DNA from: a virus | Taxonomy: Duplodnaviria > Caudoviricetes | DNA: 58,390 bases | Virus record (IMG/VR): IMGVR_UViG_3300049259_000203 | Location: 1-58,390 of that record | Strand: one strand, 5' to 3' | Shown: positions 1 through 58,390 of the stretch, piece after piece | How positions within the stretch are numbered: position 1 is the first letter of the stretch | Layout: each line of letters starts with the position of its first letter | Made by a program: the position numbers and the translations under genes | The notes under the pieces: model-generated | Seen by the model: only the letters and a program-made list of their open reading frames with translations | The model's database searches: none | Told to the model about the DNA's origin: nothing

Positions 1-127
1 GGGGTCCCGCTGCGTACCAACGTCGGGCCCGACGTCGACCTTGTCCGCGCCGTACTCCAGGCAGTTCCCGCAGAGGGATGACTGGCTGCCACGGAACAGC
101 ACCTTCGACACGTCCACCACGTCACGG
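1..127. repeat. Terminal direct repeat, left copy (circular contig overlap)
   Basis: Positions 1-127 are identical to 58264-58390 and the repeat falls within coding sequence. Confidence 0.95.
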
Positions 128-550
128 CCCTTCGACGTCGAACGGCGCGGTTGCCAGCTTCGCGCGGACCGCCGCGACCTCCGGCTCAAGACACGGCTCG
201 GTGTCCGAGTGCTCATCCTCGTACCGCTCCAGCGCCGCTATGACCGGCTCGACGCGGACGGCAACGGGCCGCCGCGGTTCGGCCGGTCGGTGCCTGCGCT
301 CGTCGTCTGGCTCGACGCGACGGCGGCCGGCGTCGGTGTGCATGACGAGCATCAGCTCGTAGACGACGGCGTCGACGTCGATCAGCCGCTCGCCCTTGAC
401 GAGCGCCGCGTACGCGGCGGCGTACGCCCGCGCGACTCGGGTCTGCATCTCGCCGATGGGCGGGGACGTCTCTGGTGCCGACGTCATCGCGACCCGGATC
501 GGGTGCTCGGGATCGGCGTCGTCCTCGATCGACAGCGTGAACCGGATCAT
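122..550 (-). CDS. Hypothetical protein
   Basis: ORF with normal amino-acid composition, packed against neighbouring minus-strand genes. Confidence 0.6.
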   Translation of the reverse strand: MIRFTLSIEDDADPEHPIRVAMTSAPETSPPIGEMQTRVARAYAAAYAALVKGERLIDVDAVVYELMLVMHTDAGRRRVEPDDERRHRPAEPRRPVAVRVEPVIAALERYEDEHSDTEPCLEPEVAAVRAKLATAPFDVEGP

Positions 551-590
551 CGGTCGTGTCCCCTCTCGCGTTGGGGCGCGTACGTGCGGC

Positions 591-1038
591 TCACCTGTTC
601 CGGCCGCGGGTCTGCGTGATCGTACGCTCGCCGACCCACCAGACCCGGGACTTCGGCACCCTGCCGTGCACGCGGACTTCCTGGACCTCCGTGCCCCACA
701 TCGGGAGGACGTGCACGTTGTCGACGGCGGCGAGCTGCACCATCCACAGGTCCCACGTCTGCCCGACCTGGCCGACGACCTGCCCGCAGAGCTGCCACGC
801 GATCGACGGCGTCGGCGACAAGCACACGTACGGCGCGCGCCACGCGTTGAACTCGGCGATCTCCTCCGGCGTCGCCTGCCGGCGCACGATCCCGTCCTCG
901 CTCTCGTCCGTGACCTGCACGTCGGCCCGGCTTGAGCAGGCTGCGCGTCGACGCGCGCCGGCCGGGGACCAGCCCGAGGCGCTCGATCGACGCGCGGCGG
1001 TCCCTCGGGCTCCAGTGGTACTGCGCGTCGAGCCTCAT
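591..1038 (-). pseudogene. ADP-ribosyltransferase/Tpt1-like fold protein split by an apparent frameshift near 925-935
   Basis: 5' frame MRLDAQYHWSP..SIERLGLVP starts at 1038. The 3' frame (591-920) continues PYVCLSPTPSIAW..DLW..EVRVHGRVP. Together they give an H..S..E pattern like ART/KptA-type folds. Confidence 0.4.
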
Positions 1039-1370
1039 CAGAACAACGCCTCCTGTCGGTCCGCGAGCAGGTCGACCCACTCGTCGCCCGCCGGCCCCAT
1101 GTCGTGCACGCTCATCGCCCCGCACGCCGGGCAGTACGTCGCCGAGACGCGCAGCGTCGGCCACCGCGCGTCGTGCAGCCGCGGCACGTCGCCGCGCGGG
1201 TCCGGGGCGACCATCCCGACGTTCATCAGCGACTCGCCGTGCCCGCACGCCTCGCACAGCACCTGCCCGCCCGGGCAGAGGAACGCGATGCCGCGCTTCC
1301 ACCCGCGCCAGACGATCGGCCGGCCGTCGAGCTCGGCGACCGGCGGCGCGTCGGGAACGGGCTCGATCAT
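1038..1370 (-). CDS. Hypothetical Zn-finger protein
   Basis: Start MIEPVP at 1370; CEAC and CPAC motifs; overlapping start/stop codons with neighbours. Confidence 0.65.
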   Translation of the reverse strand: MIEPVPDAPPVAELDGRPIVWRGWKRGIAFLCPGGQVLCEACGHGESLMNVGMVAPDPRGDVPRLHDARWPTLRVSATYCPACGAMSVHDMGPAGDEWVDLLADRQEALF

Positions 1371-1765
1371 CGGCCGCTCGTCCCCGGCACCCACGGCGGC
1401 ACGTCGTCGCCGTGCAGCAGGACCCGCTCCATCAGCGCCTGGTCGCGCGGCCGCCACAGCGCGACGTCGTGCCCGGCGGTGGCGAGCGCGTCGAGCCAGC
1501 GGAGCTGCTCGGGCGCCACCCGCCCGGTCTCCGTCTTGAGCTCGACGCACAGCGACCGGCGGCCCTTCACGAGGACCAGGTCGGGGAAGCCCGCGCGGAT
1601 CGCCTGCACGTACGACGTCCCGCGCCGGCTCACGCGCGGCATGTTGTCCGGCGCGTGGAACCAGAGCCACCCGCCGACGTGCGCAACGCCCTCGACGATG
1701 CGCTGCCACTGCGCCTCGGTCCACGAGCGGAGGTACATCTGGTCGGGCGTCAGTCGGGCAGGCAT
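1367..1765 (-). CDS. VRR-NUC domain nuclease (putative Holliday junction resolvase)
   Basis: GFPDLVLV..VELKTETGRVAPEQLRWL is the VRR-NUC PD-(D/E)xK signature; GGAG RBS before ATG 1765. Confidence 0.85.
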   Translation of the reverse strand: MPARLTPDQMYLRSWTEAQWQRIVEGVAHVGGWLWFHAPDNMPRVSRRGTSYVQAIRAGFPDLVLVKGRRSLCVELKTETGRVAPEQLRWLDALATAGHDVALWRPRDQALMERVLLHGDDVPPWVPGTSGR

Positions 1766-2025
1766 GGCTCTCCTCCATCGGTCGGCAGGTCGGTGACCGC
1801 CGTGTTCAGCGCGTACCGCTCCCACAGGATCAGCGGGTCGGGGTAGCCGCGGTCCTCCGCGACCTGGCGGACGTACCGCGCGCCCATGACCGCGACCCAC
1901 ACGCACGTCCGCCGGTCGGCGGCGTTGAGCAGCCGCATCGCCAGGTCGGTGTCGTCGGCGAGCAGCGCCGTGTAGATCGCGAGCGCGGCGTCGCGGGCGT
2001 CCTTCGACTCGGGCGGCAGCGTCAT
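1750..2025 (-). CDS. Hypothetical protein
   Basis: MTLPPESKD start overlaps the terL stop (ATGA). Confidence 0.6.
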   Translation of the reverse strand: MTLPPESKDARDAALAIYTALLADDTDLAMRLLNAADRRTCVWVAVMGARYVRQVAEDRGYPDPLILWERYALNTAVTDLPTDGGEPCLPD

Positions 2026-3515
2026 CGGCGGCGCTGCCCACGTCGGGCGGCGCGGCCGCGGGACTGCACGCTCGCCTCGGGCATCACGTCGATGAACAGG
2101 TCGGTCAGCGCCCACACCAGCGAGTCCATCTCGTCGGGGGAGCCGCCGTCCTTCGAGCCCGGCACCCAGGTCTTCATCTGGTCCTCGACGGCCTCGTACA
2201 GCTCGACGGGCCCGACGTGGTGCACCAGGACCTTCTCGTACAGCGTCGACACCGGCTCGGCGCGGGTGATCTTGCCGCGGGTGGCGGTGACGTTGCGTAC
2301 GACGACGCTCGGGTCGATGAGGTTGATGACGGCCGGAATCCAGTCACCGCCGTTGTTGTCCTCGACGATGATCGCGTCGGCCAGCTCGTCGTGGTAGAGC
2401 TGGATCGCCCGCGCCGCGGCCTGCTCAGGGCGTCCGTGCAGCCCCTCGTTGTGCAGCACGTACCCGTGCGGGCGTCCGGTGCCGAACGTGCGGGACCGTC
2501 CGCCGTCGCGGCCGGCGACGGTGATGCCGTGGTTGTCGCTCGTCTCCTTCGACTTCGCCGCCGGGTCGATCGCGACGACGACACGCGTCAGGTCGGGCAC
2601 CTGGTCGCGGTTGAGCCGGAACCCGGGCTGGTCGAACATCGCCTGCACCCACAGCGCGCCCTCGACGTCTTCGAGCAGCTCGCCGGCGAGCTCCTGCCGG
2701 CCGACGCGGGTGCCGGCGTACGTGCCCTCCAGCTCCTCCAGGACGGCCCGCGACAGGTTCGCGATGTTGTCGCGCATGTGGCCGCGGGTGATCGCGATGC
2801 GGCCGTCGGGCTTGTCGGCGCGCCGGAGCAGCGCCTTGACGTGCTTGAGCGGCTTCGGCGTGGTCGTGACGACGATCTGCATCTCGTCGGACTCGCGCAT
2901 CGCGAACATCAGGTTGTCCCACACGTCGAACGCGTCGGTCTCGGCGCAGGCGGCGTACTCGTCGAGCCACGCCTTGTCGAACGCGTAGCCGCGGATCGCC
3001 TCCGGGCTCGCGGCGGCGAACCCGCGGATCGTCGACCCGTTCCGCAGCGTGATCGACAGGTCGCCGGCCGACCGGTTGTAGACCAGGACCTCCTCGGGCG
3101 GGATGACGCGGATGATCCCGGCCTTCGGCGCCTCGAAGCAGACGTTCCGGCACTCGCGGTGCGTCGGCGCGATCACCGCCACCGCGCGCGGCCGCTCGCT
3201 GGTCCACTTCTTCACCGTCTCGGCGCCGGTGCGGGTCTTCCCCCAGCCTCGGCCGGTGAGGATCAGCCAGATGATCCACAGCAGCGGCACGACGGGGAGG
3301 CGCTGCGTCGCGCGGGCGTGCTTGTGCGTGAAGCCGGCGTGCGGCAGCCCGTCGCAGTCCGGGACGTCGCACTCCCAGCGGTAGCCGTCGCGCCTGATCT
3401 GCCGGTTCAGCTCCTCGCTTTCGAGGATGAGCTCCTCGGTGGTGAGCTCGCCGGGGTCGGCCAGCGCGAGCAGCTCCGCTGGTATCCGCGCCCCGCCGTG
3501 GTCGACGACCTTCAC
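2022..3515 (-). CDS. terL: Terminase large subunit
   Basis: Walker A GRGWGKT, Walker B AWLDE, motif III TTTP, nuclease VAIDPA and DEMDSLVWAL; GAGGAG RBS before GTG 3515. Confidence 0.95.
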   Translation of the reverse strand: MKVVDHGGARIPAELLALADPGELTTEELILESEELNRQIRRDGYRWECDVPDCDGLPHAGFTHKHARATQRLPVVPLLWIIWLILTGRGWGKTRTGAETVKKWTSERPRAVAVIAPTHRECRNVCFEAPKAGIIRVIPPEEVLVYNRSAGDLSITLRNGSTIRGFAAASPEAIRGYAFDKAWLDEYAACAETDAFDVWDNLMFAMRESDEMQIVVTTTPKPLKHVKALLRRADKPDGRIAITRGHMRDNIANLSRAVLEELEGTYAGTRVGRQELAGELLEDVEGALWVQAMFDQPGFRLNRDQVPDLTRVVVAIDPAAKSKETSDNHGITVAGRDGGRSRTFGTGRPHGYVLHNEGLHGRPEQAAARAIQLYHDELADAIIVEDNNGGDWIPAVINLIDPSVVVRNVTATRGKITRAEPVSTLYEKVLVHHVGPVELYEAVEDQMKTWVPGSKDGGSPDEMDSLVWALTDLFIDVMPEASVQSRGRAARRGQRRR

Positions 3516-3519
3516 CGGG

Positions 3520-4146
3520 CTACTCCTCGTCCATGATCCCGGCGACGCCGGCGAGGACACCGGACGACCCGGACTGCTCGTCGGCGATCCGCGCGTTCAG
3601 CTCCCGCATGACGGCGCGCGCCCGCTCGACCCGCTCCTCCGGGGACAGCGCCGCCAGGTCCTCCCGCGGCGCCGGCGCGCCACCCGGGCCGCCCGCGCTG
3701 GTCTTCCCGCTGCCCTGCTTCGGCGGGGGCTCGACGCCGTGCATCTTGTCGTCGCCGAGCGCCTTCCGTTCGAGCATGATGCCGAGCTCGAGGAAGATCG
3801 CGAGCTGGTTCGGGGACAGCTTCGTGGCGTCGAGGTTCTGGAGCCGCTCGACGACCTTGTTCTGGACGACGCCGGCGATGTTGGCGTGCCGCTCGGCGGC
3901 TTTGCGTCGCTTGGCGGCGAGCGCGATGCGGTACTCGCGTTCCTCGTTGCGGTCCCACGCTTCGGCTCGGGCGACCCAGCGGTGGTCTTTGGACCAGCGG
4001 GCGAGGAGCTGCGGGGACTTGCCCAACTCTCGCGCTACCTTCACCTGGCTGCGGGACGGCCCCATGTCGCGGTAGGCGGTGAAGGCTTCGTAGGCTCTCG
4101 CGCTCTCGCCTGGGCGTCGGTCCCAGGGGTGCGCGGGCGGGGGCAT
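3520..4146 (-). CDS. terS: Terminase small subunit
   Basis: WDRRPGESARAYEAFTAYRDMG..RWS..W..RAEAWD N-terminal HTH typical of actinophage TerS; lies directly upstream of terL. Confidence 0.8.
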   Translation of the reverse strand: MPPPAHPWDRRPGESARAYEAFTAYRDMGPSRSQVKVARELGKSPQLLARWSKDHRWVARAEAWDRNEEREYRIALAAKRRKAAERHANIAGVVQNKVVERLQNLDATKLSPNQLAIFLELGIMLERKALGDDKMHGVEPPPKQGSGKTSAGGPGGAPAPREDLAALSPEERVERARAVMRELNARIADEQSGSSGVLAGVAGIMDEE

Positions 4147-4316
4147 TCGAGTCTCCTCGTCCGCGGTGGTGCTCGGTGTCCGGTGCCGCGCGGTCGGCGT
4201 TCCGGCGGGGTCAGGCTACGTGCGTGGGGGCGGTTGTCCGGGGATCGACGTGCGTGTCGGCCCGTCGTTGTCACTCTCTGTGGTGTTGTGACGGGTGTTG
4301 TCTACGGTGTGTGACG

Positions 4317-4332
4317 TGTTTCATGTGAAACA
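4317..4332. promoter_or_regulatory. parS: parS-like centromere site TGTTTCATGTGAAACA
   Basis: 15/16 match to the bacterial chromosomal parS palindrome TGTTTCACGTGAAACA; intergenic and AT-rich in a GC-rich genome. Confidence 0.75.
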
Positions 4333-4336
4333 TGGT

Positions 4337-4371
4337 GCGGCCCCTCCCGTTGAGCGTCCGGGAGGGGCCGC
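4337..4371 (-). terminator. Terminator-like hairpin
   Basis: 13-bp inverted repeat GCGGCCCCTCCCG/CGGGAGGGGCCGC just after the ORF ending at 4391. Confidence 0.55.
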
Positions 4372-4390
4372 GCGGCCTGCGGGGGCCGGT

Positions 4391-4828
4391 CTAGGTCTCG
4401 AACTCGGTCGGTCCGTCGGGCGTTTCGGCGAGATGGTTGAGGCCGGGGTGTGGGAACGGCCGGACGCACGGCGTTCGGATCGTGCGCATCTCCACGTCGG
4501 CGGTCGAGCCTCCGTAGCCGTACTCGGGGAACGCGTACTCGGTTGTGGCGTCGCAGCGGCGCGGCGCGAGCGGGAACGTCTTCTCGACGTAGGTCGGCGA
4601 CTCGTAGGGCTTGGCGCGCGCCACGAGCAGCTCGTCGGCGAGGCCGACGATGTCGCAGTACGGGAGCCGATTCCACTCGCCGACCGCGGCGACGCGCGGC
4701 TCGTACAGACCGCGCATCGTCTCCGGTCGCGCAGGGTTCACGTACAGCCAGTCGGTCGTCGGGATGCGCTCGTCGTCTGCGAACCGCTGCGCTATCGCCG
4801 AGTTCGTGGCGACGATCAGGACCTTCAT
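4391..4828 (-). CDS. Hypothetical protein
   Basis: MKVLIVAT start preceded by a GGGAG RBS. Confidence 0.7.
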   Translation of the reverse strand: MKVLIVATNSAIAQRFADDERIPTTDWLYVNPARPETMRGLYEPRVAAVGEWNRLPYCDIVGLADELLVARAKPYESPTYVEKTFPLAPRRCDATTEYAFPEYGYGGSTADVEMRTIRTPCVRPFPHPGLNHLAETPDGPTEFET

Positions 4829-4837
4829 GCGGGCTCC

Positions 4838-5470
4838 CTAGAACGGCGGGTAGTCGGTCCAGTCGGTGACGGGGTTGAGGTTCCAGGTCAGCCGCCCTTC
4901 CGGGTCGTACTCGGCGGGCACGGTCGGCGACTCGGCTGCGGGGTCGACGGGCTTGAGCTCGTTGCCCATGACGATGACGGCGAGGCCGGGCGGGTCGAAC
5001 CTCGGCTCGATGCGGAGGACGGTCAGGCCGTCGGGAAGCCCGAGCAGGCGCAGGAGCTGGTCGGGCCCGACGACGAGCCGCGCGCGGCGGTCGAGCGGCG
5101 ACGGCACCGCGTCGGCGGCCGCGCATCCGGGTCGGAGCGGCGCCGGCGTGGCCGGGAGCGGCTTCCACGGGTCGCCCGCAGCCGAGGACGTCGGCGGTGG
5201 AGTGCCGGGTGGCGCCGTGAGGACCTGCGCGCTGTCGGCATCGCGCGCGGCCTGGTCCTCGGCCGCGGCTTCGGCGGCCAGGTCCGGGTCGTAGCCGGCG
5301 TCGTCCTTCTCCTGCTGGATGCGCAGGTCGGCCTCGCGCTCCTCGTCGCGGGTCGGGAAGTGCCCGCCGCGCTGCTCGGCGTAGTGCGCGTGCGGCTCGG
5401 ACATGAGCAAGTCGCTCAGGTCCTCCGGGCCGCCGGGGTCGGTCGCTCCTGGGCTGGTGGCGCTGTCCAT
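4838..5470 (-). CDS. Hypothetical protein
   Basis: GAGGA RBS; acidic, low-complexity N-terminus with a globular C-terminus. Confidence 0.65.
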   Translation of the reverse strand: MDSATSPGATDPGGPEDLSDLLMSEPHAHYAEQRGGHFPTRDEEREADLRIQQEKDDAGYDPDLAAEAAAEDQAARDADSAQVLTAPPGTPPPTSSAAGDPWKPLPATPAPLRPGCAAADAVPSPLDRRARLVVGPDQLLRLLGLPDGLTVLRIEPRFDPPGLAVIVMGNELKPVDPAAESPTVPAEYDPEGRLTWNLNPVTDWTDYPPF

Positions 5471-5534
5471 CGGGTTCCTCTCGGTCGTGGTGAAGCCCGG
5501 CCGGCGTCCCGTACGCCGGCCGGGCGGTCAGCGG

Positions 5535-5807
5535 CTACTCGTCGGTGACCTGGACCTCCACCAGGTCGTACGCCTGCCGGGAGACGGTCTTGCCGTCGAT
5601 GTGCTGGTCGGCGCCGGACTCGACGATCGCCTCGTGGGTGAGGCTGATCGCGTCGCCGCCCTGCGTGGTCTCGACGCTGGCGACGCGCCGCCACTCGGCC
5701 TTCGTGAGCGCGGCCGGGGTGGAGGCGAGCTCGCCGAGCCGGACGATGTCGCCCTGCTCCAGGTCGGCGATGCGGGCGAGCTTGATGTGAACGTACTTGC
5801 GGGCCAT
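5535..5807 (-). CDS. Hypothetical small beta-rich protein
   Basis: MARKYVHI start follows the conserved CACAGGAGGACCCGC-ATG motif and a promoter repeat. Confidence 0.75.
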   Translation of the reverse strand: MARKYVHIKLARIADLEQGDIVRLGELASTPAALTKAEWRRVASVETTQGGDAISLTHEAIVESGADQHIDGKTVSRQAYDLVEVQVTDE

Positions 5808-5836
5808 GCGGGTCCTCCTGTGAGAGAGACGGATGG

Positions 5837-5884
5837 TGCCTGTACATACATTATGTACGTTCGACGGGTCGGCGTACACGGTTT
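5837..5884 (-). promoter_or_regulatory. Repeated phage promoter with overlapping operator
   Basis: Minus strand TGTACG-17 nt-CATAAT followed by the near-palindrome TGTATGTACAGGCA; same layout at 10938, 15727, 26091 and 33335. Confidence 0.75.
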
Positions 5885-6093
5885 CGGGCAAGAAGACCGG
5901 CGCGTCCTCTACCGGCCAGCGTGCGCGAGCAGCATGACGAGGATCAGCGCCTTCACGCACGACGCGGCGACGATCAGCGTGCAGCCGACGAGCAGGCCGA
6001 CGGTGCGACGCTCGGCGACAAGCGGGAACGCGGCCGCGGTGACGATGATGCTGCCCTCCAGCGCGAGGCCGGCGACCGCGAGCACGTCCGCGC

Positions 6094-6852
6094 TCAACGG
6101 CCGTCCCCGTCCGGCTCCGGGGTGTTCTCGTACTCGACGCGCCAGCCGGGGTACCGCTCCGGGCCGTACTGCGCGCGCAGCTCGGCGAGCGCCTCGGGCG
6201 TCATCCACGGCGGCGTGCTGGCGTGGACGGCGCGCTGCTGCGCGAACAGGTCGGCGACGTGTTGCTCGAGCCGCCGCTGGAGGTCCGGCGGCGCGAAGTC
6301 GCGGACGATCGACGTGACGTCGATCGGGCCGAACTCGGTCTGCATCACCGCCACGGCGCGTATCCGGTGATCGGCGGCGGGGTCGACGGCGACCGCCGCA
6401 CAGCGCGTGCGGTACTCGGCCGCGGCGTCGTCCAGGCCGGCGTTCAGGAACGCGTCCCTCGTCGCGTCCCGCCGGGCTCGCGCGGTGGCGAGCTGCTCGT
6501 CGAGCGTGTCCTGGATGCGGCGTACGGCGTCGCGGGCGGCCTCGGGTGACCAGCCGGTAGCCACGGTGGTCCACGGGCCGCCGTCGACGGGGCCCACGCC
6601 TGGGCGGTGCGGCGTCGGCGGCTCGTACATCGCGAGCTGGCGCATCAGGTCGTCGAGGCGCTGCTGCGGGTCGTACACGCGGCCGGCGGCGAACAGCGCG
6701 CGGAGCCGCTCGGTGCGCTTGGGCGTCGCGGTCGTCCACTCCTCGAAGCCCGGTGGCGGCTCGGTGCGCGGTTCGCGGGTCAGCCCCTCGACCATGCGCT
6801 GCACGGCGTCGACGGCCTGCGTGGGACGCGCGCGGCGGTGTTCGTGCGTCAT
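6094..6852 (-). CDS. Hypothetical protein
   Basis: MTHEHRR start overlaps the upstream stop (ATGA). Confidence 0.6.
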   Translation of the reverse strand: MTHEHRRARPTQAVDAVQRMVEGLTREPRTEPPPGFEEWTTATPKRTERLRALFAAGRVYDPQQRLDDLMRQLAMYEPPTPHRPGVGPVDGGPWTTVATGWSPEAARDAVRRIQDTLDEQLATARARRDATRDAFLNAGLDDAAAEYRTRCAAVAVDPAADHRIRAVAVMQTEFGPIDVTSIVRDFAPPDLQRRLEQHVADLFAQQRAVHASTPPWMTPEALAELRAQYGPERYPGWRVEYENTPEPDGDGR

Positions 6853-7400
6853 CGGGTCTCCACGTCCAGCGTCAGTTGCTCGGCGGCCTGGCGCTGGTAC
6901 CAGGCTAGCTGCTCGCCGATGCCGAGCCCGCGCAGCGGCCGGTACACGGTCGCCCACCCTTCGATGCCCCGGTCGTACAGCGGCCCGGCGTAGTCCGAGC
7001 CGGCGTGCAGGAACAGCTCCACCTTCCCGCCGGCCATCGTGAACCGGCCGAGGAACGGGCCATCCTCGGGCGCGTTGCGTCGGGTGCGGTAGTCCTCGTC
7101 GATGCCGGTGTTCCGGCCGCAGCGCAGCGCGATGTCGACGTGGAGCGCCCACTGCAACCGGACGACGTGCATCAGCCCGGCCAGCGACACGTCGTACGGC
7201 TCCAGCACGTCGTCCGGGTGCACCAGGTGGTGCTTCGCGCTCAGGACGAACCAGGCGTCGTACGTCCGCTCGGCGTACGCCGACGCCGCCCGGAACAGCG
7301 GCCCCGTGTACAGGTCGCGCGCCGGCGCCGCGTGGTCGAGCTTCGACTTGCCGCACGCGACCAGCCCGACGCGGAGCAGCTCCCCGGTGTGCGTCGTCAT
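6849..7400 (-). CDS. DUF6884-like protein
   Basis: GLVACGKSK..PARDLYTGPLF..WFVLSAKHHLV..EPYD..GLGIGEQLAW motifs. Confidence 0.75.
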   Translation of the reverse strand: MTTHTGELLRVGLVACGKSKLDHAAPARDLYTGPLFRAASAYAERTYDAWFVLSAKHHLVHPDDVLEPYDVSLAGLMHVVRLQWALHVDIALRCGRNTGIDEDYRTRRNAPEDGPFLGRFTMAGGKVELFLHAGSDYAGPLYDRGIEGWATVYRPLRGLGIGEQLAWYQRQAAEQLTLDVETR

Positions 7401-7548
7401 CGCGGGTCCCGCGGGACGGGCTCGCCGAGCCAGCGGGCGACCGACCGGTCCAGCGCGAGCGCGGCGTCGCGGGCCTTCTCGGCGCGCCGCCGGCACCAGG
7501 TCGCGTACGCCGCGGCCGAGAGCGCCAGCACCGGCGCGATCACGCGGA

Positions 7549-7803
7549 TCACGACGCGGCCTCGAGGAACTCGTTCCAGCGGCCCACCGGCGGGTCAGCC
7601 GTCACCTGGTACGCGACGCCGACCCGGTCGAAGCCGTCGACGTCGGTGCGGCGGGTGTCGATGATCGTGCGCAGTCGCGGGAGCGTCTTCGCGGCGTCCG
7701 AGTGGTTCGGGAAGGGACCGAACGCTAGCGCGACCCTACGGCCACGCTGGACCGCCGCGTAGTAGTGCTCGTCGGAGCGAGTCGGGTACGTCATCACCGT
7801 CAC
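7549..7803 (-). CDS. Hypothetical protein
   Basis: GTGA overlap at 7800-7803; composition is normal from MTYPTRSD onward. Confidence 0.55.
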   Translation of the reverse strand: MTVMTYPTRSDEHYYAAVQRGRRVALAFGPFPNHSDAAKTLPRLRTIIDTRRTDVDGFDRVGVAYQVTADPPVGRWNEFLEAAS

Positions 7804-8065
7804 CCGACCGGGTGCAGGCGGGCGTCGAGCTCGTCCCGGTCGAAGTACAGGTCGTACGCCGCGGCGAGCCAGTCCCGGACCTCGTCGCGGCAGTCGTCGC
7901 GGCCGCACACGCCGGCGCGGATCGTGCCCGGGATGCCGGCGGGCGCCTTGTCGTCGTGCCCGCCGGTGTCGACGTAGGGCGGCATCGCGGTGGAAGCCCG
8001 CGCAGAGGCCGGGGATGTGGTCGTCGCTCGTGACGAACGCCTCGTCGGGCAGCACGGTCGCCACG

Positions 8066-8539
8066 TCAGACACCGGCCTTCGCGGCGAGGTCCGCGACCG
8101 TCGGCGCGTACTCGCACCCGTCGCCCGCCTCCAGGAGGTAGCACTCGACGTCGTCGTCGTGCTGGTAGTCCCGGGCGGTCTCGTCGTAGTGCGCCGGCCG
8201 CTTGCAGTGGCCGCAGATCATCGGCTTCTGCTGCCCGTCGGGGAGCTCGCCGCCGTCCCCGTCCTGCGTCGTGAAGTGGTCGTGGGTCTTCTTCACGCAG
8301 AACCGCGTGGCGCCGCCCTCCGACGGCCGCGTCCGCGGCGCGTTGTTCTCGAGCCAGCCGACGACCGCCGCGTTCCGCGCGTCCTCCCAGGCGACCGTCT
8401 GGTCCGGGCCGAAGTCGCCCGGGAAGCCGGGGAACGCCGCGGCGATCGCGGACCAGAACGCCAGGTCGGCGGCCTCGATCGCGGCGACGATCCGCTCCTT
8501 GTCGATGCCGGCGTGGTCGGTGATCTCGTGGGTCCACAT
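8066..8539 (-). CDS. Hypothetical protein
   Basis: MWTHEIT start coupled to the upstream stop; CGHC motif. Confidence 0.6.
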   Translation of the reverse strand: MWTHEITDHAGIDKERIVAAIEAADLAFWSAIAAAFPGFPGDFGPDQTVAWEDARNAAVVGWLENNAPRTRPSEGGATRFCVKKTHDHFTTQDGDGGELPDGQQKPMICGHCKRPAHYDETARDYQHDDDVECYLLEAGDGCEYAPTVADLAAKAGV

Positions 8540-9399
8540 CACTCGCTCACCGCCCCGACGAGCCGCGCGTACCCGGTGATCTTGTTCCAGTCGACGGGCT
8601 TGCCGTCGACCTCGATCCACGGGCTCGTGCCCTCCTTGACCGGCAGCGGGTCCATGTCCGTGCGGTCGTACGTCACGGCGTTGGGGTGCTCGCCGTCGGT
8701 GAACCACTCGACCTTCGTCGGGTCGATCTCGTAGCGGATGGCGACGTCGTCGTGGACCGCGCCGTTGACGACGACGGCGGCGACGATCGTGGCGAACAGG
8801 TCGTCCTCGTACCGCTCGCAGGTCTCGCACCGCTGGATGCGGCTGCCGTCGCCCATGCCGACGACGACGCCCTCCGCGGGGCCGTCGAGGCACGCGTCGC
8901 AGCCGATCCACACGCCGTCGGTCTTGAGCATCGCGTCGACGGCGTCCATCAGGGCGCCGAGCGCGTCGGTCGTGTCGGTCCAGCCGTCGGAGCAGCGGGC
9001 GCGGGCGGCGCGCAGGTCACGCCAGAACATCGGGTCGGCCGGCCCGTCGTGCAGCCCGCCGACGAAGCGGCGCGGCAGGTAGCTCGTGGGGTCGGCGAGC
9101 ACGCCGCGGATGCGCTCGAAGTCGACGCCGACCGGCAGGAACTTGTCGCCGGCGGCGGTCAGCAGGCGGCGCACGTAGACGACGTCGGCCGGGGTGAGCG
9201 CGGCGGCGATCTTGCAGGTGTCGCGCAGCTCCGCGAGCGCCGTCACCGCGGCGTCGGTGTTCGCGTCCAGCTCGTCGACGTCGTCCTGGCTCGACGCCGA
9301 CGGCTCGGCCATCGTGTTCAGGGCGAAGATGCCGAACGTCAGCGCCCTCACCGGTGTCAGCGGGCGCTCCACGGCCCGGTCGGTCTGCTCGTCGTTCAT
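8539..9399 (-). CDS. Hypothetical protein with Zn-ribbon
   Basis: ACAGGAGGACCCGC-ATG start; CDAC and CETC motifs. Confidence 0.7.
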   Translation of the reverse strand: MNDEQTDRAVERPLTPVRALTFGIFALNTMAEPSASSQDDVDELDANTDAAVTALAELRDTCKIAAALTPADVVYVRRLLTAAGDKFLPVGVDFERIRGVLADPTSYLPRRFVGGLHDGPADPMFWRDLRAARARCSDGWTDTTDALGALMDAVDAMLKTDGVWIGCDACLDGPAEGVVVGMGDGSRIQRCETCERYEDDLFATIVAAVVVNGAVHDDVAIRYEIDPTKVEWFTDGEHPNAVTYDRTDMDPLPVKEGTSPWIEVDGKPVDWNKITGYARLVGAVSE

Positions 9400-9917
9400 G
9401 CGGGTCCTCCTGTGGTGGTCGGGTTGTCGTTCTCGGCGAACGCGACGTCGTAGCCGAGCGCGTGGCCGAGCATCACGAACGCCTCGCGGGCGTCCGGCAG
9501 CCCGAGCAGCGCAGCCTCGGCCTTGAGCCGGTCGCACTCCTCCTCCAGCGCGTCCTCGTCCGGGCCGATCAGCTCGACATCGTGCGAGGCGCGAATCGTC
9601 TTGTCGGCGTCACCAGGGCACGTCGCCTCGCCGGCGGCGTTGACGTAGTCGCCGCCGACGACACGCTGCTCCGGGGTGAACAGGTCCGCGCCGCAGCGGC
9701 GGCAGCGGCGGTGCGGCTCGTGCTCGCACGCCTCGTTCAGCGGGCCGTCGTCGTAGCCGTACAGCGAGTGCCCGTCCACCGTGGGACCGTCAACGACCCA
9801 GCCGTCGGAACGCAGCACCAGGTACACGCCGACGCGTTCCTCGATGCCCGGGTGGCGGTGCACCGCGTCGCGGATGAACTCCATGTCCGGCGTCGTGCGG
9901 CCGGTCGGCTCGGTCAC
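9396..9917 (-). CDS. Hypothetical protein
   Basis: GTGA overlap with the upstream gene; Cys-rich centre. Confidence 0.6.
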   Translation of the reverse strand: MTEPTGRTTPDMEFIRDAVHRHPGIEERVGVYLVLRSDGWVVDGPTVDGHSLYGYDDGPLNEACEHEPHRRCRRCGADLFTPEQRVVGGDYVNAAGEATCPGDADKTIRASHDVELIGPDEDALEEECDRLKAEAALLGLPDAREAFVMLGHALGYDVAFAENDNPTTTGGPA

Positions 9918-10684
9918 GACGCGACCCGGGTCGCGATGCGCACCGCGTCGTACTCGTCGGCGGCGTACACGGTCTCGCAGAAGACCGGGTTGCCGTTCGT
10001 CCACGTCATCTCGTGGTGCCCGGGCAGGACCGCGCGGGCCAACGACGGCTCGCCCGAGTCGACGTCGGCGTCGCCGAGCACCGTGAACGGGTGCAGCTCC
10101 GTCCAGCACCAGCCGAAGCCGACCAGCCACAGCGGACGGCCGATCTCGTCGAACCGCGGCTCCACCCGCTCCGTCTCCCCGTCGTCGGTGCGGTGCAGGA
10201 CCAGGACGTCGCCCTCCCATGTCAGCAGGTCCACCGAGCCCTCGGCGCCGGTGGCGACGTCGCGGCGGTGCTCGCGGGCGAGCAGGCCGATGAGGACGTT
10301 CACGCCGCGACGGTCCAGCCACGGGCACTCCCAGCCGTTCCACCGCTCCCCGTCGGTGAACGCGAGCAGCGGCAGCGTGCGCCCGGTCGAGTCCAGCCAG
10401 TCGCCGGTCACGGCGATCGACGTGAAGCCCGGCGGCTCGTCGACCACGACCTCACCCGCCTGCGGGCTGGTCGAGACGACCTCCCACGCCAGGCCGGTCA
10501 GGTCCGCGACCAAGCGGTCGCCGGACGACACGTCCGCGAGCTCGTGGTCGGTGAACGTCAGGATGAACGGGCTGTCGTCGCCGGCGCGCACGATGCGCGG
10601 CCCGACGACGCGGTAGTCGCGGCCGGTCGCGGTGTTGCGCACCAGCGACCCGCCGGGCAGCTCCTGGAGGAGATCGACCGTCAT
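9914..10684 (-). CDS. Hypothetical protein
   Basis: MTVDLLQ start (ATGA overlap); WNGWECP..GFGWCW motifs seen in phage proteins. Confidence 0.65.
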   Translation of the reverse strand: MTVDLLQELPGGSLVRNTATGRDYRVVGPRIVRAGDDSPFILTFTDHELADVSSGDRLVADLTGLAWEVVSTSPQAGEVVVDEPPGFTSIAVTGDWLDSTGRTLPLLAFTDGERWNGWECPWLDRRGVNVLIGLLAREHRRDVATGAEGSVDLLTWEGDVLVLHRTDDGETERVEPRFDEIGRPLWLVGFGWCWTELHPFTVLGDADVDSGEPSLARAVLPGHHEMTWTNGNPVFCETVYAADEYDAVRIATRVAS

Positions 10685-10914
10685 CGGGTCGCCTCCACCG
10701 CGTACCCGCTGCCGTCGACGCGGACCGCGTTCTCCAGCGCCTCGGCGATGCGGTCGATGTCGTCGGCCTGGCCGGCGAGGTACGGCTCGTCGGGCGCGGT
10801 GACGTCGCGGAGGCGACGGGCCGCACCGCGAAGGCGCTGCGACAGCGTGGGGAGCCCGTTCGGCGGCTCGGTGTCGATCGACACCAGCTCGACGGGCAGA
10901 GTGACGTGGCTCAT
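10681..10914 (-). CDS. Hypothetical protein
   Basis: First gene after a promoter repeat, with the GGAGGACCCGC-ATG motif. Confidence 0.7.
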   Translation of the reverse strand: MSHVTLPVELVSIDTEPPNGLPTLSQRLRGAARRLRDVTAPDEPYLAGQADDIDRIAEALENAVRVDGSGYAVEATR

Positions 10915-10937
10915 GCGGGTCCTCCAGTGAGAGGTTG

Positions 10938-10986
10938 TGTCTGTACATACATTATGAACATCGGGCCGGTCGGCGTACAGGGGTTT
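10938..10986 (-). promoter_or_regulatory. Repeated phage promoter with overlapping operator
   Basis: TGTACG-17 nt-CATAAT-GTATGTACAGACA. Confidence 0.75.
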
Positions 10987-11007
10987 GGGCAGAAAGACCC
11001 GTCGATT

Positions 11008-11244
11008 TCAGCGCACGGCGGTCAGCCGGACGGCCTGCTGCGCGCGCTGCGAGAGCCGGTACGTCGTCTCCGCGCCACCGCCCTCCGCGATCAGCAGCCC
11101 GCGCTTCACCAGCGCGAACACCGCGACGTCGGCGCCGTGCCCTTCGCCGAGCACCGCGACGACGTCGGCAAGCCGCAGCGGGCCGCCCTCCAGGGTGCGA
11201 AGGACGGCCCGCTGCTTCGGGGTGAGCCTCACCGGCCGAGCCAC
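11008..11244 (-). CDS. Small winged-helix DNA-binding protein
   Basis: LTPKQRAVLRTL..LVKRGLL..YRLS wHTH pattern. Confidence 0.6.
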   Translation of the reverse strand: MARPVRLTPKQRAVLRTLEGGPLRLADVVAVLGEGHGADVAVFALVKRGLLIAEGGGAETTYRLSQRAQQAVRLTAVR

Positions 11245-11254
11245 GAGTTGCCGC

Positions 11255-11872
11255 TCACGGGACCGCCGCCTCGGCCGCGGCGAGTTCGGCCTCCAGCGCC
11301 TCGGCCTTGCTGCGGTCGTGCAGGTTCCCCGGGGTCACGCCGGCGCGGTCGAGCTCGGCGCACACGAGCGCGACGCCCTTCACGAGCATCACGCCGGGCA
11401 GTACGTCGTCCGGCTTCCACGCGTCGACGCCCCACGGCCAGGCCGTCGGGATCAGGTCGGCGTCGGCGGTGCCGTCGGTGCCCGGCCGGCGGTAGTGGTG
11501 GTCCGGGTCCAGCGGGAAGCCGCCGAGGATCGTGACCGCACGGTCGATGTAGCAGGCGCCGGCGTGCGCCAGCTCGCCCGGCTGGTGCTCGCGGTCGTGC
11601 TCGGCGTCGTAGCCCTCCTCGAGGACCTGGCGGGCGCGTTCCATCGCGACGCACGCGATCGACGGGAAGCCCTCACCGGCGAACGCGGCCGCGCCGGCGA
11701 GCTCCTGGAGCGCGACGATGCGGTCGGCGGCGACGGTCAGCAGCGACGCCTCCCGCGTCGGGCAGGTGTCGGCCTCGCCGAGGGCGCTCCGCTGCGCGGC
11801 CGCGGCGTCGAGCAGCTCGGCCGCTACCTGGTCGGACGCGGTGCGTGCGGCGGCCGCTTCGGGTTCGGTCAT
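11255..11872 (-). CDS. Conserved phage protein (ERxRQ..HD..GELA..WPW..WKP domain)
   Basis: ERARQVLEEGYDAEHD..GELAHAGACY..WPW..WKP..LVKGVALVCAELDR is a widespread phage domain. Confidence 0.7.
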   Translation of the reverse strand: MTEPEAAAARTASDQVAAELLDAAAAQRSALGEADTCPTREASLLTVAADRIVALQELAGAAAFAGEGFPSIACVAMERARQVLEEGYDAEHDREHQPGELAHAGACYIDRAVTILGGFPLDPDHHYRRPGTDGTADADLIPTAWPWGVDAWKPDDVLPGVMLVKGVALVCAELDRAGVTPGNLHDRSKAEALEAELAAAEAAVP

Positions 11873-12237
11873 GCGGGTTCTCCTGTCTGGACGGGCGTCG
11901 CGGCGGGGAGCCGCGACGAGTCGGCGGGCACGGTCGCCGCGACGAGCGCGCCGTGCGGGTTGTCGCGCAGGAACCGGAGCAGCTTCGCGCGCTGGTCGTT
12001 CGCGGCGACCTTGTCGGTGAGCAGCTCGATCCCCTCGCGGGCGGCGTACACGCGGACGGTGATCGGCCCGGCGATCGCCGCGCCGACGAGCTTCGCCGCG
12101 TGGTCGCCGGCCAGGGACTTCGCGCGGGCGGTCGCCTCCGCGTCGTCCGCGTCCGCGACGACGGCGAACGACGTGCCGAGCGTGATCTTCCGGCGCGGCC
12201 GCCGGTCCCGGTTCTTGAGCCGCTTCCCCTTGCCCAT
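11869..12237 (-). CDS. Hypothetical protein
   Basis: Start and stop coupled to neighbours. Confidence 0.6.
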   Translation of the reverse strand: MGKGKRLKNRDRRPRRKITLGTSFAVVADADDAEATARAKSLAGDHAAKLVGAAIAGPITVRVYAAREGIELLTDKVAANDQRAKLLRFLRDNPHGALVAATVPADSSRLPAATPVQTGEPA

Positions 12238-12566
12238 CAGCAGTCCCGGCCGGCGCGGGCGGCGTCGACGACCGCGACGACGACACCGGCGATCGGTACG
12301 CCGTGCACCGCGCCGAGCACGAGGCCCTCGACCATGTGCTCCAGGACCTCGCGGCAGTGGCAGCCGGGCTGGTGGACGGCGTGGTCGGTGTCCGCGTCGA
12401 ACGCGTCCTGTAGCGCGGCCGGGTCGGTGACGAAGTCGAGGCGCTCCACCGCCCGCAGGCGCATCCCGCGGCTGATGAGGATGTTCGGCAGCCGGTCCCG
12501 GACGTACGTCTCGTCGTACGGCGCGAGGTACACGGGCAGCGGCAGCAGCATGGTCGGGTGCGGCAT
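12237..12566 (-). CDS. Hypothetical protein
   Basis: AGGAGG RBS before MPHPTML. Confidence 0.6.
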   Translation of the reverse strand: MPHPTMLLPLPVYLAPYDETYVRDRLPNILISRGMRLRAVERLDFVTDPAALQDAFDADTDHAVHQPGCHCREVLEHMVEGLVLGAVHGVPIAGVVVAVVDAARAGRDC

Positions 12567-12574
12567 CGGCCCTC

Positions 12575-14143
12575 CTAGCCGAACAGCGTCGTGCCGGCGG
12601 CGCCCGTGACGAACGCGTCCGGGTCCGGCGCGGCCGCCACGAGCGGGTCGAGGGTAGCCGCAGCGGGCTCGGCCTGCTCGCGCGCCCACGCCCCGCCGTC
12701 CGGGTTCTCGAGCCGGTGCTGCGTCAGCAGCCGGTTCACGAACGACAGGCCGCCGACGTCGAGGACGTGCATCGCCCGGGTGACGCTCACGTACGCGAGC
12801 ATCTGCTCCTCGCGGGTCATCGCCCGGTCGCTGTGGTCCGGGTCCTGAAAGTCGTTGCCGATCGCGACCGACGACCACTCCCGGCCCTTCGCCTTGTGCG
12901 CCGTCGACACGACCAGGTCGGCGTCCTTCTCCTCGATCAGCCGCGACGTCGCGCGGATCACCGCCTCCGGCCCGTGCTCGTCGATCAGCTTCACGAACAC
13001 CGCGAGGTCGCGGCCGCCGTGGTCCTCCCCCACGTACTGCTGGACCTCGCCCCACGTCTGGAACGCGAACAGCTCCGGGTGCGAGCAGCCGCGGCCCGCC
13101 TTGAGCTCGATCGACGCCTCGGCGAGCGCCTTCGCCTGCTCGCCGCCGCCGACCAGCGCCACCTTCCGTCCCTGCGCGTGCGCCTCCATCACCCGCGCGA
13201 TCGCGCCGGCGTTCGTGCGGCACAGCACCGCGTCGGTGTCGCCGAGGCCGACGCCGACGACGGACTCGATCGGCGGGTGGCCCTCGACCCGCAGCCGCGC
13301 GTCGAGCAGCTCCAGCCACTTGTTCGCCTCGCCGGCGATGCGCGGCCCGAACCGGAACGAGCGGGTCAGCGCGAGCCGGCGGTCCGCGACGAACGTGCTC
13401 ATCGCGTCCTGCGCGCCGCGCCACCCGTAGATCGCCTGGCACGCGTCGCCGACCATCACCTGCTGCGCGTGGTCCTGGCTCTGCACGATGTAGGCGATGA
13501 CCGGGTTGGCGTCCTGCGCCTCGTCGAGCAGCACGAAGTCGAACGGCAGGTGCGGGTCGGTGAGCGACCACAGCTTGAGGTACACGTCGTGGTCGAACCG
13601 CAGCGACCCGCCTGGGTTCCGCAGGTCCAGCCACGCCCGCTCCGCGAGCGGCAGCACCAGGTCGGCGACCTCCCGCGCCAGGTCCGACTCCTCGAGGCCG
13701 TTGACGCCGGGGACGTGCCGCACCGCGAGCTCGCGGTCAGCGGAGTTGCAGAACCGGCCCACCGTCTCCATGACGAGCCGCGCGACCCGCGGCGGTGGGA
13801 TCGCCCGCCCGCCGATCCGCGCCGAGGAGTTGATCCGCAGCAGCTCGGCGGTCTTCCACGTCGGCTGCCGGCCCGCGTTCAGCCGGTGCTTGTACGGCCC
13901 GGCGACGGCCCGGTAGGCGAGCGAGTGCGCGGTCGCGCACTCCACGTTCGGCGGGAACGACCTCTTGGCGTCCGTCGCGATCGCCCGGTTGTACGCGACG
14001 TACACGCCGCGGCGGTGCGGCGTCGCCTTCGCCAGGAGCTTGAGCGTCGTCGTCTTCCCGGACCCGGCCGCGGCCTCCAGGACGAGCGACCCGCCCGTCC
14101 TGAACGCGTCGACCGCGGCCTGCTGCTCGGCGGTGGGCTGCAT
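12575..14143 (-). CDS. UvrD/Rep-family (SF1) DNA helicase
   Basis: Q-motif PTAEQ, AAAGSGKTT, LLDEAQD, VGDACQAIYGWRGA, LTRSFRFG, STAHKAKGREW, YVSVTRA. Confidence 0.92.
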   Translation of the reverse strand: MQPTAEQQAAVDAFRTGGSLVLEAAAGSGKTTTLKLLAKATPHRRGVYVAYNRAIATDAKRSFPPNVECATAHSLAYRAVAGPYKHRLNAGRQPTWKTAELLRINSSARIGGRAIPPPRVARLVMETVGRFCNSADRELAVRHVPGVNGLEESDLAREVADLVLPLAERAWLDLRNPGGSLRFDHDVYLKLWSLTDPHLPFDFVLLDEAQDANPVIAYIVQSQDHAQQVMVGDACQAIYGWRGAQDAMSTFVADRRLALTRSFRFGPRIAGEANKWLELLDARLRVEGHPPIESVVGVGLGDTDAVLCRTNAGAIARVMEAHAQGRKVALVGGGEQAKALAEASIELKAGRGCSHPELFAFQTWGEVQQYVGEDHGGRDLAVFVKLIDEHGPEAVIRATSRLIEEKDADLVVSTAHKAKGREWSSVAIGNDFQDPDHSDRAMTREEQMLAYVSVTRAMHVLDVGGLSFVNRLLTQHRLENPDGGAWAREQAEPAAATLDPLVAAAPDPDAFVTGAAGTTLFG

Positions 14144-14601
14144 CAGTCGTCGTCCCCCTGCGCGAAGTCGTGAGGCTGGTTGCCCTGGCACAGCGGCGCC
14201 GCGACGTCGCCCGGCGTGTCCCCGCAGGTTCGGCAGACCGGCGCCGGCGCGACCGCGTCGATGATCGTCGCCAGCGCGTCCGGGATCGTGGAGTGGTCGA
14301 TCGCGCCGGCGATGCGCTGCACCTGGTCGTCGGTCAGCGTCCGGCCGGCCTGCGCCTCCAGGTCGCCCACCGTCCGGCGGTACACGATCTCGTCCTCGCG
14401 GCGGCCGCACTTCTCGACCACCGCGGCGCGGACCCGGTCCGACCAGGCGATCAGCTCCTCGGGGGTGCCCTCCACGACGACGCCGTCGCCGAGGCACAGG
14501 CCGAAGCGGCCCGGGTCCAGCCGCGTCCCGTGGTCGTCGACGACGTCGTCGGTGACGTACAGCACCTGGGTCGCGTCGACCCACTCGATCCGGTTGCTCA
14601 T
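14143..14601 (-). CDS. Hypothetical protein
   Basis: CACAGGAGGACCCGC-ATG start (MSNRIEW). Confidence 0.7.
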   Translation of the reverse strand: MSNRIEWVDATQVLYVTDDVVDDHGTRLDPGRFGLCLGDGVVVEGTPEELIAWSDRVRAAVVEKCGRREDEIVYRRTVGDLEAQAGRTLTDDQVQRIAGAIDHSTIPDALATIIDAVAPAPVCRTCGDTPGDVAAPLCQGNQPHDFAQGDDD

Positions 14602-15119
14602 GCGGGTCCTCCTGTGGGAGTCGGGTCGGGCGCGAACGCGCCCTCGTGCAACGTGCGCGCGGCCCAGCCGGCGCAGTAGTCGGCGGGGGTGCCGTCGGCA
14701 CGGTACGGCACGCCGTCCCGGGTCGGCGGCGTGTACTCCAGGCCGCTCGCGAGTATGCCAACGCCGGCCGGGTGCAGGTAGCCGACCGGGCGGCGGATGC
14801 CCTGGTGGCACCAGAACGGCGTGCCGTCGCGCACGAGCTGGTCGAGCAGGTCCTGATCTCCGGCCGCCTGCGGGTGGCCGCTGCGCTCCGGGCTGCCCGG
14901 CCGGTACGCGCAGTCGACGCACATCGCGTCCGCGACCGTCGGCGAGAGCCCGTCGACGATCGGGCGCTGCTCCTCGGCGAACACCGGCTCCCAGCAGGTG
15001 CAGCGCCCGGCGCCGCCCATCGCCATGCCGGCGCAGCAGTACACGTCGCCGAGGTCGGGCAGCCGCGAGTCGCTCACCGCGACGTGCACCGGTCGTTCTC
15101 CGTTCGGGCCGCGTCGCAC
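14598..15119 (-). CDS. Cys-rich putative metal-binding protein
   Basis: CVDCAYRPGSPE..FWCH..CAGW motifs; start position uncertain. Confidence 0.6.
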   Translation of the reverse strand: MRRGPNGERPVHVAVSDSRLPDLGDVYCCAGMAMGGAGRCTCWEPVFAEEQRPIVDGLSPTVADAMCVDCAYRPGSPERSGHPQAAGDQDLLDQLVRDGTPFWCHQGIRRPVGYLHPAGVGILASGLEYTPPTRDGVPYRADGTPADYCAGWAARTLHEGAFAPDPTPTGGPA

Positions 15120-15121
15120 CG

Positions 15122-15517
15122 TCAGCCGATCCCCTCGGGCGCCTGCTCGGCCCAATCGCCGGCCGTGCTCAACACACCCGGCCGGGTGCCGAGCGTCGAG
15201 CACATCGCGCGGGCCCGCACCGTCGCCGTCGCCAGGTCCTCCGCCCGGAACGAGATGTGCAGCGCGGGCTCGTCGTACGGCCCGCCGGAGAGCGGCTCGC
15301 ACCACTGCTGCCACGAGTCGCCGCCGATGACCTCGTACACACCGAGGCAGGTCACCGCCGCGTCGCGGAGCTCCTCGATCGAGCGCCGGCCGGTCGCCGC
15401 GACGTGCAGCGTCCACACCTTCGCGGTCTCAAGCGCGTCGTCGCCGGGGCCGTCGCCGCGGGTCTCGCCGTCGTAGAAGCCGTCGAGCGTGAACCGCTCC
15501 CGGTCGGTGGCCGGCAT
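15122..15517 (-). CDS. Hypothetical protein
   Basis: MPATDRE start coupled to the upstream stop. Confidence 0.6.
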   Translation of the reverse strand: MPATDRERFTLDGFYDGETRGDGPGDDALETAKVWTLHVAATGRRSIEELRDAAVTCLGVYEVIGGDSWQQWCEPLSGGPYDEPALHISFRAEDLATATVRARAMCSTLGTRPGVLSTAGDWAEQAPEGIG

Positions 15518-15702
15518 CACGACGTCACCCGGGCGGTGAGGTCCGCCGCGCGCTGCCGCAGCATCGTCGCGGCGTCGCGCTGGCCGGTGCGGTCGGCGAG
15601 GGCCGCCGCGGCGCGGAGCTCGTCGGCTTCGCGTGTGAGCTGCTCGCGGGTCGGTCGGTTGCTCATCTTCGGGTCCTCCTGTGAGAGGGGCTCGGACCCC
15701 AC
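15517..15702 (-). CDS. Small helical hypothetical protein (alternative start at 15666)
   Basis: Two in-frame starts, each preceded by AGGAGGACCC. Confidence 0.6.
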   Translation of the reverse strand: MGSEPLSQEDPKMSNRPTREQLTREADELRAAAALADRTGQRDAATMLRQRAADLTARVTS

Positions 15703-15726
15703 GGGTCCTCCTCGTTAGTCGTGCAA

Positions 15727-15775
15727 GGTCTGTACATACATTATGAACGACGGGGCGGGCGGCGTACATGGTTTC
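15727..15775 (-). promoter_or_regulatory. Repeated phage promoter with overlapping operator
   Basis: TGTACG-17 nt-CATAAT-GTATGTACAGACC. Confidence 0.75.
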
Positions 15776-15789
15776 CGGCAGATAGGCTG

Positions 15790-16161
15790 TCAGTATTCGA
15801 CGGTCCGGGTCGGCGGGCCAAGGCCGCCCCCCTCGGCGTCGACGGCGAACGCAGCCTCGTCGCCGAGCTCGATCGCCTCGTACGCGAACGCCCGGTCGGC
15901 GTCGCCGACGAAGCAGCACAGCGGGTACCACTCGACCAGCACCGCGGCCGCCATGCGCATGTCCGCCTTCGTGCCGCGCGCCGGGTCGTGCCCGACGGCC
16001 CGCGCGAACCGCGCGTCGAGCAGCGTCCGCTCGAACAGCCGCGCGGTGCCCGCCCCGACACCGCGCGGGTACCGCGCCCGGAACGGCTCCAGATGCCGCG
16101 GGCACCACACCTTGAGCACGTCGAGCTGGACGTTCGGGCGGTCAGGCGGCGAGCCGCTCAT
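15790..16161 (-). CDS. Hypothetical protein
   Basis: ORF directly after dam; WCPRH and PLCC motifs. Confidence 0.55.
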   Translation of the reverse strand: MSGSPPDRPNVQLDVLKVWCPRHLEPFRARYPRGVGAGTARLFERTLLDARFARAVGHDPARGTKADMRMAAAVLVEWYPLCCFVGDADRAFAYEAIELGDEAAFAVDAEGGGLGPPTRTVEY

Positions 16162-17029
16162 CTACTCGCCCCCCCCCCCCCCCGGCTTCGAGTCGGAGCT
16201 GCGTCATCAGCGGACGGTTGCACCAGAGGACCTCCGTCGCGCGGATCGTCGGCTGCCCGCGGCGGTTCCCGGCCGACGCGGTGACCTGCCGCTCGGAGAC
16301 GGACCACCCTTCGTACAGCTCGTCGTAGAGCGGCGAGTGGTACCCGGACAGCATCACCGTCGCTGGCGTCGCAGCGAGAGCCGCGGCGAGCTCGCGGTGC
16401 TGCTCCTCGGTGCTCATGTCGTGCAGGTAGTCGTTCGCGCGGAACCGCCGGCTCGACTGCGTACGCCGTCGCGTCGACGCCAGATACGGCGGGTCGATGT
16501 ACATGAGCACGTCGGAGCGCCGCCCGTACAGCTCGATCGCCTCGATCGCCGGCCGGTTGTCGATGATGACCCCGCGCAGACGCTCGGCGGCCTCGTGCAT
16601 CCGGTCGACCATCCGCTGCACCGCCCACGCGTCCGACCCGCCGTTGCGGATACTCGCCGACCAGGAGCTCCGGTGGCTGTCGGACGTCGCGCCGGAGAAC
16701 GCCTGCACGATGCGGACCCACGTCCGACGCGCCCGCTCGACGTCGTCCTCGACGTCGCGGTCGTCGCACGCGGCGAACTCGTCGCGGGCGTACGGCGTGA
16801 GCCGGCAGACGCGGACCAGGTCGTCCGGCCGGTCGCGGAGCACCCGCAGGAACGTCACCAGGTGCCCGTCGATGTCGTTCACGACCTCATGCGCCACCGG
16901 CCGCTTCGCGAACAGCACCGACGCCGCGCCGCAGAACGGCTCGACGTACGCGTCGTGCGGCGGCATCAGCGACACGATCCACGGCGCGATACGCGTCTTC
17001 CCGCCGTAGTAGTTGATCGGCGGCTTCAT
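16142..17029 (-). CDS. DNA adenine methyltransferase (Dam/D12 class)
   Basis: YYGGK, YVEPFCGAASV, EVVND, YIDPPY, MLSGY, TEVLWCN. Confidence 0.93.
   Translation of the reverse strand: MKPPINYYGGKTRIAPWIVSLMPPHDAYVEPFCGAASVLFAKRPVAHEVVNDIDGHLVTFLRVLRDRPDDLVRVCRLTPYARDEFAACDDRDVEDDVERARRTWVRIVQAFSGATSDSHRSSWSASIRNGGSDAWAVQRMVDRMHEAAERLRGVIIDNRPAIEAIELYGRRSDVLMYIDPPYLASTRRRTQSSRRFRANDYLHDMSTEEQHRELAAALAATPATVMLSGYHSPLYDELYEGWSVSERQVTASAGNRRGQPTIRATEVLWCNRPLMTQLRLEAGGGGGRVDERLAA
16169..16183. repeat. C15 homopolymer (G15 on the coding strand)
   Basis: Fifteen consecutive C at the 3' end of the dam gene. Confidence 0.9.
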
Positions 17030-17268
17030 GTCTCGTCGCCGTGCCCGATCGAGAGGACCGCCCCGTCCGGGAACACGACGCTCGTGCGGGGCGGCCCGGT
17101 CGCGGTCATCACGGTGTGCAGGACGGCCCCGTCGGCGAGCGCGATCAGTCCCTCACCGGTGGCGAGCACTTGACCGACCAGGTCGGCGTGCGCCTCACGG
17201 ACCCGGGCGATCAGCTCGGGATCGTTCGTCGCCCGCTCGACGAACTCGGCGCGCTCCTCCGGCGTCAC
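17026..17268 (-). CDS. Hypothetical protein
   Basis: GTGA/ATGA overlaps with flanking genes. Confidence 0.5.
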   Translation of the reverse strand: MTPEERAEFVERATNDPELIARVREAHADLVGQVLATGEGLIALADGAVLHTVMTATGPPRTSVVFPDGAVLSIGHGDET

Positions 17269-17456
17269 GACGCCGACCCTCCCCACATCTTGATGCACCG
17301 CCGGCATGAGGCGCTGCCGTCGACCTCGCGGATGCGTCGCGTCCTCGGGTGGCCGGCGCCGCACAGCGGCCAGAGCCCGCCGCCGAGCAGCGACCGCGCG
17401 TAGTGCCGCGCGCCACCGGTGCGCACGGTGACGACGATGCGCGGCAACCTCAGCAC
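17265..17456 (-). CDS. Small Zn-binding hypothetical protein
   Basis: H..PLCG..CRRC pattern. Confidence 0.5.
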   Translation of the reverse strand: MLRLPRIVVTVRTGGARHYARSLLGGGLWPLCGAGHPRTRRIREVDGSASCRRCIKMWGGSAS

Positions 17457-18463
17457 GGACGTCCGGCCGGGCGCATCGCGTCGAGGCGCGCGCCCGCGAT
17501 CGCGAGGTCCGGCAGCTCATCCCAGGTGCGGCCGTCGAGCTCGCGGCCGGCGACCTTCTTACCGACCCGGATGACCGGCGTCACGTTCGCGCCCTCGGGC
17601 AGGTGGTCGTACGTGCAGTGCACGTTCCCGGACCGGTCGATCAGGTACGCCGGCGGCTTCCCGCCCTGACCGTGCAGCGTGTTGAACTCCTCCCCGGGCA
17701 GCGGCGGCCGCCACTCGCCCCACTGCTTGAACAGGAAGGGGACGCCAGCGGCGCCAGCATCGTTGCGCAGGTCCCGGAACCATCCCGGGTGCGGCGGGCG
17801 CGCGTGCGGCCCCGACTCGCCGCCCGCGATGATCCAGCCGATGCCGTCTCGCCGCGGGACGAAGACGGCGCAGTCGGGCGCGTGCTGGCCGGCACCCTCG
17901 AACGTAGGCACGAGGCACCGGCACTCGCCGAACAGGAACGGAGCGAGGTCGACGCCGCCGATCAGCGGCTCGCAGCTCAAGAACCGCAGCCGCGCCGGCA
18001 CCGCGAGGAGATCGGCGATGCGGCCAATCACCCGTTCGCTCTCGACGGTCGTCCCGAGCCACACGTTCACCGGCCACGCGTCGCCCCACGGCGCCATGTC
18101 GGCGACGTTCTCGGGTCGCTTCGTGAGGAGCATCCAGATCAGCCACGGCGTGTCGGCGATGAGCTGCCAGAGCCGCTCGCGGAGCGGGTCCAGCGCCGGG
18201 TGCAGCTCGAAGACGTCGCACATGCTCCCGCTGAACACGCGCGCGATCGTCCCGGCCTGCTCGGCGTCAGCGTTCCACTTGAGCGGCTTCCGCCAGTTGG
18301 CGTCGCTCAACTCGCGGCGCGGCCCGTTCTTGCCCCACACGTCGTGGCCGTACCGCTTCGCCTGCGCCTCGGCGTAGCAGCCGTCGCAGCCTGCCGAGAC
18401 GCGCGCGCAGCCCCACCACGGGTTGAAGCTGTAGTCCGCCCACTCGATCTTGGTCAGTCCCAC
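17450..18463 (-). CDS. Phage Gp37/Gp68 (DUF5131) radical-SAM-like protein
   Basis: TKIEWAD..NPWWGCARVSAGCDGCYAE, SMCDVF, LLTKRP, FLSCEPL, WIIAGGESG, FLFKQWG. Confidence 0.9.
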   Translation of the reverse strand: MGLTKIEWADYSFNPWWGCARVSAGCDGCYAEAQAKRYGHDVWGKNGPRRELSDANWRKPLKWNADAEQAGTIARVFSGSMCDVFELHPALDPLRERLWQLIADTPWLIWMLLTKRPENVADMAPWGDAWPVNVWLGTTVESERVIGRIADLLAVPARLRFLSCEPLIGGVDLAPFLFGECRCLVPTFEGAGQHAPDCAVFVPRRDGIGWIIAGGESGPHARPPHPGWFRDLRNDAGAAGVPFLFKQWGEWRPPLPGEEFNTLHGQGGKPPAYLIDRSGNVHCTYDHLPEGANVTPVIRVGKKVAGRELDGRTWDELPDLAIAGARLDAMRPAGRPC

Positions 18464-18960
18464 CCGTACCTCCTGCGTAGGTGTTCCAGCGCGTCGTCGG
18501 CGTCGTCGCCCTTGACGACGAGCCGCGGCCGCACCGCGACGAGCAGCGCGTAGACGTCCCGCGCGCCCTGGATCGTCCACGCGAACACCTGCTCGCGTCC
18601 GAGGTTGCCGCGGCTCACGCAGCCGTGCCCGAACGTGGCGACGAGCCACTCGATGAGCGGGACGCTGGTGTTGTAGATCGACACGAACGGGCGCCTCACC
18701 TTGGCGCTGGTCGAGTGGTCGGTCTTGAAACGCACCGAGCCGTCCGCGTCGATCAGGCCCGCGACGTACGCCAGCGTTACCTCGTCCGGCAGCGTGATCC
18801 GTTGTGGCGCCGGCTCGTACGTCCGCGAGCGGTTCCGGTGCGTCGCCGCCGCGCTGATGCGGGCGCGGGCGTCAGCGGTGTGGGTCTTGCCGTAGAACGG
18901 GTTCGCGGCGCCCGTCCTCGCCACCGAGAGCGCCGAGCGCGTCGCGGCGGTGTGCCTCAC
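18454..18960 (-). CDS. NUMOD3 plus single-motif LAGLIDADG homing endonuclease
   Basis: NPFYGKTHTADARARIS (NUMOD3) followed by LAYVAGLIDADGSV. Confidence 0.8.
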   Translation of the reverse strand: MRHTAATRSALSVARTGAANPFYGKTHTADARARISAAATHRNRSRTYEPAPQRITLPDEVTLAYVAGLIDADGSVRFKTDHSTSAKVRRPFVSIYNTSVPLIEWLVATFGHGCVSRGNLGREQVFAWTIQGARDVYALLVAVRPRLVVKGDDADDALEHLRRRYGWD

Positions 18961-19391
18961 GCGGCCTTCCTGCTCTCGTTGATCGCGCGCAGGACGGCGG
19001 TCGGCGCGAGCCAGAGCCCGAGCTGCCCGCGCTCGGGGATGTGCGCGTCCAGCGCGACGACGTCGTCGATGAGCCAGTGGCACTGCTCGGCGGCGGCCCA
19101 CGCCGGGTCGCACGCGCACTGGAGCGTCGCCGTACGGCGCGACTCCTCGCAGACGCCGACGAGGCGGAACGACCCGACGAACACGCCCGCGGGCATCGCG
19201 TCCTTCGGCGGCACGTCGACGCCGGCGAGGATCATCGCCCGGTAGCCCGCCTTGTCGAACGACTTCGCCGCGTGCATCGCGACCACGTTGCCGATCTGGT
19301 CCCGCGGCGGCGACCAGAGTCGGTTCTCGATGCGCTTGCCGGCGTGCAGGATCGCCCACCACCACGGCTGCGAACCGGAGAGGGCCTTCAC
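18957..19391 (-). CDS. ASCH domain protein
   Basis: KALSGSQPW..AILHAGKRIENRLW..HA..GQLGLW. Confidence 0.85.
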   Translation of the reverse strand: MKALSGSQPWWWAILHAGKRIENRLWSPPRDQIGNVVAMHAAKSFDKAGYRAMILAGVDVPPKDAMPAGVFVGSFRLVGVCEESRRTATLQCACDPAWAAAEQCHWLIDDVVALDAHIPERGQLGLWLAPTAVLRAINESRKAA

Positions 19392-19828
19392 AGCCGGGCC
19401 CGCAGGCCGCCGTGCGCGTTGGCGTGCTCGGCGAGGGCCGCGCCGCGCTCCCACGGCCGAGACGTCGGGACGACCTCTGCGACGACCGCGGGGCCGTCGG
19501 GCTTGAGCGCGGCGACGAGCCGGTCCGTCGCGTCGAGCACGACGACAGCGAGCGTGGCGAGGCCCCATCCGACGACGACGGCGTAGTCGTAGCCGGCGAC
19601 GATGAGCACGAGCTCGACCGCGACCGCGGCGTACGACAGGCCGCGGCGGGTCATCACCGCGTCGACGAGAGCCAGCGCCGCCAGCACGGGCAGGGCGGCG
19701 ATCAGGAACGCCAGGTCACCGACGCCGCCGGCGTACCGCCGGATGACGGCGGACGTACGACGGCGCCGGCTTGGCGACGGCGTCGTCGGGGTCGCTGGTC
19801 GGCGCCTTCCGCGGGTCCACACCTTCAC
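19388..19828 (-). CDS. Putative membrane protein
   Basis: Three hydrophobic stretches; start uncertain. Confidence 0.5.
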   Translation of the reverse strand: MKVWTRGRRRPATPTTPSPSRRRRTSAVIRRYAGGVGDLAFLIAALPVLAALALVDAVMTRRGLSYAAVAVELVLIVAGYDYAVVVGWGLATLAVVVLDATDRLVAALKPDGPAVVAEVVPTSRPWERGAALAEHANAHGGLRARL

Positions 19829-20033
19829 CTGGCAGCCCTCCGGTCTGCTCGAGGACCGCCGTGTGCCGGCGTATCCGTTCCTGCTCCTTCATCACCGCGA
19901 CGCGCAGGTCGCGGGCGTTCTGGCTGGTGGCGCCCCACCGCTCCTCGGCCCTGGCGAGGCGCTCGTATAGCTCGACGATCCTGCGCTCGGCTCGGCGCAG
20001 CCCGGTCCACGCGCGGTAGCGGTCCCATCTCAC
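19716..20033 (-). CDS. Hypothetical coiled-coil protein
   Basis: GTGA overlap with the stop of the ParB-like gene. Confidence 0.5.
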   Translation of the reverse strand: MRWDRYRAWTGLRRAERRIVELYERLARAEERWGATSQNARDLRVAVMKEQERIRRHTAVLEQTGGLPGEGVDPRKAPTSDPDDAVAKPAPSYVRRHPAVRRRRR

Positions 20034-20971
20034 CGGCCCGCCAGGTACTCGGCGGCCATGACCTCCAGCACCTTCCACGTTGGCGTCTCCGGGTCGACGT
20101 CGCCGCAGTCGCGGGCCCGGTCGATCGCCTGCGCGACGACGGCGGCCGCGTCGGCGGGGATCGCCCGGGTGCCGAACAGCGTCTCCAGCGGCGCGGAGCC
20201 CTTGTGCCTGGGCAGGCCGGTGTGCTCGTCGAACCAGCCGGCGCGCAGGTCCTCCAGGTGCCGCTCGCCGAGCGCGATGAGCAGCATCACGGCGGTCGCG
20301 ACGTTCGCGACGTCGTACGCGGTGTGCGTCGTCTCGATGAGGTCCAGCATCGGGTCGTACTCGCGCATCGCGACGAGCCACCGCGAGTCGGCGGGGACGC
20401 TGCGCAGCATCGTCGTGAACGCCTCGCGGGCCCGCTCGACCTCGGCAGGCAGGAACACGAGGCTGATCGTCGTGAAGTCGAGGTTGGCCTCGCCGAGCGC
20501 CCCGACCTCGACCTGCGACAGCAGCTCCAGCACCTTGTCGTCGAGCCCGGAGTATTGCCGCAGGTCGATCTCGGCGATCTCGTCGTAGAGCTGCTTGAGG
20601 ACGCCCGGGTCGTCCTCGCCCTCGATCGCGTTGTGCGAGAGCTGGATCGCGATGCGCCGGTCCTTCGGGATCGGGTCGAGCGCCACCATGACGTAGATCA
20701 CGTCGAGGCCCGCGTCGATCGACGCCCTGATGCGGTGGTTGCCGGAGAGGACCTCCAGCGCGCCGGCGTGCTCGCCTTCGTCGATCGTCCAGCAGAACGG
20801 CGTGCTCGTCAGGCACCCGTCCGCCTTGATGTTCGCGACGAGCTGCCGGTACCGCTCGTTGCGCATGTACCGGGCGTTGAGCTCCAACAGCCGCACGTCG
20901 CGCGGGTTGACCTGCCGGACCTCGGTGCGCAGCTTCCCGAACACGCCGACCGGGTCGAAGACGTCACCCAC
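20030..20971 (-). CDS. ParB/sulfiredoxin N-terminal-domain protein (DNA-modification-associated type)
   Basis: NARYM..LVANIKADG..EVLSGNHRIRA..IQLSHNAI; no obvious Spo0J HTH. Confidence 0.8.
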   Translation of the reverse strand: MGDVFDPVGVFGKLRTEVRQVNPRDVRLLELNARYMRNERYRQLVANIKADGCLTSTPFCWTIDEGEHAGALEVLSGNHRIRASIDAGLDVIYVMVALDPIPKDRRIAIQLSHNAIEGEDDPGVLKQLYDEIAEIDLRQYSGLDDKVLELLSQVEVGALGEANLDFTTISLVFLPAEVERAREAFTTMLRSVPADSRWLVAMREYDPMLDLIETTHTAYDVANVATAVMLLIALGERHLEDLRAGWFDEHTGLPRHKGSAPLETLFGTRAIPADAAAVVAQAIDRARDCGDVDPETPTWKVLEVMAAEYLAGR

Positions 20972-21206
20972 GGGCCCGCTCCCGCCCCTGGTCGGTGAGC
21001 GCGTACCCGACGAGCGTCGACGTGAGCGGCTCGGTGCGCACCAGCCCCTCGTGGATGAGGCGCATCAGCCGGCCGCGCACCGCCCGCCCGTTCGCGTCGC
21101 CGAGCTCGTGACGGACCGCGGTGATCGTCGCCTTCCCGTCGCCGGCGGCCTGCGCCGCGGCGTCGACCGCCCGCAGCACCGCCCGGTCGGTGTCCTCGAT
21201 GGTCAC
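20964..21206 (-). CDS. Small winged-helix protein
   Basis: AVRGRLMRLIHEGLV..YALTDQG. Confidence 0.6.
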   Translation of the reverse strand: MTIEDTDRAVLRAVDAAAQAAGDGKATITAVRHELGDANGRAVRGRLMRLIHEGLVRTEPLTSTLVGYALTDQGRERARG

Positions 21207-21898
21207 GCCGACTCCCGGTGATGACGGTCCAGCACAGCCCACGCCTCGTTCACCCGCTGCATCGCCTCGGTCGTGCCGCCGGCGTCCGGGTGCGCGACCC
21301 GCGACGCGTTGACCTTGATCGTGCGGGCGTACTTGGCGTCGGCGAGCATCCCGTCGATGTCGTTGTCGGTCGGCTCCCGGTCGCCCCACAGCCGGAACAG
21401 CAGCAGCGCCGCGTCCCGCGCGGTGAGCCCGGCACCGATCGCCGTCGCCTGCCCGGGCAGCGCCTTGAAGCCTTGGTACTGCTGCCGGCGCTTCGTCACG
21501 CCGTAGTCGTCGAGGCGCCGCAGCATGACGAGCGCGAGCGCGACGGCGCGGACGTTGTGCTGCCACGACGGCGCCCTGCTCGTTGCCCACTGCGGCCGCC
21601 GGAACGCGTCGCACGGGTACACGTACTCGCCGTCGCTGCCGGTGTTGAACCGGACGACGACCCCGCCGTGCACGAACCGCGCGTCGGCGCGCAGCCCGCC
21701 GTCCTGGCGGATGCCCCGCTCGTCGACCGCCACCTGGATGACGACGATCTTCGCGCCGAGGCGTCCGGCTTCCTTGAGCAGCAGCGTCTTCGTGTCGTCC
21801 CACGACGCGGTGAACGCGCTGTCGGTCACCTTCTCCCCGGCGACGCCGTCCGGCCAGAACACCAGCCGCTCGAACCGCAGGACCGGCAGGTCGCTCAC
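21203..21898 (-). CDS. J-domain (DnaJ-like) protein
   Basis: C-terminal HPDAGG..MQRVNEAW J-domain motif. Confidence 0.75.
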   Translation of the reverse strand: MSDLPVLRFERLVFWPDGVAGEKVTDSAFTASWDDTKTLLLKEAGRLGAKIVVIQVAVDERGIRQDGGLRADARFVHGGVVVRFNTGSDGEYVYPCDAFRRPQWATSRAPSWQHNVRAVALALVMLRRLDDYGVTKRRQQYQGFKALPGQATAIGAGLTARDAALLLFRLWGDREPTDNDIDGMLADAKYARTIKVNASRVAHPDAGGTTEAMQRVNEAWAVLDRHHRESA

Positions 21899-22185
21899 GA
21901 GCCCGCGGGGAGCGCGGGCGCGGTGCCGCCGTACGCCTCGATGACGTCGCCGAAGCCGACGCCGGCGTCGACGGCGGTGCGCGCGATCGCGCCGCGCACC
22001 CGGGCGAGCTCGCGCCGGAGGTCGTCGAGCTCGTCGGCGACCTGGTCCCGCTCCAGCTCGGCGGCGGCCGCCCGCTCGTTGGCTTCCTCGACCATCGCCC
22101 AGGTCGCGCGCCCGCGCTTGTCGCCCTCGTCGGTGGGCGCGGCCGGGGTGGCGGTCTCGGCGGCGCGGGTGTCCAGCTCGGTCAT
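21895..22185 (-). CDS. Hypothetical coiled-coil protein
   Basis: ATGA overlap and GAGGAG RBS. Confidence 0.6.
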   Translation of the reverse strand: MTELDTRAAETATPAAPTDEGDKRGRATWAMVEEANERAAAAELERDQVADELDDLRRELARVRGAIARTAVDAGVGFGDVIEAYGGTAPALPAGS

Positions 22186-23513
22186 GCGGCGCTCCTCTGT
22201 CCGTGTCGGGTCTTCCACTGCTCCAGACCCTCGGCGAGGGTCCAGCGGCCGGCGGCGCTCGTGTAGTTGAGCATCGTCGTGAACTCGGGGTATGGGCTCG
22301 GCTTCCGGCTCGCCAGGTCGAACAGCCCGCGGTACTTCATCGACACCGGCTTGTTCGTGAACGCGGTCGTGTTCACGGTGCGGATGCGGCGGCTCGCCGC
22401 GCGCTGCATCAGCGCCTGCGCCTCGGTCGACAGCGCGGCCGTCAGGACGAGCTTCGACAGCCGCGGGTACCCGGTCGGCGCCACCGCGAAATCACTCAGG
22501 AGATACGCGCTGTACCGGTCGAACTTCGGCGCGCCGACGGCGAACGCGCCGACGAGCAGCCCGTCGACGAGGACGGCGTACGCGTTCATCGGCTGCGCCG
22601 GCGCGATCTTCGGGTCGAGGAAGCGGGAGCGCAGCGTCGCGAACTGCGGCAGCCGCAGCTCGGCGATCTGGAGCCGCTCGCCGATCTCGTCACCAGGCCC
22701 CAGGCAGGGGTTGAGCACCGGCTCGGTCTTCTGGCTCGGCCGGACGACGCGCGCGCCGCGCTCCGAGCTGTACACGTAGATCGTGCGGGCCCGCGCGGTC
22801 TCCTGCACGGTGCCCCGCAGGTACGACCCGAGCTCGGGGTGCGGGACGTTCGTGCCGGTGATCCAGTGCGGCCGGTCGGTGATCGTCTCGATCAGCGCGG
22901 CCACGCCCTCCTCGTCGAGGACCTCGTACTCCGGCGCGGGCCAGTCGAACGCCTCGTGCAGCGCCGCGAACATCGTCTCGTACCCGCCGGTGTCGAACGG
23001 CGGGAACGACGCGACGATGCCGTCGCGGGGGACCTCGCTCATCAGCCACTCGCCGGCGTCGCCGGCGTAGAACGACTCGAGCCGCACCGTCAGCTTCGCG
23101 AGCTTCGCGACCGTCGAGTCGTACAGCCGCGTCCACTGCTCGCGGTACGCCGTCGCCATCCGGTCGAAGTAGGCGTTGCCGGGGCGGTCGATCGCCGGCA
23201 GGAGCCGCGTGCACAGCAGCAGCGTCGCCACCGTGCCGGGGCCGCCGTCGAGGTACGGCCGCAGCCACTCCAGGTCCTCCCGGTCGGGCTTCACGTCGAC
23301 CGGGACCGGCGTGCGGCCGGACAGCCACCAGCCGATCGCGCAGGTGTAGAGCTGGACGTCGTTGCCGTGCAGCCGGCGGCCGGTGGGGGCGAGGGTCCGC
23401 TCGATCGTGAAGTTGCCGGAGCAGGCGACGTACACGTCCTGGTCGGCCGGCCACGACAGCGCGTGCTCGGCGATAATCGCGCGGAGCGGCTGCGGGAGGC
23501 TACCGAGAAACAT
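22182..23513 (-). CDS. Amino-methyltransferase-like domain fused to a GNAT/Mom-like domain (putative DNA base-modification enzyme)
   Basis: Start MFLGSLP at 23513. N-half has VYVACSGNF (motif I-like), GND, and SFPPF (degenerate motif IV). C-half has YAVLVDGLLVGAF..YLLSDFAV..RLSKLVL..TTAFT..MKYRG (GNAT-like). Confidence 0.7.
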   Translation of the reverse strand: MFLGSLPQPLRAIIAEHALSWPADQDVYVACSGNFTIERTLAPTGRRLHGNDVQLYTCAIGWWLSGRTPVPVDVKPDREDLEWLRPYLDGGPGTVATLLLCTRLLPAIDRPGNAYFDRMATAYREQWTRLYDSTVAKLAKLTVRLESFYAGDAGEWLMSEVPRDGIVASFPPFDTGGYETMFAALHEAFDWPAPEYEVLDEEGVAALIETITDRPHWITGTNVPHPELGSYLRGTVQETARARTIYVYSSERGARVVRPSQKTEPVLNPCLGPGDEIGERLQIAELRLPQFATLRSRFLDPKIAPAQPMNAYAVLVDGLLVGAFAVGAPKFDRYSAYLLSDFAVAPTGYPRLSKLVLTAALSTEAQALMQRAASRRIRTVNTTAFTNKPVSMKYRGLFDLASRKPSPYPEFTTMLNYTSAAGRWTLAEGLEQWKTRHGQRSAA

Positions 23514-23736
23514 CGACCACGTCGAAGCCGTCGGAGCGCAGGTGGTCGAGGACCTCGTCGACGTCGACGTGCGGGGGGCGCACGTACAGGAGGCCGATCG
23601 TGACGATCGGCGACTCGTTGCCGACGCCGTACTCGGTGCACACACTCGCGACCTGCTCGTACTGGCTGCGCAGCGCGCGCAGCGCGACCTCGTCGGCGGT
23701 CGACCGCGGCCGTACCGTGATCGTCGGGTAGTGCAT
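23500..23736 (-). CDS. Small hypothetical protein
   Basis: AAGGAGG RBS before MHYPTIT. Confidence 0.7.
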   Translation of the reverse strand: MHYPTITVRPRSTADEVALRALRSQYEQVASVCTEYGVGNESPIVTIGLLYVRPPHVDVDEVLDHLRSDGFDVVDVSR

Positions 23737-23751
23737 CGTCGTACCTCCTTG

Positions 23752-23822
23752 AGCGCCGGGGAGGACTCGAACCTCCGCACCACGACTGGTCGCCGTGGGA
23801 GTGCCCGCTGCACTGCCGACGC
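23752..23822 (-). tRNA. Non-canonical tRNA-Gly-like element
   Basis: Cloverleaf: acceptor GCGTCGG/CCGGCGC plus discriminator T; D-arm GTGC-AGCGG-GCAC; anticodon arm CACGG-CGACCAG-TCGTG; T-arm GGAGG-TTCGAGT-CCTCC. No encoded CCA. Confidence 0.7.
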
Positions 23823-23857
23823 GGGACCGGGCCCCACCCCTCGCGGGGCCCGGTGGT

Positions 23858-24271
23858 CTAGCGGCCGAGCGGTAGTGCGTCCCGTTCGGCGTCGCGGCCG
23901 AGCTCGGGCACCGGCTCGCCGGTGTTCTGCGTCCACCACTCGGCGAAGATGCGGCGGTGGCACCACAGGTCCGGCTTGCCGAGGTCCTCGAAGCAGAGCA
24001 GGACGAGGGTCTCCTCGCCGGCCTGGTCGGCGACCGCCTGGCACTCGGCCGCGATGCGGGCGACGCCGGCGGCGTCGAGCCGGGCGACGTAGAGCTTGGT
24101 GTAGGCCGGCCGCTCCAGCCGGAGCCACGCCCGGTCGGGGTAGAGGGTCGGGAGCGCGTGGACGAGCGGGTACTTGGTGCCGTACCGGGGTGCTCCGATG
24201 CTCGTCCTGACGGGCACGCCCATCGGCTCGCGGAACTGCGAGTACGAGCAGGTGCGTAGGTCGAAAGCCAC
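23858..24271 (-). CDS. DUF488-family protein
   Basis: TCSY..PVRTSIGAP..LYP..LVLLCFE..WCHRRIFAEW. Confidence 0.75.
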   Translation of the reverse strand: MAFDLRTCSYSQFREPMGVPVRTSIGAPRYGTKYPLVHALPTLYPDRAWLRLERPAYTKLYVARLDAAGVARIAAECQAVADQAGEETLVLLCFEDLGKPDLWCHRRIFAEWWTQNTGEPVPELGRDAERDALPLGR

Positions 24272-24274
24272 TGG

Positions 24275-24345
24275 TCGGTCCTCCTGTGAGAGGTTGGTGT
24301 GCTGATCCCAATGTACATGATGTAGGCACAGAGAGTGCGGGTTTG
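24275..24345 (-). promoter_or_regulatory. Probable promoter/operator and extended RBS for the DUF488-tRNA-like-MTase/GNAT operon
   Basis: AT-rich gap containing ATGTACAT and the CTCTCACAGGAGGACC start motif; only a partial match to the promoter repeat. Confidence 0.5.
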
Positions 24346-24346
24346 G

Positions 24347-25264
24347 TCAGGTGGTCGGCGTGTCGCCGCGGGCGTCCTCCAACCTCGCCGTCGCGAGCGA
24401 CAGCGCCTTCGCGCGGCGCATCGTGCGCCGCGCCCTGAGCATCTGCTGGTACACGGCCTCGAACCGCTCGGCGTGCAGCCCGAGCTCCCCGGACAGCGCG
24501 CTGGCGAGGTCCTCCGGCCGCAGGATCGCGATGTCGGCGAGGAGCGCGCTCACGCCGTACAGCCGCTCGATCGCGTGCCGCGTCTCCTTCCGGCGCCGCC
24601 GCTGCTGCTCGACCTGCTCGGGTGTGCGGTCGTCCGGCCAGAACGCCGTCTGCTGCTCGCCGAGCTTGAGCGCCCGCGCGAAGTCGACGGCGTCGGTCTC
24701 GGTGGGGAAGTCGCCGCGGACGTACCGCGCGACGGCGTGCCGCTGGCTCGCCGGCGAGAGCTGCGCGATGTAGTACGCCGGCGTGATCTTCAACGCGCCG
24801 GCGTCGACGAGCGGCCAGAAGTCCTCGCGCAGCGTGAGCAGCCCCATCCGCCAGTGCACGTACTCGGTGCTCTTGCCGAACCGCTTCGCGATCGTTGCGA
24901 CGTCGCGGCCGGCGGCGTGCAGGAAGCCGTACGCCGCGACCTCCTCCATGATCGTCATGTCGGCGCGGTTGACGTTCTCGGCGACGCTCGCCTCGAACGC
25001 CTCGACGTCGTCGGTGAGCCCGTCGAACACGATCGACGGGATGTCGGTCACGTCGGCGAGCCGGGCAGCGCGCCAGCGGCGCTCGCCGGCGACGATCAGG
25101 TAGCGGCCCTCGTCGGCCGGGCGGACAAGGATCGGCTCGAGGACGCCGAGCTCGGCGATCAACGCGGCCAGCTCCGCGAGCTTCGCCTCGTCGAAGTGCT
25201 TGCGCGGCTGCCGCGGGTCCCGGTCGATCTGGTCGAGCGGGAGGACGTCGTACCGGGGGCGCAT
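24347..25264 (-). CDS. ParB/Spo0J-family protein
   Basis: QPRKHFD..GVLEPILVR..YLIVAGERRWRAA..ENVNRAD..HTH (IAKRFGKS). Confidence 0.9.
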   Translation of the reverse strand: MRPRYDVLPLDQIDRDPRQPRKHFDEAKLAELAALIAELGVLEPILVRPADEGRYLIVAGERRWRAARLADVTDIPSIVFDGLTDDVEAFEASVAENVNRADMTIMEEVAAYGFLHAAGRDVATIAKRFGKSTEYVHWRMGLLTLREDFWPLVDAGALKITPAYYIAQLSPASQRHAVARYVRGDFPTETDAVDFARALKLGEQQTAFWPDDRTPEQVEQQRRRRKETRHAIERLYGVSALLADIAILRPEDLASALSGELGLHAERFEAVYQQMLRARRTMRRAKALSLATARLEDARGDTPTT

Positions 25265-25866
25265 CACGACACGGCCTCCGCGGTGGCGCACCGCTCGCAC
25301 TCCCGGCCGTCGCGCACCGCGTCGACGTCGGTCAGGACGCGCCGGCAGCCTGCCCGCACGCAGCAGAGCTGGAGGGCCACCCAGCGGCCGATGTCCACGA
25401 GCAGGTCCCGTACGACGTCGTCGGCGGCGTCCTGGACGCTGGCCGGCGCGGTGTCGACCGGTGCCTGCCACGTTCCGGTCTCCAGCACGACCCGCAGCGC
25501 GTGGTCACCGGTGAGCGTCCCGACGATGCCGAGCGCCTGGGTGGCGAGCGTCGCGACGATGTCCGCGAAGTCGTCCGCCGACCGGGCGGTCATGTCGAGG
25601 GACTCGACCAGGTCGCTGATCGCGGTGATCGACACCAGCTCGGCGGGGTCGTCACCGTCGAGGACGCCGGCGAGGTAGTCCCCCGCGCGCGAGCGCCAGG
25701 CGGTGTCGGCACCGCGCCATGCCGGCCAGACGTACTGGATGAGCGTCGCGCGCGTCACGTCGACGTCGCCCTTGTCGGCGGCCGGCGCCCACAGCGCCTC
25801 GGGCACGTCGAGCGCGGCGGCGGTCCGGCGCGTGAGCAGCACCGTCGCGTCTTCCGGCCCGGTCAC
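25264..25866 (-). CDS. Hypothetical protein with C-terminal Zn-finger
   Basis: GTGA overlap; CxxxxC..CERC. Confidence 0.6.
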   Translation of the reverse strand: MTGPEDATVLLTRRTAAALDVPEALWAPAADKGDVDVTRATLIQYVWPAWRGADTAWRSRAGDYLAGVLDGDDPAELVSITAISDLVESLDMTARSADDFADIVATLATQALGIVGTLTGDHALRVVLETGTWQAPVDTAPASVQDAADDVVRDLLVDIGRWVALQLCCVRAGCRRVLTDVDAVRDGRECERCATAEAVS

Positions 25867-26063
25867 CGATCGCTCCGGTAGCCCTCGGTGTCGATGCAGT
25901 CGTCGTCGTGGTCCTTCGGCAGGACGCACGGGCTACTCGGGTCGCCGTCGCGGTGCACCCGTCGCGGGCACGCGCCGGGCGGCAGGTCCTCCGGCTCGAT
26001 GTCTCGCACGTCGCCGGGGTACGCGCTGAACCACGCCCGGAGCGCGGTCGCGGAGCCGTCCAT
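25863..26063 (-). CDS. Small hypothetical protein
   Basis: Follows the TCACAGGAGGACCCGAC-ATG motif and a promoter repeat. Confidence 0.65.
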   Translation of the reverse strand: MDGSATALRAWFSAYPGDVRDIEPEDLPPGACPRRVHRDGDPSSPCVLPKDHDDDCIDTEGYRSDR

Positions 26064-26090
26064 GTCGGGTCCTCCTGTGAGAGGTAGATG

Positions 26091-26130
26091 TGTCTGTACA
26101 CATCTTAGTGACAGTCGCTCCGGTTGTACA
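26091..26130 (-). promoter_or_regulatory. Repeated phage promoter with overlapping operator (TAAGAT variant)
   Basis: TGTACA-17 nt-TAAGAT-GTGTACAGACA. Confidence 0.7.
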
Positions 26131-26147
26131 CAGAAGGACCCGATTGG

Positions 26148-26456
26148 TCAGGCGCCGAGCGGCAGCGGCTGGGGCGCCGGCGCCGGGCGCTTCACCGGCC
26201 GGTGCCGCTGGCCGAGCCGGCCGCCCGGGGACACGAGCTCACCGCGGCAGGAGGCGCACTCGGCGGTGAAGAACCGGACCCGCCCGGTGTCGTCGGTCGC
26301 CCCGCCGCGCGGGCCCGGCTGGACGAACAGCTCCGCGCCGCAGCCGCACCGGCCGACAGCCAGACGCTCCCGGTGGCAGGCACGCCAGCGATCGACGTCG
26401 ATCGCCCCGTCGGCGATGACGTCCGCGTAGAGCCCGCTCGCGATCATGCTGTACAT
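26148..26456 (-). CDS. Hypothetical Zn-ribbon protein
   Basis: CGCG..CASC; TGTACA boxes overlap its start. Confidence 0.55.
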   Translation of the reverse strand: MYSMIASGLYADVIADGAIDVDRWRACHRERLAVGRCGCGAELFVQPGPRGGATDDTGRVRFFTAECASCRGELVSPGGRLGQRHRPVKRPAPAPQPLPLGA

Positions 26457-26480
26457 GATGCCTGTACATTCCCGCGTCTG

Positions 26481-27200
26481 TCACGCACCTAACGGCACGT
26501 TCTCCACAGGGTTGTCAACAGGCAGTGCACAAGAGCACCTTCGGACAGGGTCCTTGGTCACAGGGTCCTCGACCATCCGCGTGTCCGGGTGGCACGACCC
26601 GCACCAGGGCGCACGCCGCGGCTTCGCGTCGTCGAGGACCGCGCGGGTGTTCGTCCGGCAACCGCGACAGGACGCGTGCGGCTTGTCCCGATGCCTCGGG
26701 CACGCCCCTGGCGCGCGAGCGCCGGGGGCTACGGGGGAACTCCTTTGGTCCGTCTTGGGGTCCGTCTTTGTAGAGAGGGCCTGACTGTCCGACGACCGGT
26801 CAGCCGACGCCCGGTCCACCGACGACTGGAAACCCGTCGTCGGTTCCTCGGCCTCGTCCGCCCGGACCCGTTCGAGCACCGCGACCGCCTCCGGCGGCTC
26901 GACCTCGGCCGGCTCGTCGGTCACGTAGCAGACCGTCGTCCAGTGGCCGCGGGTGTTCTGGAGCCGGAAGCGGTGCAGGTACCGCAGCTCCTCCAGCTCG
27001 CGCAGCGCCCGCCGGACCGCGTCGCGACCCTCCCGCTTCTCACCGTCGGCGAGCGAGTCGCTGTCGGTCTCCCACCCGTCCGGCCGCGACACCAGGTACG
27101 TCAGCACGCCGAGCGCCCGGTAGCTCAGGCGCTCATCGGTGATCGTCGCGTTCGGCATGATCGTGAACTCGCGGCGGTGCTGGTGCCGGACGATCCTCAC
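26481..27200 (-). CDS. Replication initiator (HTH, lambda-O-like organisation)
   Basis: FTIMPN..DERLSYRALGVLTYLVSRPDGW..ALRELEE..YL; internal iterons; C-terminal Cys clusters. Confidence 0.8.
   Translation of the reverse strand: MRIVRHQHRREFTIMPNATITDERLSYRALGVLTYLVSRPDGWETDSDSLADGEKREGRDAVRRALRELEELRYLHRFRLQNTRGHWTTVCYVTDEPAEVEPPEAVAVLERVRADEAEEPTTGFQSSVDRASADRSSDSQALSTKTDPKTDQRSSPVAPGARAPGACPRHRDKPHASCRGCRTNTRAVLDDAKPRRAPWCGSCHPDTRMVEDPVTKDPVRRCSCALPVDNPVENVPLGA
26500..26520 (+). promoter_or_regulatory. Two DnaA-box-like sites
   Basis: TTCTCCACA (26500-26508) and TTGTCAACA (26512-26520) versus the actinobacterial consensus TT(G/C)TCCACA. Confidence 0.5.
26789..26845. repeat. Iteron-like repeats (putative origin)
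   Basis: CCGACGACCGGT, CCGACGCCCGGT and CCGACGACTGGA at 15-bp spacing, then an inverted CGTCGTCGG. Confidence 0.6.
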
Positions 27201-27460
27201 GGCGCACCGACGTCGCGTCGTTCACGGAAACTGTCACAGGGCGGTCGTAGCATCCCGGTCAACGCGGTCTTCCTGTCGCATCAGGTAGCCGTGAGCGTCG
27301 CCCTCGGGATTCCGGCCCGGGGGCATCGCGCTTTTCAGGGACCGTACAGCCGACCGAACGACAACGGTGTAACTCCTGCCCGGCCCGGCGTGTCGTGGTC
27401 CGTCCCGGGACGCGCCGACGCCCCCCGGTCGGAACCGGAGGGCGTCGGGTGTCGGGCAGG

Positions 27461-28987
27461 TCAGCCGACCGCCTGCTGCCCTCCCTCGTCGCTGTCCGAC
27501 TCCACCGGCGCGGTGGCGGCAGCCGCAGCGGCGTCCTCCAAGGCGTCGGCCTCCTGCGCCTCCCGGACTGCGTCCGCCTCTGCCCCCTCGTCGCCTGTCG
27601 GCTGCGCCCGTACGTCGGCGGCGACGCGCGCAGCAACCTCCTCCGACGCGGCGTCGACCCCGACCTCCGCGACCCGGAGCGGGCTCGCCGCAACAGCCGC
27701 CTCCTCGGCCAGCTTCATCGCCAGCCGACGCTTGAGCAGCTCCGGCGTCCCGTTCGTCGGCAGCTCGCAGCGCCGCAGCTCGGCGACGAGCATCGGCCTG
27801 GGCATCTTCGACACCGCGGCGACGATCGTCGGCGGAAGCCCGTGCGACCACCCCTCCGAGCCGCCTGATTCGGCCGCAGGCGCCTCAGCGGCCCCAGGAG
27901 CCGCGCCGCCCTCGTCCGTCGCGGCAGCGGCCGGGCTGGACGCCTCCCCGGCGGCCTCCTGCGCCGGCGACTCCCCGCTGGCCGCCGCACTCGCGGCCGC
28001 CGTCGCGGCGGCGTAGTCGGTGAGCGCGACCTGCACGACCGCCTCGACGGTGTCGAACGGGACCTCGACCGGGTCGCCGAGCCCGTGCTTCACCCACGCC
28101 GCCTTGCCGAGCTCGCGCGCCTCCTGCTGCCCGATACCGAGCCGCGCCTCCAGCATCGACACGACCTCGGCGGCGGCCTGCCGGCCGGACATGCCGTTGT
28201 CCGGCTTCACTCCCTGCGCCTGCGAGAACGCGCGGCCGGCGCCGAGCCGCTCGAACACCAGCCGGTCGAGCAGGTCGAAGTCCAGCGGCTCGAGCTTCTG
28301 CGGCTTGCCGGTCGAGTCGTCGCCGCCGTGCAGCGACCTGGTGCGGATCAGCTCGGCGGTGCGCGGGTCGCGGCGTAGCCGCAGCCACACCCGCGCGTCG
28401 AACGTGAGGTTCTTCTGCCCCTCGACCTTCCACACCCGCTGGTTCGCGACGATCTGGCCGTCCTCGAACTTCACGACCTCCTTGCCGCGGGCCGTGACCA
28501 CGACGATGCCGTTGTACGTCGACAGCGCCGTGATGAGCCAGTCCCACCGCTCGTTGGCGTCGTTCCAGTAGTTGCTCGGCACCGAGATCGCCGCGTCCGG
28601 GTCGCTCGCGAGGACCCGCTTCGCCTGCACGCTGTTCATCGCGCGCCGCGTCGTCCAGTCCTTGAGCGCGTCCCACAGCAGGTGCACGTTGTCGACGCCG
28701 ATGACGTTCGGCCGGCCGTCGACCTGCGGCTCGCGCATCGCGAGCTCCATCTGCTCGCGGAAGTCCGACCACATGCCGTTGTGGTCGATGATCTCGTACG
28801 GGCCGATCGGGCCGTACTCGTCGAGCACGCCGGCGTCGCCGAAGCCCGCGACGAACATGCGGCCGATGCGCGGCGACCGCGACAGCTCCAGCATCTGCCG
28901 GGTCTTGCCGGCGCCCTCGTCGCCCTCCACCAGGATGAACGGGTACGCCACCTGCCCGGTCGGCTTCCGGGTCCGCAGGCCGCTCAC
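27461..28987 (-). CDS. P-loop ATPase (AAA_24/Sak4-like recombinase) with C-terminal SAP-like motif
   Basis: LRTRKPTG..ILVEGDEGAGKT..IGVD..TARGKE..EGQKNL; C-terminal LVAELRRCELPTNGTPELLKRRL. Confidence 0.75.
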   Translation of the reverse strand: MSGLRTRKPTGQVAYPFILVEGDEGAGKTRQMLELSRSPRIGRMFVAGFGDAGVLDEYGPIGPYEIIDHNGMWSDFREQMELAMREPQVDGRPNVIGVDNVHLLWDALKDWTTRRAMNSVQAKRVLASDPDAAISVPSNYWNDANERWDWLITALSTYNGIVVVTARGKEVVKFEDGQIVANQRVWKVEGQKNLTFDARVWLRLRRDPRTAELIRTRSLHGGDDSTGKPQKLEPLDFDLLDRLVFERLGAGRAFSQAQGVKPDNGMSGRQAAAEVVSMLEARLGIGQQEARELGKAAWVKHGLGDPVEVPFDTVEAVVQVALTDYAAATAAASAAASGESPAQEAAGEASSPAAAATDEGGAAPGAAEAPAAESGGSEGWSHGLPPTIVAAVSKMPRPMLVAELRRCELPTNGTPELLKRRLAMKLAEEAAVAASPLRVAEVGVDAASEEVAARVAADVRAQPTGDEGAEADAVREAQEADALEDAAAAAATAPVESDSDEGGQQAVG

Positions 28988-29844
28988 CGACGACGCCCCG
29001 GCTTGAACACGTCGCGCTCGACCTTGATGTCGGCGCCGGTCGGGACCTGCTGCTCGTCCAGCGCGCGGTTCAGGATGCCCGCGAGCGCGTCCTCCCCGTT
29101 CGCCATCAGCGCGCCCTTCCACGCGTCGACCGCCGTCTTGCGCCACTCCACCCGGCCCAGCTCGAGGACCCGCTCGAAGCCGCGCCGCACGCCGACGTCG
29201 ACGCCGGCGAGGTAGTCGGAGCGGCGCATCGCGGCGAGCTCGGACCCGACGATCACGGCGTCCGGCTGCTCGACGTCGGGCAGGCCCTTGTACTCGTCGG
29301 GGTGCTCGATCGCGCGCGCGACCTCGATGCGCGCGGCGACGGACGCGAGCCGGTCCGGGTGCCAGGTCTTCTCCTTCTTCGTCGGCTGCGTCGCGATGAT
29401 CTCCGTGTCGCCGTCCGGCACGACCAGGCGCGGGATGATCCCGTTCTCGCCGGCCTTCGGCTCGCCGACGGTCCGCGCCTCCTCGGCGATCTCGGCGCGG
29501 CACCGCGCGGCGGCCGCTTTGAAGTCGTCGCCGATGCGGTCCAGCACGTCGCCGGCGTCCATCAGCACCCGGACCAGCGGCGCGACGTCGGTGTCGGCGA
29601 GGTCCTCGGTGCCGACCTCGCTCGTCCGCTGGTCGCGGACCTTCTGCGCGGCGGTGATGACGGCCAGCTCCAGCGCGCGGCCGATGCCGCGGGTCGCCTT
29701 GTCGAGTTCGTACACATCGACGGTGCCGGAGATCGCCGCCTCCAGCAGCGTCACGGGCACGGTGACGGGCGGCGGCATCTCGGCCGGTACGGGAGGCTCG
29801 GGCGGTGCCGCGAGGGCGACTGCCGAGCCGGTGTCGTCGGTCAT
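28984..29844 (-). CDS. Hypothetical helical protein
   Basis: TCACAGGAGGACCCGC-ATG start; coupled to the ATPase gene. Confidence 0.75.
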   Translation of the reverse strand: MTDDTGSAVALAAPPEPPVPAEMPPPVTVPVTLLEAAISGTVDVYELDKATRGIGRALELAVITAAQKVRDQRTSEVGTEDLADTDVAPLVRVLMDAGDVLDRIGDDFKAAAARCRAEIAEEARTVGEPKAGENGIIPRLVVPDGDTEIIATQPTKKEKTWHPDRLASVAARIEVARAIEHPDEYKGLPDVEQPDAVIVGSELAAMRRSDYLAGVDVGVRRGFERVLELGRVEWRKTAVDAWKGALMANGEDALAGILNRALDEQQVPTGADIKVERDVFKPGRRR

Positions 29845-29888
29845 GCGGGTCCTCCTGTGAAGGGATCGGGTACGACCTCATCGTACCG

Positions 29889-29915
29889 TGTCTGTGCAGA
29901 CATTGTGTACAGACC
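29889..29915. promoter_or_regulatory. Tandem operator-like palindromes
   Basis: TGTCTG-TG-CAGACA followed by TGTGTACAGAC; TACGAT -10-like hexamer downstream on the minus strand. Confidence 0.6.
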
Positions 29916-31660
29916 TAGAGCACGGCCTTGACCGCCGCGCCGAGCCACTGAGCGACGTTCGAGGACACCGCGTTGCCCGCCTGCATCGTCTGTTCGCCGA
30001 GGTTGCCGTGCACGATGTAGTCGTCGCGGAACCGCTGCGCGCGCAGGTGCTCCCGCGGCTTGAGCATCCTGAACATGCAATCGTCGACGTCGATCGCGGG
30101 CTGCACCAGCGCCGCGCTGTCGTGCGTCGTCATCGTGTGCATCGGCTCACCGGTCGTCTTCGCCTTCGCCCGCCGGTACGGGATCACCAGCGACAAGTTC
30201 GGCCGGGCCACGACACCCGGCATCGCGTCCGACGCCGCGTCCTTCGTCATGTGCCCGATCGGGCCGTAGCCGAGCCCGCCGTGATGCTTCTGGATGAACG
30301 CCCCCGGCGGCACCGTCAGCGCATGATGCCGGGCCGTACGGACCGCGCCGAGCGGACCCTCGTCGACCGGCACCGGCCCGTCGTGCGCCTGGAGCGTCGT
30401 CACGTACGGCACCGCCAGGCCCAAGTTCGTGCCCGTCGTCAGCGGCGGCAACGCGTCGTCGACGCCGCGGGGAAGGTTGTGCGTCCGGTTCGGCACCACG
30501 AACGGCGGCGCGACGAGCGAGTGGCTGTCGTGCACCGTCACCGACCCGAGCGGGTCGTCGATCGAGCACGCCCGGTACTTCGCCTCGTCGGCGTTGCCGT
30601 AGTTCTTCACGTAGAACGGCGGGCACGCGACACCGTCGCCGATCTTCGTCGTGCGCGGCGGCAGCGGCGCACCCGACGCCGGGTACCAGCGCCCGTCGTC
30701 GTCGCGGCCGTGCGTCACGGTCGTCATCACCGGCTCGTCGTACGAGAACAGCTCGAGGCCGGCGCGGATGCGTCGCACCGTCGCCGGCGCGAGCGGCCGC
30801 TTCCGGTCCCCGATCCGCTGCCCCAAGTCGCTCCAGTCGATCGCCGCCGCGGCCGGCCGGACCCACGGCTCCACCACGTCGCCGCAGCCGCTGTTCGGGC
30901 ATACGTACACGTACTGCGACCGGTACTTTCCGATCCGCCGACTGCTCGGGTTCTTCCACGCCTGCCGAGCGCCGACGTTGGCCCCGCATCTGGCGCACCA
31001 GGCCAGCGGCCGCGGCTCGACGTCGGGCAGCGGGATGCCCTTGCGGGTGAACACCATGTACATCCGGTCGCGCCACTGCGGCGCGTGCGGGTTGTCGTCG
31101 TCGCCGACGTGCGCCGAGCTGACGCAGACGATCTGCACGTTGTAGCCGAGCGTCTTCATGCCGTTGAGCCACCACTCGAACAACACCCAGCGGGCGGCCT
31201 CGACGACGTTCTCGACGATCACCGCCTGGTAGCGGTGAACCTCCGTCGCGCGGATCACGTCGTGGAACGTCGTCCTGGTCCGCTCAAGGGCTGCCTTGGG
31301 GACGTGGCCGAACTCCTGGAGCATGTCGAGCTGACCATCGTCGATGACGTTCCCGCCGGCGGGCGACAGCTCGGTGCAGATCGGCGAGAACCAGGCGATC
31401 GTGGTCCGCGGCCACCGCCGAAGGTCGTACTGGCTGATGTCGGCGCACAGGTGCTCGGTGTCGGGGAAGTTGGCCGAGTGCGTCTCGATCGCCCGTTCCC
31501 AATGGTTCGCCGCTAGCACGATGCGGAAGCCGGCCGCTTTCAGGCCAGAGCTGCTGCCCCCCGCGCCGCAGAACCCGTCCGTGGCGGTGTGGTCGCCGTC
31601 GTGCTTGAACTTTCGTCGCGCCGACCTGGGGCCAGCGGTCGTCCGGTGGCTCGCGCCCAC
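29915..31660 (-). CDS. DNA cytosine-C5 methyltransferase
   Basis: DGFCGAGG (I), SPIC (IV), ENV (VI), QWRDR (VIII), QAGNAV (X); Zn-ribbon and repeated variable region. Confidence 0.93.
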   Translation of the reverse strand: MGASHRTTAGPRSARRKFKHDGDHTATDGFCGAGGSSSGLKAAGFRIVLAANHWERAIETHSANFPDTEHLCADISQYDLRRWPRTTIAWFSPICTELSPAGGNVIDDGQLDMLQEFGHVPKAALERTRTTFHDVIRATEVHRYQAVIVENVVEAARWVLFEWWLNGMKTLGYNVQIVCVSSAHVGDDDNPHAPQWRDRMYMVFTRKGIPLPDVEPRPLAWCARCGANVGARQAWKNPSSRRIGKYRSQYVYVCPNSGCGDVVEPWVRPAAAAIDWSDLGQRIGDRKRPLAPATVRRIRAGLELFSYDEPVMTTVTHGRDDDGRWYPASGAPLPPRTTKIGDGVACPPFYVKNYGNADEAKYRACSIDDPLGSVTVHDSHSLVAPPFVVPNRTHNLPRGVDDALPPLTTGTNLGLAVPYVTTLQAHDGPVPVDEGPLGAVRTARHHALTVPPGAFIQKHHGGLGYGPIGHMTKDAASDAMPGVVARPNLSLVIPYRRAKAKTTGEPMHTMTTHDSAALVQPAIDVDDCMFRMLKPREHLRAQRFRDDYIVHGNLGEQTMQAGNAVSSNVAQWLGAAVKAVL

Positions 31661-31869
31661 TGTTCGATCCGTCCTTCTCTCCAGAGTGGCGAGCCGGACA
31701 GGAGAGCGTCCGGCTCGGGAAGCACATTGCGAACCCGCCAGCGGTACACCGTGGCGGACTTCACGCCGAGCAGGTCGGCGACCTCGACGAGGCCGAGGAT
31801 GCCCGTCAGGGGCTCCAGCGGCGGGTCCGTGGCGTCGTGGTCGACGGCGACAGCGGCGCTACTCGTCAT
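31540..31869 (-). CDS. AlpA/excisionase-like HTH regulator
   Basis: ILGLVEVADLLGVKSATVYRWR..LPEPD..PLW..IEQWARATGR. Confidence 0.8.
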   Translation of the reverse strand: MTSSAAVAVDHDATDPPLEPLTGILGLVEVADLLGVKSATVYRWRVRNVLPEPDALLSGSPLWREGRIEQWARATGRPLAPGRRDESSSTTATTPPRTGSAARGAAALA

Positions 31870-32044
31870 GCGAACTGACCTCCTCGTGATGCAGCAGCAG
31901 CACCAGTACGACCGCTGCGGTGAACGCGCCCACCAAGCCCCACCAGGCGACGACCAGACGGCCGTGCCGGAGGCCGAGAACGACGACGAGCAGCGCGAGC
32001 ACGGTCGTCCAGCCGAGGCAGACGATCGTCCTGCGGTGCGTCAT
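31859..32044 (-). CDS. Small two-TM membrane protein
   Basis: MTHRRTIVCLGW..; GGGAGG RBS; two hydrophobic helices. Confidence 0.6.
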   Translation of the reverse strand: MTHRRTIVCLGWTTVLALLVVVLGLRHGRLVVAWWGLVGAFTAAVVLVLLLHHEEVSSHDE

Positions 32045-32088
32045 CGAGGCCCTCCCGTGGGCGGTCACTGTACATGTTCTAGTGACAC

Positions 32089-32664
32089 CTATCCGGGAGG
32101 CGCGGGCAGGAGCTCGGCGGCGCGCACGGGGGTCCAGAAGCAGTCCCGCTCGACGACCCACTGGAGCGTCCCGGAGCCGACGTGAACGACGGCCTGCGGC
32201 GCGACGCGATGCGCGCCCACGCCCGGCTTCCCGTACGGATGCCCGTCCTCCGGGTGCTCGAAGTAGCCGTGCTGGACCGCGCCGAACTCGTGCGTGTGGT
32301 GAAGCGTCTGGCCTTCGTAGGGGTGCTCGTGGGCGACCGGCTCCGACAGCGGCTTGGCCGGCGTCGCGGTGAACGTGCTGCGCGGACGGATCGCCTCCAG
32401 CTCGCCGAGCCAGAAGTAGCCCCACTCGACGTCGCCGTTGTGCTTGACGAGCCCGAACGCCTCGCCGGTCGTCCAGTCGGCCTCGACGACGTACCAGTCG
32501 AACCCGCCGGCGAAGTAGTGCGCGACGACCAGCTTGTCCGCGAGGGGCACAGCCTCCGTCGCGTACAGCGCCGGCGTCTTCCGCCGTACCACCTGGGGCG
32601 GCAGGAACGCGTGCCCGCGGGTCCGGCGCTGCGTCTCGTTGAACACCGTGTCGGTGGCGGTCAC
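32089..32664 (-). CDS. DUF2958 protein with His-rich insertion
   Basis: PALYATE..HYF..DWYVVE..FGLV..EWGYFWLGELE..VERDCFWTP. Confidence 0.8.
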   Translation of the reverse strand: MTATDTVFNETQRRTRGHAFLPPQVVRRKTPALYATEAVPLADKLVVAHYFAGGFDWYVVEADWTTGEAFGLVKHNGDVEWGYFWLGELEAIRPRSTFTATPAKPLSEPVAHEHPYEGQTLHHTHEFGAVQHGYFEHPEDGHPYGKPGVGAHRVAPQAVVHVGSGTLQWVVERDCFWTPVRAAELLPAPPG

Positions 32665-33308
32665 GACGTCACCGCCGCGGCAGGCAGCAGGTCGAGGACG
32701 TACTCGGCGTCGTACGGGCTGGTGCGGCGGATGACGTACTCGCTGCCGTCGATCAGGAGCCGCGTCCCCGGCTTGGCGGCGATCTCCTCGTCGCCCTCAC
32801 CCGGGATCGTGTCGAGCGGGTACAGGAACGCCGCCGGCGCCCGGGTCGACGGGGCGCTCCCGGCGTCCGCGTTCGGGCCGAGGTAGCCGACGCCGAACCG
32901 CGCGCCGAAGATGACCACGACCTCGGTCGACGTGGCCGCCACCTGCCCGTCGTCCGGCGGGACGAGGCTGATCTCGCGGGGCAGCGACCGGCGGACGAGC
33001 TCGGTGAGCACGTCGACGGCCTGCGGGAGGACGAGGGACATCTCCGCGGCGAGGTCGCTGGTGCGCTCCCACACGGTGAGGTCGTCGGTCGACCACACCA
33101 GGTGGATGACGCCGTCGCGCTGCCGGCTGGTGACCTGCGACGCGACGCCGGCGGCCTTGTCGTCGCCGACGAGCACGAGCACCGGCCCGTACCAGTCGGG
33201 GTCCTCGGCGGGGACCGTGTCGAGCACGGTGACACCGCCGAGGCTATCGGTGGCCGCCGTGACGATGTCGCGCAGCGCGTCGTCGGCGGTGATGAGAACG
33301 GGGATCAC
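32661..33308 (-). CDS. Protein with Ssd/CpaE(TadZ)-like N-terminal receiver domain
   Basis: PVLITADDALRD..W..PVLVLVGDD.A..RQRDGV..DDLTVWER..LVLPQAVDVLTEL resembles the N-terminus of actinobacterial Ssd; ACAGGAGG RBS before GTG. Confidence 0.65.
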   Translation of the reverse strand: MIPVLITADDALRDIVTAATDSLGGVTVLDTVPAEDPDWYGPVLVLVGDDKAAGVASQVTSRQRDGVIHLVWSTDDLTVWERTSDLAAEMSLVLPQAVDVLTELVRRSLPREISLVPPDDGQVAATSTEVVVIFGARFGVGYLGPNADAGSAPSTRAPAAFLYPLDTIPGEGDEEIAAKPGTRLLIDGSEYVIRRTSPYDAEYVLDLLPAAAVTS

Positions 33309-33334
33309 GGGCCCTCCTGTGAGGTCGGGTTGGT

Positions 33335-33381
33335 TGCCTGTACATATCTTAGTGACAGACAGCCTCTCTGTACATGGTTTC
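33335..33381 (-). promoter_or_regulatory. Repeated phage promoter with overlapping operator (start of early arm)
   Basis: AAACCA-TGTACA-17 nt-TAAGAT-ATGTACAGGCA. Confidence 0.75.
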
Positions 33382-33393
33382 TGCACAGAAGCC

Positions 33394-33424
33394 AAAGCCC
33401 GCCCCGCGCGAGACGGGACGGGCT
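33394..33424 (-). terminator. Intrinsic terminator ending the late/lysis operon
   Basis: AGCCCGTCCCG..CGGGGCGGGCT-TT hairpin after the holin gene. Confidence 0.6.
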
Positions 33425-33464
33425 CTGGTTCACAGGAGAACCCGACCCTAGGGCCGTGTTCCGC

Positions 33465-33770
33465 CTACGACGGTACCCGCTTGCGCTTGTGCTGTCCACG
33501 AGCGCGCCGCTTCGGCCGCGGCGCCGCGTCGGGCTCCTCCGGCGGCGCGACAGGGGCGACGCTGGCGGGCAGCAGCGCCGCCGTCGCGACGCCCTCGTGC
33601 CGGCTGCGTACGCCCGCCGCGAGCGCCTTCACCACAGCCAGGCCGCCCGCCCCGGCGGCGGTCAGGCTGGCGGCCTTGATGCCGCTCACCAGGTACGCCG
33701 CGAGGAACGTCTGAGCGGCCGTCGACACGGCCCGCTCGGTGAGGTCCGCCAGGAACGCCTTCGTGAACAT
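33465..33770 (-). CDS. Holin (r1t-like)
   Basis: MFTKAFLADLTERAVSTAAQTFLA motif, TM segments and a basic tail; in the lysis cassette. Confidence 0.8.
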   Translation of the reverse strand: MFTKAFLADLTERAVSTAAQTFLAAYLVSGIKAASLTAAGAGGLAVVKALAAGVRSRHEGVATAALLPASVAPVAPPEEPDAAPRPKRRARGQHKRKRVPS

Positions 33771-33780
33771 CCGCTTCCTC

Positions 33781-34284
33781 CTAGAGCTGGCACTTGCCGG
33801 TGAGCGGGTTGTACAGCGTGCACCGCGGCGTCGGGGTCGCCGTCGGGCTCGAGCTCGGGGGGCCGCTCGGCGACGGGCGTGCGGTCCGCGACGGCGACGG
33901 CGAGCCAGGGGAGACGGTGGCGCCGTCGCGGCCGCGCGCTCCGCGCGAGCCAGGGGCACCAGGCGCGGGCGACACCGGCGTCCCTGACGAAGCGGGTCGG
34001 CCCGCGGGCCCGGCCGGCCCGGGCGGGCCACTCGCCCCGATGCAGGGCGGCGCCGGCGTGGTCGTGACGCCGCCGGATGTCGCGGTCGGCGTCGGCGACA
34101 GGCAGGTGGCGGGCAGCCGGTGGATGACGTCGCGGTTGTCCCTGGCGTAGTACCAGCCGAACACCGCGAACGCGCCGACGACGAGCAGCGAGACGTACAG
34201 CGCGATCCGCTTCGGGAGAGGGAGCTCGGCTACCGCCACACCAGCGACGATACGGCCCCGAGGGCCGCCCAGGCCGCGAGCCAC
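33781..34284 (-). CDS. Membrane-anchored Pro/Gly-rich (collagen-like) lysis-cassette protein
   Basis: One TM helix followed by GPPGPAGPAG and GSRGARGRDG repeats; start uncertain. Confidence 0.6.
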   Translation of the reverse strand: MARGLGGPRGRIVAGVAVAELPLPKRIALYVSLLVVGAFAVFGWYYARDNRDVIHRLPATCLSPTPTATSGGVTTTPAPPCIGASGPPGPAGPAGRPASSGTPVSPAPGAPGSRGARGRDGATVSPGSPSPSRTARPSPSGPPSSSPTATPTPRCTLYNPLTGKCQL

Positions 34285-34353
34285 GCGCAGGACCGGGGAT
34301 ACGCCGCGACGATCACCCGGGACCTCATCGCTACGCAGCCTAACCCTCGCACG

Positions 34354-34638
34354 TCAGCGTGTCCCCGACCGCGGCGGCTTCTTTGCAGGCGGCCGTCGCT
34401 TCGGTGGCTCCGGGTCGGGACGGCGATGCCGGTTCTTCCGCTCGTCGGCGTTCAGCAGCACCGGGAGCCCCATCATCGCGAGCAGCGCGTAGATGATGAG
34501 CGGCCGCGCCTGGTTGTCGTAGGCGACCTCGTACGCCATGCCGGCCATGCCTCCGACCAGCAGCGCCGTGTCCCTCGTCACCCTGGCCCGCATGGCGTCG
34601 AGTCTGACGCGCGGCACGCAGCGCGCGCGGTAGGACAC
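34354..34638 (-). CDS. Two-TM membrane protein of the lysis cassette
   Basis: Two hydrophobic segments and a basic C-terminus; follows the endolysin. Confidence 0.6.
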   Translation of the reverse strand: MSYRARCVPRVRLDAMRARVTRDTALLVGGMAGMAYEVAYDNQARPLIIYALLAMMGLPVLLNADERKNRHRRPDPEPPKRRPPAKKPPRSGTR

Positions 34639-34662
34639 GAACGGTGCCCGGCGCGCCGCCGG

Positions 34663-35499
34663 TCAGCGGGTCACGGAGGCGGTCCACGCGGCGTCCCACA
34701 GCGCGCGGTTCACGGCGACGTACGAGTGGCCGCGGTACGACGTGCGCGTGACGGCGATCCGCTTCTCCTTCGCGAACGCCTCCGCGACTGCCGCCGAGTC
34801 CGGGCCGTACGCGCCGTCGACGCCGATCTTCCACCCGCGCTTGTGCATCTGGTCCTGCCAGACGCGCTGCGGGTGCCCGCTGGTGAGGACGGTCAGCGGG
34901 TGGCCCGGGTACACCGGGTGCGCCGGCGGCTTCGGCGGGGTGGCCGGCTTCACGGCCGACGGGTGCGGCGGCACGATCAGGCCGCTGTGCACGAACGCGC
35001 GGAGCTCGTCGCCCGGGCACGCCGTCTGGCCGGTCGCCGAGTGCGGGAACGGCTCGAGCCGGTTCCCGTGCCGCCGGCTGCCCTCGTTGACGACCCACAG
35101 GATGCCGCGGCGGGCGCCGGGCGTGACGTCCGCGCGGCCGGGGTCGTCGTCGCCCAGGAACACGACGCCGAGGCCCGCCGTGTTGTGACCCTCGGTGTGC
35201 GCGCCGACGCCGTACCAGCCGCGGCCTTCGAGGATGTGGCACGCCTGCGGGTCGTGCAGGTCGATCGCGACGCCGAAGTTGTAGCCGACTCCGTGCTCCC
35301 AGTGCTTCTCCTCGCGGTGGAACCGGTCGATCGCGCGCCACCAGGCCCGGAAGTCCGGCTGCCCGAGCTCCTCGCCGGTCGTGTAGTGGATGCGGCTGTC
35401 GGTCTTCCCGCCGGTGCCGACCCGAGCGCCGTCGAAGGGCCGCAGCCCGATCTCGGCGCGGGACCAGAGGGTGACGCCTGGGGCGACGGTGAGCGGCAT
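34663..35499 (-). CDS. Endolysin: N-acetylmuramoyl-L-alanine amidase (PGRP type) with peptidoglycan-binding domain
   Basis: IHYT..GYNF..EGRGW..GAHT..H..TACPG; C-terminal WQ..RGW.I.VDGAYGP. Confidence 0.9.
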   Translation of the reverse strand: MPLTVAPGVTLWSRAEIGLRPFDGARVGTGGKTDSRIHYTTGEELGQPDFRAWWRAIDRFHREEKHWEHGVGYNFGVAIDLHDPQACHILEGRGWYGVGAHTEGHNTAGLGVVFLGDDDPGRADVTPGARRGILWVVNEGSRRHGNRLEPFPHSATGQTACPGDELRAFVHSGLIVPPHPSAVKPATPPKPPAHPVYPGHPLTVLTSGHPQRVWQDQMHKRGWKIGVDGAYGPDSAAVAEAFAKEKRIAVTRTSYRGHSYVAVNRALWDAAWTASVTR

Positions 35500-35592
35500 G
35501 GCGGGCCTCCTGAGCAAGGGCGGGTCGTCGCGGTCACTGTACAGCGACGTGGCGGCCTCTCCTGACGCCTCGTAGCGTCGGCGCGCCGACGC

Positions 35593-36312
35593 CTAGATGC
35601 CGACGTCTTCGACGTGCAGCCAGCCGTACGAGTTGCCCTGCGTCATCAGCACGTCGCCGGCGCCCGCCGTGCGCTTGATCGTCATGGCGAGCACCGTGAC
35701 CCCGGTGGCGGCGGCGACGAACGGCCGCATCGTGATGTTCGTCTCGGCACCTGCGCCGGCGTTGACGTCGATCCTCATGTCGGACGTGCTCACCATCGCA
35801 CTCGACGTCGTCGGGAGGGCCGCCGACCCGGACGAGCGGATGATGACGCCGATCGTCGCCGGGCCCGCTGCGGCCTGCACGCGCCCGTACCCGGTCACCC
35901 GGTACCGGCGTCCGGCGATCAGCGTCACCGTCGCGTAGATCGGGACGACGGTCTCCGCGCCACCGACCGCGGTTATCGAGAACGACGCGTTCTCGACGTA
36001 GCCGCCGGGCACGGTGCCGAGCATCCCGCCGCTGCGCTTCGTGCCCAGCACGAGCAGCGAGGCGCCCGATTGCGCGACCCACACGTCGTCGCCGACGACC
36101 GGCGAGTACCAGCCCAGGCACGGCACCCCGAGGATCACGACGGCCGACCCGGCGTAGGAGATGCCGACGGTGAGCTGGTTCGCCGCGACGGACTGCACCG
36201 TCGCCTCCCGGAACGCCGCCTGCGGCGCGCCGGGGCGCCCCGTGCCGAGAAGCCTCGCCGCCTCGTCGACCCGGTCGAGACCAGCCAGCAGTGCGTCCTC
36301 CGCTGCCGTCAT
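35593..36312 (-). CDS. Minor tail protein (tail tip/spike-like)
   Basis: Last gene of the tail module; YSPVVGDDVWV..LLVLG OB-like N-terminus. Confidence 0.65.
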   Translation of the reverse strand: MTAAEDALLAGLDRVDEAARLLGTGRPGAPQAAFREATVQSVAANQLTVGISYAGSAVVILGVPCLGWYSPVVGDDVWVAQSGASLLVLGTKRSGGMLGTVPGGYVENASFSITAVGGAETVVPIYATVTLIAGRRYRVTGYGRVQAAAGPATIGVIIRSSGSAALPTTSSAMVSTSDMRIDVNAGAGAETNITMRPFVAAATGVTVLAMTIKRTAGAGDVLMTQGNSYGWLHVEDVGI

Positions 36313-37418
36313 CACGCCACCCGCCGGCGTCGTACCGTGCCCGGCATCTTGCCGTCGACGGTGAGCGGGATGGTGAACTGCTGCAACAGCCCGATCTCGT
36401 TGATCTTCGCGGCGGCGCGCTGCACGAGCACGGAGTCGCCGCCCTCGTGCGCTGGGTTCGGCGCGGCGACGAACCGCACCGTCTCCGTGCCGCCGAGGTT
36501 CTTCCGCATCAGCCCGGTCGCCATCGCCACCGCCTGCGACGTCGTCGTCACGAACTCCGACCGCTCCACGACCGGCCGCTTGCCGTACGGGCCCAGGTAG
36601 TACGTCGGGCTCGTCGGGTCGGTGTCCCACGCCTCGCCGCGGACGGGCACGCTGTTCGACGTCGACTCGCCGAAGACGATCGCGCCGTTGCTGCCGTCCT
36701 CCGTCGAGTACGTCTTGCCGGCGCTCGCGATGACCGACGCTGCGCCCTCGGCGTACGTGAAGTCCGCGACGGCGGCGGCCGTCGGCTCCTCCTCGATCAC
36801 GCACACCCCGTCGGCGTCGAAGTACAGCGTGCAGCCGACGCTCTCGGCGAGCTTCTGCGCCGCCTCCCAGCGGTCGGTCCCGGCGTCGAAGATCAGCAGC
36901 GGCGTGACGTCCGCGACGGCCTGGATCGAGAACGTCGTGCCCGGCCGGCCGTCGAGGATGAGCGCCTGGATCGCGGTGCCGACGTTCGTGCCGGCCGCCA
37001 CGATCCACACGTCGGTCAGCTTCGCCGCGGACACCGCGGCCGCGCGGTCCTTGCCGGCGCAGGTGAGCACCAGCCGGTCGTCCTCCTCGGCGATGTCGGT
37101 CGTCGTGAGCCCGAACACCCCGATCGGCATGTACTCGTCGCCGGCCGACGTCGTGAAGCCGCGGTACAGCTTGACCTCGTTGCCGTACGGCGTCATCGGG
37201 TCACCGGCCTGCCCGGGGATCAGCGTGCCGGTCGGATCGGCCAGGACCAGGGTCGGGCAGGTGCGCCGCACAGCGGCGGTCACGTCGACGTTGACGGAGC
37301 CGTCGAGCACCGGCAGGCCGCCCACGAGGAGCTGGTCGCCGCGGTACAGGTCGGCCTTCGTGATGACCCGGCCGCCGTTGAGCAGCGCGTCGCGGAACGT
37401 CGCGGTCATCGCCCTCAT
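36312..37418 (-). CDS. Minor tail protein (DUF5047/hub-like)
   Basis: GSVNVD..VRRTC..PYGNEV..GVF..APNPAHEGGD; second gene after the tape measure. Confidence 0.75.
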   Translation of the reverse strand: MRAMTATFRDALLNGGRVITKADLYRGDQLLVGGLPVLDGSVNVDVTAAVRRTCPTLVLADPTGTLIPGQAGDPMTPYGNEVKLYRGFTTSAGDEYMPIGVFGLTTTDIAEEDDRLVLTCAGKDRAAAVSAAKLTDVWIVAAGTNVGTAIQALILDGRPGTTFSIQAVADVTPLLIFDAGTDRWEAAQKLAESVGCTLYFDADGVCVIEEEPTAAAVADFTYAEGAASVIASAGKTYSTEDGSNGAIVFGESTSNSVPVRGEAWDTDPTSPTYYLGPYGKRPVVERSEFVTTTSQAVAMATGLMRKNLGGTETVRFVAAPNPAHEGGDSVLVQRAAAKINEIGLLQQFTIPLTVDGKMPGTVRRRRVA

Positions 37419-39490
37419 GCCGGCGCGTCCACCTCGACGAGCTGGACGGCGAGGCGCCGGTAGGGCTTCGTCAGCCGCTCGACGGACCGGGCGAGCGTGC
37501 GGGACAGCTCAGGCCCGAAGCGCACCCACCACTGCTGGCCCGGCATGTCGGTCTGGAGCAGCAGCGTCCGCCCGGACTCGCGGAGCAGCTCGATCGCCTG
37601 CCACTCGGCCTCGCTGAACGCCTGGATGACGACGGGGAACACGTTGCCGAGCATCCCGCCGCTGTACGGCACCGGCTTCGTACGCCCGAGGAACTCGAAG
37701 AACACCACCCGCTCGCGCTTCGACGACTCCCACGCGTCGCCGGTCAGGCTGACGTGCCGGTTGCGGGTCGGGTCGGTGATGTCCTTGAGCCACGTCACCC
37801 CGGCGGTCGCCGCCAGCGTCACCGTGGCGACGGCGCTCGGGTCGCTCGTCAGCGTGTACGCGCCGTCGGTGCCGTACGACGACGCCCGGTACCGCGGCGA
37901 GCCGTACGGCGCGGTGTAGTCGACGACGACGAGCTGCTGCGTCGCGTCGGTCAGGTCGACCGCCGACAGCCCGGGCACGGTGGCCCAGGTGACGCCGCCG
38001 TCGTCGGACCGCTCGACCTTGATCCGCTGCGTGGCGGTGATCCCGCCCCGCGTCCACGAGGCGGGCAGCGTGCCGGCCATCTTCGCCGGCGTCAACCCGA
38101 TCTGGTCGATGCGCCACTGCTCGTTCAGCGCGGGCCCGACGACCTCGACGTACGGCGCGCACTTCGTCGCGCCCGCCGGCGCGACCGCGAGGATCGTGGC
38201 CTCGGAGAAGCCGCCAGCACCGGGCGTGATGACCCCGCCCGCCGACGTCGACAGCAGCGCCCCCGCCGCGTTGAACCAGCGGATGCCGACCCGCGTGTTC
38301 CGCGCCAACCCGACGGCCTGCTTGAACGACGCCCGCGCCGCGTACGTCACGCCCGCCAGGCACGGCACCTGCGCGGGGACGGCGACCGTCGCCGTCATCG
38401 TGCCGCCGCCGGTCGACGTCATGCGCAGCGCACCGGCCACCCCGAGGTCGCCGGCGACGGTGTCGACGGCGAGGGTGCAGTTCAGCAGCACGATCCAGTC
38501 GGCGACGCCGACCGTCGTGTCGAGGTCCGCGCTCGTCTTCGACAGCCCGTTATCGAGCCCCTGGATCGTGAGCGTCACCTTGCTGTTGACCGCGTCGGCG
38601 ACCGCGGTCAGCTCCGGCGTCGCGGGCAGCGGTACGGCGGGTACGAAGTCGGCGGCCGCGACCCACGGGCTCCAGTTGTGCGAGCCTGCGTCCTTCGCCC
38701 GCGCGTACGCCCGGTAGGTGACCCCGTTCGCCAGGTCGGTGCCGACGCGCGCCGACGTCGCGCTGCCCGCGACCTGGCCGCTCGTCCACAGCGGCGACGA
38801 CGTGTCGGGGCTGAACCCGGCCGCGCCGAACTGCGCCGCCGTGAAGACCTTGACCTCGTACGCCTCCTGCGCCTCGCCTTCGGTGTCGGCGTACACCCAC
38901 GACACGAGAGGCCGCGGCGCGATCGTCGTCTCCGAGACGGTCGTGACGACCGTCGGCGGCATGTTGTAGTACACGTTCACGTACGCGCGGACGATGAACC
39001 ACTCGCCGGTGCCCGGCACCGGGCCCTGCGGCGTGAGGACGAGCTGGAGCGCGTTCAGGTCCGCGACGGTGAGCGCCCGCTGCACCGGCGTCGACCCGTT
39101 CGTCGGGACCGGGGTGCGCGTCGTCACCACCGGGCCGGACTTGTCGATCGGCAGCCCGCCGGAGATCGCCGGCGTCGTCGCGCCGAGCTCCTCCGCAAGC
39201 TCCGTCGACGTGGCGGGGATCAGCAGCGCGGCCTTGATCGCGCTGCCGTTGAACGCGGGGTAGCCGCGGATGACGAGGTTGACCTTCGTGATGACCGCAC
39301 CGGCGGGGATGACCGGGTTGGCGAGGCTCACGTACAGCGCCGTCGCACCGGCCGTGCCGCCGGACCACGCGTACGTCGAGTCGAGCGCGTCGGCGAGGTT
39401 CGCCTGGATCGTGCCGCCGGACGCGCCGACGGTCCACCCGTTCGCGGCGACGACCGCGTCCGGCGCGATCGTGACGAGCGTGTCGGTCAT
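37415..39490 (-). CDS. Minor tail protein (distal-tail-like, with Fn3/carbohydrate-binding-like inserts)
   Basis: MTDTLVT start overlaps the TMP stop; beta-rich; C-terminal WLKD..GRTKP..LLLQ. Confidence 0.75.
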   Translation of the reverse strand: MTDTLVTIAPDAVVAANGWTVGASGGTIQANLADALDSTYAWSGGTAGATALYVSLANPVIPAGAVITKVNLVIRGYPAFNGSAIKAALLIPATSTELAEELGATTPAISGGLPIDKSGPVVTTRTPVPTNGSTPVQRALTVADLNALQLVLTPQGPVPGTGEWFIVRAYVNVYYNMPPTVVTTVSETTIAPRPLVSWVYADTEGEAQEAYEVKVFTAAQFGAAGFSPDTSSPLWTSGQVAGSATSARVGTDLANGVTYRAYARAKDAGSHNWSPWVAAADFVPAVPLPATPELTAVADAVNSKVTLTIQGLDNGLSKTSADLDTTVGVADWIVLLNCTLAVDTVAGDLGVAGALRMTSTGGGTMTATVAVPAQVPCLAGVTYAARASFKQAVGLARNTRVGIRWFNAAGALLSTSAGGVITPGAGGFSEATILAVAPAGATKCAPYVEVVGPALNEQWRIDQIGLTPAKMAGTLPASWTRGGITATQRIKVERSDDGGVTWATVPGLSAVDLTDATQQLVVVDYTAPYGSPRYRASSYGTDGAYTLTSDPSAVATVTLAATAGVTWLKDITDPTRNRHVSLTGDAWESSKRERVVFFEFLGRTKPVPYSGGMLGNVFPVVIQAFSEAEWQAIELLRESGRTLLLQTDMPGQQWWVRFGPELSRTLARSVERLTKPYRRLAVQLVEVDAPA

Positions 39491-42400
39491 CGGCTCCCGC
39501 TCCCTGCCTGGAGGCGGTCGACGAGCCTGTCGAACGCCGCGCCGACGGTGGCGCCGACCTGCTCCCCGATCGCGTCCGCGTCGGGGTTGCCCCGGGCGTC
39601 GACCTCGACCTTGAGCGCGCCGGCCGCGATGTACGTCCCGCCGCGCGACCCGGCGGGGATGAGCCGGTAGCCGAAGCCACCCGCGAGCTGGTGCATCAGC
39701 GCGACCGTCCCGGCCCGCTTGCTGCGGCCGAGCGGCAGGTACGCCTCCCCGCCGGTCTCCGGCTCGGCCCACTGCCGCGGCGAGTACGCCACCTGCGGGC
39801 CGTGCCACTCGATGCCGCCCTGCGCGTACGCCCGCGGCTGCTCCCCGCGCGCGATCGCGGCCAGGTCGGCGCGCAGCGCGGTCATCGACCCGGCCGGGAC
39901 CTTCGAGAACAGGTCCTTGAACCGGTCGAGCAGCGTCAGCACCGTCGGGATGTCCATGCCGGACCCGGCGGCCAGGCCCCTCAGGCCGATGTTCTTCTGC
40001 CCGGTGAGCACGCCGATGAGCTTGAGCGCGTCGGTGAGCTGCGGGCCGGCGAGCCCGCCCTGCGCCTTGAGGTCCTTCTCGATGCCGGCGAGCTGCGCCT
40101 TGTTCGCCCCGGCGGCCTGGTGCGCGATCGCGCCGCCCTGCTCGACCCCCATCTCGCCGAGCTGCGCCGCGAGCGCGGCGTGGCCGGTCTTGACGAGCTT
40201 CACCAGGTCGGCCTCGAACTGCTGCTGCTCCTTCACGCCGACGTGCAGCTCGTCGGCGTACGACGCGAGCGCGCTCCTGGCCGCCGGCGCGATCTTCCGC
40301 AGCTCCCGGGTGAGCGCCTTGAGCTGCGCCCCGGTGGCGTGCGCGAACTTCTCGACGAGCGGCACGCCCTCCTCGCCCATGTCGGCGAGCGCCTGCGCGA
40401 CGTCGTCGCCGGCGGTCCTGGCGATCCGCGCGAGGTTCTTCCGCCACCGCTCCTGCACCGCGACGGACTTCGCGAGTTCGGCCTGGAACGTCTTGATGTC
40501 GACGTGCGGCGCGACGTAGTAGTCGTCGACGGTGCGCTGCGTCTTGGCCTTCGGGTGGGCGGTGTTCCACGCGTCGGCCTGCTTCTGCGCCTTGTCCTGC
40601 GCGGCGGCCTCCAGCCGCGACATCAGGTCGCTGTACACCTTCGACGCGCTTGTGAACGTCGGCACGGTCGTCCCGCCGGCCGCAGCGGGTACGACGGCCA
40701 TCCCGAACTGCTCGGCGACGGCCTTGAGGATCGCCGTCGACCGGCCGCGCTTCATCGGCGACATCGGGATGAACGCCTCGCCGCCGGTGCCCGGCTCGGC
40801 CCACTGGATCAGCGTGCCTTCGGGCCGGATCGTCGCCTGCCCGGGCAGCCGCAGCCCGCCGTCCGCGCGGGTCTCGTCGGCGCGCGCGCGGCCGCCGCTC
40901 GGCGGGACGAACGTGATCGTCGCGCTGCCACCCGTCGCGCCGATCTGCTGCCGGAACTTGTTGAGCTCGCGCTGCGCCTCCTCCTGGCCGGCGATCTCCA
41001 GCCGCAGCACGGTGTTACGGGGCAGCGCGTCCAGCACCGAGCCGAGCTCGCCGAGCGCGTCGTTGACCTCGGTGACGGTCCGCCCGATCGACGTCGCGAT
41101 CTGCTCGGCGGTGGCGTTGCCGTGGGTGCGGGCGATCTCCTGCGTGACGAGGAGCTGCGTCTCCAGCTCGCGGCCGGACTCGGGGATCGCCGTCCGGTAC
41201 GCGTTCGTCAGCCGGTCCAGCAGCGCGTTCCCGGCGGCGGTTCCGATCGACCCTGCGGCCTTCGCGACGATCGACGCCCCCTCCGGTCCGAGCTGCGCGA
41301 GCTGGATCGCCAGGTCACCGCGGCCGGCGGCGGCGAGCTTCCCGAGGTTCGCGGCCCACGCCGCCTGGTCGGCGACCTGCTTCTCGAGGATGCGGGTGAA
41401 CTCCGCGAGGCTCTGCTCCGTCTCGTCGGGCAGCCGCTTGAACTCGGCGGTGATCTTGTCGACTTCCCGCTGGCTGCCCGTCGCCATCGCGTGCATCAGC
41501 GCGATGCCGTCGTCGCCCATGTCCTTGATCGCCGACGCGACCTCCGGGCCGGCGCGGCGCACGACGGTCGCGTAGTCCCGTTCCCACTGCAACGTCGCGT
41601 CGACGCTCTTGTGCAGCTCGCGGGACACCGAGTGCAGGGACGCCTTGCCCTTCTCGTTGAACGACGCGAGCGCGTCGCTGGCGGGCCCGGTGAGGCCGAG
41701 GATCGAGTCGCGCGCCGCGGAGCCCTGGTCGACGAACGACTCCAGCGCCTTGCCGAGCGCCTTCTGCGCCTCGGTGAGCTTGTCGTCGGCGGTGGCGGCG
41801 CCGGTCGTTGCCGCGCCGAGCTGCGCGAGCTGCTTGCGCTGCTCCCCGGTCGCCGCGTTCGTCCGGTCGATGACCCCCTGCTTCTCCAGCTCGGCGGCCG
41901 TCTTCTTCTTGTCCGCCTCGACGGCGTCGTTGTACTGGCCGGTCAGGTCGCCGAGGATGCCGCCCTGGTTGACCAGGGTGCCGCTCGTGTTCCCGGCCGC
42001 GTAGTTGACCCCGTCGAACGCGACCCCGAGCTCGCCAGCGATCTTCTCGACGTCCTTCATCCGCTGGCTGTCGGAGCCGAAGAAGTCCGTCGATTTCGAC
42101 AGGTCCTTCTTGAACGCCGGGCTGTTCACGATCGCCTCAAGCGCCGACTTGAGGCGCGCAGCGGCCTCCTCGTTGCCGAGGATCGACCCGACCATGTCGT
42201 CGAGGCTCAGACCGAGCCGCTTCGCGACGTCGGCGGCGCCGCTCTTGACGAGTTGGTCGACGGCCCACGCCTTCGTTGCGTCCTCGACGCCGTCCCGTTC
42301 GGCCTTGAGCGCGTCGGCGAGCGCGAGCTTCTGCGCGGTGACCTTCTTCTCCTCGCGGACGTGCAGCGTCCAGATCACCGTCGCCGCGGTGATCGCGAGC

Positions 42401-43743
42401 ATCAGCGGACCCATCGCCGACTGCACGATACCCAACGCGCCGGCCACCGCGGGGGCCTGCGCCTGGAGCAGCGTGAACTCGGCGCGCATCGCGGCGATCC
42501 GCGGCGCTGCGATGAGGTACGCGCCACCGAGCAGCGTGATCCCGGCGATCAGCACGGTCGTCAACGTCGCGACGGTCTTCACCGGTCCCGGCAGCGCGGA
42601 GAACGCGTCGGCGACGCTCGTGATGAGCGCGACGAGCGGCCGCAGGACCGGCAGCAGCGCCCGCCCGAACTCGATCGCCATAGCGCCGACGGACGCCTTC
42701 GCCTGGTCGATCTGGAACCCGAGCGAGCGGCTCTGGATTTCGAGGGCCTTCTGCGCCGCGCCGGCGCGCACCGTCTCGTCGGCGACCCCGGCGAACACCC
42801 GCTCGTAGTTCGCGCCGTCGCCGGACATGAGCGCCAGCGCACCGCGCGCCGCCCTGATCTCCGGGAACAGCTTGATGAGCTCCTCGACCTGGCCGCCGGT
42901 CGACTCGCGCAGCAGGTCGATGACGCCCTTGAGGCCGAGCGCGTCGAGCGCGGCCTTCCCGGACTCGTAGCCCATCCCGGCGAGCTGGCTCTTGAGCTCG
43001 TCCGACGGGTCGATCAGCGCCTGGAGGACCCGGTTCAGGCTGGTGCCCGCCTCGGCGGCGCTCACACCGGACAGCGTCATCGTCGCGATCGCCGCGCCGA
43101 GCTCGTCGAACTGCACGCCCGCCTGCGACCCGAGACCGACGAAGTCGCCGACGGTGCCCGCGAGCTCGTCGAACGTGACGACGCCCAGGTTGACCGTCTG
43201 GAACATGACGTCGGACACGTCGCCGGCGTCGGCGGCCGTCAGCCCGTACGCGTTCAGGACCGCGGTGAGACCTCTGGCGGCGGTCGCGGTGTTGCTCAGG
43301 CCGGCGCGGGCGTCGGTGCCCGCGGCGTTGAGCACGGTGAGCCCGTCGGCGCCGGCGAATCCCGACGACGCGACGTCGTACAGCCCGGATGCGAGGTCGC
43401 CGGCGCCGACGCCGAGCTTCCGCGACATGTCCAGGACGGCGTCGCCAGCGGCGGTCGTGTTGTCGCGGACGTAGTCGCTGATCGTCGCGACGTTCGCCAT
43501 CTTGCGTTCGAAGCTGATCGCCGCACCGCCGCCGAACACGAGCGCAGCGGACAGGCCGACACCGACCGCGGTCGTCAGGCGCCCGACGCCGCCGTAGAGC
43601 TGCTTCGCCTGCGTCGACGCGTCCTGCACGTCCCGCGCGAACTTCTTGACGTCGCGGCCGCCCGACGACATGTCGCGGGAGAACGACCCGATGTTCGTGC
43701 GGAACTGGACGCCGATGACGCGGGCGAGCCCCGCCCCTAGCAC
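39487..43743 (-). CDS. Tape measure protein
   Basis: 1418 aa, Ala/Gly-rich helical; TP901-type N-terminal region, hydrophobic middle, WAEP.TGGEA motifs. Confidence 0.93.
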   Translation of the reverse strand: MLGAGLARVIGVQFRTNIGSFSRDMSSGGRDVKKFARDVQDASTQAKQLYGGVGRLTTAVGVGLSAALVFGGGAAISFERKMANVATISDYVRDNTTAAGDAVLDMSRKLGVGAGDLASGLYDVASSGFAGADGLTVLNAAGTDARAGLSNTATAARGLTAVLNAYGLTAADAGDVSDVMFQTVNLGVVTFDELAGTVGDFVGLGSQAGVQFDELGAAIATMTLSGVSAAEAGTSLNRVLQALIDPSDELKSQLAGMGYESGKAALDALGLKGVIDLLRESTGGQVEELIKLFPEIRAARGALALMSGDGANYERVFAGVADETVRAGAAQKALEIQSRSLGFQIDQAKASVGAMAIEFGRALLPVLRPLVALITSVADAFSALPGPVKTVATLTTVLIAGITLLGGAYLIAAPRIAAMRAEFTLLQAQAPAVAGALGIVQSAMGPLMLAITAATVIWTLHVREEKKVTAQKLALADALKAERDGVEDATKAWAVDQLVKSGAADVAKRLGLSLDDMVGSILGNEEAAARLKSALEAIVNSPAFKKDLSKSTDFFGSDSQRMKDVEKIAGELGVAFDGVNYAAGNTSGTLVNQGGILGDLTGQYNDAVEADKKKTAAELEKQGVIDRTNAATGEQRKQLAQLGAATTGAATADDKLTEAQKALGKALESFVDQGSAARDSILGLTGPASDALASFNEKGKASLHSVSRELHKSVDATLQWERDYATVVRRAGPEVASAIKDMGDDGIALMHAMATGSQREVDKITAEFKRLPDETEQSLAEFTRILEKQVADQAAWAANLGKLAAAGRGDLAIQLAQLGPEGASIVAKAAGSIGTAAGNALLDRLTNAYRTAIPESGRELETQLLVTQEIARTHGNATAEQIATSIGRTVTEVNDALGELGSVLDALPRNTVLRLEIAGQEEAQRELNKFRQQIGATGGSATITFVPPSGGRARADETRADGGLRLPGQATIRPEGTLIQWAEPGTGGEAFIPMSPMKRGRSTAILKAVAEQFGMAVVPAAAGGTTVPTFTSASKVYSDLMSRLEAAAQDKAQKQADAWNTAHPKAKTQRTVDDYYVAPHVDIKTFQAELAKSVAVQERWRKNLARIARTAGDDVAQALADMGEEGVPLVEKFAHATGAQLKALTRELRKIAPAARSALASYADELHVGVKEQQQFEADLVKLVKTGHAALAAQLGEMGVEQGGAIAHQAAGANKAQLAGIEKDLKAQGGLAGPQLTDALKLIGVLTGQKNIGLRGLAAGSGMDIPTVLTLLDRFKDLFSKVPAGSMTALRADLAAIARGEQPRAYAQGGIEWHGPQVAYSPRQWAEPETGGEAYLPLGRSKRAGTVALMHQLAGGFGYRLIPAGSRGGTYIAAGALKVEVDARGNPDADAIGEQVGATVGAAFDRLVDRLQAGSGSR

Positions 43744-43749
43744 GGCCGG

Positions 43750-44142
43750 CTACCCGTCGGCGCTGGCGTCGGCGGTCGGCTCGTCGTACGACAGGCCCGC
43801 CCGCTCCTCGTCGGTCGGCGGCCGCAGGTACGCGTGCACCCCGCGCTCGTCGTCGCCGACGCTCGCGTACGCCTGCTCGACCCGCTCGCAGCCGAGGCAG
43901 CGGTGCGTGTCCGCGAGGTACGCGTCAGGGTCACGCTCCCACTCCTCCGGCAACGTCCGGCACTTCGGGCACCGCCGGGCTTCCCGGCGGGTCCACGCGA
44001 GCGCCTTGTCCTGGTCGTCGTCGAGCCAGTACGGCTCGTTCGGGCCCGGGACCCGCCCCAGGAAGATCGAGTGCGGGATGCCGAGCGGCACGCAGTACGC
44101 GAGCTCCTCTCGTAGCCGGTCGTCGGTCTCTAGGCGTTTCCC
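43750..44142 (-). CDS. Tail assembly chaperone, frameshift-extended part
   Basis: -1 frame entered at GGGAAAC: GKRLETDDRLREEL..W..DQDKALAW..CPKC..CLGC. Confidence 0.75.
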   Translation of the reverse strand, partial: GKRLETDDRLREELAYCVPLGIPHSIFLGRVPGPNEPYWLDDDQDKALAWTRREARRCPKCRTLPEEWERDPDAYLADTHRCLGCERVEQAYASVGDDERGVHAYLRPPTDEERAGLSYDEPTADASADG

Positions 44143-44744
44143 ACTGCCCTCCGGCTGGTGCACAGCAGGTAGGCGGTGTTGAACAGCTCGATCGCGTCGG
44201 CGCCGCCCCACGAGTTCATCAGGTCGCTCACGTCGGCCTCGGTCATCTCCGGGTCGACGGCGCACGCGGCGACGAGCGCCGACGGGAACGTCGCCGGGTT
44301 GAACTCGAGCTCGGGCCCGACCTCCTCCTTCTGCTCCTTCGTCGGCTTGTGATCGGCGATGAGAGCGTCGTAGCGGTCCCGGGGGATCGCGCGGAGCAGG
44401 ATGTGTGACGTCGCGGCCTGGAGCGCCTCCTGGGCGGCCGCAACGGCCGCCTCCGCGGCATTGACTTCCTCGTCCGGCGCGTCGAACAGGCTCGCGGCCT
44501 GCGTGAGCGCGTCGTCGCCGCTGCCCTTCACGAGCGGCAGCAGCGCGTCGAGGCGCTTCTTCCGCCGCGCCTGCGCCTCCTGGAGCTCACGGCGGGCCAC
44601 GGCCAGCGCGCGGATGATGTCGTCGTTGTCGACGACGGCGTACCGCGCCTCGCGCGGCTTGATCGCACGGAGCCGCTCCAGCGTGGCGGCCTGCCCGAGC
44701 CGCGCGTCGGTGGGGCTGATCTGCTGCTTCTGGCGCCCTGGCAT
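44130..44744 (-). CDS. Tail assembly chaperone
   Basis: Between major tail and tape measure; LRAIPRDRYDALIADHKP..FPSALVAAC; ACAGGAGG RBS. Confidence 0.8.
   Translation of the reverse strand: MPGRQKQQISPTDARLGQAATLERLRAIKPREARYAVVDNDDIIRALAVARRELQEAQARRKKRLDALLPLVKGSGDDALTQAASLFDAPDEEVNAAEAAVAAAQEALQAATSHILLRAIPRDRYDALIADHKPTKEQKEEVGPELEFNPATFPSALVAACAVDPEMTEADVSDLMNSWGGADAIELFNTAYLLCTSRRAVGNA
44136..44142 (-). other. -1 ribosomal frameshift slippery heptamer G GGA AAC
   Basis: X XXY YYZ pattern two codons before the stop; the -1 frame is open to 43750. Confidence 0.8.
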
Positions 44745-44779
44745 GTGGTCGAGTCCTCCTGTGTGTGCCACCTACGACG

Positions 44780-44810
44780 GGAGCCGGCCTGCTGTCACCA
44801 GGCCGGCTCC
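44780..44810 (-). terminator. Hairpin after the major tail gene
   Basis: 12-bp inverted repeat GGAGCCGGCCTG/CAGGCCGGCTCC. Confidence 0.5.
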
Positions 44811-44842
44811 TGCACGGTAGCGGAGAACCGCCCCGATTCCCG

Positions 44843-45316
44843 TTAGGGGATCGTCACGTCGAGCGCGGGCGCGGCGGTGATGCCGAACTGCACGCGGTAG
44901 CGCGCCGGGTCGTTGCCCATCGTGTACACGTTGCCGCGGGACGTCACGACGCACGGGAACACGTCGGCCTTGCGGGTCGCGACGTCGCCCTGGCTCGCGA
45001 CGAACATGAACCCGACGGTGTTCTTGGCGAGCGCGGTGCGGATCGCCTGCGAGCCCGGCGTGAGCCGCTCGAACATCGTCAGCGACGAGTCGTCGGCGTT
45101 GTCGATGCCGGCGATCGAGGAGTCGAACGTCTCGTCGAGGGCGGGCGTCGGGATGCGCGAGTTGGCGAGCAGCCACCCGTCGATGTCGGCGACGTCGGGC
45201 GAGAGGTCCGTCCCGGCGACGATCTCGGGGCGCGTCGGCGTCAGGTTCGCGGCCGCGATCGCGGGCAGGAACTTGAACTTCGTCACGCCGCGTCGGAAGA
45301 AGCGGTCGGCACCCAT
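44843..45316 (-). CDS. Major tail (tube) protein
   Basis: RFFRRGVTK..PAIA..PTRPEI.AG.DLS..I.GW..DVFP pattern of actinophage tail tubes; position fits. Confidence 0.85.
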   Translation of the reverse strand: MGADRFFRRGVTKFKFLPAIAAANLTPTRPEIVAGTDLSPDVADIDGWLLANSRIPTPALDETFDSSIAGIDNADDSSLTMFERLTPGSQAIRTALAKNTVGFMFVASQGDVATRKADVFPCVVTSRGNVYTMGNDPARYRVQFGITAAPALDVTIP

Positions 45317-45353
45317 CGTCGTCTCCTCGGGTCGGTCGGCCTAGCGGGCGGCG

Positions 45354-45947
45354 TTACGTGGTCTTGTCGGTCGCCTTCGCGGTCGGGGGCTTCGCGCCCG
45401 CCGGGGTCCCGGGCGCGCCGGTGCTGGGGGTCGTGCTGCCCGGCGCGGTCGTCGCAGGCGCGGTGGTGCTCGGCGACGCGGTCGCGCCCGGCGTCGTGCC
45501 GGCGGCGGTCGCGGTGCCCGCGGGCGGCACCGCGGCACCGCTGCTCGTCGTCGCCGCCGGAGCGGGCGCCTCGGCGGTCGACGTGCCCGGCTTCTCGGCG
45601 GTGCCGTCAACCGCGTGCCAGCCGAGCGCCTGGTAGCGGTCGAGCAGGTCGCCGCGCGTGACCTTCTTCGTCGCCTTCGTCTCGCCGTGGCGGACGGTGA
45701 CGACCTCGTCGCGGTTGATCTCGGTCGTCTCGGCGGTCGGCGCGGCCGCGGCGCTCTCGTCGATGACGAACCAGCCGCGCGGCTCGTGCACGATGTCGAA
45801 CTGCTCCCGCGTGCACGTCGCCGTGGCGGTCGTGTCCGGGTGACCGATGCGCAGGACGTCCGTCGGCTGCGGGCCGGTCGGCGCCGGCGTGTCGTCGATC
45901 GGGAGCGTCGCCCCGGTGGTCTCCGGGTTGATCGTGGTCTCGGTCAT
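45354..45947 (-). CDS. Virion-module protein with two small tandem domains and a Thr/Ala/Pro tail
   Basis: Repeats V.I.HP.T.AT..TR..GW twice; GGAGG RBS. Confidence 0.65.
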   Translation of the reverse strand: MTETTINPETTGATLPIDDTPAPTGPQPTDVLRIGHPDTTATATCTREQFDIVHEPRGWFVIDESAAAAPTAETTEINRDEVVTVRHGETKATKKVTRGDLLDRYQALGWHAVDGTAEKPGTSTAEAPAPAATTSSGAAVPPAGTATAAGTTPGATASPSTTAPATTAPGSTTPSTGAPGTPAGAKPPTAKATDKTT

Positions 45948-46411
45948 GGTGGGCCTCCAGCCGGGGTGACGGCGACGTAGAACTGCTCGACGACTTGGAA
46001 GATACCTTCGACGTAGTCCAACGAGCCGTACCCGGCCTGCAAGCCTCTGTCCGTGTCGCGCAGCCCCGCCGCGGCCAGGTCGAGCGGCGTGATGAACGCG
46101 GCGTCGCCGTCGCGGTCCAGCACCCGCCGCAGCACCCGCTTCGACACCCGGCGCGCCTGCGCGGCGGTGCGGCCGCAGCAGGTCACCTGGTAGCCGTACG
46201 CGACGTTCGCCGCGGCCTCGTCCAGCGACGCGGCGAACACGCCGCCGCCCTGCGGGTACAGGATCGCCCACCCGGCCTCGGCCGGGAGACTGTCGGGCAG
46301 CCGGCACATCTCGATCGGGTGCTGGTCGAGCGCCTCGGCGAGCCACGCCATGACGGCGTCGTCGACGAGCTCCTGGTCGGGCGGGCTGTTCCCCGGGTCG
46401 CGGTCAGGCAT
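45944..46411 (-). CDS. Tail terminator-like protein
   Basis: WAILYP..YQVTCCGRT..QA; position after the HK97 gp10-like gene. Confidence 0.7.
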   Translation of the reverse strand: MPDRDPGNSPPDQELVDDAVMAWLAEALDQHPIEMCRLPDSLPAEAGWAILYPQGGGVFAASLDEAAANVAYGYQVTCCGRTAAQARRVSKRVLRRVLDRDGDAAFITPLDLAAAGLRDTDRGLQAGYGSLDYVEGIFQVVEQFYVAVTPAGGPP

Positions 46412-46809
46412 CAGGCGGCCAACCCTCCCAGCGCGTCCAGGTACTCCGGCACCGTCTGGTCGAACGCCGGAACGATGTGCGGGTACGCGGGCTGGTTGTA
46501 CACGCGGCCGAGCGAGTCGGTGCCGACGAACCCGTACTCGAGCCGCCGCCCCTGCGGCTTGTTCGTGCCCACCGTGGCGACGATCTCGTCGAGGGTGATC
46601 GACAGGTCGACCGCCCAGGAGCGGGCGTAGTCGCCGGTCACCCGGCGCGGGCCCGGCCGGCCGGACGCGTTCGCGACGATGCGCCGGCGCGCGACCTCCG
46701 CGTACATGCGGGTCACCGCGGCGGCCTTCCGGCGGGCGCGTACGCCGTCGAGCTCCATCGTGCGCCCGACCTCGCCGGCGTTCGTCTCGATCGCCGCGTG
46801 GACGGTCAC
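46411..46809 (-). CDS. HK97 gp10-like tail completion protein
   Basis: ASGRPGP..TGDYARSW..VGTN.PQ.RRLEYGF..P.YPH..PA. Confidence 0.8.
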   Translation of the reverse strand: MTVHAAIETNAGEVGRTMELDGVRARRKAAAVTRMYAEVARRRIVANASGRPGPRRVTGDYARSWAVDLSITLDEIVATVGTNKPQGRRLEYGFVGTDSLGRVYNQPAYPHIVPAFDQTVPEYLDALGGLAA

Positions 46810-47252
46810 GCCGGCGCCTCGGCGGGCGGCCGCCACCCGATCTCGGTGATCCGCACCGTCCGGGACACGAGCAGCGTCCTCCGCAGCACCGACCCGGTGA
46901 CGTACCGCCGGCCGAGGAGCGTCGCGTCGTGCTCGACAGCGGTGATGACCACCGTCGAGCCCTCCGGGACGTCCGGCGCGTCCCACGGCAGCTTGAGGCC
47001 GTACTGCACGGGCGGCTCCGGCTCGCTCGGACCGACCGGGTACACCTTGACGCGGCTCTCCGACTCGGGCTTGACCGCGCACGGTCCCAGGTACAGCGTC
47101 GCCGCGTCACCGGCGGGCCGCACCAGCAGGTCGGTGACGGGGTCGAGCTCGTCGTCGCGGGTGCCTTCCTGGTCGACGAGGATCGCGCACTCGTCGAGCA
47201 GCACGAGACCGGCCATCATGTCCCGCGCCCAACCCAGGTCGAGGCCCGCCAT
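46806..47252 (-). CDS. Head-to-tail stopper (DUF6093-like)
   Basis: D.C.I..LDP.T..LYLGPCAV..LKLP..V.IT..D..L.GR. Confidence 0.75.
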   Translation of the reverse strand: MAGLDLGWARDMMAGLVLLDECAILVDQEGTRDDELDPVTDLLVRPAGDAATLYLGPCAVKPESESRVKVYPVGPSEPEPPVQYGLKLPWDAPDVPEGSTVVITAVEHDATLLGRRYVTGSVLRRTLLVSRTVRITEIGWRPPAEAPA

Positions 47253-47256
47253 CGGA

Positions 47257-47640
47257 CTACCCGCCGCCGGCGAGCTTCTTGAGCACGTCGAGGATCAGGC
47301 GCGTCCCGCCGTAGTCGCCCATGTCGGCGTTCTCCAGCGCGAGCCGGTCGACCTCGTCGGGGTCCATCGCGTTGAGGAACCGCAGGACCTCGTCGCCGCC
47401 CGGCTCCTCCGGCTCGGTGACGACGATGCACTCCGGCAGCACGACGTGGTGGTCGCCGCGCGGCCGCATCGCGAGCACGAGCCGCGGCACGTCGCCGGGC
47501 CGCGCGCTCATGTCGAAGCGCAGTCCCTCGATCGCGGGTGCGACGTCGACGCCGTCCACGACGACGCGGCTCCGGCCATCCTTGAGCTCGATCTCGACTG
47601 CTCCGGTCGCCGCGATCTGGCGGCTATCGGTCTCGGTCAT
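47257..47640 (-). CDS. Hypothetical protein inserted in the head-tail module
   Basis: ACAGGAGGACCCGC-ATG start (MTETDSR). Confidence 0.7.
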   Translation of the reverse strand: MTETDSRQIAATGAVEIELKDGRSRVVVDGVDVAPAIEGLRFDMSARPGDVPRLVLAMRPRGDHHVVLPECIVVTEPEEPGGDEVLRFLNAMDPDEVDRLALENADMGDYGGTRLILDVLKKLAGGG

Positions 47641-47674
47641 GCGGGTCCTCCTGTGTCGGGGTGCTCCCGCGAGG

Positions 47675-48616
47675 CTACCTGCCGCGCCGCGCCGCGCGAC
47701 GCTGCGCGACCGCCTCCCGCCGCCGTGTCGCCGCCCGCACCCGGGCACGCGACGCCGTCGCGTCGAGCCGCGCCCGCTCGGCCTGCGCCGCGTCCGCCCG
47801 CTGCTCCGGCGTCGTCGTCGCGCCGGCGCCTTTCGCGTCCGCCTTCGTCCGCAGCTCCGGCCGCGCACCGAACGCCCGCTGGCACCGCGGGTGCGACAGC
47901 GGCGTCGCAGCGCACTCGTCGATGTGTCGGATCGTCCCGTCGGCGTGGTCGGTGTCGTCGTGCGACGTCCACCCGCACGACGGCCCGTCGAAGACCTCCA
48001 TGAACGACACGCCGGCCTCGCGGGACAGGTTGAGCGTGCCCTGGTTGTACGCGTCGGCGGTCTTCGTCCGCACCGCCATGTCGGCGTAGTCGGCGAGGCC
48101 GTGACGGGAGCCGTCCTTGTAGCGGACGGCGTACGCGCCGTGCTCGGCGAGCCACCTGGCCGCCTCGCGGGCGGCCTGCTGCGCCGTCTTCCCGGCGGTC
48201 AGCGCCGCGAACGACTGCCCGCCCACGACTTCCCGCACGAGCGCCTTCACGCTGCGCCGTACGCCGCGCGTCGCCCCCAGCAGGTCGTTGAACGTGTCCT
48301 GCGCGAGCTGCGTGACCGCCTGCCGGTGCAGCGACGTGTACACCAGGTCGTGCCCGGTCGCGCGGGTCGCGGCCGCAGCGCCGAGCTCGTACACCCGGAC
48401 GATGCCGCCCTCGGCCCACTCCCGCGCCAGCGCATCCAGCTCGTCCATCGCCGCCTCGACGGCCCGCTGGTACTCGCGGACCCGGCGGATCGCCCGCTCG
48501 TGGCGTACGGCGTCCGCGGCGAGCAGCGCCTCCCGCCGCTGGAGGTCCTCCCACACGGCCTCGAACCGGGCGCGGAGCGCCTCGCTCGCGCGCAGCGCCT
48601 CCGACGGCTGCGGCAC
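47675..48616 (-). CDS. Minor capsid / MuF-like head morphogenesis protein
   Basis: YADMAVRTKT..YNQG..DG..CG..H..HPRCQR. Confidence 0.8.
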   Translation of the reverse strand: MPQPSEALRASEALRARFEAVWEDLQRREALLAADAVRHERAIRRVREYQRAVEAAMDELDALAREWAEGGIVRVYELGAAAATRATGHDLVYTSLHRQAVTQLAQDTFNDLLGATRGVRRSVKALVREVVGGQSFAALTAGKTAQQAAREAARWLAEHGAYAVRYKDGSRHGLADYADMAVRTKTADAYNQGTLNLSREAGVSFMEVFDGPSCGWTSHDDTDHADGTIRHIDECAATPLSHPRCQRAFGARPELRTKADAKGAGATTTPEQRADAAQAERARLDATASRARVRAATRRREAVAQRRAARRGR

Positions 48617-48618
48617 CG

Positions 48619-48972
48619 CTACCTGGACCGGCGGGGCTTGAGCCTGGTCTGCGTGAGCTCCGGCATCGGCGTCGTCGTGTCACCCGTCGCGGCGCTCATC
48701 GCCGCGTCGAGCTCGGCCTGCACCCGCTTGATCTGGTTCTCGAGGCCGCGGATGTTGCCGTCCCAGTTCGCGGTGACCTCGCCGGCGATGCTGCCCGACG
48801 CGGGCCGGCCGCCGGTGAGCAGCTCGGCCAGCGCGGCGTTGAGGTACTCCAGCGCGACGGCTTCCCTGTACCCGAGCCGGTCGAACGCGGCGTCGAGGTC
48901 GACGTCGGCCGGCGGCACGCCCTTCCCGATGCGCGACCGCACGTACGCGAGTCCGTTGACGTCGAGCGGCAT
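48619..48972 (-). CDS. Head-tail adaptor-like protein
   Basis: Small helical protein after the capsid region (YVRSRIG..VALEYL..NIRGLE). Confidence 0.6.
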   Translation of the reverse strand: MPLDVNGLAYVRSRIGKGVPPADVDLDAAFDRLGYREAVALEYLNAALAELLTGGRPASGSIAGEVTANWDGNIRGLENQIKRVQAELDAAMSAATGDTTTPMPELTQTRLKPRRSR

Positions 48973-49084
48973 GTGCCAGACCCCTATCCCGCGGTGCCGA
49001 GACCGCGCTCACGGCGCCGAGCATGACACGGCCCCGCAGGCCGTCGACGGACCTGCGGGGCCGTGTCGCCCCATGCCCAGGGGT

Positions 49085-49759
49085 CTACGTGGTGGCGCCC
49101 TCGGTGCCCGCCGGAGGAGCGCCCGCGGTGCCCGGGGCGGGGGTGCCCGCGTTCGGTTCCGGCGGCGTACCGCCACCGGGCGTCTCGGTCTCCGGCGCGG
49201 CCGGCGCGGCGTCGTGCAGCACCCGCACCCGCTCCGGCAGGTCGTCCGGGTCGACGAGCTCGCGCGCGACCAGGTCGCGGATGAACGCCCCGACCGCCTC
49301 GTCGAACGACTCCAGCGCCGCCTCGTAGTGCGGCTTGTTGCGGCCCTTCACGGTGATGTGCCGGCGCTCGGCCTCGTCCGCCAGCTCGGGCACCGTGTAG
49401 CGGCCGTACGGCGGGACGAGACCCTCGTCCTCGTCGAGGTCCGCGTCGAGCGCCCCCGCCGCGGTGCGCGCCGGGTCGGCGAGCCGCGCCGCACGACGCA
49501 GGTCCTCCTCGGCCGGCGGGGAGAACCCGGACAGGAACGCCGGGTCGCCCTCCGCGGTGCCCGGCACCGGCCGGTCCAGCGCGCTGCGGCGGCGGCCGCT
49601 CACCGGGTCGACGTCGCTGTCGGCGCCGCCGGCGTCGTACGTCGCGCCCGGGTTGGTCACCTTGCCCTCGGCCCACGGCGGGACGTCGTCGCCCCGGAGG
49701 AACGTGTGCGACACGCCGTTGCTGTCGTCGACGGTCACGGTCTTCGCGAACTTGCGCAT
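49085..49759 (-). CDS. Virion-associated protein (SAP/HeH-like motif)
   Basis: FLRGDDVPPWA...VTNP N-terminus and TVPELADEAERRHI motif; follows the capsid gene. Confidence 0.6.
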   Translation of the reverse strand: MRKFAKTVTVDDSNGVSHTFLRGDDVPPWAEGKVTNPGATYDAGGADSDVDPVSGRRRSALDRPVPGTAEGDPAFLSGFSPPAEEDLRRAARLADPARTAAGALDADLDEDEGLVPPYGRYTVPELADEAERRHITVKGRNKPHYEAALESFDEAVGAFIRDLVARELVDPDDLPERVRVLHDAAPAAPETETPGGGTPPEPNAGTPAPGTAGAPPAGTEGATT

Positions 49760-49801
49760 CGCTGCCCCTTCCGGGCCGGTCGGAGTGGTCGCGCCGGGCG
49801 C

Positions 49802-50848
49802 CTAGAACATCTCCAGGATCATGTGCGCCTCGGGCTGGCGGATGACCGGCATGATGATGCCGGCCGCGTTCGTCCACGTCTGGATCGGCGAGAACGTGCG
49901 CATGACGACCGCGACGATGCCGGGCGCGTCCTCGAGCTCGATGCGGCCCTGCTCGATCATCTCCGTCGCCTCGGCGGTGATGCCGTACTCCGTCGTCCCG
50001 AAGTCCTCGCTGGTCTCCGGGAGCCAGATCAGCAGGTCGTCGGGGATGACGCGGGTCTTGACCCGCGCACCGCCCGCGCCGCGGACCTGGACGGTCGTGT
50101 CGTACGTCTCCAGCGGCGGCAGACCGAACGACGCCAGCACCTGCGCGATCGTGTCGACGGTGACGAGGCTCGGGCCGCCGGCCATCGCGCCCGCGAGCTC
50201 GCGGATCGACTCGTTGCGCATCAGGTAGTTGACGACCTTCGTCGACGTGAGCCCCACCGCCGGCGGGCCGTCGGCGTCCTCGGCGTAGACCTCGGCCTGC
50301 GACCGGAGCCAGCCGACGACGTCGAACGTCGGGTCGGAGATCGGCGTCGGCGACGCGACGTCGTGCGTCGGGTCGAGACCGAACTCGACCTCGCCCTGCC
50401 CGCCGTTCTCCAGGATGGAGAACGTGCACGTCGACAGCGCCTGCCCGCGCGCCAGCTCGGCGCGCGCCTGGACGGCGCGGACCATCGCCCGCGCGTCGTT
50501 GAAGATCGCGCGGATGAGCTGCGCCCGGGCGCCGTCGCGGCCGCCGCCGCCGAGGATCGCGCGGAGACGCATCCGCTGCTCCTCGGTGAGCGGGATCATC
50601 CGGTTCACCGGCGGCAGCTCGCCGCGGACCACCGTGAGGCCCTCGCGCCGGCCGATCGTCGGCTCGGTGTCCCAGGCGCGGTAGTACGCGACCTCCTTGT
50701 CGGTGAAGCTGCCCTTCGTGAACTGGTACTCGATGTCGGGCGTCTCGACGTCCGGCAGGAACCTGTTCAGGTTGAACCGCGGGAACTCGAGGCCGCGGAC
50801 GAACCCGAGCATCTCCTCCGGGTCGATCAGGTCGTAGATGAGGTCCAT
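49802..50848 (-). CDS. Major capsid protein (lambda gpE-like)
   Basis: 348 aa; YRAWDTE..ELPP..AVQARAELARGQAL..G.T.YGIT.E; follows scaffold and decoration genes. Confidence 0.88.
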   Translation of the reverse strand: MDLIYDLIDPEEMLGFVRGLEFPRFNLNRFLPDVETPDIEYQFTKGSFTDKEVAYYRAWDTEPTIGRREGLTVVRGELPPVNRMIPLTEEQRMRLRAILGGGGRDGARAQLIRAIFNDARAMVRAVQARAELARGQALSTCTFSILENGGQGEVEFGLDPTHDVASPTPISDPTFDVVGWLRSQAEVYAEDADGPPAVGLTSTKVVNYLMRNESIRELAGAMAGGPSLVTVDTIAQVLASFGLPPLETYDTTVQVRGAGGARVKTRVIPDDLLIWLPETSEDFGTTEYGITAEATEMIEQGRIELEDAPGIVAVVMRTFSPIQTWTNAAGIIMPVIRQPEAHMILEMF

Positions 50849-50869
50849 GACGCAGGCGCTCCCGTCGGC

Positions 50870-51265
50870 CTAGAGGAAGTGGATGAGCTTGAGGTCCGCC
50901 TTGGCGGCGGCGTTGATGCCGCTGCCCGCCGGCAGCCGGTCCTCGATGATCTGGCAGTGCCACAGACCCGCCGTGATGCACGGCTTCCCCGCGACCGCCT
51001 TGCACGGCGACAGGGTGACGTAGCGGGCGGTCTCGCGGCCGTCGACCGCGGCGTCGTCGTACCGCGCGTACCGCTGCGTCGCGGTGACGAGCCCGACGAC
51101 GACACCCGCCGGGACGTTCCCGTCGGGGAACGCGGCGATCAGCGCGTCGCCGTCGAGCGAGATCGTCTTGGCCGTGTCCACGCCGTGACGCGACGCGAGG
51201 AAGTCGGGGGTGTCGCTGGTGTAGTCGGTCGTCGTCGTGCCGAGCGTGATACCCGGACCGCCCAT
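50870..51265 (-). CDS. Head decoration protein
   Basis: G.VPAG..G..Y..YD..A.DGRETA..RLP pattern; between scaffold and capsid. Confidence 0.75.
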   Translation of the reverse strand: MGGPGITLGTTTTDYTSDTPDFLASRHGVDTAKTISLDGDALIAAFPDGNVPAGVVVGLVTATQRYARYDDAAVDGRETARYVTLSPCKAVAGKPCITAGLWHCQIIEDRLPAGSGINAAAKADLKLIHFL

Positions 51266-51310
51266 CGTCTGCTCCCTCGGTCGTCGTCGTTGTCGCGTGG
51301 GGTTGCGGTG

Positions 51311-52141
51311 CTACGTCCTGGCGCCGTTCATCTTCTTCGCGAGCGCCTGCCCGGCCTCGAACTTCTCGCGGCCGCTCGGGCGGCGCGTGCTCCCGTGCCC
51401 GGCGCCGCCGGCGGGACCGCCGCTGGCCGCACCGCCGCCGTTCTCCTGCCGCCGGCGACGGTCCTCGCGCTCGCGCCGCTCGCGGTCCTCCCGGTCGCGC
51501 CGCTCGTCGTCGGTCTCGTCCTCGTGCTGCTGCGCCCACAGCGCGGGGACGGAGTCCTTGAGCTTCGCGACGGCCGCGGTGACGGCCGACTCGTCGAGGT
51601 TCTCCGCGGCGAGGTCGACGTCGACGAGCTTCGCGACCCGGGCCAGGTGCCCGGTCTCGCCCTTCGCGTCGGTGTCGCCGAGGCCCGCGGCCATGAGCGC
51701 GACGTGCACCCGGGAGACGTTGCGGTCGCGCAGCGCGTCGGCCTTGAGCCGCGCCGCCGTGGCGCGGTCCTCGTCGGCTGCGCGGCGGGCCGCCTCGGTG
51801 GCACCCAGCGTGCGCTCCTCCTCGGCGCGGCGGGCGGCGGTGGCGGCCTGGACCGCCGCCTTCGCCTCGTCTGCCGAGCCCACGCCGAGCTCCTCGAGGA
51901 TCGCCCGGCGACCCGCCCGCTCGCCCTGCTCACGTTCGGCGGTCGCGCGACGGGAGAGCTCGTCCTGCGTGAACAGCTTCTCGTCGCCCTTCCCGCCGCC
52001 ACCACTGCCCCCGCCGGAGCCGCCGCTGCCGCCCTGGCCGCCCGCCCCACCGTCGCCGCCCTCGTTGTCGAGGAAGCAGCGAGTCGGGTCTACGAGCCGA
52101 GGCAGGTGTCCACGGTTCATGCGGCGCTCCTTGAGGGACAT
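51311..52141 (-). CDS. Capsid scaffolding protein
   Basis: Gly linker, KLFTQDEL, and coiled-coil; upstream of the capsid gene. Confidence 0.8.
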   Translation of the reverse strand: MSLKERRMNRGHLPRLVDPTRCFLDNEGGDGGAGGQGGSGGSGGGSGGGGKGDEKLFTQDELSRRATAEREQGERAGRRAILEELGVGSADEAKAAVQAATAARRAEEERTLGATEAARRAADEDRATAARLKADALRDRNVSRVHVALMAAGLGDTDAKGETGHLARVAKLVDVDLAAENLDESAVTAAVAKLKDSVPALWAQQHEDETDDERRDREDRERREREDRRRRQENGGGAASGGPAGGAGHGSTRRPSGREKFEAGQALAKKMNGART

Positions 52142-52261
52142 CCGGCTACGGGCCGGTTCCGTCCCGGGTGAACGCCGGGTCGCGTCGCCGAGCGTACGAC
52201 GGGCGCGGCCTGAGACCTCGGAAGGTCAGGCCGCGCCCGTCGGCGTGTCGCGCGCTGTCGG

Positions 52262-52453
52262 CTACCGCTTGCGGCCGCCCAGGCGGCCACGCTGCGCGTG
52301 GGCGTGCGCGTAGCCGAGCCGGCCGGTCGGGCGGGGCACGCCGACCCCGGCCTGCGGGATCGTGAGCGGCAGCCGGCCGCGCGGCGTCGGCGTGTTCGTC
52401 AGCGTGATCCGCCCACCGCGCCGGCGGGTGAACGCCTTGTCCTTCATCGGCAT
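52262..52453 (-). CDS. Small basic Arg/Gly-rich protein
   Basis: GAGGAGG RBS; 63 aa. Confidence 0.55.
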   Translation of the reverse strand: MPMKDKAFTRRRGGRITLTNTPTPRGRLPLTIPQAGVGVPRPTGRLGYAHAHAQRGRLGGRKR

Positions 52454-52498
52454 GGCGGTCCTCCTCGTCAGGGTCGTCCCCCGGTCACGGTACCCGCC

Positions 52499-52756
52499 CT
52501 ACGGCCAGCAGTGCCCGCACGGGCGGGCGAAGCGGATCGCGTGGCGCAGCGGCAGCAGGTGACCGCCGGCGAACTCGATGCCGCTCCCGCGGTCGACCCA
52601 CACGGTGAGCCCGCAGTCGGTCCGCTCGCCGCGCGTCTGGGTGCGGTGGAACACCGGCTCGTCCTGCCACGCTGACGCCAGCCAGACGAGCTGCCCGGGA
52701 CGCTCGTCGTACACGCCGTCGCCGTCGTACGCCGGGATCGTGAGCAGCCGCGGCAT
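52499..52756 (-). CDS. Hypothetical Zn-binding protein
   Basis: H..CG..CGHC; directly after the portal gene. Confidence 0.6.
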   Translation of the reverse strand: MPRLLTIPAYDGDGVYDERPGQLVWLASAWQDEPVFHRTQTRGERTDCGLTVWVDRGSGIEFAGGHLLPLRHAIRFARPCGHCWP

Positions 52757-52759
52757 CGC

Positions 52760-54652
52760 TCACCCCCCGACGGGTGGCCGGAACTCCGGCGGCGTCGGCT
52801 CCGGGCCGGGCGGCGGCTGCGGACCCGGCGGCACGGGCACCGGCACCGGCTCGGGCTTCGGCGGCTCCGGTATCTCCACGCCGAGACGCTCGGCGGCGAG
52901 CTCCGGGGAGCCGGTGGCGTCGGCGAGCGCGTTCGCGCCGTCGAAGTCCTCCTGCTTGATGCGCTCCCACTCCTCGTCGACGTCGTCGATCGGGATGCCG
53001 AGCTCCATCAGCATCTGCAACGCGGTCAGCGTCGAGATCAGCCCGGCGTCGTGCAGCTCCTTGATCCGCTTGATGCCGGCGTCGACGTCGGTCGGGATGT
53101 ACGCGCCGAACCGCATGTCGGCCGCGAACACCGGCGCCTTCATCGACCCGCCGACGATCGCGAGGCGCTGCACGAACTTGACGAACAGCCGGTACTTCAC
53201 CTTGCGGATCAGCCGGGCGTCGCGCACCATCCCGGCGGTTGGCACGAACCCGAGCTCGAACGCGAACCCGGACGGGACCTCGCTCGGCTTCACCCGCCCG
53301 AGCGCCGAGTCGGAGAGCTGGATGTTCTGCGCCGCCAGGCTCCGCAGCCCGGCGGTGTGCTCGCGCAGCGCGCGGAGCTGGTTCGACGTGTCGAGCGTCT
53401 CCAGGTGCCCGTCCTCGCCGAGGCCCCACACCGCTCCCGGCTCGTTGTCGAGGGGCAGCGGCTCGCCGGTGACCTTGTCGGTCGGCGTCTTCACACCGGA
53501 CAGGCCGATCGGCGGGTTGCCGGCGAGCGCGCTGGACGAGTTGGTGTCGGTGTCGGCGCCGTGCAGGTCGTCGAGGACCTGGAGGATGTCGGCGAGCGAC
53601 GCCTGCCCGAAGTGCTCGCGGCCGGCGGGCGTGTTCGGGACGTGCACCACCGGCAGGAAGTCGATGCCCAGGTCGAAGCGGTCGAGCAGCTCCCCGTCCT
53701 CGTTGTAGCCGAACGTCGCGTCGGATCGGAGCAGGTCGTCGAGGGTGCCGGCGCGGGTCGCGTCGTCCAGGTCCCACGTCGCGTCGGACAGGTAGCACGT
53801 CACCGTCGCCGGGTCTTCGTCGGCGTCCTGGTACGGCAGCCGCCGCTCGATGCGCCCGTCTTCGCGTTCGACGTCGCCCTCGCGCAGCGGCGCCGGGCCG
53901 TGGTCGTCGGGGAAGTCGAACACCCGGCGCGGCCGGTTGTCGGCCTTCGGGTCGATCTCGACGCGGGTCTGCGGGCCGATCGCCGCGAGCTCGTAGGTGA
54001 TGCGCCGCACCCTCGTCGGCTCGCCGTCGACCGCCGGCGCGACCTCCCACGCGAAGTGCACCTTGCGCGGGTACTGCCGCGGGTTGTCCTCCAGCACCGG
54101 GAAGTAGAACCCCGGGTCGTACACGTCGACGCGGACCCGGTTGCTGCCGTTCGACCAGTACAGCAGGTACGCGCCGTCGCCGAGCTCGACGGAGTCGTTC
54201 TCGGCCTCGAACATCGCGAGCTCAAGGTTCTCGTCGTCGGCCCACTCGCGGAGCTCCTCCTGCCGCTCGAACGCGGGCTTGAGCTCGTCGTTGGCGGTCC
54301 GCTCCTCCTCGGTGGCGGTGTCCTTGAGGCGCTGCCGGTACCGGTCGGCGTCGCGGACGACGATCGTCTGGTCGTCGCCGAGGACCATCGCCTTGACGCG
54401 GCGCACGAACAACGCGGCGTCGCCGTACTCGCGGAGCTCCTTCGCGTCGCGGTCGCTGTGGTCGTGCAGCGTGCGCGCGCAGTTCTTCCGGTACGACTTG
54501 AGGACCTCGTACGCCTTGAGCCGCCGCTGGTCCGCCGGCGGCACCCAGCTACGGCCGCGGGTGCCGGCGTCGCCGCGCCCGGCGTCGCCGCCGAGCCGCT
54601 TCGTGAAGTTCAGCGGCGCCCACACGTCCAGGAAGACGTCGAACCAGGCCAC
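52760..54652 (-). CDS. Portal protein
   Basis: 630 aa; LGDGAY..YDPGFYFP..IDFLPVVHVPN..HFG.A.L..PSG; AAGGAG RBS; first gene of the head module. Confidence 0.88.
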   Translation of the reverse strand: MAWFDVFLDVWAPLNFTKRLGGDAGRGDAGTRGRSWVPPADQRRLKAYEVLKSYRKNCARTLHDHSDRDAKELREYGDAALFVRRVKAMVLGDDQTIVVRDADRYRQRLKDTATEEERTANDELKPAFERQEELREWADDENLELAMFEAENDSVELGDGAYLLYWSNGSNRVRVDVYDPGFYFPVLEDNPRQYPRKVHFAWEVAPAVDGEPTRVRRITYELAAIGPQTRVEIDPKADNRPRRVFDFPDDHGPAPLREGDVEREDGRIERRLPYQDADEDPATVTCYLSDATWDLDDATRAGTLDDLLRSDATFGYNEDGELLDRFDLGIDFLPVVHVPNTPAGREHFGQASLADILQVLDDLHGADTDTNSSSALAGNPPIGLSGVKTPTDKVTGEPLPLDNEPGAVWGLGEDGHLETLDTSNQLRALREHTAGLRSLAAQNIQLSDSALGRVKPSEVPSGFAFELGFVPTAGMVRDARLIRKVKYRLFVKFVQRLAIVGGSMKAPVFAADMRFGAYIPTDVDAGIKRIKELHDAGLISTLTALQMLMELGIPIDDVDEEWERIKQEDFDGANALADATGSPELAAERLGVEIPEPPKPEPVPVPVPPGPQPPPGPEPTPPEFRPPVGG

Positions 54653-54816
54653 AGCGGCTCCTTGCCTCGCGATCCTGCGGCGAGCGTAGCCGCGGGGCGG
54701 CGTCGCGCCGTGGAGGCGCTCACGCGGTTGTACGTGCGACCTCGTCGCCGTCTTCTAGGTGCGGCCGCTGCGGCTACCCCTCACCGCCGGCCGGATCGTT
54801 ACCGACCCGTGACACA

Positions 54817-55034
54817 CGAACGCCCCGGATGCGGGATGGTCCAGCGACCACCCGACGCCCGGGACGTCCGGTCCGACCCCGCGTTCGCTAGAGCTACTTC
54901 CGGCGGCACACCAGGTGCGGGGTCGGACTCCGCTACCTCCGCCGGACGGCCTCGGCCATATCCGGTCCTACTGCCGAGATGAGGTTCTAGAGCTCGTCGG
55001 CTTGCGCCATGAGCTCGGTGCCGGCCTCACCTGC
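54817..55034 (-). ncRNA. Candidate structured non-coding RNA
   Basis: Four consecutive stems with G-U pairs and a GCAA tetraloop, downstream of a TACGCT -10 (55040-55045); no credible ORF. Confidence 0.4.
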
Positions 55035-55152
55035 CGCGCAGCGTAGCAGCACGCCCCGGGCAGGGCGAGACCCCCAGGCCGCACGCCCCGGGGGTCTCCA
55101 GTGTGAGCGGGCCCTTGTCCGACTACGCGGCGCGCGGCGGGTCCATCGGAAG

Positions 55153-55371
55153 CTACGTGCCGGCGCCGTCCAGCACCCGGACGTTCTCGGCCTGCGGGCC
55201 CTTCTGGCCCTTCGTGATGTCGAACTCGACGCGCTGGTTCTCCAGCAGCTCCCGGTACCCGCTGCCCTGGATGCCGGAGAAGTGGACGAACACGTCCGCC
55301 CCGCCGCCGTCGACGGAGATGAAGCCGTAGCCCTTCTCCGCGTTGAACCACTTCACGGTGCCCTGCGACAC
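55153..55371 (-). CDS. cspA: Cold-shock domain protein
   Basis: [15 protein letters not shown] (RNP1), DVFVHFS (RNP2), GPQAENV. Confidence 0.95.
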
Positions 55372-55459
55372 GACGCTCTCCCTCGCTCGAACTAGGTCGG
55401 TGCGGGCCCGGGCTACGCCCAGCCAGGTCCGGGCCCGCTCCGCGGCACGCTACCGGTCG

Positions 55460-55690
55460 TCACGCGTCGGGGCCGAGCAGGACACGCCGCAGGGCCTCGT
55501 CGTCGCCGTACGGGCCGAGGAGCGCCTCCAGGTCCGGCGGCAGCGCCGGTCGGGCGCAGCGGTGCACGACCACGCCGAGCGGCCCGACGTCGGAGATCGT
55601 CTGGCACGTCGCGCAGTACGCGCCGGCGCGGCCGCCGTGCCCGAGCAGCGCGCCGCCGAGCGCCCACGCCCGGCGCAGCAGCCCCGTCAC
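55460..55690 (-). CDS. Small hypothetical protein
   Basis: GTGA overlap; CATC..H.C motif. Confidence 0.45.
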   Translation of the reverse strand: MTGLLRRAWALGGALLGHGGRAGAYCATCQTISDVGPLGVVVHRCARPALPPDLEALLGPYGDDEALRRVLLGPDA

Positions 55691-56042
55691 GACTGCCCCA
55701 TCAGCGCGATCGCGAACAGCGGCCACACCGCGAACACCGCGGCGTACAGGCCGACCGTCACACCGTCGCGGTGCGGCTCCGAGAGGTCCCGCTGCACGAA
55801 CCGGTCCACGCGGCGGACGGTGAGACCCCCTGCGACGGCGTACGCCACACCGGCGGGCAGCCGGCCGGTCACGTCCTCGCCTGCGCGATGCCCGTCTTGA
55901 ACGCGTCGGCGAGCTCGTACACCTGCCGGGCGTCGTCGGGCGGGATGACCTCCCCGCAGGACGCGGTACGCAGCGTCCGCTCGATCAGCTCGGCGTCCTC
56001 GACGCTGTCGACGCGCAGCACGACGGCCATGCGCCGATGGTG

Positions 56043-56885
56043 CTACCCGACCGGCTCGCCCTCGGCGCGACACGCCGCGACAGCGCGCGCCAGCTCGGAC
56101 GTCATCGCGCTCGCGCTGGCGTGCAGCCGTTCGAGCTGCACCCGCGCGTGGTGCTCGGCCAGCTCGGAGTCACGGACCCGCTTGATGCGCCCGCACAGCT
56201 CGGCGCGCTTGTCGGGGCTGCCCGTGTACCACGACTCGCCGAGCGCCGTCTTGATCGCCCGCAGCTCGTCGAGCGTCTCCTGGTGATGCCGCCGCTCCAG
56301 CGCGAGCGCCTCGGCGTCGGCTTCCCGCTGTTCGGCCTTCGCCCGGTCGATCGACGCCTCGTGGTCGGTGATCGACGCGCAGCCCGGCAGGTCCGAGCGG
56401 ACGGCCTTCACGCCGGCGGCGCGGAGCATCGACACCAGCACGCTGCGCGACACGGTCTTCCCGATCTCGCCGTGCAGCAGCGGCGCCTCCCGCACCCGCC
56501 GCGAGGTCTTCCCGGTCGCGGAGACCTCGATGTACCCCCACGTCTCCGGGACCTCGTGCACGTCCTTCACGACACCGACCGGGGCGACGAGCGTGAACCG
56601 GTCGACGAGCGACGCGACGTCGTCCATCTTGCGCGGGTCGCGGAGCTCGCGGAGCCAGTCCCGGCGGTCGACCTTGACCTCGAACCCCTCGATCGCCATG
56701 CCGCGGGACTTCCACAGCGACACGACGACGGCGTCTATCGTGCGCGTGGCGTCGAAGCCGGCGGCGTTGCGGACGTGCGTCATGTACGCGTACTCGGCGG
56801 CGCCACCGTTGCCGTCGCTCGTGTACTTGCGCTGGAGCAGGTCGAGGACGTCCTTCTCCGTCAGCTTCGGCGTCGTCGCAGTCAC
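56043..56885 (-). CDS. PD-(D/E)xK nuclease, MmcB-like
   Basis: RTIDAVVVSLW.SRG..IEGFEVKV.R.DW..EL..P.K..VPETWG. Confidence 0.75.
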   Translation of the reverse strand: MTATTPKLTEKDVLDLLQRKYTSDGNGGAAEYAYMTHVRNAAGFDATRTIDAVVVSLWKSRGMAIEGFEVKVDRRDWLRELRDPRKMDDVASLVDRFTLVAPVGVVKDVHEVPETWGYIEVSATGKTSRRVREAPLLHGEIGKTVSRSVLVSMLRAAGVKAVRSDLPGCASITDHEASIDRAKAEQREADAEALALERRHHQETLDELRAIKTALGESWYTGSPDKRAELCGRIKRVRDSELAEHHARVQLERLHASASAMTSELARAVAACRAEGEPVG

Positions 56886-57268
56886 TCCAGGTCCTCTCCC
56901 GGCGCGTGGCACCTGGCCCGGTGCTTCTCGAGCCGTTCGTACGCGCAGTCGGCGGCCGCCTTCGCGTCGTCGATCGCGGTCAGCACCGCAGCCGCGACGA
57001 GCCCTAGCACGCCCGCCGCCTCCGCTGCCCCACCGAGACACCCGGGACACCACACGAGGCCCGCTGGCAGCTCGTACGGCGGCTCGATGACGGTCTTCGC
57101 CCCGTACGCCCCGACCCGGCAGAACGCGTAGCCCTCCTGCCGTTCACCGGGCCGGTACTGCGACCGCGGCCCGAACTCGACCGGGGCGACGATGTGCACC
57201 CGCCTCCGGTGCTGCGTCGCGTACGTGGAGTAGTACACCGCCCAAGGCAGCAGCGGCCGTCTGCCCAT
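56882..57268 (-). CDS. Hypothetical protein
   Basis: MGRRPLL start coupled to the upstream stop; WCPGC motif. Confidence 0.55.
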   Translation of the reverse strand: MGRRPLLPWAVYYSTYATQHRRRVHIVAPVEFGPRSQYRPGERQEGYAFCRVGAYGAKTVIEPPYELPAGLVWCPGCLGGAAEAAGVLGLVAAAVLTAIDDAKAAADCAYERLEKHRARCHAPGEDLE

Positions 57269-57465
57269 CAGGCGCGCCGCCACACGTTCGGCCGTACCTC
57301 GACCAGCAGCCCCTTCCGGTGCAGCGCGTTGATCGCCTGCGTGACGCCACCACGGCCACCGACGGTCGCCTTGATGACCTCGGTGCGCAGCGTCTCCAGG
57401 CCCACGGCCCGCAGGACGGCCTTCTGCGTCGGGCTGATCCCGCTCACCGGAGCGGCCTCGGCCAC
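57268..57465 (-). CDS. Small winged-helix-like protein
   Basis: SPTQKAVL..INALHRKGLL. Confidence 0.5.
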   Translation of the reverse strand: MAEAAPVSGISPTQKAVLRAVGLETLRTEVIKATVGGRGGVTQAINALHRKGLLVEVRPNVWRRA

Positions 57466-58142
57466 GGCTCCAACGCGACGTCGTTACCGAGCCGCGACGG
57501 GTGCCGCGGCGACCCGTCAGCCGCGTAGCCGAGGCACAGCGTCGTCGCCGGCAGCATCGCCCGCACGTCACGGGCCCGCCAGCGCAGCGCCTTGTCGATC
57601 GACCCCCACGCGACGACCGGCGGCGGTCCCCCGTCCAGGGCCTCGCGGAGCGCGGTCGCGATCGCCGCGTCGTTCTCGGGCCCGGTCTTCGTCACCCGGT
57701 CGGTGAGCAGCTCGGACGGCTGCGTCGCACGCCACGCGAACAGGTTCACGACGACGATCCCGCCGGCGCCCTCCCGGTCGGCGAGGTCCATGCACCGTCG
57801 GATCGTCTGGTCGTCGGCCGTCGCGTCCGCCGTCGACGGGTTGAGCATCACGAACACCTGCGCCGGCGCGCTCCCCCACCGCCTCTCGAGCCGGTACCGG
57901 TACAGGCGGTCGTCGGACAGCGTCGCCGTGCACAGCGCGCCGCGTCGCACCTTCCGCCCGCCCGGCAGCACGCGCATCGGTCCGCTCGCGCCGTTGTGCG
58001 TCCAGCCGGCGTACCGGCCGAGTCCGCGCGCGTCGCCGCCGTGGAGGCTCAGGTGCGGGCAGACGCAGGACCGTGACTCGTCGTTGTAGCCGACACCGCA
58101 GCCGGTCCCGTCCGGCAGCCCGTCGGTGCAGGTGCGCAGCAC
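57444..58142 (-). CDS. DUF1643-family protein
   Basis: YRYRLERRW..FVMLNPSTAD..DDQTIRRC..VNLFAWRAT.P..VVAWG..CLG..GSPRHP. Confidence 0.85.
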   Translation of the reverse strand: MLRTCTDGLPDGTGCGVGYNDESRSCVCPHLSLHGGDARGLGRYAGWTHNGASGPMRVLPGGRKVRRGALCTATLSDDRLYRYRLERRWGSAPAQVFVMLNPSTADATADDQTIRRCMDLADREGAGGIVVVNLFAWRATQPSELLTDRVTKTGPENDAAIATALREALDGGPPPVVAWGSIDKALRWRARDVRAMLPATTLCLGYAADGSPRHPSRLGNDVALEPWPRPLR

Positions 58143-58143
58143 G

Positions 58144-58383
58144 TCAGCCCCTCGGCGGCCGGCGCACGGTGCGCTCGGCGACGTACCGCTCGTTGAGCAC
58201 GTCGAACGCACCTGTCAGCAGCGCGTCCCGGCAGGGCTGGCACAGCGCCACCGTGAGCCGCTCGGGGTCCCGCTGCGTACCAACGTCGGGCCCGACGTCG
58301 ACCTTGTCCGCGCCGTACTCCAGGCAGTTCCCGCAGAGGGATGACTGGCTGCCACGGAACAGCACCTTCGACACGTCCACCAC
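58144..58383 (-). CDS. Small Zn-finger protein (spans the contig junction region)
   Basis: CGNC..LCQPC. Confidence 0.55.
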   Translation of the reverse strand: MVDVSKVLFRGSQSSLCGNCLEYGADKVDVGPDVGTQRDPERLTVALCQPCRDALLTGAFDVLNERYVAERTVRRPPRG

Positions 58384-58390
58384 GTCACGG
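58264..58390. repeat. Terminal direct repeat, right copy
   Basis: Identical to positions 1-127. Confidence 0.95.

Follow-up and report, generated by a model that had tools for sequence, protein, structure and literature searches.

A conserved kit, which by gene content consists of a DUF488-like gene, a tRNA-Gly-like RNA, a gene for a Dam-like/GNAT fusion protein and a gene for a ParB-like partner, is found in many phages, and we think it fairly probable that it serves as a module which modifies DNA adenine after replication and supplies a glycyl carrier of its own. Literature searches returned no paper on the combination of such an RNA with a Dam-like/GNAT fusion. We examined a minus-strand locus in a window of 58,390 bases (the whole stretch of DNA analysed), whose source is a soil phage, together with 162 loci around homologues of the fusion, 82 viral/phage and 80 from bacterial genomes.

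Gene order in the window and across related loci

The features of the window locus are listed below.

20030..20971, minus strand: ParB/Srx-like partner, 313 aa (PHROG 7405, E 3.2e-66; alignment A7)
20964..21218, minus strand: possible winged-helix protein, small, start uncertain (PaaX, PadR and HxlR, all sub-threshold, E 0.1-0.2)
21203..21898, minus strand: 231-aa "J-like" protein with a C-terminal HPD motif (PHROG 9210, E 7.9e-24)
21895..22218, minus strand: 107-aa ORF, one of the inserts that separate the fusion gene from the ParB-like gene (ORF list)
22182-23513, minus strand: Dam-like/GNAT fusion (PF22555 and PF22559)
22200..22679, minus strand: GNAT-like domain, fusion residues 279-438 (PF22559, GNAT-phage-like, E 1.5e-50)
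22707..23510, minus strand: Dam-like domain, fusion residues 2-269 (PF22555, DAM-like-phage1, E 6.7e-86)
23500..23736, minus strand: 78-aa ORF (sequence)
23751..23822, minus strand: tRNA-Gly-like RNA, anticodon ACC (ARAGORN, covariance model R1, sequence)
23826..23854 (about), minus strand: GC-rich 12-bp hairpin, 3′ of the DUF488-like stop codon and 5′ of the tRNA-like RNA (minimum-free-energy fold)
23858..24271, minus strand: DUF488-like gene, 137 aa, first of the conserved kit (PHROG 2450, E 3e-15)
24347..25270, minus strand: canonical ParB, directly upstream of the kit (ParB_N, E 1.8e-25; HTH_ParB, E 4.3e-05)

The initial annotation had noticed a tRNA-Gly-like RNA beside an MTase-GNAT fusion, and this was confirmed: ARAGORN reported a single gene in the whole window, this tRNA-Gly(ACC), at a distance of 237 nt upstream from the fusion gene. 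All named genes are on the minus strand, with gaps that are short or overlapping (sequence, ORF list), and the layout suggests that the DUF488-like gene, the RNA, the fusion and the downstream genes may be co-transcribed. The hairpin sequence is not followed by a U-tract. Of the operon described in the initial annotation, the ParB-like gene and, often, the DUF488-like gene are conserved with the fusion, whereas the 78-aa, J-like and winged-helix genes lie outside the conserved kit: homologues of these genes and of the 107-aa ORF were found at 0 of the 162 loci and occur in the window only. By comparison with the other loci, three unrelated genes are inserted in the window downstream of the fusion and ahead of its ParB-like partner, and a further one separates the RNA from the fusion gene. 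The 78-aa ORF, whose AAGGAGG ribosome-binding site lies directly 3′ of the tRNA-like RNA and whose end overlaps the fusion ATG by 14 nt, had no Pfam, NCBIfam or PHROG match, and the 107-aa ORF had no family match below E 0.01 in Pfam and PHROG. The J-domain label is among the weaker ones, as the J-like protein had no Pfam match even at E ≤ 10 and shows only the HPD motif and the PHROG 9210 match, while the winged-helix label is suggested by the three matches listed above, each of them sub-threshold.

A Gly-type cloverleaf was located at most 400 nt upstream of the fusion, on the same strand, at 51 of the 82 viral/phage loci; an element lay farther upstream at three others and directly 3′ of the ParB-like gene at two. 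At the bacterial-genome loci, it was upstream on the same strand in 40 of 80. The upstream scan of homologues thus recovered the co-conserved cloverleaf with covariation that had been anticipated. The element was missing from 24 of the 80 evaluable viral loci, of which nine were confirmed by a search with filters off, and from 40 of the 80 bacterial-genome loci; hence, the tRNA would assist the kit without being indispensable to it. A single clade holds 16 of the 24 viral loci without it. The loci range in GC from 0.37 to 0.73, with the element spread over the entire protein tree, and the flanks of 80 viral loci contained only two other tRNAs (Leu and Met). It is the sole tRNA in three phage genomes (the window, Mycobacterium phage Argie and phage Sting); with RF00005, the complete Argie and Sting genomes gave no tRNA match.

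Selective conservation of the tRNA-Gly-like RNA

Within the RNA family, 96.8% of the cloverleaf cells are paired, compared to 67.5% in shuffles and 39-43% in slid controls, and the covariation score of 0.74 (0.18 in shuffles) was equalled by 0 of 500 shuffles. The GCG...CGC acceptor end with U73 (G1-C72, C2-G71, G3-C70) is present in all 86 distinct elements and an NCC anticodon in 85, with acceptor pairs 4-7 free to vary. UCC is the commonest anticodon (50/86), GCC does not occur (0/86), and CCA is encoded in 42 of the 86. Deviations were found at U8 (27 elements), in the D-loop, where GG is missing (43), at U33 (30), at position 34, which is A (13), at position 37, which is a pyrimidine (11), and at U55, which is replaced by G to give a TGC T-loop (17), and eight elements have an anticodon loop of 6 or 8 nt. 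At least one universal tRNA feature is broken in 83 of the 86 elements, leaving three without any deviation. The earlier description of an RNA that keeps its glycine determinants and appears poorly built for decoding is in agreement with these counts.

By eye, no universal feature was broken in the host tRNA-Gly (UCC, CCC, GCC) of two Streptomyces genomes that also carry elements. Since R1, the covariance model built here, scores canonical host tRNA-Gly at 72-77 bits, as high as the elements, the designation of a "private" tRNA rests on the deviant positions and not on R1. Three elements, two of them resident in two Streptomyces genomes, were 51-62% identical to the tRNA-Gly of these genomes and 68-77% identical to one another. 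The elements nearest to the window RNA belong to the nearest fusion genes, and, judged by this relatedness, the RNA element and the fusion gene are co-inherited.

The window RNA itself scored 57.9 bits with R1 (E 3.5e-10), ranking 83rd of 92 and thus among the lowest-scoring elements, and this copy could be decaying. Rfam RF00005 gave no match to it at the gathering score, none at E ≤ 10 on the surrounding 1 kb, and did not detect it on the whole record. Its sequence retains G1-C72, C2-G71, G3-C70, U73, C35 and C36 and has a perfect T-arm, but deviates at C8, G33 and A34 and in the D-arm, where two of the four pairs are mismatched or else the loop is of 5 nt; CCA is not encoded in the gene.

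A similar case is that of the staphylococcal non-proteogenic tRNA-Gly (FmhB, FemA, FemB), described as extra species that keep GlyRS charging and depart from translation competence (PMC7826273), which the family here resembles by sequence. These species serve a GNAT-fold (Fem) aminoacyl-transferase (PMC7826273), and here a GNAT-like domain adjoins. Their TGC T-loop, a stated hallmark (PMC7826273), is common to the 17 elements mentioned above, unlike the window RNA, which has a normal TTC. The staphylococcal species are reported as cellular, all UCC and feeding peptidoglycan synthesis (PMC7826273), whereas the elements here are borne by phages or mobile elements, adjoin their presumed user and deviate more, with non-U33, A34 and odd anticodon-loop sizes.

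The fusion protein and its protein partners

The Dam-like domain shares the fold of the Dam family (E. coli Dam, 2g1p; T4 Dam, 1yf3; DpnM, 2dpm). VIA-align gave Z 13.8 for both E. coli Dam 2g1p_A (190 residues aligned) and T4 Dam 1yf3_B (187 aligned), and the 187-197 residues aligned with Dam structures are Dam-typical, compared to about 145 for generic Rossmann methyltransferases; at the sequence level, no solved Dam was matched. In motif IV, DPPY is replaced by FPPF, invariant in 27 of 27 aligned fusion sequences, so that the PP-aromatic part is retained and the Asp is Phe. The amino-MTase-like label fits the fold, but "MTase" is an overstatement, given that the catalytic Asp of DPPY is missing from the methylase-like half. 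The alignment also shows conserved G33, D52 and V53, which may represent a retained cofactor pocket. Unlike in Dam-family methyltransferases, the domain is always joined to a GNAT domain: both Pfam domains are carried by all of at least 120 fusion relatives among the matches listed, and among the best 150 representatives the GNAT mostly forms the C-terminal part of a protein of about 430-480 aa.

The C-terminal domain, predicted to be GNAT-like, indeed adopts a GNAT fold in its structure model (pLDDT 95.7). Mom 8bv8_B ranked second of 48,161 chains (Z 11.0, rmsd 3.2, 139 aligned). Ordinary acetyl-CoA GNATs scored equally well (Z 10-11.6), and therefore an acyl-CoA donor is also possible for this domain. 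Kinship to Mom is seen at the level of the fold, where 8bv8_B is among the tied best, and not in sequence: the Mom family PF25680 gave no match to the fusion at E ≤ 10, BLASTP gave E 1.4, and hhalign gave probabilities of 0.6% and 7.9%. The acetyl-CoA loop motif of GNATs is Q/RxxGxG/A, and such a loop was not seen in the GNAT alignment A6, read by eye.

That Mom uses Gly-tRNA, mentioned in the initial annotation, has now been published, with Mom of phage Mu reported to use Gly-tRNAGly on dsDNA (Silva et al., Nat Commun 2026, PMC13219725). Like the fusion, Mom (PF25680; PDB 8bv8) has a single phage GNAT-fold domain with DNA adenine as its presumed target; glycyl-tRNAGly is its demonstrated donor (PMC13219725), and a tRNA-Gly gene is physically linked to the fusion. 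Mom draws on host tRNAs, while the fusion kit usually brings its own deviant tRNA; among true Mom loci, 3 of 75 had a co-directional tRNA-Gly(UCC) at a distance of 120-205 nt upstream. Mom also has an essential HTH-like insertion between its last two strands, whereas the predicted secondary structure of the GNAT domain shows no pair of helices at that place, and its DNA handling would presumably fall to the fused Dam-like domain and the separate ParB-like protein. The suggestion that the RNA is a glycyl donor is thus partly supported, by the co-conserved cloverleaf and the GNAT fold, and weakened by the lack of sequence relation to the Mom family and by the frequent absence of the tRNA.

A ParB-like gene follows the fusion on the same strand at all 82 viral/phage and all 80 genome loci. 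The partner in the window carries the motifs SGNHR, QLSHNAIxGEDD and SGLDDK (alignment A7); SGNHR and matches to ParB-like PHROGs at about 1e-7 argue for the ParB/Srx fold assigned to it earlier, although the ParB_N match is weak (E 0.062). ParB-like activators of phage base-modifying enzymes have been reported (PMC13229309). In the ParB-dependent phage T-dioxygenases (5mYOX; PMC13229309), a post-replicative base modifier adjoins its cognate ParB-like protein, as here; 5mYOX is an Fe/2OG dioxygenase acting on thymine with the ParB-like protein as its reported activator (PMC13229309), whereas the fusion belongs to another enzyme class and its ParB-like partner is a putative activator. The DUF488-like protein has a conserved LLCFE...WCHR motif, and homologues occur at 49 of the 82 viral/phage and 47 of the 80 genome loci (96/162), mostly directly upstream of the tRNA. 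Its DUF488 label is borne out by its relatives (8 of 15 match PF22751, DUF488-N3a, and 6 match PF04343) rather than by the window protein, which matched at E 0.044, below the cut-off. The canonical ParB has homologues upstream of the fusion at 16 of the 82 viral/phage and 45 of the 80 genome loci. Its start codon is uncertain, as the ORF extends to 25471.

A possible mechanism and its alternatives

In the mechanism that we propose, host RNase P and 3′ trimming would free the RNA from the operon transcript, and CCA would be added. Host GlyRS would then charge it, the identity set being kept in the family by sequence. Because universal positions such as U8, G18G19, U33, R37 and U55 are lost in the family, the charged RNA would be a poor substrate for EF-Tu and the ribosome, and so would be left for the enzyme. 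The Dam-like half, with its Dam fold and FPPF for DPPY, would bind DNA and flip the target adenine without methylation, and the GNAT half would move glycine from the tRNA 3′ end to the adenine in a Mom-like manner; the modified base finally formed may be N6-carbamoylmethyl-adenine or a related one. The ParB-like partner would load or activate the enzyme on DNA, as in the ParB-dependent T-dioxygenases. If so, phage DNA would be shielded from host nucleases.

The supply of tRNAs for rare codons is a classical reason for phages to carry them, and the RNA might be an ordinary decoding tRNA for a rare glycine codon, adjacent to the fusion by historical hitch-hiking. UCC, the commonest anticodon, reads GGA, and among the Gly codons of the window phage GGA (5.8%) and GGU (8.6%) are rare; moreover, ARAGORN accepts most copies, three show no deviant position and many loci do without the tRNA. 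We nevertheless consider this unlikely, since same-strand adjacency held over GC 0.37-0.73 and the whole protein tree, the element moved to the opposite end of the same operon in two loci, three phage genomes have no tRNA besides it, and universal decoding or tertiary positions are broken in nearly all copies (83/86), including loss of U33, A34 and loops of 6 or 8 nt. A cis-acting role in place of that of a donor, in which the element would define where the fusion mRNA begins, as a signal for RNase P processing or for stability, or would couple expression to the state of the tRNA-Gly pool as a sensor, appears similarly improbable: a processing signal would need neither an invariant GlyRS set nor NCC in 85 of 86 copies with pairs 4-7 free, nearly half of the copies encode CCA, and in five loci the element lies away from the fusion 5′ end. 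Its placement after the DUF488-like gene and ahead of the fusion gene in one apparent transcript, 3′ of a strong hairpin and, in the window, adjoining a ribosome-binding site, would fit such a role, and in other systems polycistronic transcripts are known to be punctuated by tRNA-like elements.

The other alternatives concern the enzyme. Relatives are named "putative antirestriction adenine methyltransferase" in NCBI and UniRef, and the fusion could be such a methyltransferase, with a GNAT domain that uses acetyl-CoA and has a protein or a small molecule as its substrate; the tRNA would then play no part in its activity. The Dam fold, the possible cofactor pocket at G33, D52 and V53 and the equal match to acetyl-CoA GNATs and to Mom are compatible with this, but the Asp-to-Phe change in all 27 sequences and the Q/RxxGxG/A loop not seen in A6 speak against it, and the linked Gly-type RNA would be left unexplained, which makes it quite improbable. 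Finally, the tRNA could be the target of the GNAT half, which would acylate Gly-tRNAGly or act on it in some other way, or else the phage copy could serve as a decoy or replacement for a host tRNA-Gly attacked in the course of infection; phage tRNAs that substitute for cleaved host tRNAs are known. GNAT toxins of the TacT type, which are reported to acetylate charged tRNA including Gly-tRNAGly (TacT, PDB 7F36; PMC13219725), offer a precedent for such an activity. We regard this as very unlikely, as the GNAT is always fused to the Dam-like DNA domain among the relatives listed and the ParB-like gene is always 3′ of the fusion (162/162 loci), and for the same reasons DNA is the likely substrate.

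Gene order of the kit and its linkage to the tRNA-Gly-like RNA

The window, a viral record of 58,390 bases that looks complete, is bounded by direct terminal repeats and has a GC content of 73%. Every gene of the region holding the kit (a DUF488-like gene, a tRNA-Gly-like RNA, a fusion of Dam-like and GNAT-like domains, and a ParB-like partner) lies on the minus strand, in the order listed here.

Features of the kit region, 5′ to 3′ on the minus strand
24347-25270, minus strand: canonical ParB (Pfam ParB_N, E 1.8e-25)
23858-24271, minus strand: DUF488-like gene, 137 aa, the first conserved gene of the kit
Between the DUF488-like gene and the cloverleaf, minus strand: 12-bp GC hairpin, from folding
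23751-23822, minus strand: tRNA-Gly-like cloverleaf, 72 nt (ARAGORN)
23500-23736, minus strand: 78-aa ORF; its strong AAGGAGG ribosome-binding site abuts the 3′ end of the cloverleaf and its stop overlaps the fusion ATG by 14 nt
22182-23513, minus strand: fusion, 443 aa (PF22555 and PF22559)
Between the fusion and the 231-aa gene, minus strand: 107-aa ORF, from the window gene list
21203-21898, minus strand: 231-aa protein, HPD motif in its C-terminal part ("J-like"; PHROG 9210)
Within 20964-22218, minus strand: small possible winged-helix protein, between the J-like and ParB-like genes
20030-20971, minus strand: ParB-like protein, 313 aa, the last gene of the kit

The overlap of the 78-aa ORF with the fusion gives a layout like that of com/mom in phage Mu. 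The promoter scan found no sigma-70-like promoter, and the two terminator-like sites, the sole ones in the scan, both overlap the fusion start codon and were regarded as false. A search of sequencing runs listed no RNA data; it gave a single soil-metagenome DNA run, a possible source of the record, plus two runs from that study with almost no matching words. No GenBank phage matched the region in a megablast search, and NCBIfam returned nothing significant for six proteins of the region. Downstream, some 1.7 kb past the ParB-like gene, lies a DUF5131 gene (phage Gp37/Gp68-like; 17450-18340, minus strand; E 5.4e-58), whose homologue was absent from the flanks of the related loci.

We examined the linkage of the RNA to the enzyme at loci encoding relatives of the fusion. 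Out of 8,000 scored candidates, 690 were such relatives (E≤0.001), and both Pfam domains were present in all 120 listed among the 690. From 122 confirmed viral loci, the best 80 were taken; with two phages from 15 matching GenBank records (Argie and Sting), these made 82 viral/phage loci. The best 80 of 175 confirmed loci in bacterial genomes came mostly from Streptomyces, Micromonospora and Actinoplanes, with one from Neobacillus. In most viral loci, ARAGORN placed a Gly-type gene directly upstream of the fusion; in all of their flanks, it found just two other tRNAs (Leu and Met). The positions of the element, meaning the window cloverleaf and its counterparts, are tabulated as locus counts, which overstate independence because ten of the loci (L053-L062) are near-identical contigs from one metagenome.

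Position of the tRNA-Gly-like element relative to the fusion at the 82 viral/phage loci
Same strand, up to 400 nt upstream: 51
Upstream at larger distances (467, 1728 and 4262 nt): 3
Directly after the ParB-like gene, still in the same gene string (L024:2760-2833, L065:7264-7340): 2
No element: 24
Upstream sequence too short for judging: 2

In the genome set, 40 of the 80 loci carry the element, always upstream and on the same strand. In a FastTree phylogeny of the fusion proteins, it is spread throughout, in loci whose GC content ranges from 0.37 to 0.73, and the tree needs at least eight gains or losses. A search of nine of the 24 element-free viral loci with filters off found nothing, and 16 of the 24 form one clade of Streptomyces-like integrated elements (L007, L010-L018, L021, L023, L026, L027, L078 and L081), where the model likewise detected no tRNA element with its filters off. 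For most members of this clade, the gap from the DUF488-like gene to the fusion downstream of it is 120-150 nt (L010 and L078 reach about 420 nt), and the ParB-like gene follows. In roughly one-third to one-half of all the loci, the tRNA is optional. Two Gly-type copies precede the fusion at L060:1478-1626, where they are 1 nt apart, and at L059:3245-3408.

A ParB-like homologue lies downstream of the fusion on the same strand at 82/82 viral/phage and 80/80 genome loci, immediately so in nearly all. The window protein at 20030-20971 reaches ParB_N only below the cut-off (E 0.062), matches PHROG ParB-like families at E 1e-7 and has a conserved SGNHR motif, to be compared with the GxxR-type box of ParB/Srx N-terminal domains. 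For phage T-dioxygenases, ParB-like activators have been reported (2026 PNAS; PMC13229309). Complex prediction of the fusion with its ParB-like partner scored 0.01, which is evidence neither for nor against an interaction. The DUF488-like homologue, found at 49/82 and 47/80 loci, usually sits just before the tRNA; the window protein itself scores below the cut-off (E 0.044; 14.8 bits versus 22.2), and among 15 relatives, eight match PF22751 and six match PF04343 (E≤0.01), while a PDB search with the profile gave nothing below E 0.27. A canonical ParB homologue is found upstream at 16/82 and 45/80 loci.

The remaining genes of the region are local inserts outside the system: homologues of the 78-aa, 107-aa, J-like and winged-helix genes occurred at 0 of the 162 related loci, and the 78-aa ORF had no family match. 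The 231-aa product had been taken for a J-domain protein; no Pfam family, DnaJ included, matched it at E≤10, and it shows of a J-domain no more than the HPD tripeptide. Together with the 107-aa ORF and the possible winged-helix protein, it separates the fusion from its otherwise adjacent ParB-like partner, a split arrangement that the window contributes.

Features of the tRNA-Gly-like RNA

An alignment and a covariance model (R1) were made from 39 elements found upstream of fusion genes. Over the 21 pairs of the named cloverleaf, 96.8% of the cells are paired, versus 67.5% in shuffles and 39-43% in slid controls, and the covariation score is 0.74, versus 0.18 in the shuffles, with 0 of 500 shuffles matching it. 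The co-conserved and covarying cloverleafs that the initial annotation had proposed to look for upstream of homologous genes were recovered. The model picked up extra copies unseen by ARAGORN, including one in Gordonia phage Sting. Canonical host tRNA-Gly genes, used as a control, scored equally high (72-77 bits), so R1 does not separate the host and phage kinds.

ARAGORN finds one tRNA gene in the entire window, a tRNA-Gly with anticodon ACC. The bacterial tRNA-Gly identity set for GlyRS comprises G1-C72, C2-G71, G3-C70, U73, C35 and C36, all of which the window element retains, together with a perfect T-arm. It departs at C8, G33 and A34, thereby lacking the universal U8 and U33, encodes no CCA and has two of its four D-stem pairs mismatched in the family register. 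It had no match to Rfam RF00005, whether at the gathering score (29 bits), at E≤10 on 1 kb or across the whole record. The window copy ranks among the more deviant ones.

All 92 elements from the 162 loci (the best 80 of each collection and the two GenBank phages) are of Gly type. Of these, 86 are distinct and provide the feature counts, which depend on the alignment fitted to R1. The GCG...CGC acceptor end with U73 is present in 86/86, while acceptor pairs 4-7 vary freely, and an NCC anticodon is present in 85/86 (TCC in 50, CCC in 22, ACC in 13 and GCC never). Universal tRNA features are kept far less strictly: U33 is replaced in 30/86 and U8 in 27/86, the D-loop has no GG in 43, the T-loop reads TGC in place of TTC in 17, position 37 is a pyrimidine in 11 and the anticodon loop has six or eight nucleotides in eight. 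At least one such rule is broken in 83/86, which agrees with the earlier claim that the RNA keeps its glycine determinants yet is poorly built for decoding. The Rfam tRNA threshold was reached by 2 of 13 sampled elements, and an RF00005 search of the complete Argie and Sting genomes reported no tRNA at all.

The TGC T-loop is the stated hallmark of staphylococcal tRNA-Gly species of the non-proteogenic type, in which TGC or TGT replaces TTC and which, in PMC7826273, are described as binding EF-Tu poorly and as being preferred by Fem transferases. TGC is shared by 17 family members, whereas the window's own T-loop is TTCGAGT.

The origin of the RNA was judged against the tRNA-Gly of two Streptomyces genomes. 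Judged by eye, their UCC, CCC and GCC genes have none of the deviations, whereas the elements residing in the same two genomes do. Identity between element and host tRNA-Gly is 51-62%, versus 68-77% between elements, and the nearest elements to that of the window (75-77%) belong to the nearest fusion genes. These values point to co-inheritance with the enzyme rather than recent capture from a host. The alternative that the tRNA marks an integration site was rejected, as its cloverleaf is complete and stands mid-genome between direct terminal repeats; the element's low identity to host tRNA-Gly and its fixed place relative to the fusion also oppose such a reading.

The Dam-like and GNAT-like halves of the fusion

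The fusion contains PF22555 (DAM-like-phage1, E 6.7e-86) followed by PF22559 (GNAT-phage-like, E 1.5e-50), with cut-offs of 27 bits, and its full-length model has a pLDDT of 89.7. The first 250 residues best match Dam folds, namely E. coli Dam (2g1p_A, Z 13.8, 190 aligned), T4 Dam (1yf3_B, Z 13.8, 187 aligned) and DpnM (2dpm, Z 12.8, 197 aligned), whereas generic methyltransferases align over only about 145 residues; by structure comparison, this half is a Dam fold with a DNA-recognition insert. Motif IV of N6-adenine DNA methyltransferases is (D/N/S)PP(Y/F), and its first residue contacts the target amino group. In the fusion, an invariant FPPF (F170, P171, P172 and F173; 27/27 sequences) stands in place of DPPY, and hence the residue contacting the target amino group is missing. 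Conserved C-S-G-N-F-T and N-D-V stretches, in which G33, D52 and V53 are invariant in the 27-sequence alignment, could be equivalents of SAM motif I (FxGxG) and of the acidic residue after strand 2. A PDB search with the fusion profile returned only spurious CaMKII matches (E≥0.06). One relative of 700 aa (P0032) has PF14528, a LAGLIDADG-type domain, besides the two usual domains, which may be an intein or a homing-endonuclease insertion.

The C-terminal domain modelled alone (pLDDT 95.7) has a standard GNAT fold, as had been proposed from the sequence. In an exhaustive VIA comparison with 48,161 chains, Mom, the GNAT-fold DNA adenine modifier of phage Mu (8bv8_B), ranked second (Z 11.0, rmsd 3.2 Å, 139 aligned), a match tied with generic acetyltransferase GNATs (Z 10-11.6), and Foldseek with the full-length or the domain model did not place Mom in the top 50. 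At the sequence level, the GNAT part had no match to the Mom family PF25680 at E≤10, reached E 1.4 in BLASTP against Mu Mom and gave an hhalign probability of 0.6% (whole protein) or 7.9% (domain) against a 20-sequence Mom alignment; a PDB search with its profile gave nothing below E 1.4.

Mom has an essential HTH-like insertion at about residues 175-209 (PMC13219725). The GNAT model has no counterpart, with only about seven residues and no helix pair between its last two strands (E130-137 and E145-152). Mom's catalytic residues are R111, S124, D149 and R151. The invariant residues of the fusion domain, in its own numbering, are D73, K86 (at 90% or more), T114, T115, S123, K125, Y126, R127 and G128. 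Since it has no sequence link to Mom and no helix pair at the site of the insertion, the domain is, as judged from these comparisons, not a member of the Mom family. Going by its modelled fold, it may work like Mom.

The GNAT domain family comprises 958 clusters at 50% identity (E≤0.001), and most of its best 150 representatives are proteins of roughly 430-480 aa that carry the domain C-terminally. Some relatives reach 600-720 aa, including four of about 700-720 aa (P0005, P0261, P0304 and P0361), which suggests fusions with an extra N-terminal enzyme domain. The GNAT part (22200-22679) also matches positions 670-778 of the 801 in PHROG 2443, "amidoligase enzyme" (E 7.5e-10).

The RNA as a probable glycyl donor for DNA modification

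The reading of the RNA as a dedicated glycyl donor for the neighbouring enzyme passes all of the computational tests that were feasible, namely conservation together with the enzyme, covariation, a GNAT fold and a glycine identity that is selectively kept. It is the best reading of the tRNA-Gly-like RNA, and we consider it reasonably probable. We arrive at it by inference: the donor chemistry is putative, the likeness to Mom is at the level of the fold only and the tRNA is optional. In Mom itself, glycine passes from Gly-tRNAGly to adenine N6 in dsDNA and a rearrangement follows (PMC13219725; Silva et al.). A literature search found no paper on the kit, the fusion, its Pfam identifiers or the name "antirestriction adenine methyltransferase", and the words fusion, fused, methyltransferase and Mycobacteri are absent from the main text of PMC13219725.

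A more far-reaching reading, which we regard as unlikely, is that of a self-contained orthogonal aminoacyl-transfer system for DNA. The phage tRNA would have evolved away from the ribosome, would be charged by the host GlyRS and, once charged, would be consumed only by the neighbouring fusion enzyme. The dead Dam fold would flip the adenine, its former SAM pocket perhaps holding the glycyl-adenosine end of the tRNA, the GNAT fold would catalyse the transfer, and the ParB-like protein would act as a nucleotide switch licensing the reaction on phage DNA. Such a system would provide the first non-translational tRNA encoded by a virus and would imply a new hypermodified adenine in actinobacteriophage DNA.

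Mom, which draws on host tRNA, is the one proven case of tRNA-dependent DNA modification. If the dedicated-donor reading is true, such chemistry would run on a different enzyme architecture in many phages and integrated elements, both of Actinomycetota and of hosts with lower GC, and many of these elements would bring a dedicated carrier RNA as well, the viral counterpart of the tRNAs that serve the staphylococcal cell wall. The same reading would explain single "orphan" tRNA genes of phages, for instance gene 73 of Mycobacterium phage Argie, and the database name "antirestriction adenine methyltransferase" would need correcting. A modified base that has gone unrecognised would be expected, with effects on how these phage DNAs are restricted, sequenced and cloned, and a natural orthogonal tRNA-enzyme pair would become available. 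Mycobacterium phages Argie, Jeon and Taptic, which grow on M. smegmatis mc2 155, and Gordonia phage Sting are culturable carriers of the kit, and hence the question is directly testable.

A search with R1 of 75 viral loci of the true Mom family (PF25680) found a tRNA-Gly(UCC) in three of them, 120-205 nt upstream of mom and on the same strand (L242:2800-2873, L245:2806-2879 and L247:2724-2797). Judged by eye, these tRNAs look canonical. A further Mom locus, L237, gave a partial R1 match at the corresponding place.

What the first reader, a model, noticed from the sequence alone, without database searches (positions are those of the whole stretch)
23752..23822. Non-canonical 71-nt tRNA-like element retaining glycine identity but losing decoding features
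Minus strand: GCGTCGG CA GTGC AGCGG GCAC TCC CACGG CGACCAG TCGTG GTGC GGAGG TTCGAGT CCTCC CCGGCGC T. It retains G1-C72, C2-G71, G3-C70, U73, C35/C36, the D-loop GG, G15-C48 and a perfect T-arm. These include the established bacterial tRNA-Gly identity set. It deviates with C8, a 5-nt D-loop, a 3-nt D/anticodon linker, G33 instead of U33, a rare ACC triplet, an anticodon stem extendable to 7 bp, and no encoded CCA. The asymmetric conservation argues for selection rather than random decay (inference). Alternatives are an RNase P/Z processing signal freeing the RBS immediately 3' of it, or a decoy for anticodon nucleases.
Basis: partly seen in the sequence, partly recalled or inferred. Interest (0 to 1): 0.8.

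Follow-up and report, generated by a model that had tools for sequence, protein, structure and literature searches.

The report
Phage's private glycine tRNA for DNA modification
This soil phage carries one odd glycine tRNA gene that keeps the marks needed to be loaded with glycine but has lost marks needed to read codons, and it sits just ahead of an enzyme that probably uses that glycine to decorate the phage's DNA rather than to make protein.

Summary
The 71-nt element at 23752-23822 (minus strand) is a real cloverleaf. ARAGORN calls it tRNA-Gly(ACC); Rfam's tRNA model does not. A covariance model built without it scores it at 50.5 bits (E 5.8e-9).

It belongs to a large family of tRNA-Gly-like genes. 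About half of 160 loci holding a two-domain gene (Dam-like PF22555 + GNAT-like PF22559) have one just upstream, on the same strand. In the window this gene lies at 22182-23513.

Across 84 distinct copies, G1-C72, C2-G71, G3-C70, U73, C35 and C36 never vary and the stems covary. U33 is lost in 25 copies, position 34 is free, and 32-38 can pair in 82.

The same RNA type also abuts true Mom-family genes. Mu Mom is a GNAT enzyme shown in 2026 to move glycine from Gly-tRNA-Gly onto DNA adenine.

Best reading (about 0.6): a private, non-decoding glycyl donor for Mom-like DNA modification. Charging, donor role and DNA target are inferred, not shown.

My searches found no paper describing this linkage. 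Unchecked notes from this scan report the same kit in other genomes.

The parts
23752..23822 (-). tRNA-Gly-like gene, G1 to discriminator U73. Anticodon loop C-G-ACC-A-G; no encoded CCA.
   Evidence: Sequence; ARAGORN tRNA-Gly(acc); cloverleaf fold; leave-one-out model R2 50.5 bits, E 5.8e-9; no Rfam tRNA hit.
23826..23854 (-). 10-bp GC-rich hairpin (ACCGGGCCCC / GGGGCCCGGT, 9-nt loop), 3 nt before G1 and after the stop of gene A. No U tract follows.
   Evidence: Read from the sequence. The consensus terminator scan does not call it. Its role as terminator or processing context is inferred.
23744..23750 (-). AAGGAGG ribosome-binding site of gene B, starting 2 nt after U73. The ATG is at 23736-23734.
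   Evidence: Sequence.
23500..23736 (-). Gene B, 78 aa, no known family. It lies between the tRNA-like gene and gene C and is particular to this phage.
   Evidence: GC3 frame plot; translation; no Pfam or PHROG hit; tblastn finds it in 0 of 171 related loci.
22182..23513 (-). Gene C, 443 aa: an N-terminal Dam-like methylase-fold domain fused to a C-terminal GNAT-like domain. It is the presumed user of the glycyl-tRNA-like RNA.
   Evidence: Pfam PF22555 (E 6.7e-86) and PF22559 (E 1.5e-50). GNAT domain model pLDDT 95.3; Mu Mom 8bv8_B is rank 2, Z 11.6, tied with other GNATs. N-domain model pLDDT 93.1; Foldseek hits to AviRa, Mcbe1, E. coli Dam and DpnM.
23858..24271 (-). Gene A, DUF488-like (137 aa from the GTG at 24271). 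It is the gene that usually precedes the tRNA-like element in related loci.
   Evidence: GC3 frame; phrog_2450, E 1.8e-12; Pfam DUF488 only E 0.041, below the cut-off; a homolog is present in 100 of 171 loci.
24347..25264 (-). ParB-like gene (ParB N-terminal domain plus HTH), a recurring neighbour of the module.
   Evidence: Pfam PF02195 (E 1.8e-25) and PF17762. tblastn finds a homolog in 58 of 171 loci within 2.5-kb flanks. A ParB-like gene is annotated right after the gene C homolog in Argie, Clawz and Soos.

Best explanation
The element is a functional gene for a tRNA-Gly-derived RNA that no longer serves the ribosome.

Proposed steps, all inferred:
1. It is cut out of the transcript by RNase P and a 3' nuclease.
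2. The host CCA-adding enzyme gives it CCA.
3. The host glycyl-tRNA synthetase charges it, because it keeps every known bacterial glycine determinant.
4. The GNAT domain of the neighbouring two-domain protein (gene C) uses it as a private glycyl donor.

By analogy with phage Mu Mom, gene C would transfer the glycyl group to N6 of adenine in double-stranded phage DNA. The Dam-like domain would find and flip the target adenine, and the ParB-like and DUF488-like neighbours would act as helpers.

Because the RNA is not needed for decoding, U33, position 34, the 32-38 pair and the D-loop are free to drift. That drift may also keep it away from EF-Tu and the ribosome.

Shown here: the structure, its conservation and covariation, the invariant identity nucleotides, the relaxed decoding positions, and the linkage to two GNAT families. 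Inferred: transcription and processing, charging, the donor role, the DNA target and the chemistry.
For: 1. Linkage.
- A gene C homolog with an adjacent annotated tRNA-Gly and a ParB-like gene occurs in Mycobacterium phage Argie.
- A degenerate copy that ARAGORN misses lies upstream of the homolog in Gordonia phages Clawz and Soos (model R1 scores 51.4 and 46.9 bits).
- R1 finds a copy on the same strand within 500 nt upstream of the homolog in 42 of 80 IMG/VR loci and 39 of 80 bacterial-genome loci.
- ARAGORN over those 160 loci (971,546 nt) tRNA-Gly, 2 tRNA-Arg and 1 undetermined.

2. Selection on structure.
- 96.3% of cells pair and 17 of 22 pairs show double changes.
- 0 of 500 shuffles reach the observed values for percentage paired or the covariation score.
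- Slid-partner controls pair at most 41.7%.

3. Selection on charging, not on decoding.
- Invariant in the alignments: G1, C2, G3, C35, C36, G53, C56, C61, C70, G71, C72, U73.
- The published bacterial determinants are G1C72, C2G71, C35, C36 and U73 (PMC10464925, abstract and passages).
- In 84 distinct copies: anticodon UCC 51, CCC 21, ACC 11, GCC 1.
- Position 33 is not U in 25 copies. Position 37 is a pyrimidine in 12. Positions 32-38 form a standard pair in 82, with C-G, G-C, U-A and A-U all seen.

4. Matched control in two Streptomyces genomes.
- Host tRNA-Gly genes all have U33, A37 and 32-38 = U-A or C-A (my reading of the sequences).
- Host tRNAs score 53.5-75 bits on Rfam's tRNA model. 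The linked copies in the same genomes give no tRNA hit at E <= 1.
- Only 4 of 20 linked elements reach Rfam's threshold.

5. Co-inheritance. tRNA identity tracks gene C protein identity: Spearman 0.73, with 0 of 999 permutations as high.

6. Mechanistic precedent. Mu Mom is a GNAT enzyme that transfers glycine from Gly-tRNA-Gly to N6-adenine in dsDNA. It accepts all three E. coli glycine isoacceptors but not Gly-tRNA-Ala (PMC13219725, abstract and sections 9, 10, 13, 14).

7. Bridge to true Mom genes.
- The best Mom-family (PF25680) hit in 401 Actinomycetota genomes (147.6 bits) has an R1 match of 63.2 bits a few tens of nt upstream on the same strand.
- In 80 diverse IMG/VR Mom loci, model R2 finds 30 hits, all on the Mom strand. 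By my reading of the alignment, 20 are glycine-type, one in each of 20 loci, and many abut the Mom gene. Two (L356, L367) share the window's loop CGACCAG.

8. Poor use as a decoder. It is the phage's only tRNA call. GGU, the codon an ACC anticodon reads, makes up 7.4% of glycine codons in this phage, against 64% for GGC.
Against: - No transcript, charging or DNA-modification data exist for this phage or any relative that I could find.
- Gene C is not a Mom-family member by sequence. It has no PF25680 hit. hhalign gives probability 0.85% against Mu Mom and 7.2% against a Mom profile.
- The structural match to Mom (Z 11.6) is tied with many ordinary acetyl-CoA GNATs at Z 10-12. The fold alone therefore does not point to a tRNA donor.
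- About half of the gene C loci have no linked tRNA: 32 of 80 and 40 of 80. Mu-like mom loci have none: 0 of 60 searched. The private RNA is therefore not obligatory.
- Most family members keep U33 and a purine at 37 and could still decode.
- In one group of Mom loci the glycine tRNA sits within an array that also holds Thr, Ala and Pro tRNAs.
- The tRNA-protein correlation may partly reflect shared host composition.
- In the window, a 78-aa gene separates the RNA from gene C.
Confidence: 0.6

Rival explanations
1. It is an ordinary, if odd, phage decoding tRNA-Gly that supplements host translation. Its position next to gene C is a historical accident preserved by synteny.
For: ARAGORN calls it a tRNA. 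Many family members keep a 7-nt loop with U33 and a purine at 37 (59 and 72 of 84). Some reach Rfam's threshold (4 of 20). In some Mom loci the glycine tRNA lies in an array with Thr, Ala and Pro tRNAs.
Against: - The window's copy has G33, A34 and a C32-G38 pair.
- It would read a codon used for only 7.4% of glycines.
- 80 of 83 ARAGORN calls in 160 loci are Gly.
- GCC, the anticodon for the commonest codon in GC-rich hosts, occurs once in 84 copies.
- U33 is lost in 25 of 84 copies.
- The linkage recurs beside two GNAT families with no detectable sequence similarity, in hosts from 39 to 72% GC.
Confidence: 0.12
2. It is an uncharged cis-acting element. A tRNA-shaped punctuation mark is cut by RNase P/Z to separate upstream and downstream messages and expose the ribosome-binding site, or it acts as a regulator of gene C expression.
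For: The AAGGAGG site starts 2 nt after U73, and a hairpin ends 3 nt before G1. The element nearly always lies in the leader of gene C, or at the end of Mom genes, on the same strand.
Against: RNase P and RNase Z read the acceptor/T-arm shape (established knowledge). That does not explain invariant C35, C36 and U73 across 84 distinct copies while neighbouring loop positions vary. The invariant set equals the GlyRS determinant set. Processing is also expected under the main reading, so the two are not exclusive.
Confidence: 0.12
3. It is a counter-defence decoy or spare part. It would soak up, or replace the target of, host systems that attack tRNA-Gly or its charged 3' end, such as anticodon nucleases, toxSAS enzymes or GNAT toxins.
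For: Search listings and abstracts show that tRNA-Gly is a target of toxSAS FaRel2 (bioRxiv 10.1101/2024.07.05.602228). The Mom paper notes that TacT acts on Gly-tRNA-Gly. Altered anticodon loops could evade nucleases (recalled from the literature, not read here).
Against: A decoy need not sit next to one particular enzyme gene, yet the RNA tracks gene C or Mom. A spare part for translation should keep U33 and a useful anticodon. I have no evidence for a tRNA-Gly-directed defence system in the hosts concerned.
Confidence: 0.07
4. It is a decaying tRNA pseudogene, or the tRNA-derived core of an integration site.
For: It has a low general-tRNA score, several non-canonical positions, and no encoded CCA.
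Against: - The full cloverleaf is present, including the 5' half.
- Compensatory changes occur in all four stems across the family.
- It scores 50.5 bits on a model built without it.
- The same position is held in isolated (cultured) phages, in bacterial-genome loci (probably prophages) and in metagenomic contigs.
- It is very unlike host tRNA-Gly in the same genomes.
Confidence: 0.03

Closest known systems
Bacteriophage Mu Mom with host Gly-tRNA-Gly (Pfam PF25680; PDB 8bv8; Silva et al., Nat Commun 2026, PMC13219725)
   Same: Both involve a phage GNAT-fold enzyme tied to tRNA-Gly. The published reaction is glycyl transfer from charged tRNA to N6 of adenine in dsDNA. The window's GNAT domain superposes on Mom at Z 11.6, rmsd 2.9 A over 138 residues. 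The same tRNA-Gly-like family is also found beside true Mom-family genes.
   Different: - Mu uses host tRNA and has no private one: 0 of 60 Mu-like loci have a model hit.
- Gene C shows no significant sequence similarity to Mom.
- Gene C carries a Dam-like domain, whereas Mom has an HTH-like insertion.
- Gene C travels with ParB-like and DUF488-like genes.
Non-proteogenic tRNA-Gly isoacceptors NP1-NP3 of Staphylococcus, used by FmhB/FemA/FemB (PMC7826273, abstract and passages)
   Same: [quoted passage not shown] Their UGC/UGU T-loop triplet in place of UUC also appears in 13 of 84 family members here.
   Different: They are cellular, restricted to staphylococci, and feed peptidoglycan synthesis by Fem-family enzymes. 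Here the RNA is viral or on mobile elements, linked to DNA-modifier-like genes. In the window its T-loop is canonical, and the deviations are in the anticodon and D arms. This is no descent relationship, only a functional analogy.
Ordinary phage-encoded tRNAs (codon supplementation or evasion of anticodon nucleases; recalled, no paper read here)
   Same: A tRNA-shaped gene in a phage genome, found by ARAGORN.
   Different: It is solitary and always glycine. It is fixed next to one enzyme gene, fails the Rfam tRNA model, and has lost U33.
ParB-dependent phage DNA-modifying enzymes (T-dioxygenases; PMC13229309, passages)
   Same: A ParB-like gene is co-encoded with a phage DNA base-modifying enzyme. 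In that system the ParB partner raises activity.
   Different: The enzyme family and the chemistry differ, and no tRNA is involved. A role for ParB in the present module is only inferred.

Membership tests
Canonical elongator tRNA (Rfam RF00005) | Reaches the family's gathering score (29 bits) | tested here: not met
   No match at gathering. With lax filters the best tRNA-clan score is 14.1 bits, to tRNA-Sec. Host tRNA-Gly genes score 53.5-75 bits in the same test.
Canonical elongator tRNA (Rfam RF00005) | Cloverleaf with a 7-bp acceptor stem, a T arm and a UUCRANY-type T-loop | tested here: met
   RNAfold cloverleaf; T arm GGAGG/UUCGAGU/CCUCC; ARAGORN call.
Canonical elongator tRNA (Rfam RF00005) | U33, an open 7-nt anticodon loop and U8 (features recalled from general tRNA knowledge) | tested here: not met
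   G at position 33, C32-G38 able to pair leaving a 5-nt loop, and C at position 8.
Substrates of bacterial glycyl-tRNA synthetase | Determinants G1-C72, C2-G71, C35, C36 and U73 (PMC10464925), plus G3-C70 | tested here: met
   All are present in the window's sequence and invariant in the family.
Substrates of bacterial glycyl-tRNA synthetase | Actually charged with glycine; has a CCA end | not testable with these tools
   CCA is not encoded (UCAAGG) and would need the host CCA-adding enzyme. No RNA data were available.
tRNA-Gly-like family linked to GNAT DNA-modifier genes (defined here; models R1 and R2) | Significant score on a model built without the sequence | tested here: met
   R2 scores it 50.5 bits, E 5.8e-9. 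The next best place in the window scores 15.9 bits.
tRNA-Gly-like family linked to GNAT DNA-modifier genes (defined here; models R1 and R2) | Same strand and just upstream of a PF22555+PF22559 gene, after a DUF488-like gene | tested here: met
   The order is gene A (DUF488-like), RNA, gene B, gene C, all on the minus strand. The 78-aa gene B is an extra insert not seen elsewhere.
Mom family (Pfam PF25680), for gene C | Pfam PF25680 match or profile similarity to Mom | tested here: not met
   Only PF22555 and PF22559 match. hhalign probability is 0.85% against Mu Mom and 7.2% against a Mom profile.
Mom family (Pfam PF25680), for gene C | GNAT fold resembling Mom | tested here: inconclusive
   8bv8_B is rank 2 of 999, Z 11.6, but tied with generic GNATs at Z 10-12.
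Mom family (Pfam PF25680), for gene C | Essential residues R111, S124 and R151, and the HTH-like insertion (PMC13219725) | tested here: inconclusive
   In a weak alignment the Mom R111 column meets the family-invariant K of RLSKL. No reliable residue mapping was possible. The HTH-like insertion was not examined.
Mom family (Pfam PF25680), for gene C | Gly-tRNA-Gly-dependent modification of adenine in dsDNA | not testable with these tools
   This needs biochemistry or nucleoside mass spectrometry.
Staphylococcal non-proteogenic tRNA-Gly | UGC/UGU in the T-loop and weak EF-Tu T-stem pairs (PMC7826273) | tested here: not met
   The window's T-loop is UUCGAGU. UGC occurs in 13 of 84 relatives. EF-Tu affinity was not tested.

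The most novel reading that the evidence does not exclude
Phages and prophages keep a ribosome-blind lineage of tRNA-Gly genes whose only job is to carry activated glycine to DNA-modifying GNAT enzymes. The lineage travels with two enzyme families that share no detectable sequence similarity: true Mom, and the Dam-like/GNAT fusion seen here with ParB-like and DUF488-like helpers. Under selection for GlyRS charging alone, it is eroding toward 5-nt or 9-nt anticodon loops and perhaps bare acceptor minihelices. The window's module would then write a glycine-derived adenine mark, at sites chosen by a repurposed Dam-like reader, using a self-supplied cofactor RNA.
Probability: 0.45. Interest if true: 0.9.

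Novelty: new variant of a known kind. Interest (0 to 1): 0.78.

Why it matters
Gly-tRNA-dependent DNA modification was shown only in 2026, for one enzyme (Mu Mom) that borrows host tRNA.

A virus-encoded, translation-exempt tRNA supplied as a cofactor would be the first viral counterpart of the staphylococcal non-proteogenic tRNAs. It would widen the known uses of tRNA genes in phage genomes, where they are usually read as codon-usage tools.

It would also flag a large unstudied enzyme family (PF22555+PF22559) as a candidate DNA hypermodification system. I counted 267 relatives in IMG/VR and 361 in species-representative bacterial genomes.

The idea can be tested directly in culturable phages of Mycobacterium smegmatis and Gordonia. 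There are practical consequences too: such genes are missed or mislabelled by standard tRNA finders, and the modification could affect restriction sensitivity and sequencing of these phages.

Tried and rejected
- **Rfam.** Nothing at gathering in the window. The lax-filter hits (mascRNA 18.1 bits, E 0.41; tRNA-Sec 14.1 bits; CcsR1 and ncS035 on the other strand) are far below threshold and I treat them as chance.
- **DNA similarity to known phages.** Only two short 72-nt matches inside gene A, so no close cultured relative.
- **First protein-pattern scan of IMG/VR, with the single protein.** It found only 8 distant loci. ARAGORN made no tRNA-Gly call in them, only an undetermined one in L011. 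R1 gave weak hits in L009, L005 and L006 (E 0.005-0.011), which I did not count. L011's element scored 58.6 bits.
- **Sequence search of solved structures with the gene C profile.** No meaningful hit; best E 0.24.
- **hhalign of the GNAT domain against Mu Mom and against a Mom profile.** Not significant.
- **Mu-like mom loci.** I gave R1 60 sources: L193 plus 59 of the 80 loci. There were no hits.
- **Promoter and terminator consensus scan of 23400-24400.** No promoter-like site. The two terminator-like calls lie at the end of gene B.
- **Sequencing runs.** No RNA holder listed. The only holder is a soil metagenome DNA run that may be the source of this DNA.
- **Integration-site or pseudogene reading.** Rejected for the reasons given under rivals.
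- **Complex prediction.** Not used, because it does not take RNA.
- **Hairpin search in loci without a model hit.** It was built to find GCG...CGC-T helices, so it is biased. It found 29 of 72 loci, 23 of them one conserved Streptomyces-type hairpin. I report this only in passing. An earlier count said 24; the recount is 23.
- **Papers.** Searches found no paper describing a phage-encoded tRNA-Gly linked to a GNAT or Mom gene. Term look-ups in PMC13219725 and its 2023 preprint found no mention.
Full report
**What is there.** The window is a 58,390-bp virus record with direct terminal repeats and about 72.5% G+C. Nearly all of its genes lie on the minus strand.

ARAGORN calls tRNA-Gly(acc) at 23751-23822, and this is the only tRNA call in the window. 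RNAfold gives a cloverleaf at -36.7 kcal/mol with z = -2.16; 6 of 200 shuffles fold as well.

Rfam's general tRNA model does not accept it. There is nothing at gathering, and with lax filters the best tRNA-clan score is 14.1 bits.

- C at position 8.
- A 5-nt D-loop.
- G at position 33.
- Anticodon ACC.
- A C32-G38 pair that closes the loop to 5 nt.
- No encoded CCA.

**Surroundings.** A third-position G+C frame plot and ORF reading give this order on the minus strand:
1. A ParB-like gene, 25264-24347.
2. Gene A, 24271-23858.
3. A 10-bp hairpin, 23854-23826.
4. The tRNA-like element.
5. AAGGAGG, 2 nt after U73.
6. Gene B, 23736-23500, 78 aa.
7. Gene C, 23513-22182.

Gene C matches Pfam PF22555 (phage DNA adenine methylase-like domain 1, E 6.7e-86) and PF22559 (phage GNAT-like domain, E 1.5e-50). 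The upstream gene is ParB_N plus HTH_ParB. Gene A hits phrog_2450 and matches DUF488 only weakly (E 0.041). Gene B has no family.

**The linkage.** tblastn of gene C against 50,697 phage records finds 15 records: 10 Mycobacterium and 5 Gordonia.
- In Mycobacterium phage Argie, an annotated tRNA-Gly lies immediately upstream of the homolog, and a ParB-like gene follows.
- In Gordonia phages Clawz and Soos, ARAGORN finds nothing. The upstream gap nevertheless holds a GCG...CGC-U acceptor helix with a CC-containing hairpin.

A profile-based scan of IMG/VR found 267 relatives, of which the best 80 were kept. ARAGORN called a tRNA in 44 of those 80 loci. Every call was glycine (UCC, CCC or ACC), apart from one undetermined.

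I aligned 37 elements and built model R1 from them. R1 finds a copy on the same strand within 500 nt upstream of the homolog in:
- 42 of the 80 IMG/VR loci; and
- 39 of 80 loci from species-representative bacterial genomes, mostly Streptomyces and Micromonospora with some Actinoplanes and Nonomuraea.

There is no hit in 32 and 40 loci respectively. Over all 160 loci (971,546 nt) ARAGORN tRNA-Gly, 2 tRNA-Arg and 1 undetermined. R1 also picks up the Gordonia copies, at 51.4 and 46.9 bits.

**Is the window's copy a member?** Model R2 was built from 41 elements without the window. With filters off over both strands it scores the element 50.5 bits (E 5.8e-9). The next best place in the window scores 15.9 bits.

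**Selection.** On the 37-sequence alignment, 96.3% of cells pair and 17 of 22 pairs show changes on both sides. None of 500 shuffles reaches the observed percentage paired or covariation score, and sliding the partners gives at most 41.7% pairing.

The invariant columns are G1, C2, G3, C35, C36, G53, C56, C61, C70, G71, C72 and U73. The published bacterial glycine determinants are G1C72, C2G71, C35, C36 and U73 (PMC10464925, abstract and passages).

Among 84 distinct sequences from 95 model hits:

| Feature | Counts in 84 distinct copies |
|---|---|
| Anticodon | UCC 51, CCC 21, ACC 11, GCC 1 |
| Position 33 | U 59, C 19, G 4, A 2 |
| Position 37 | A 40, G 32, C 8, U 4 |
| 32-38 as a standard pair | 82 (C-G 64, G-C 9, U-A 4, U-G 3, A-U 1, G-U 1) |
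| GG in the D-loop | 45 |
| UGC in place of UUC in the T-loop | 13 |
| U73 followed by C-C | 41 |

So the nucleotides read by GlyRS are frozen, while those the ribosome needs are not.

**Matched control.** In two Streptomyces genomes that carry the module, the host's own tRNA-Gly genes all have U33, A37 and 32-38 = U-A or C-A (my reading of the printed sequences). Host tRNAs there score 53.5-75 bits on Rfam's tRNA model. The linked copies in the same genomes give no tRNA hit at E <= 1. Of 20 linked elements tested at gathering, 4 pass. The linked copies are also very unlike the host genes in sequence, so they are not recent captures.

Identity between linked RNAs tracks identity between their gene C proteins: Spearman 0.73, with 0 of 999 permutations as high. 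Shared host composition may contribute to this.

**What the neighbour does.** The GNAT domain folds with confidence (pLDDT 95.3) and is a GNAT by Foldseek. In the second-look alignment, phage Mu Mom (8bv8_B) is rank 2 of 999: Z 11.6, rmsd 2.9 A, 138 residues. It is tied with ordinary GNATs at Z 10-12.

By sequence, gene C is not a Mom-family member. The N-terminal domain (pLDDT 93.1) is a methylase fold. E. coli Dam and DpnM are among its best matches, at E about 6e-4 to 1e-3, behind AviRa and Mcbe1.

Silva et al. (Nat Commun 2026, PMC13219725; I read the abstract and sections 9, 10, 13 and 14) showed the following for Mom:
- It transfers glycine from Gly-tRNA-Gly to N6 of adenine in dsDNA, followed by a rearrangement.
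- It accepts all three E. coli isoacceptors but not Gly-tRNA-Ala.
- It needs the terminal riboadenosine.

A look-up of those terms in that paper's main text finds no mention of phage-encoded tRNA, fusions or actinophages, and the 2023 preprint has none either.

**Bridge to true Mom genes.** Notes from earlier agents of this scan said the same kind of RNA sits next to true Mom genes, so I tested this.
- Mu-like mom loci have none: 0 of 60 sources.
- In 401 Actinomycetota genomes, 4 have a Mom-family match. The best (147.6 bits) has an R1 match of 63.2 bits a few tens of nt upstream on the same strand. ARAGORN misses it, and its anticodon loop is enlarged and holds ACC.
- In 80 diverse Mom loci from IMG/VR, R2, which was trained only on fusion-linked elements, finds 30 hits, all on the Mom strand.
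- By my reading of the alignment rows, 20 of those hits are glycine-type, one in each of 20 loci. One of these has A73 and one starts GCC. Many abut the Mom gene. The other 10 are Thr, Ala and Pro tRNAs lying in arrays.
- Two Mom-linked elements (L356, L367) have the window's exact loop, CGACCAG.

The RNA family is therefore tied to two GNAT families, one of which is known by experiment to use Gly-tRNA-Gly.

**Other module parts.** A gene A homolog lies upstream in 100 of 171 loci, a ParB-like gene within the 2.5-kb flanks in 58 of 171, and gene B in none. ParB partners that activate phage DNA-modifying enzymes have a precedent (PMC13229309, passages).

**Reading.** The most economical account is a private glycyl donor that is kept chargeable but released from decoding, feeding a Mom-like reaction by gene C. 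The closest functional analogy is the non-proteogenic tRNA-Gly of staphylococci (PMC7826273).

As a decoder the window's copy would be of little use. GGU makes up 7.4% of glycine codons and GGC 64%.

Against this reading:
- No expression, charging or DNA-chemistry data exist.
- Half of the gene C loci and all Mu-like phages manage without a private RNA.
- Most family members could still decode.
- Gene C's tie to Mom rests on fold and context, not on homology.

I put the main reading at about 0.6. The rivals are ordinary decoding tRNA at 0.12, uncharged processing or regulatory element at 0.12, counter-defence decoy at 0.07, and pseudogene or attachment-site remnant at 0.03.

**Novelty.** My searches found no paper describing a phage-encoded tRNA-Gly linked to a GNAT or Mom gene. 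Supplements were closed. Earlier notes of this scan describe the same kit in other genomes. They are unchecked AI notes, not independent evidence, but the one claim I tested held. I class the finding as a new variant of a known kind: tRNA-dependent DNA modification, here with a self-supplied, non-decoding tRNA.

Noticed in passing
L018, L020, L021, L117, L133 and 18 other loci, 54-74 nt upstream of the gene C homolog: In gene C loci with no model hit, 23 Streptomyces-type loci carry a conserved GC-rich hairpin that begins GCG, ends CGC and is followed by U. It could be a minihelix remnant of the tRNA or just a terminator. The search was built to find this shape, and the loci belong to one clade.
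   Followed up: partly
L002 (Mycobacterium phage Argie) 3996-4052: Homology to gene C begins about 50 nt upstream of the annotated start of Argie gene 74, at an ATC preceded by GGAAGGAG. The annotated start may be too far downstream, or a rare start codon may be in use.
   Followed up: no
window 23500-23736 (-): Gene B is a 78-aa ORF with a strong ribosome-binding site, wedged between the tRNA-like gene and gene C, and its end overlaps gene C's start by 14 nt. It has no Pfam or PHROG family and no homolog in 171 related loci.
   Followed up: partly
window 23858-24271 (-), and upstream of gene C homologs in 100 of 171 loci: A DUF488-like gene is a regular member of the module and usually ends just before the tRNA-like element. 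Its role is unknown. In L008 and L009 it lies on the opposite strand.
   Followed up: partly
L072 1478-1551 and 1553-1626; L071 2261-2335 and 2351-2426: Two tandem copies of the linked tRNA-Gly-like gene lie upstream of one gene C homolog.
   Followed up: no
L338, L339, L342, L343, L349, L353, L354 (IMG/VR Mom-family loci): In this group the Mom-family gene lies within a tRNA array: Thr(UGU), Ala(UGC) and Pro(UGG), with a Gly(UCC) tRNA in three of the seven loci (L342, L343, L354). The anticodons are my reading of the alignment rows.
   Followed up: no
L317 534-556 and L318 3047-3092: Short GCGC...GCGCUCCA helices lie near two actinobacterial Mom-family genes (12.7 and 12.1 bits, E 0.19 and 0.25). 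They are not significant but have the same acceptor-end pattern.
   Followed up: no
window 22182-23513 (-), residues around 168-180: The Dam-like domain has SFPPF where adenine methylases have (D/N/S)PP(Y/F). Only the second P and the following G-Y-E are invariant across relatives. This fits an adenine-binding pocket that no longer methylates. SAM binding was not tested.
   Followed up: partly
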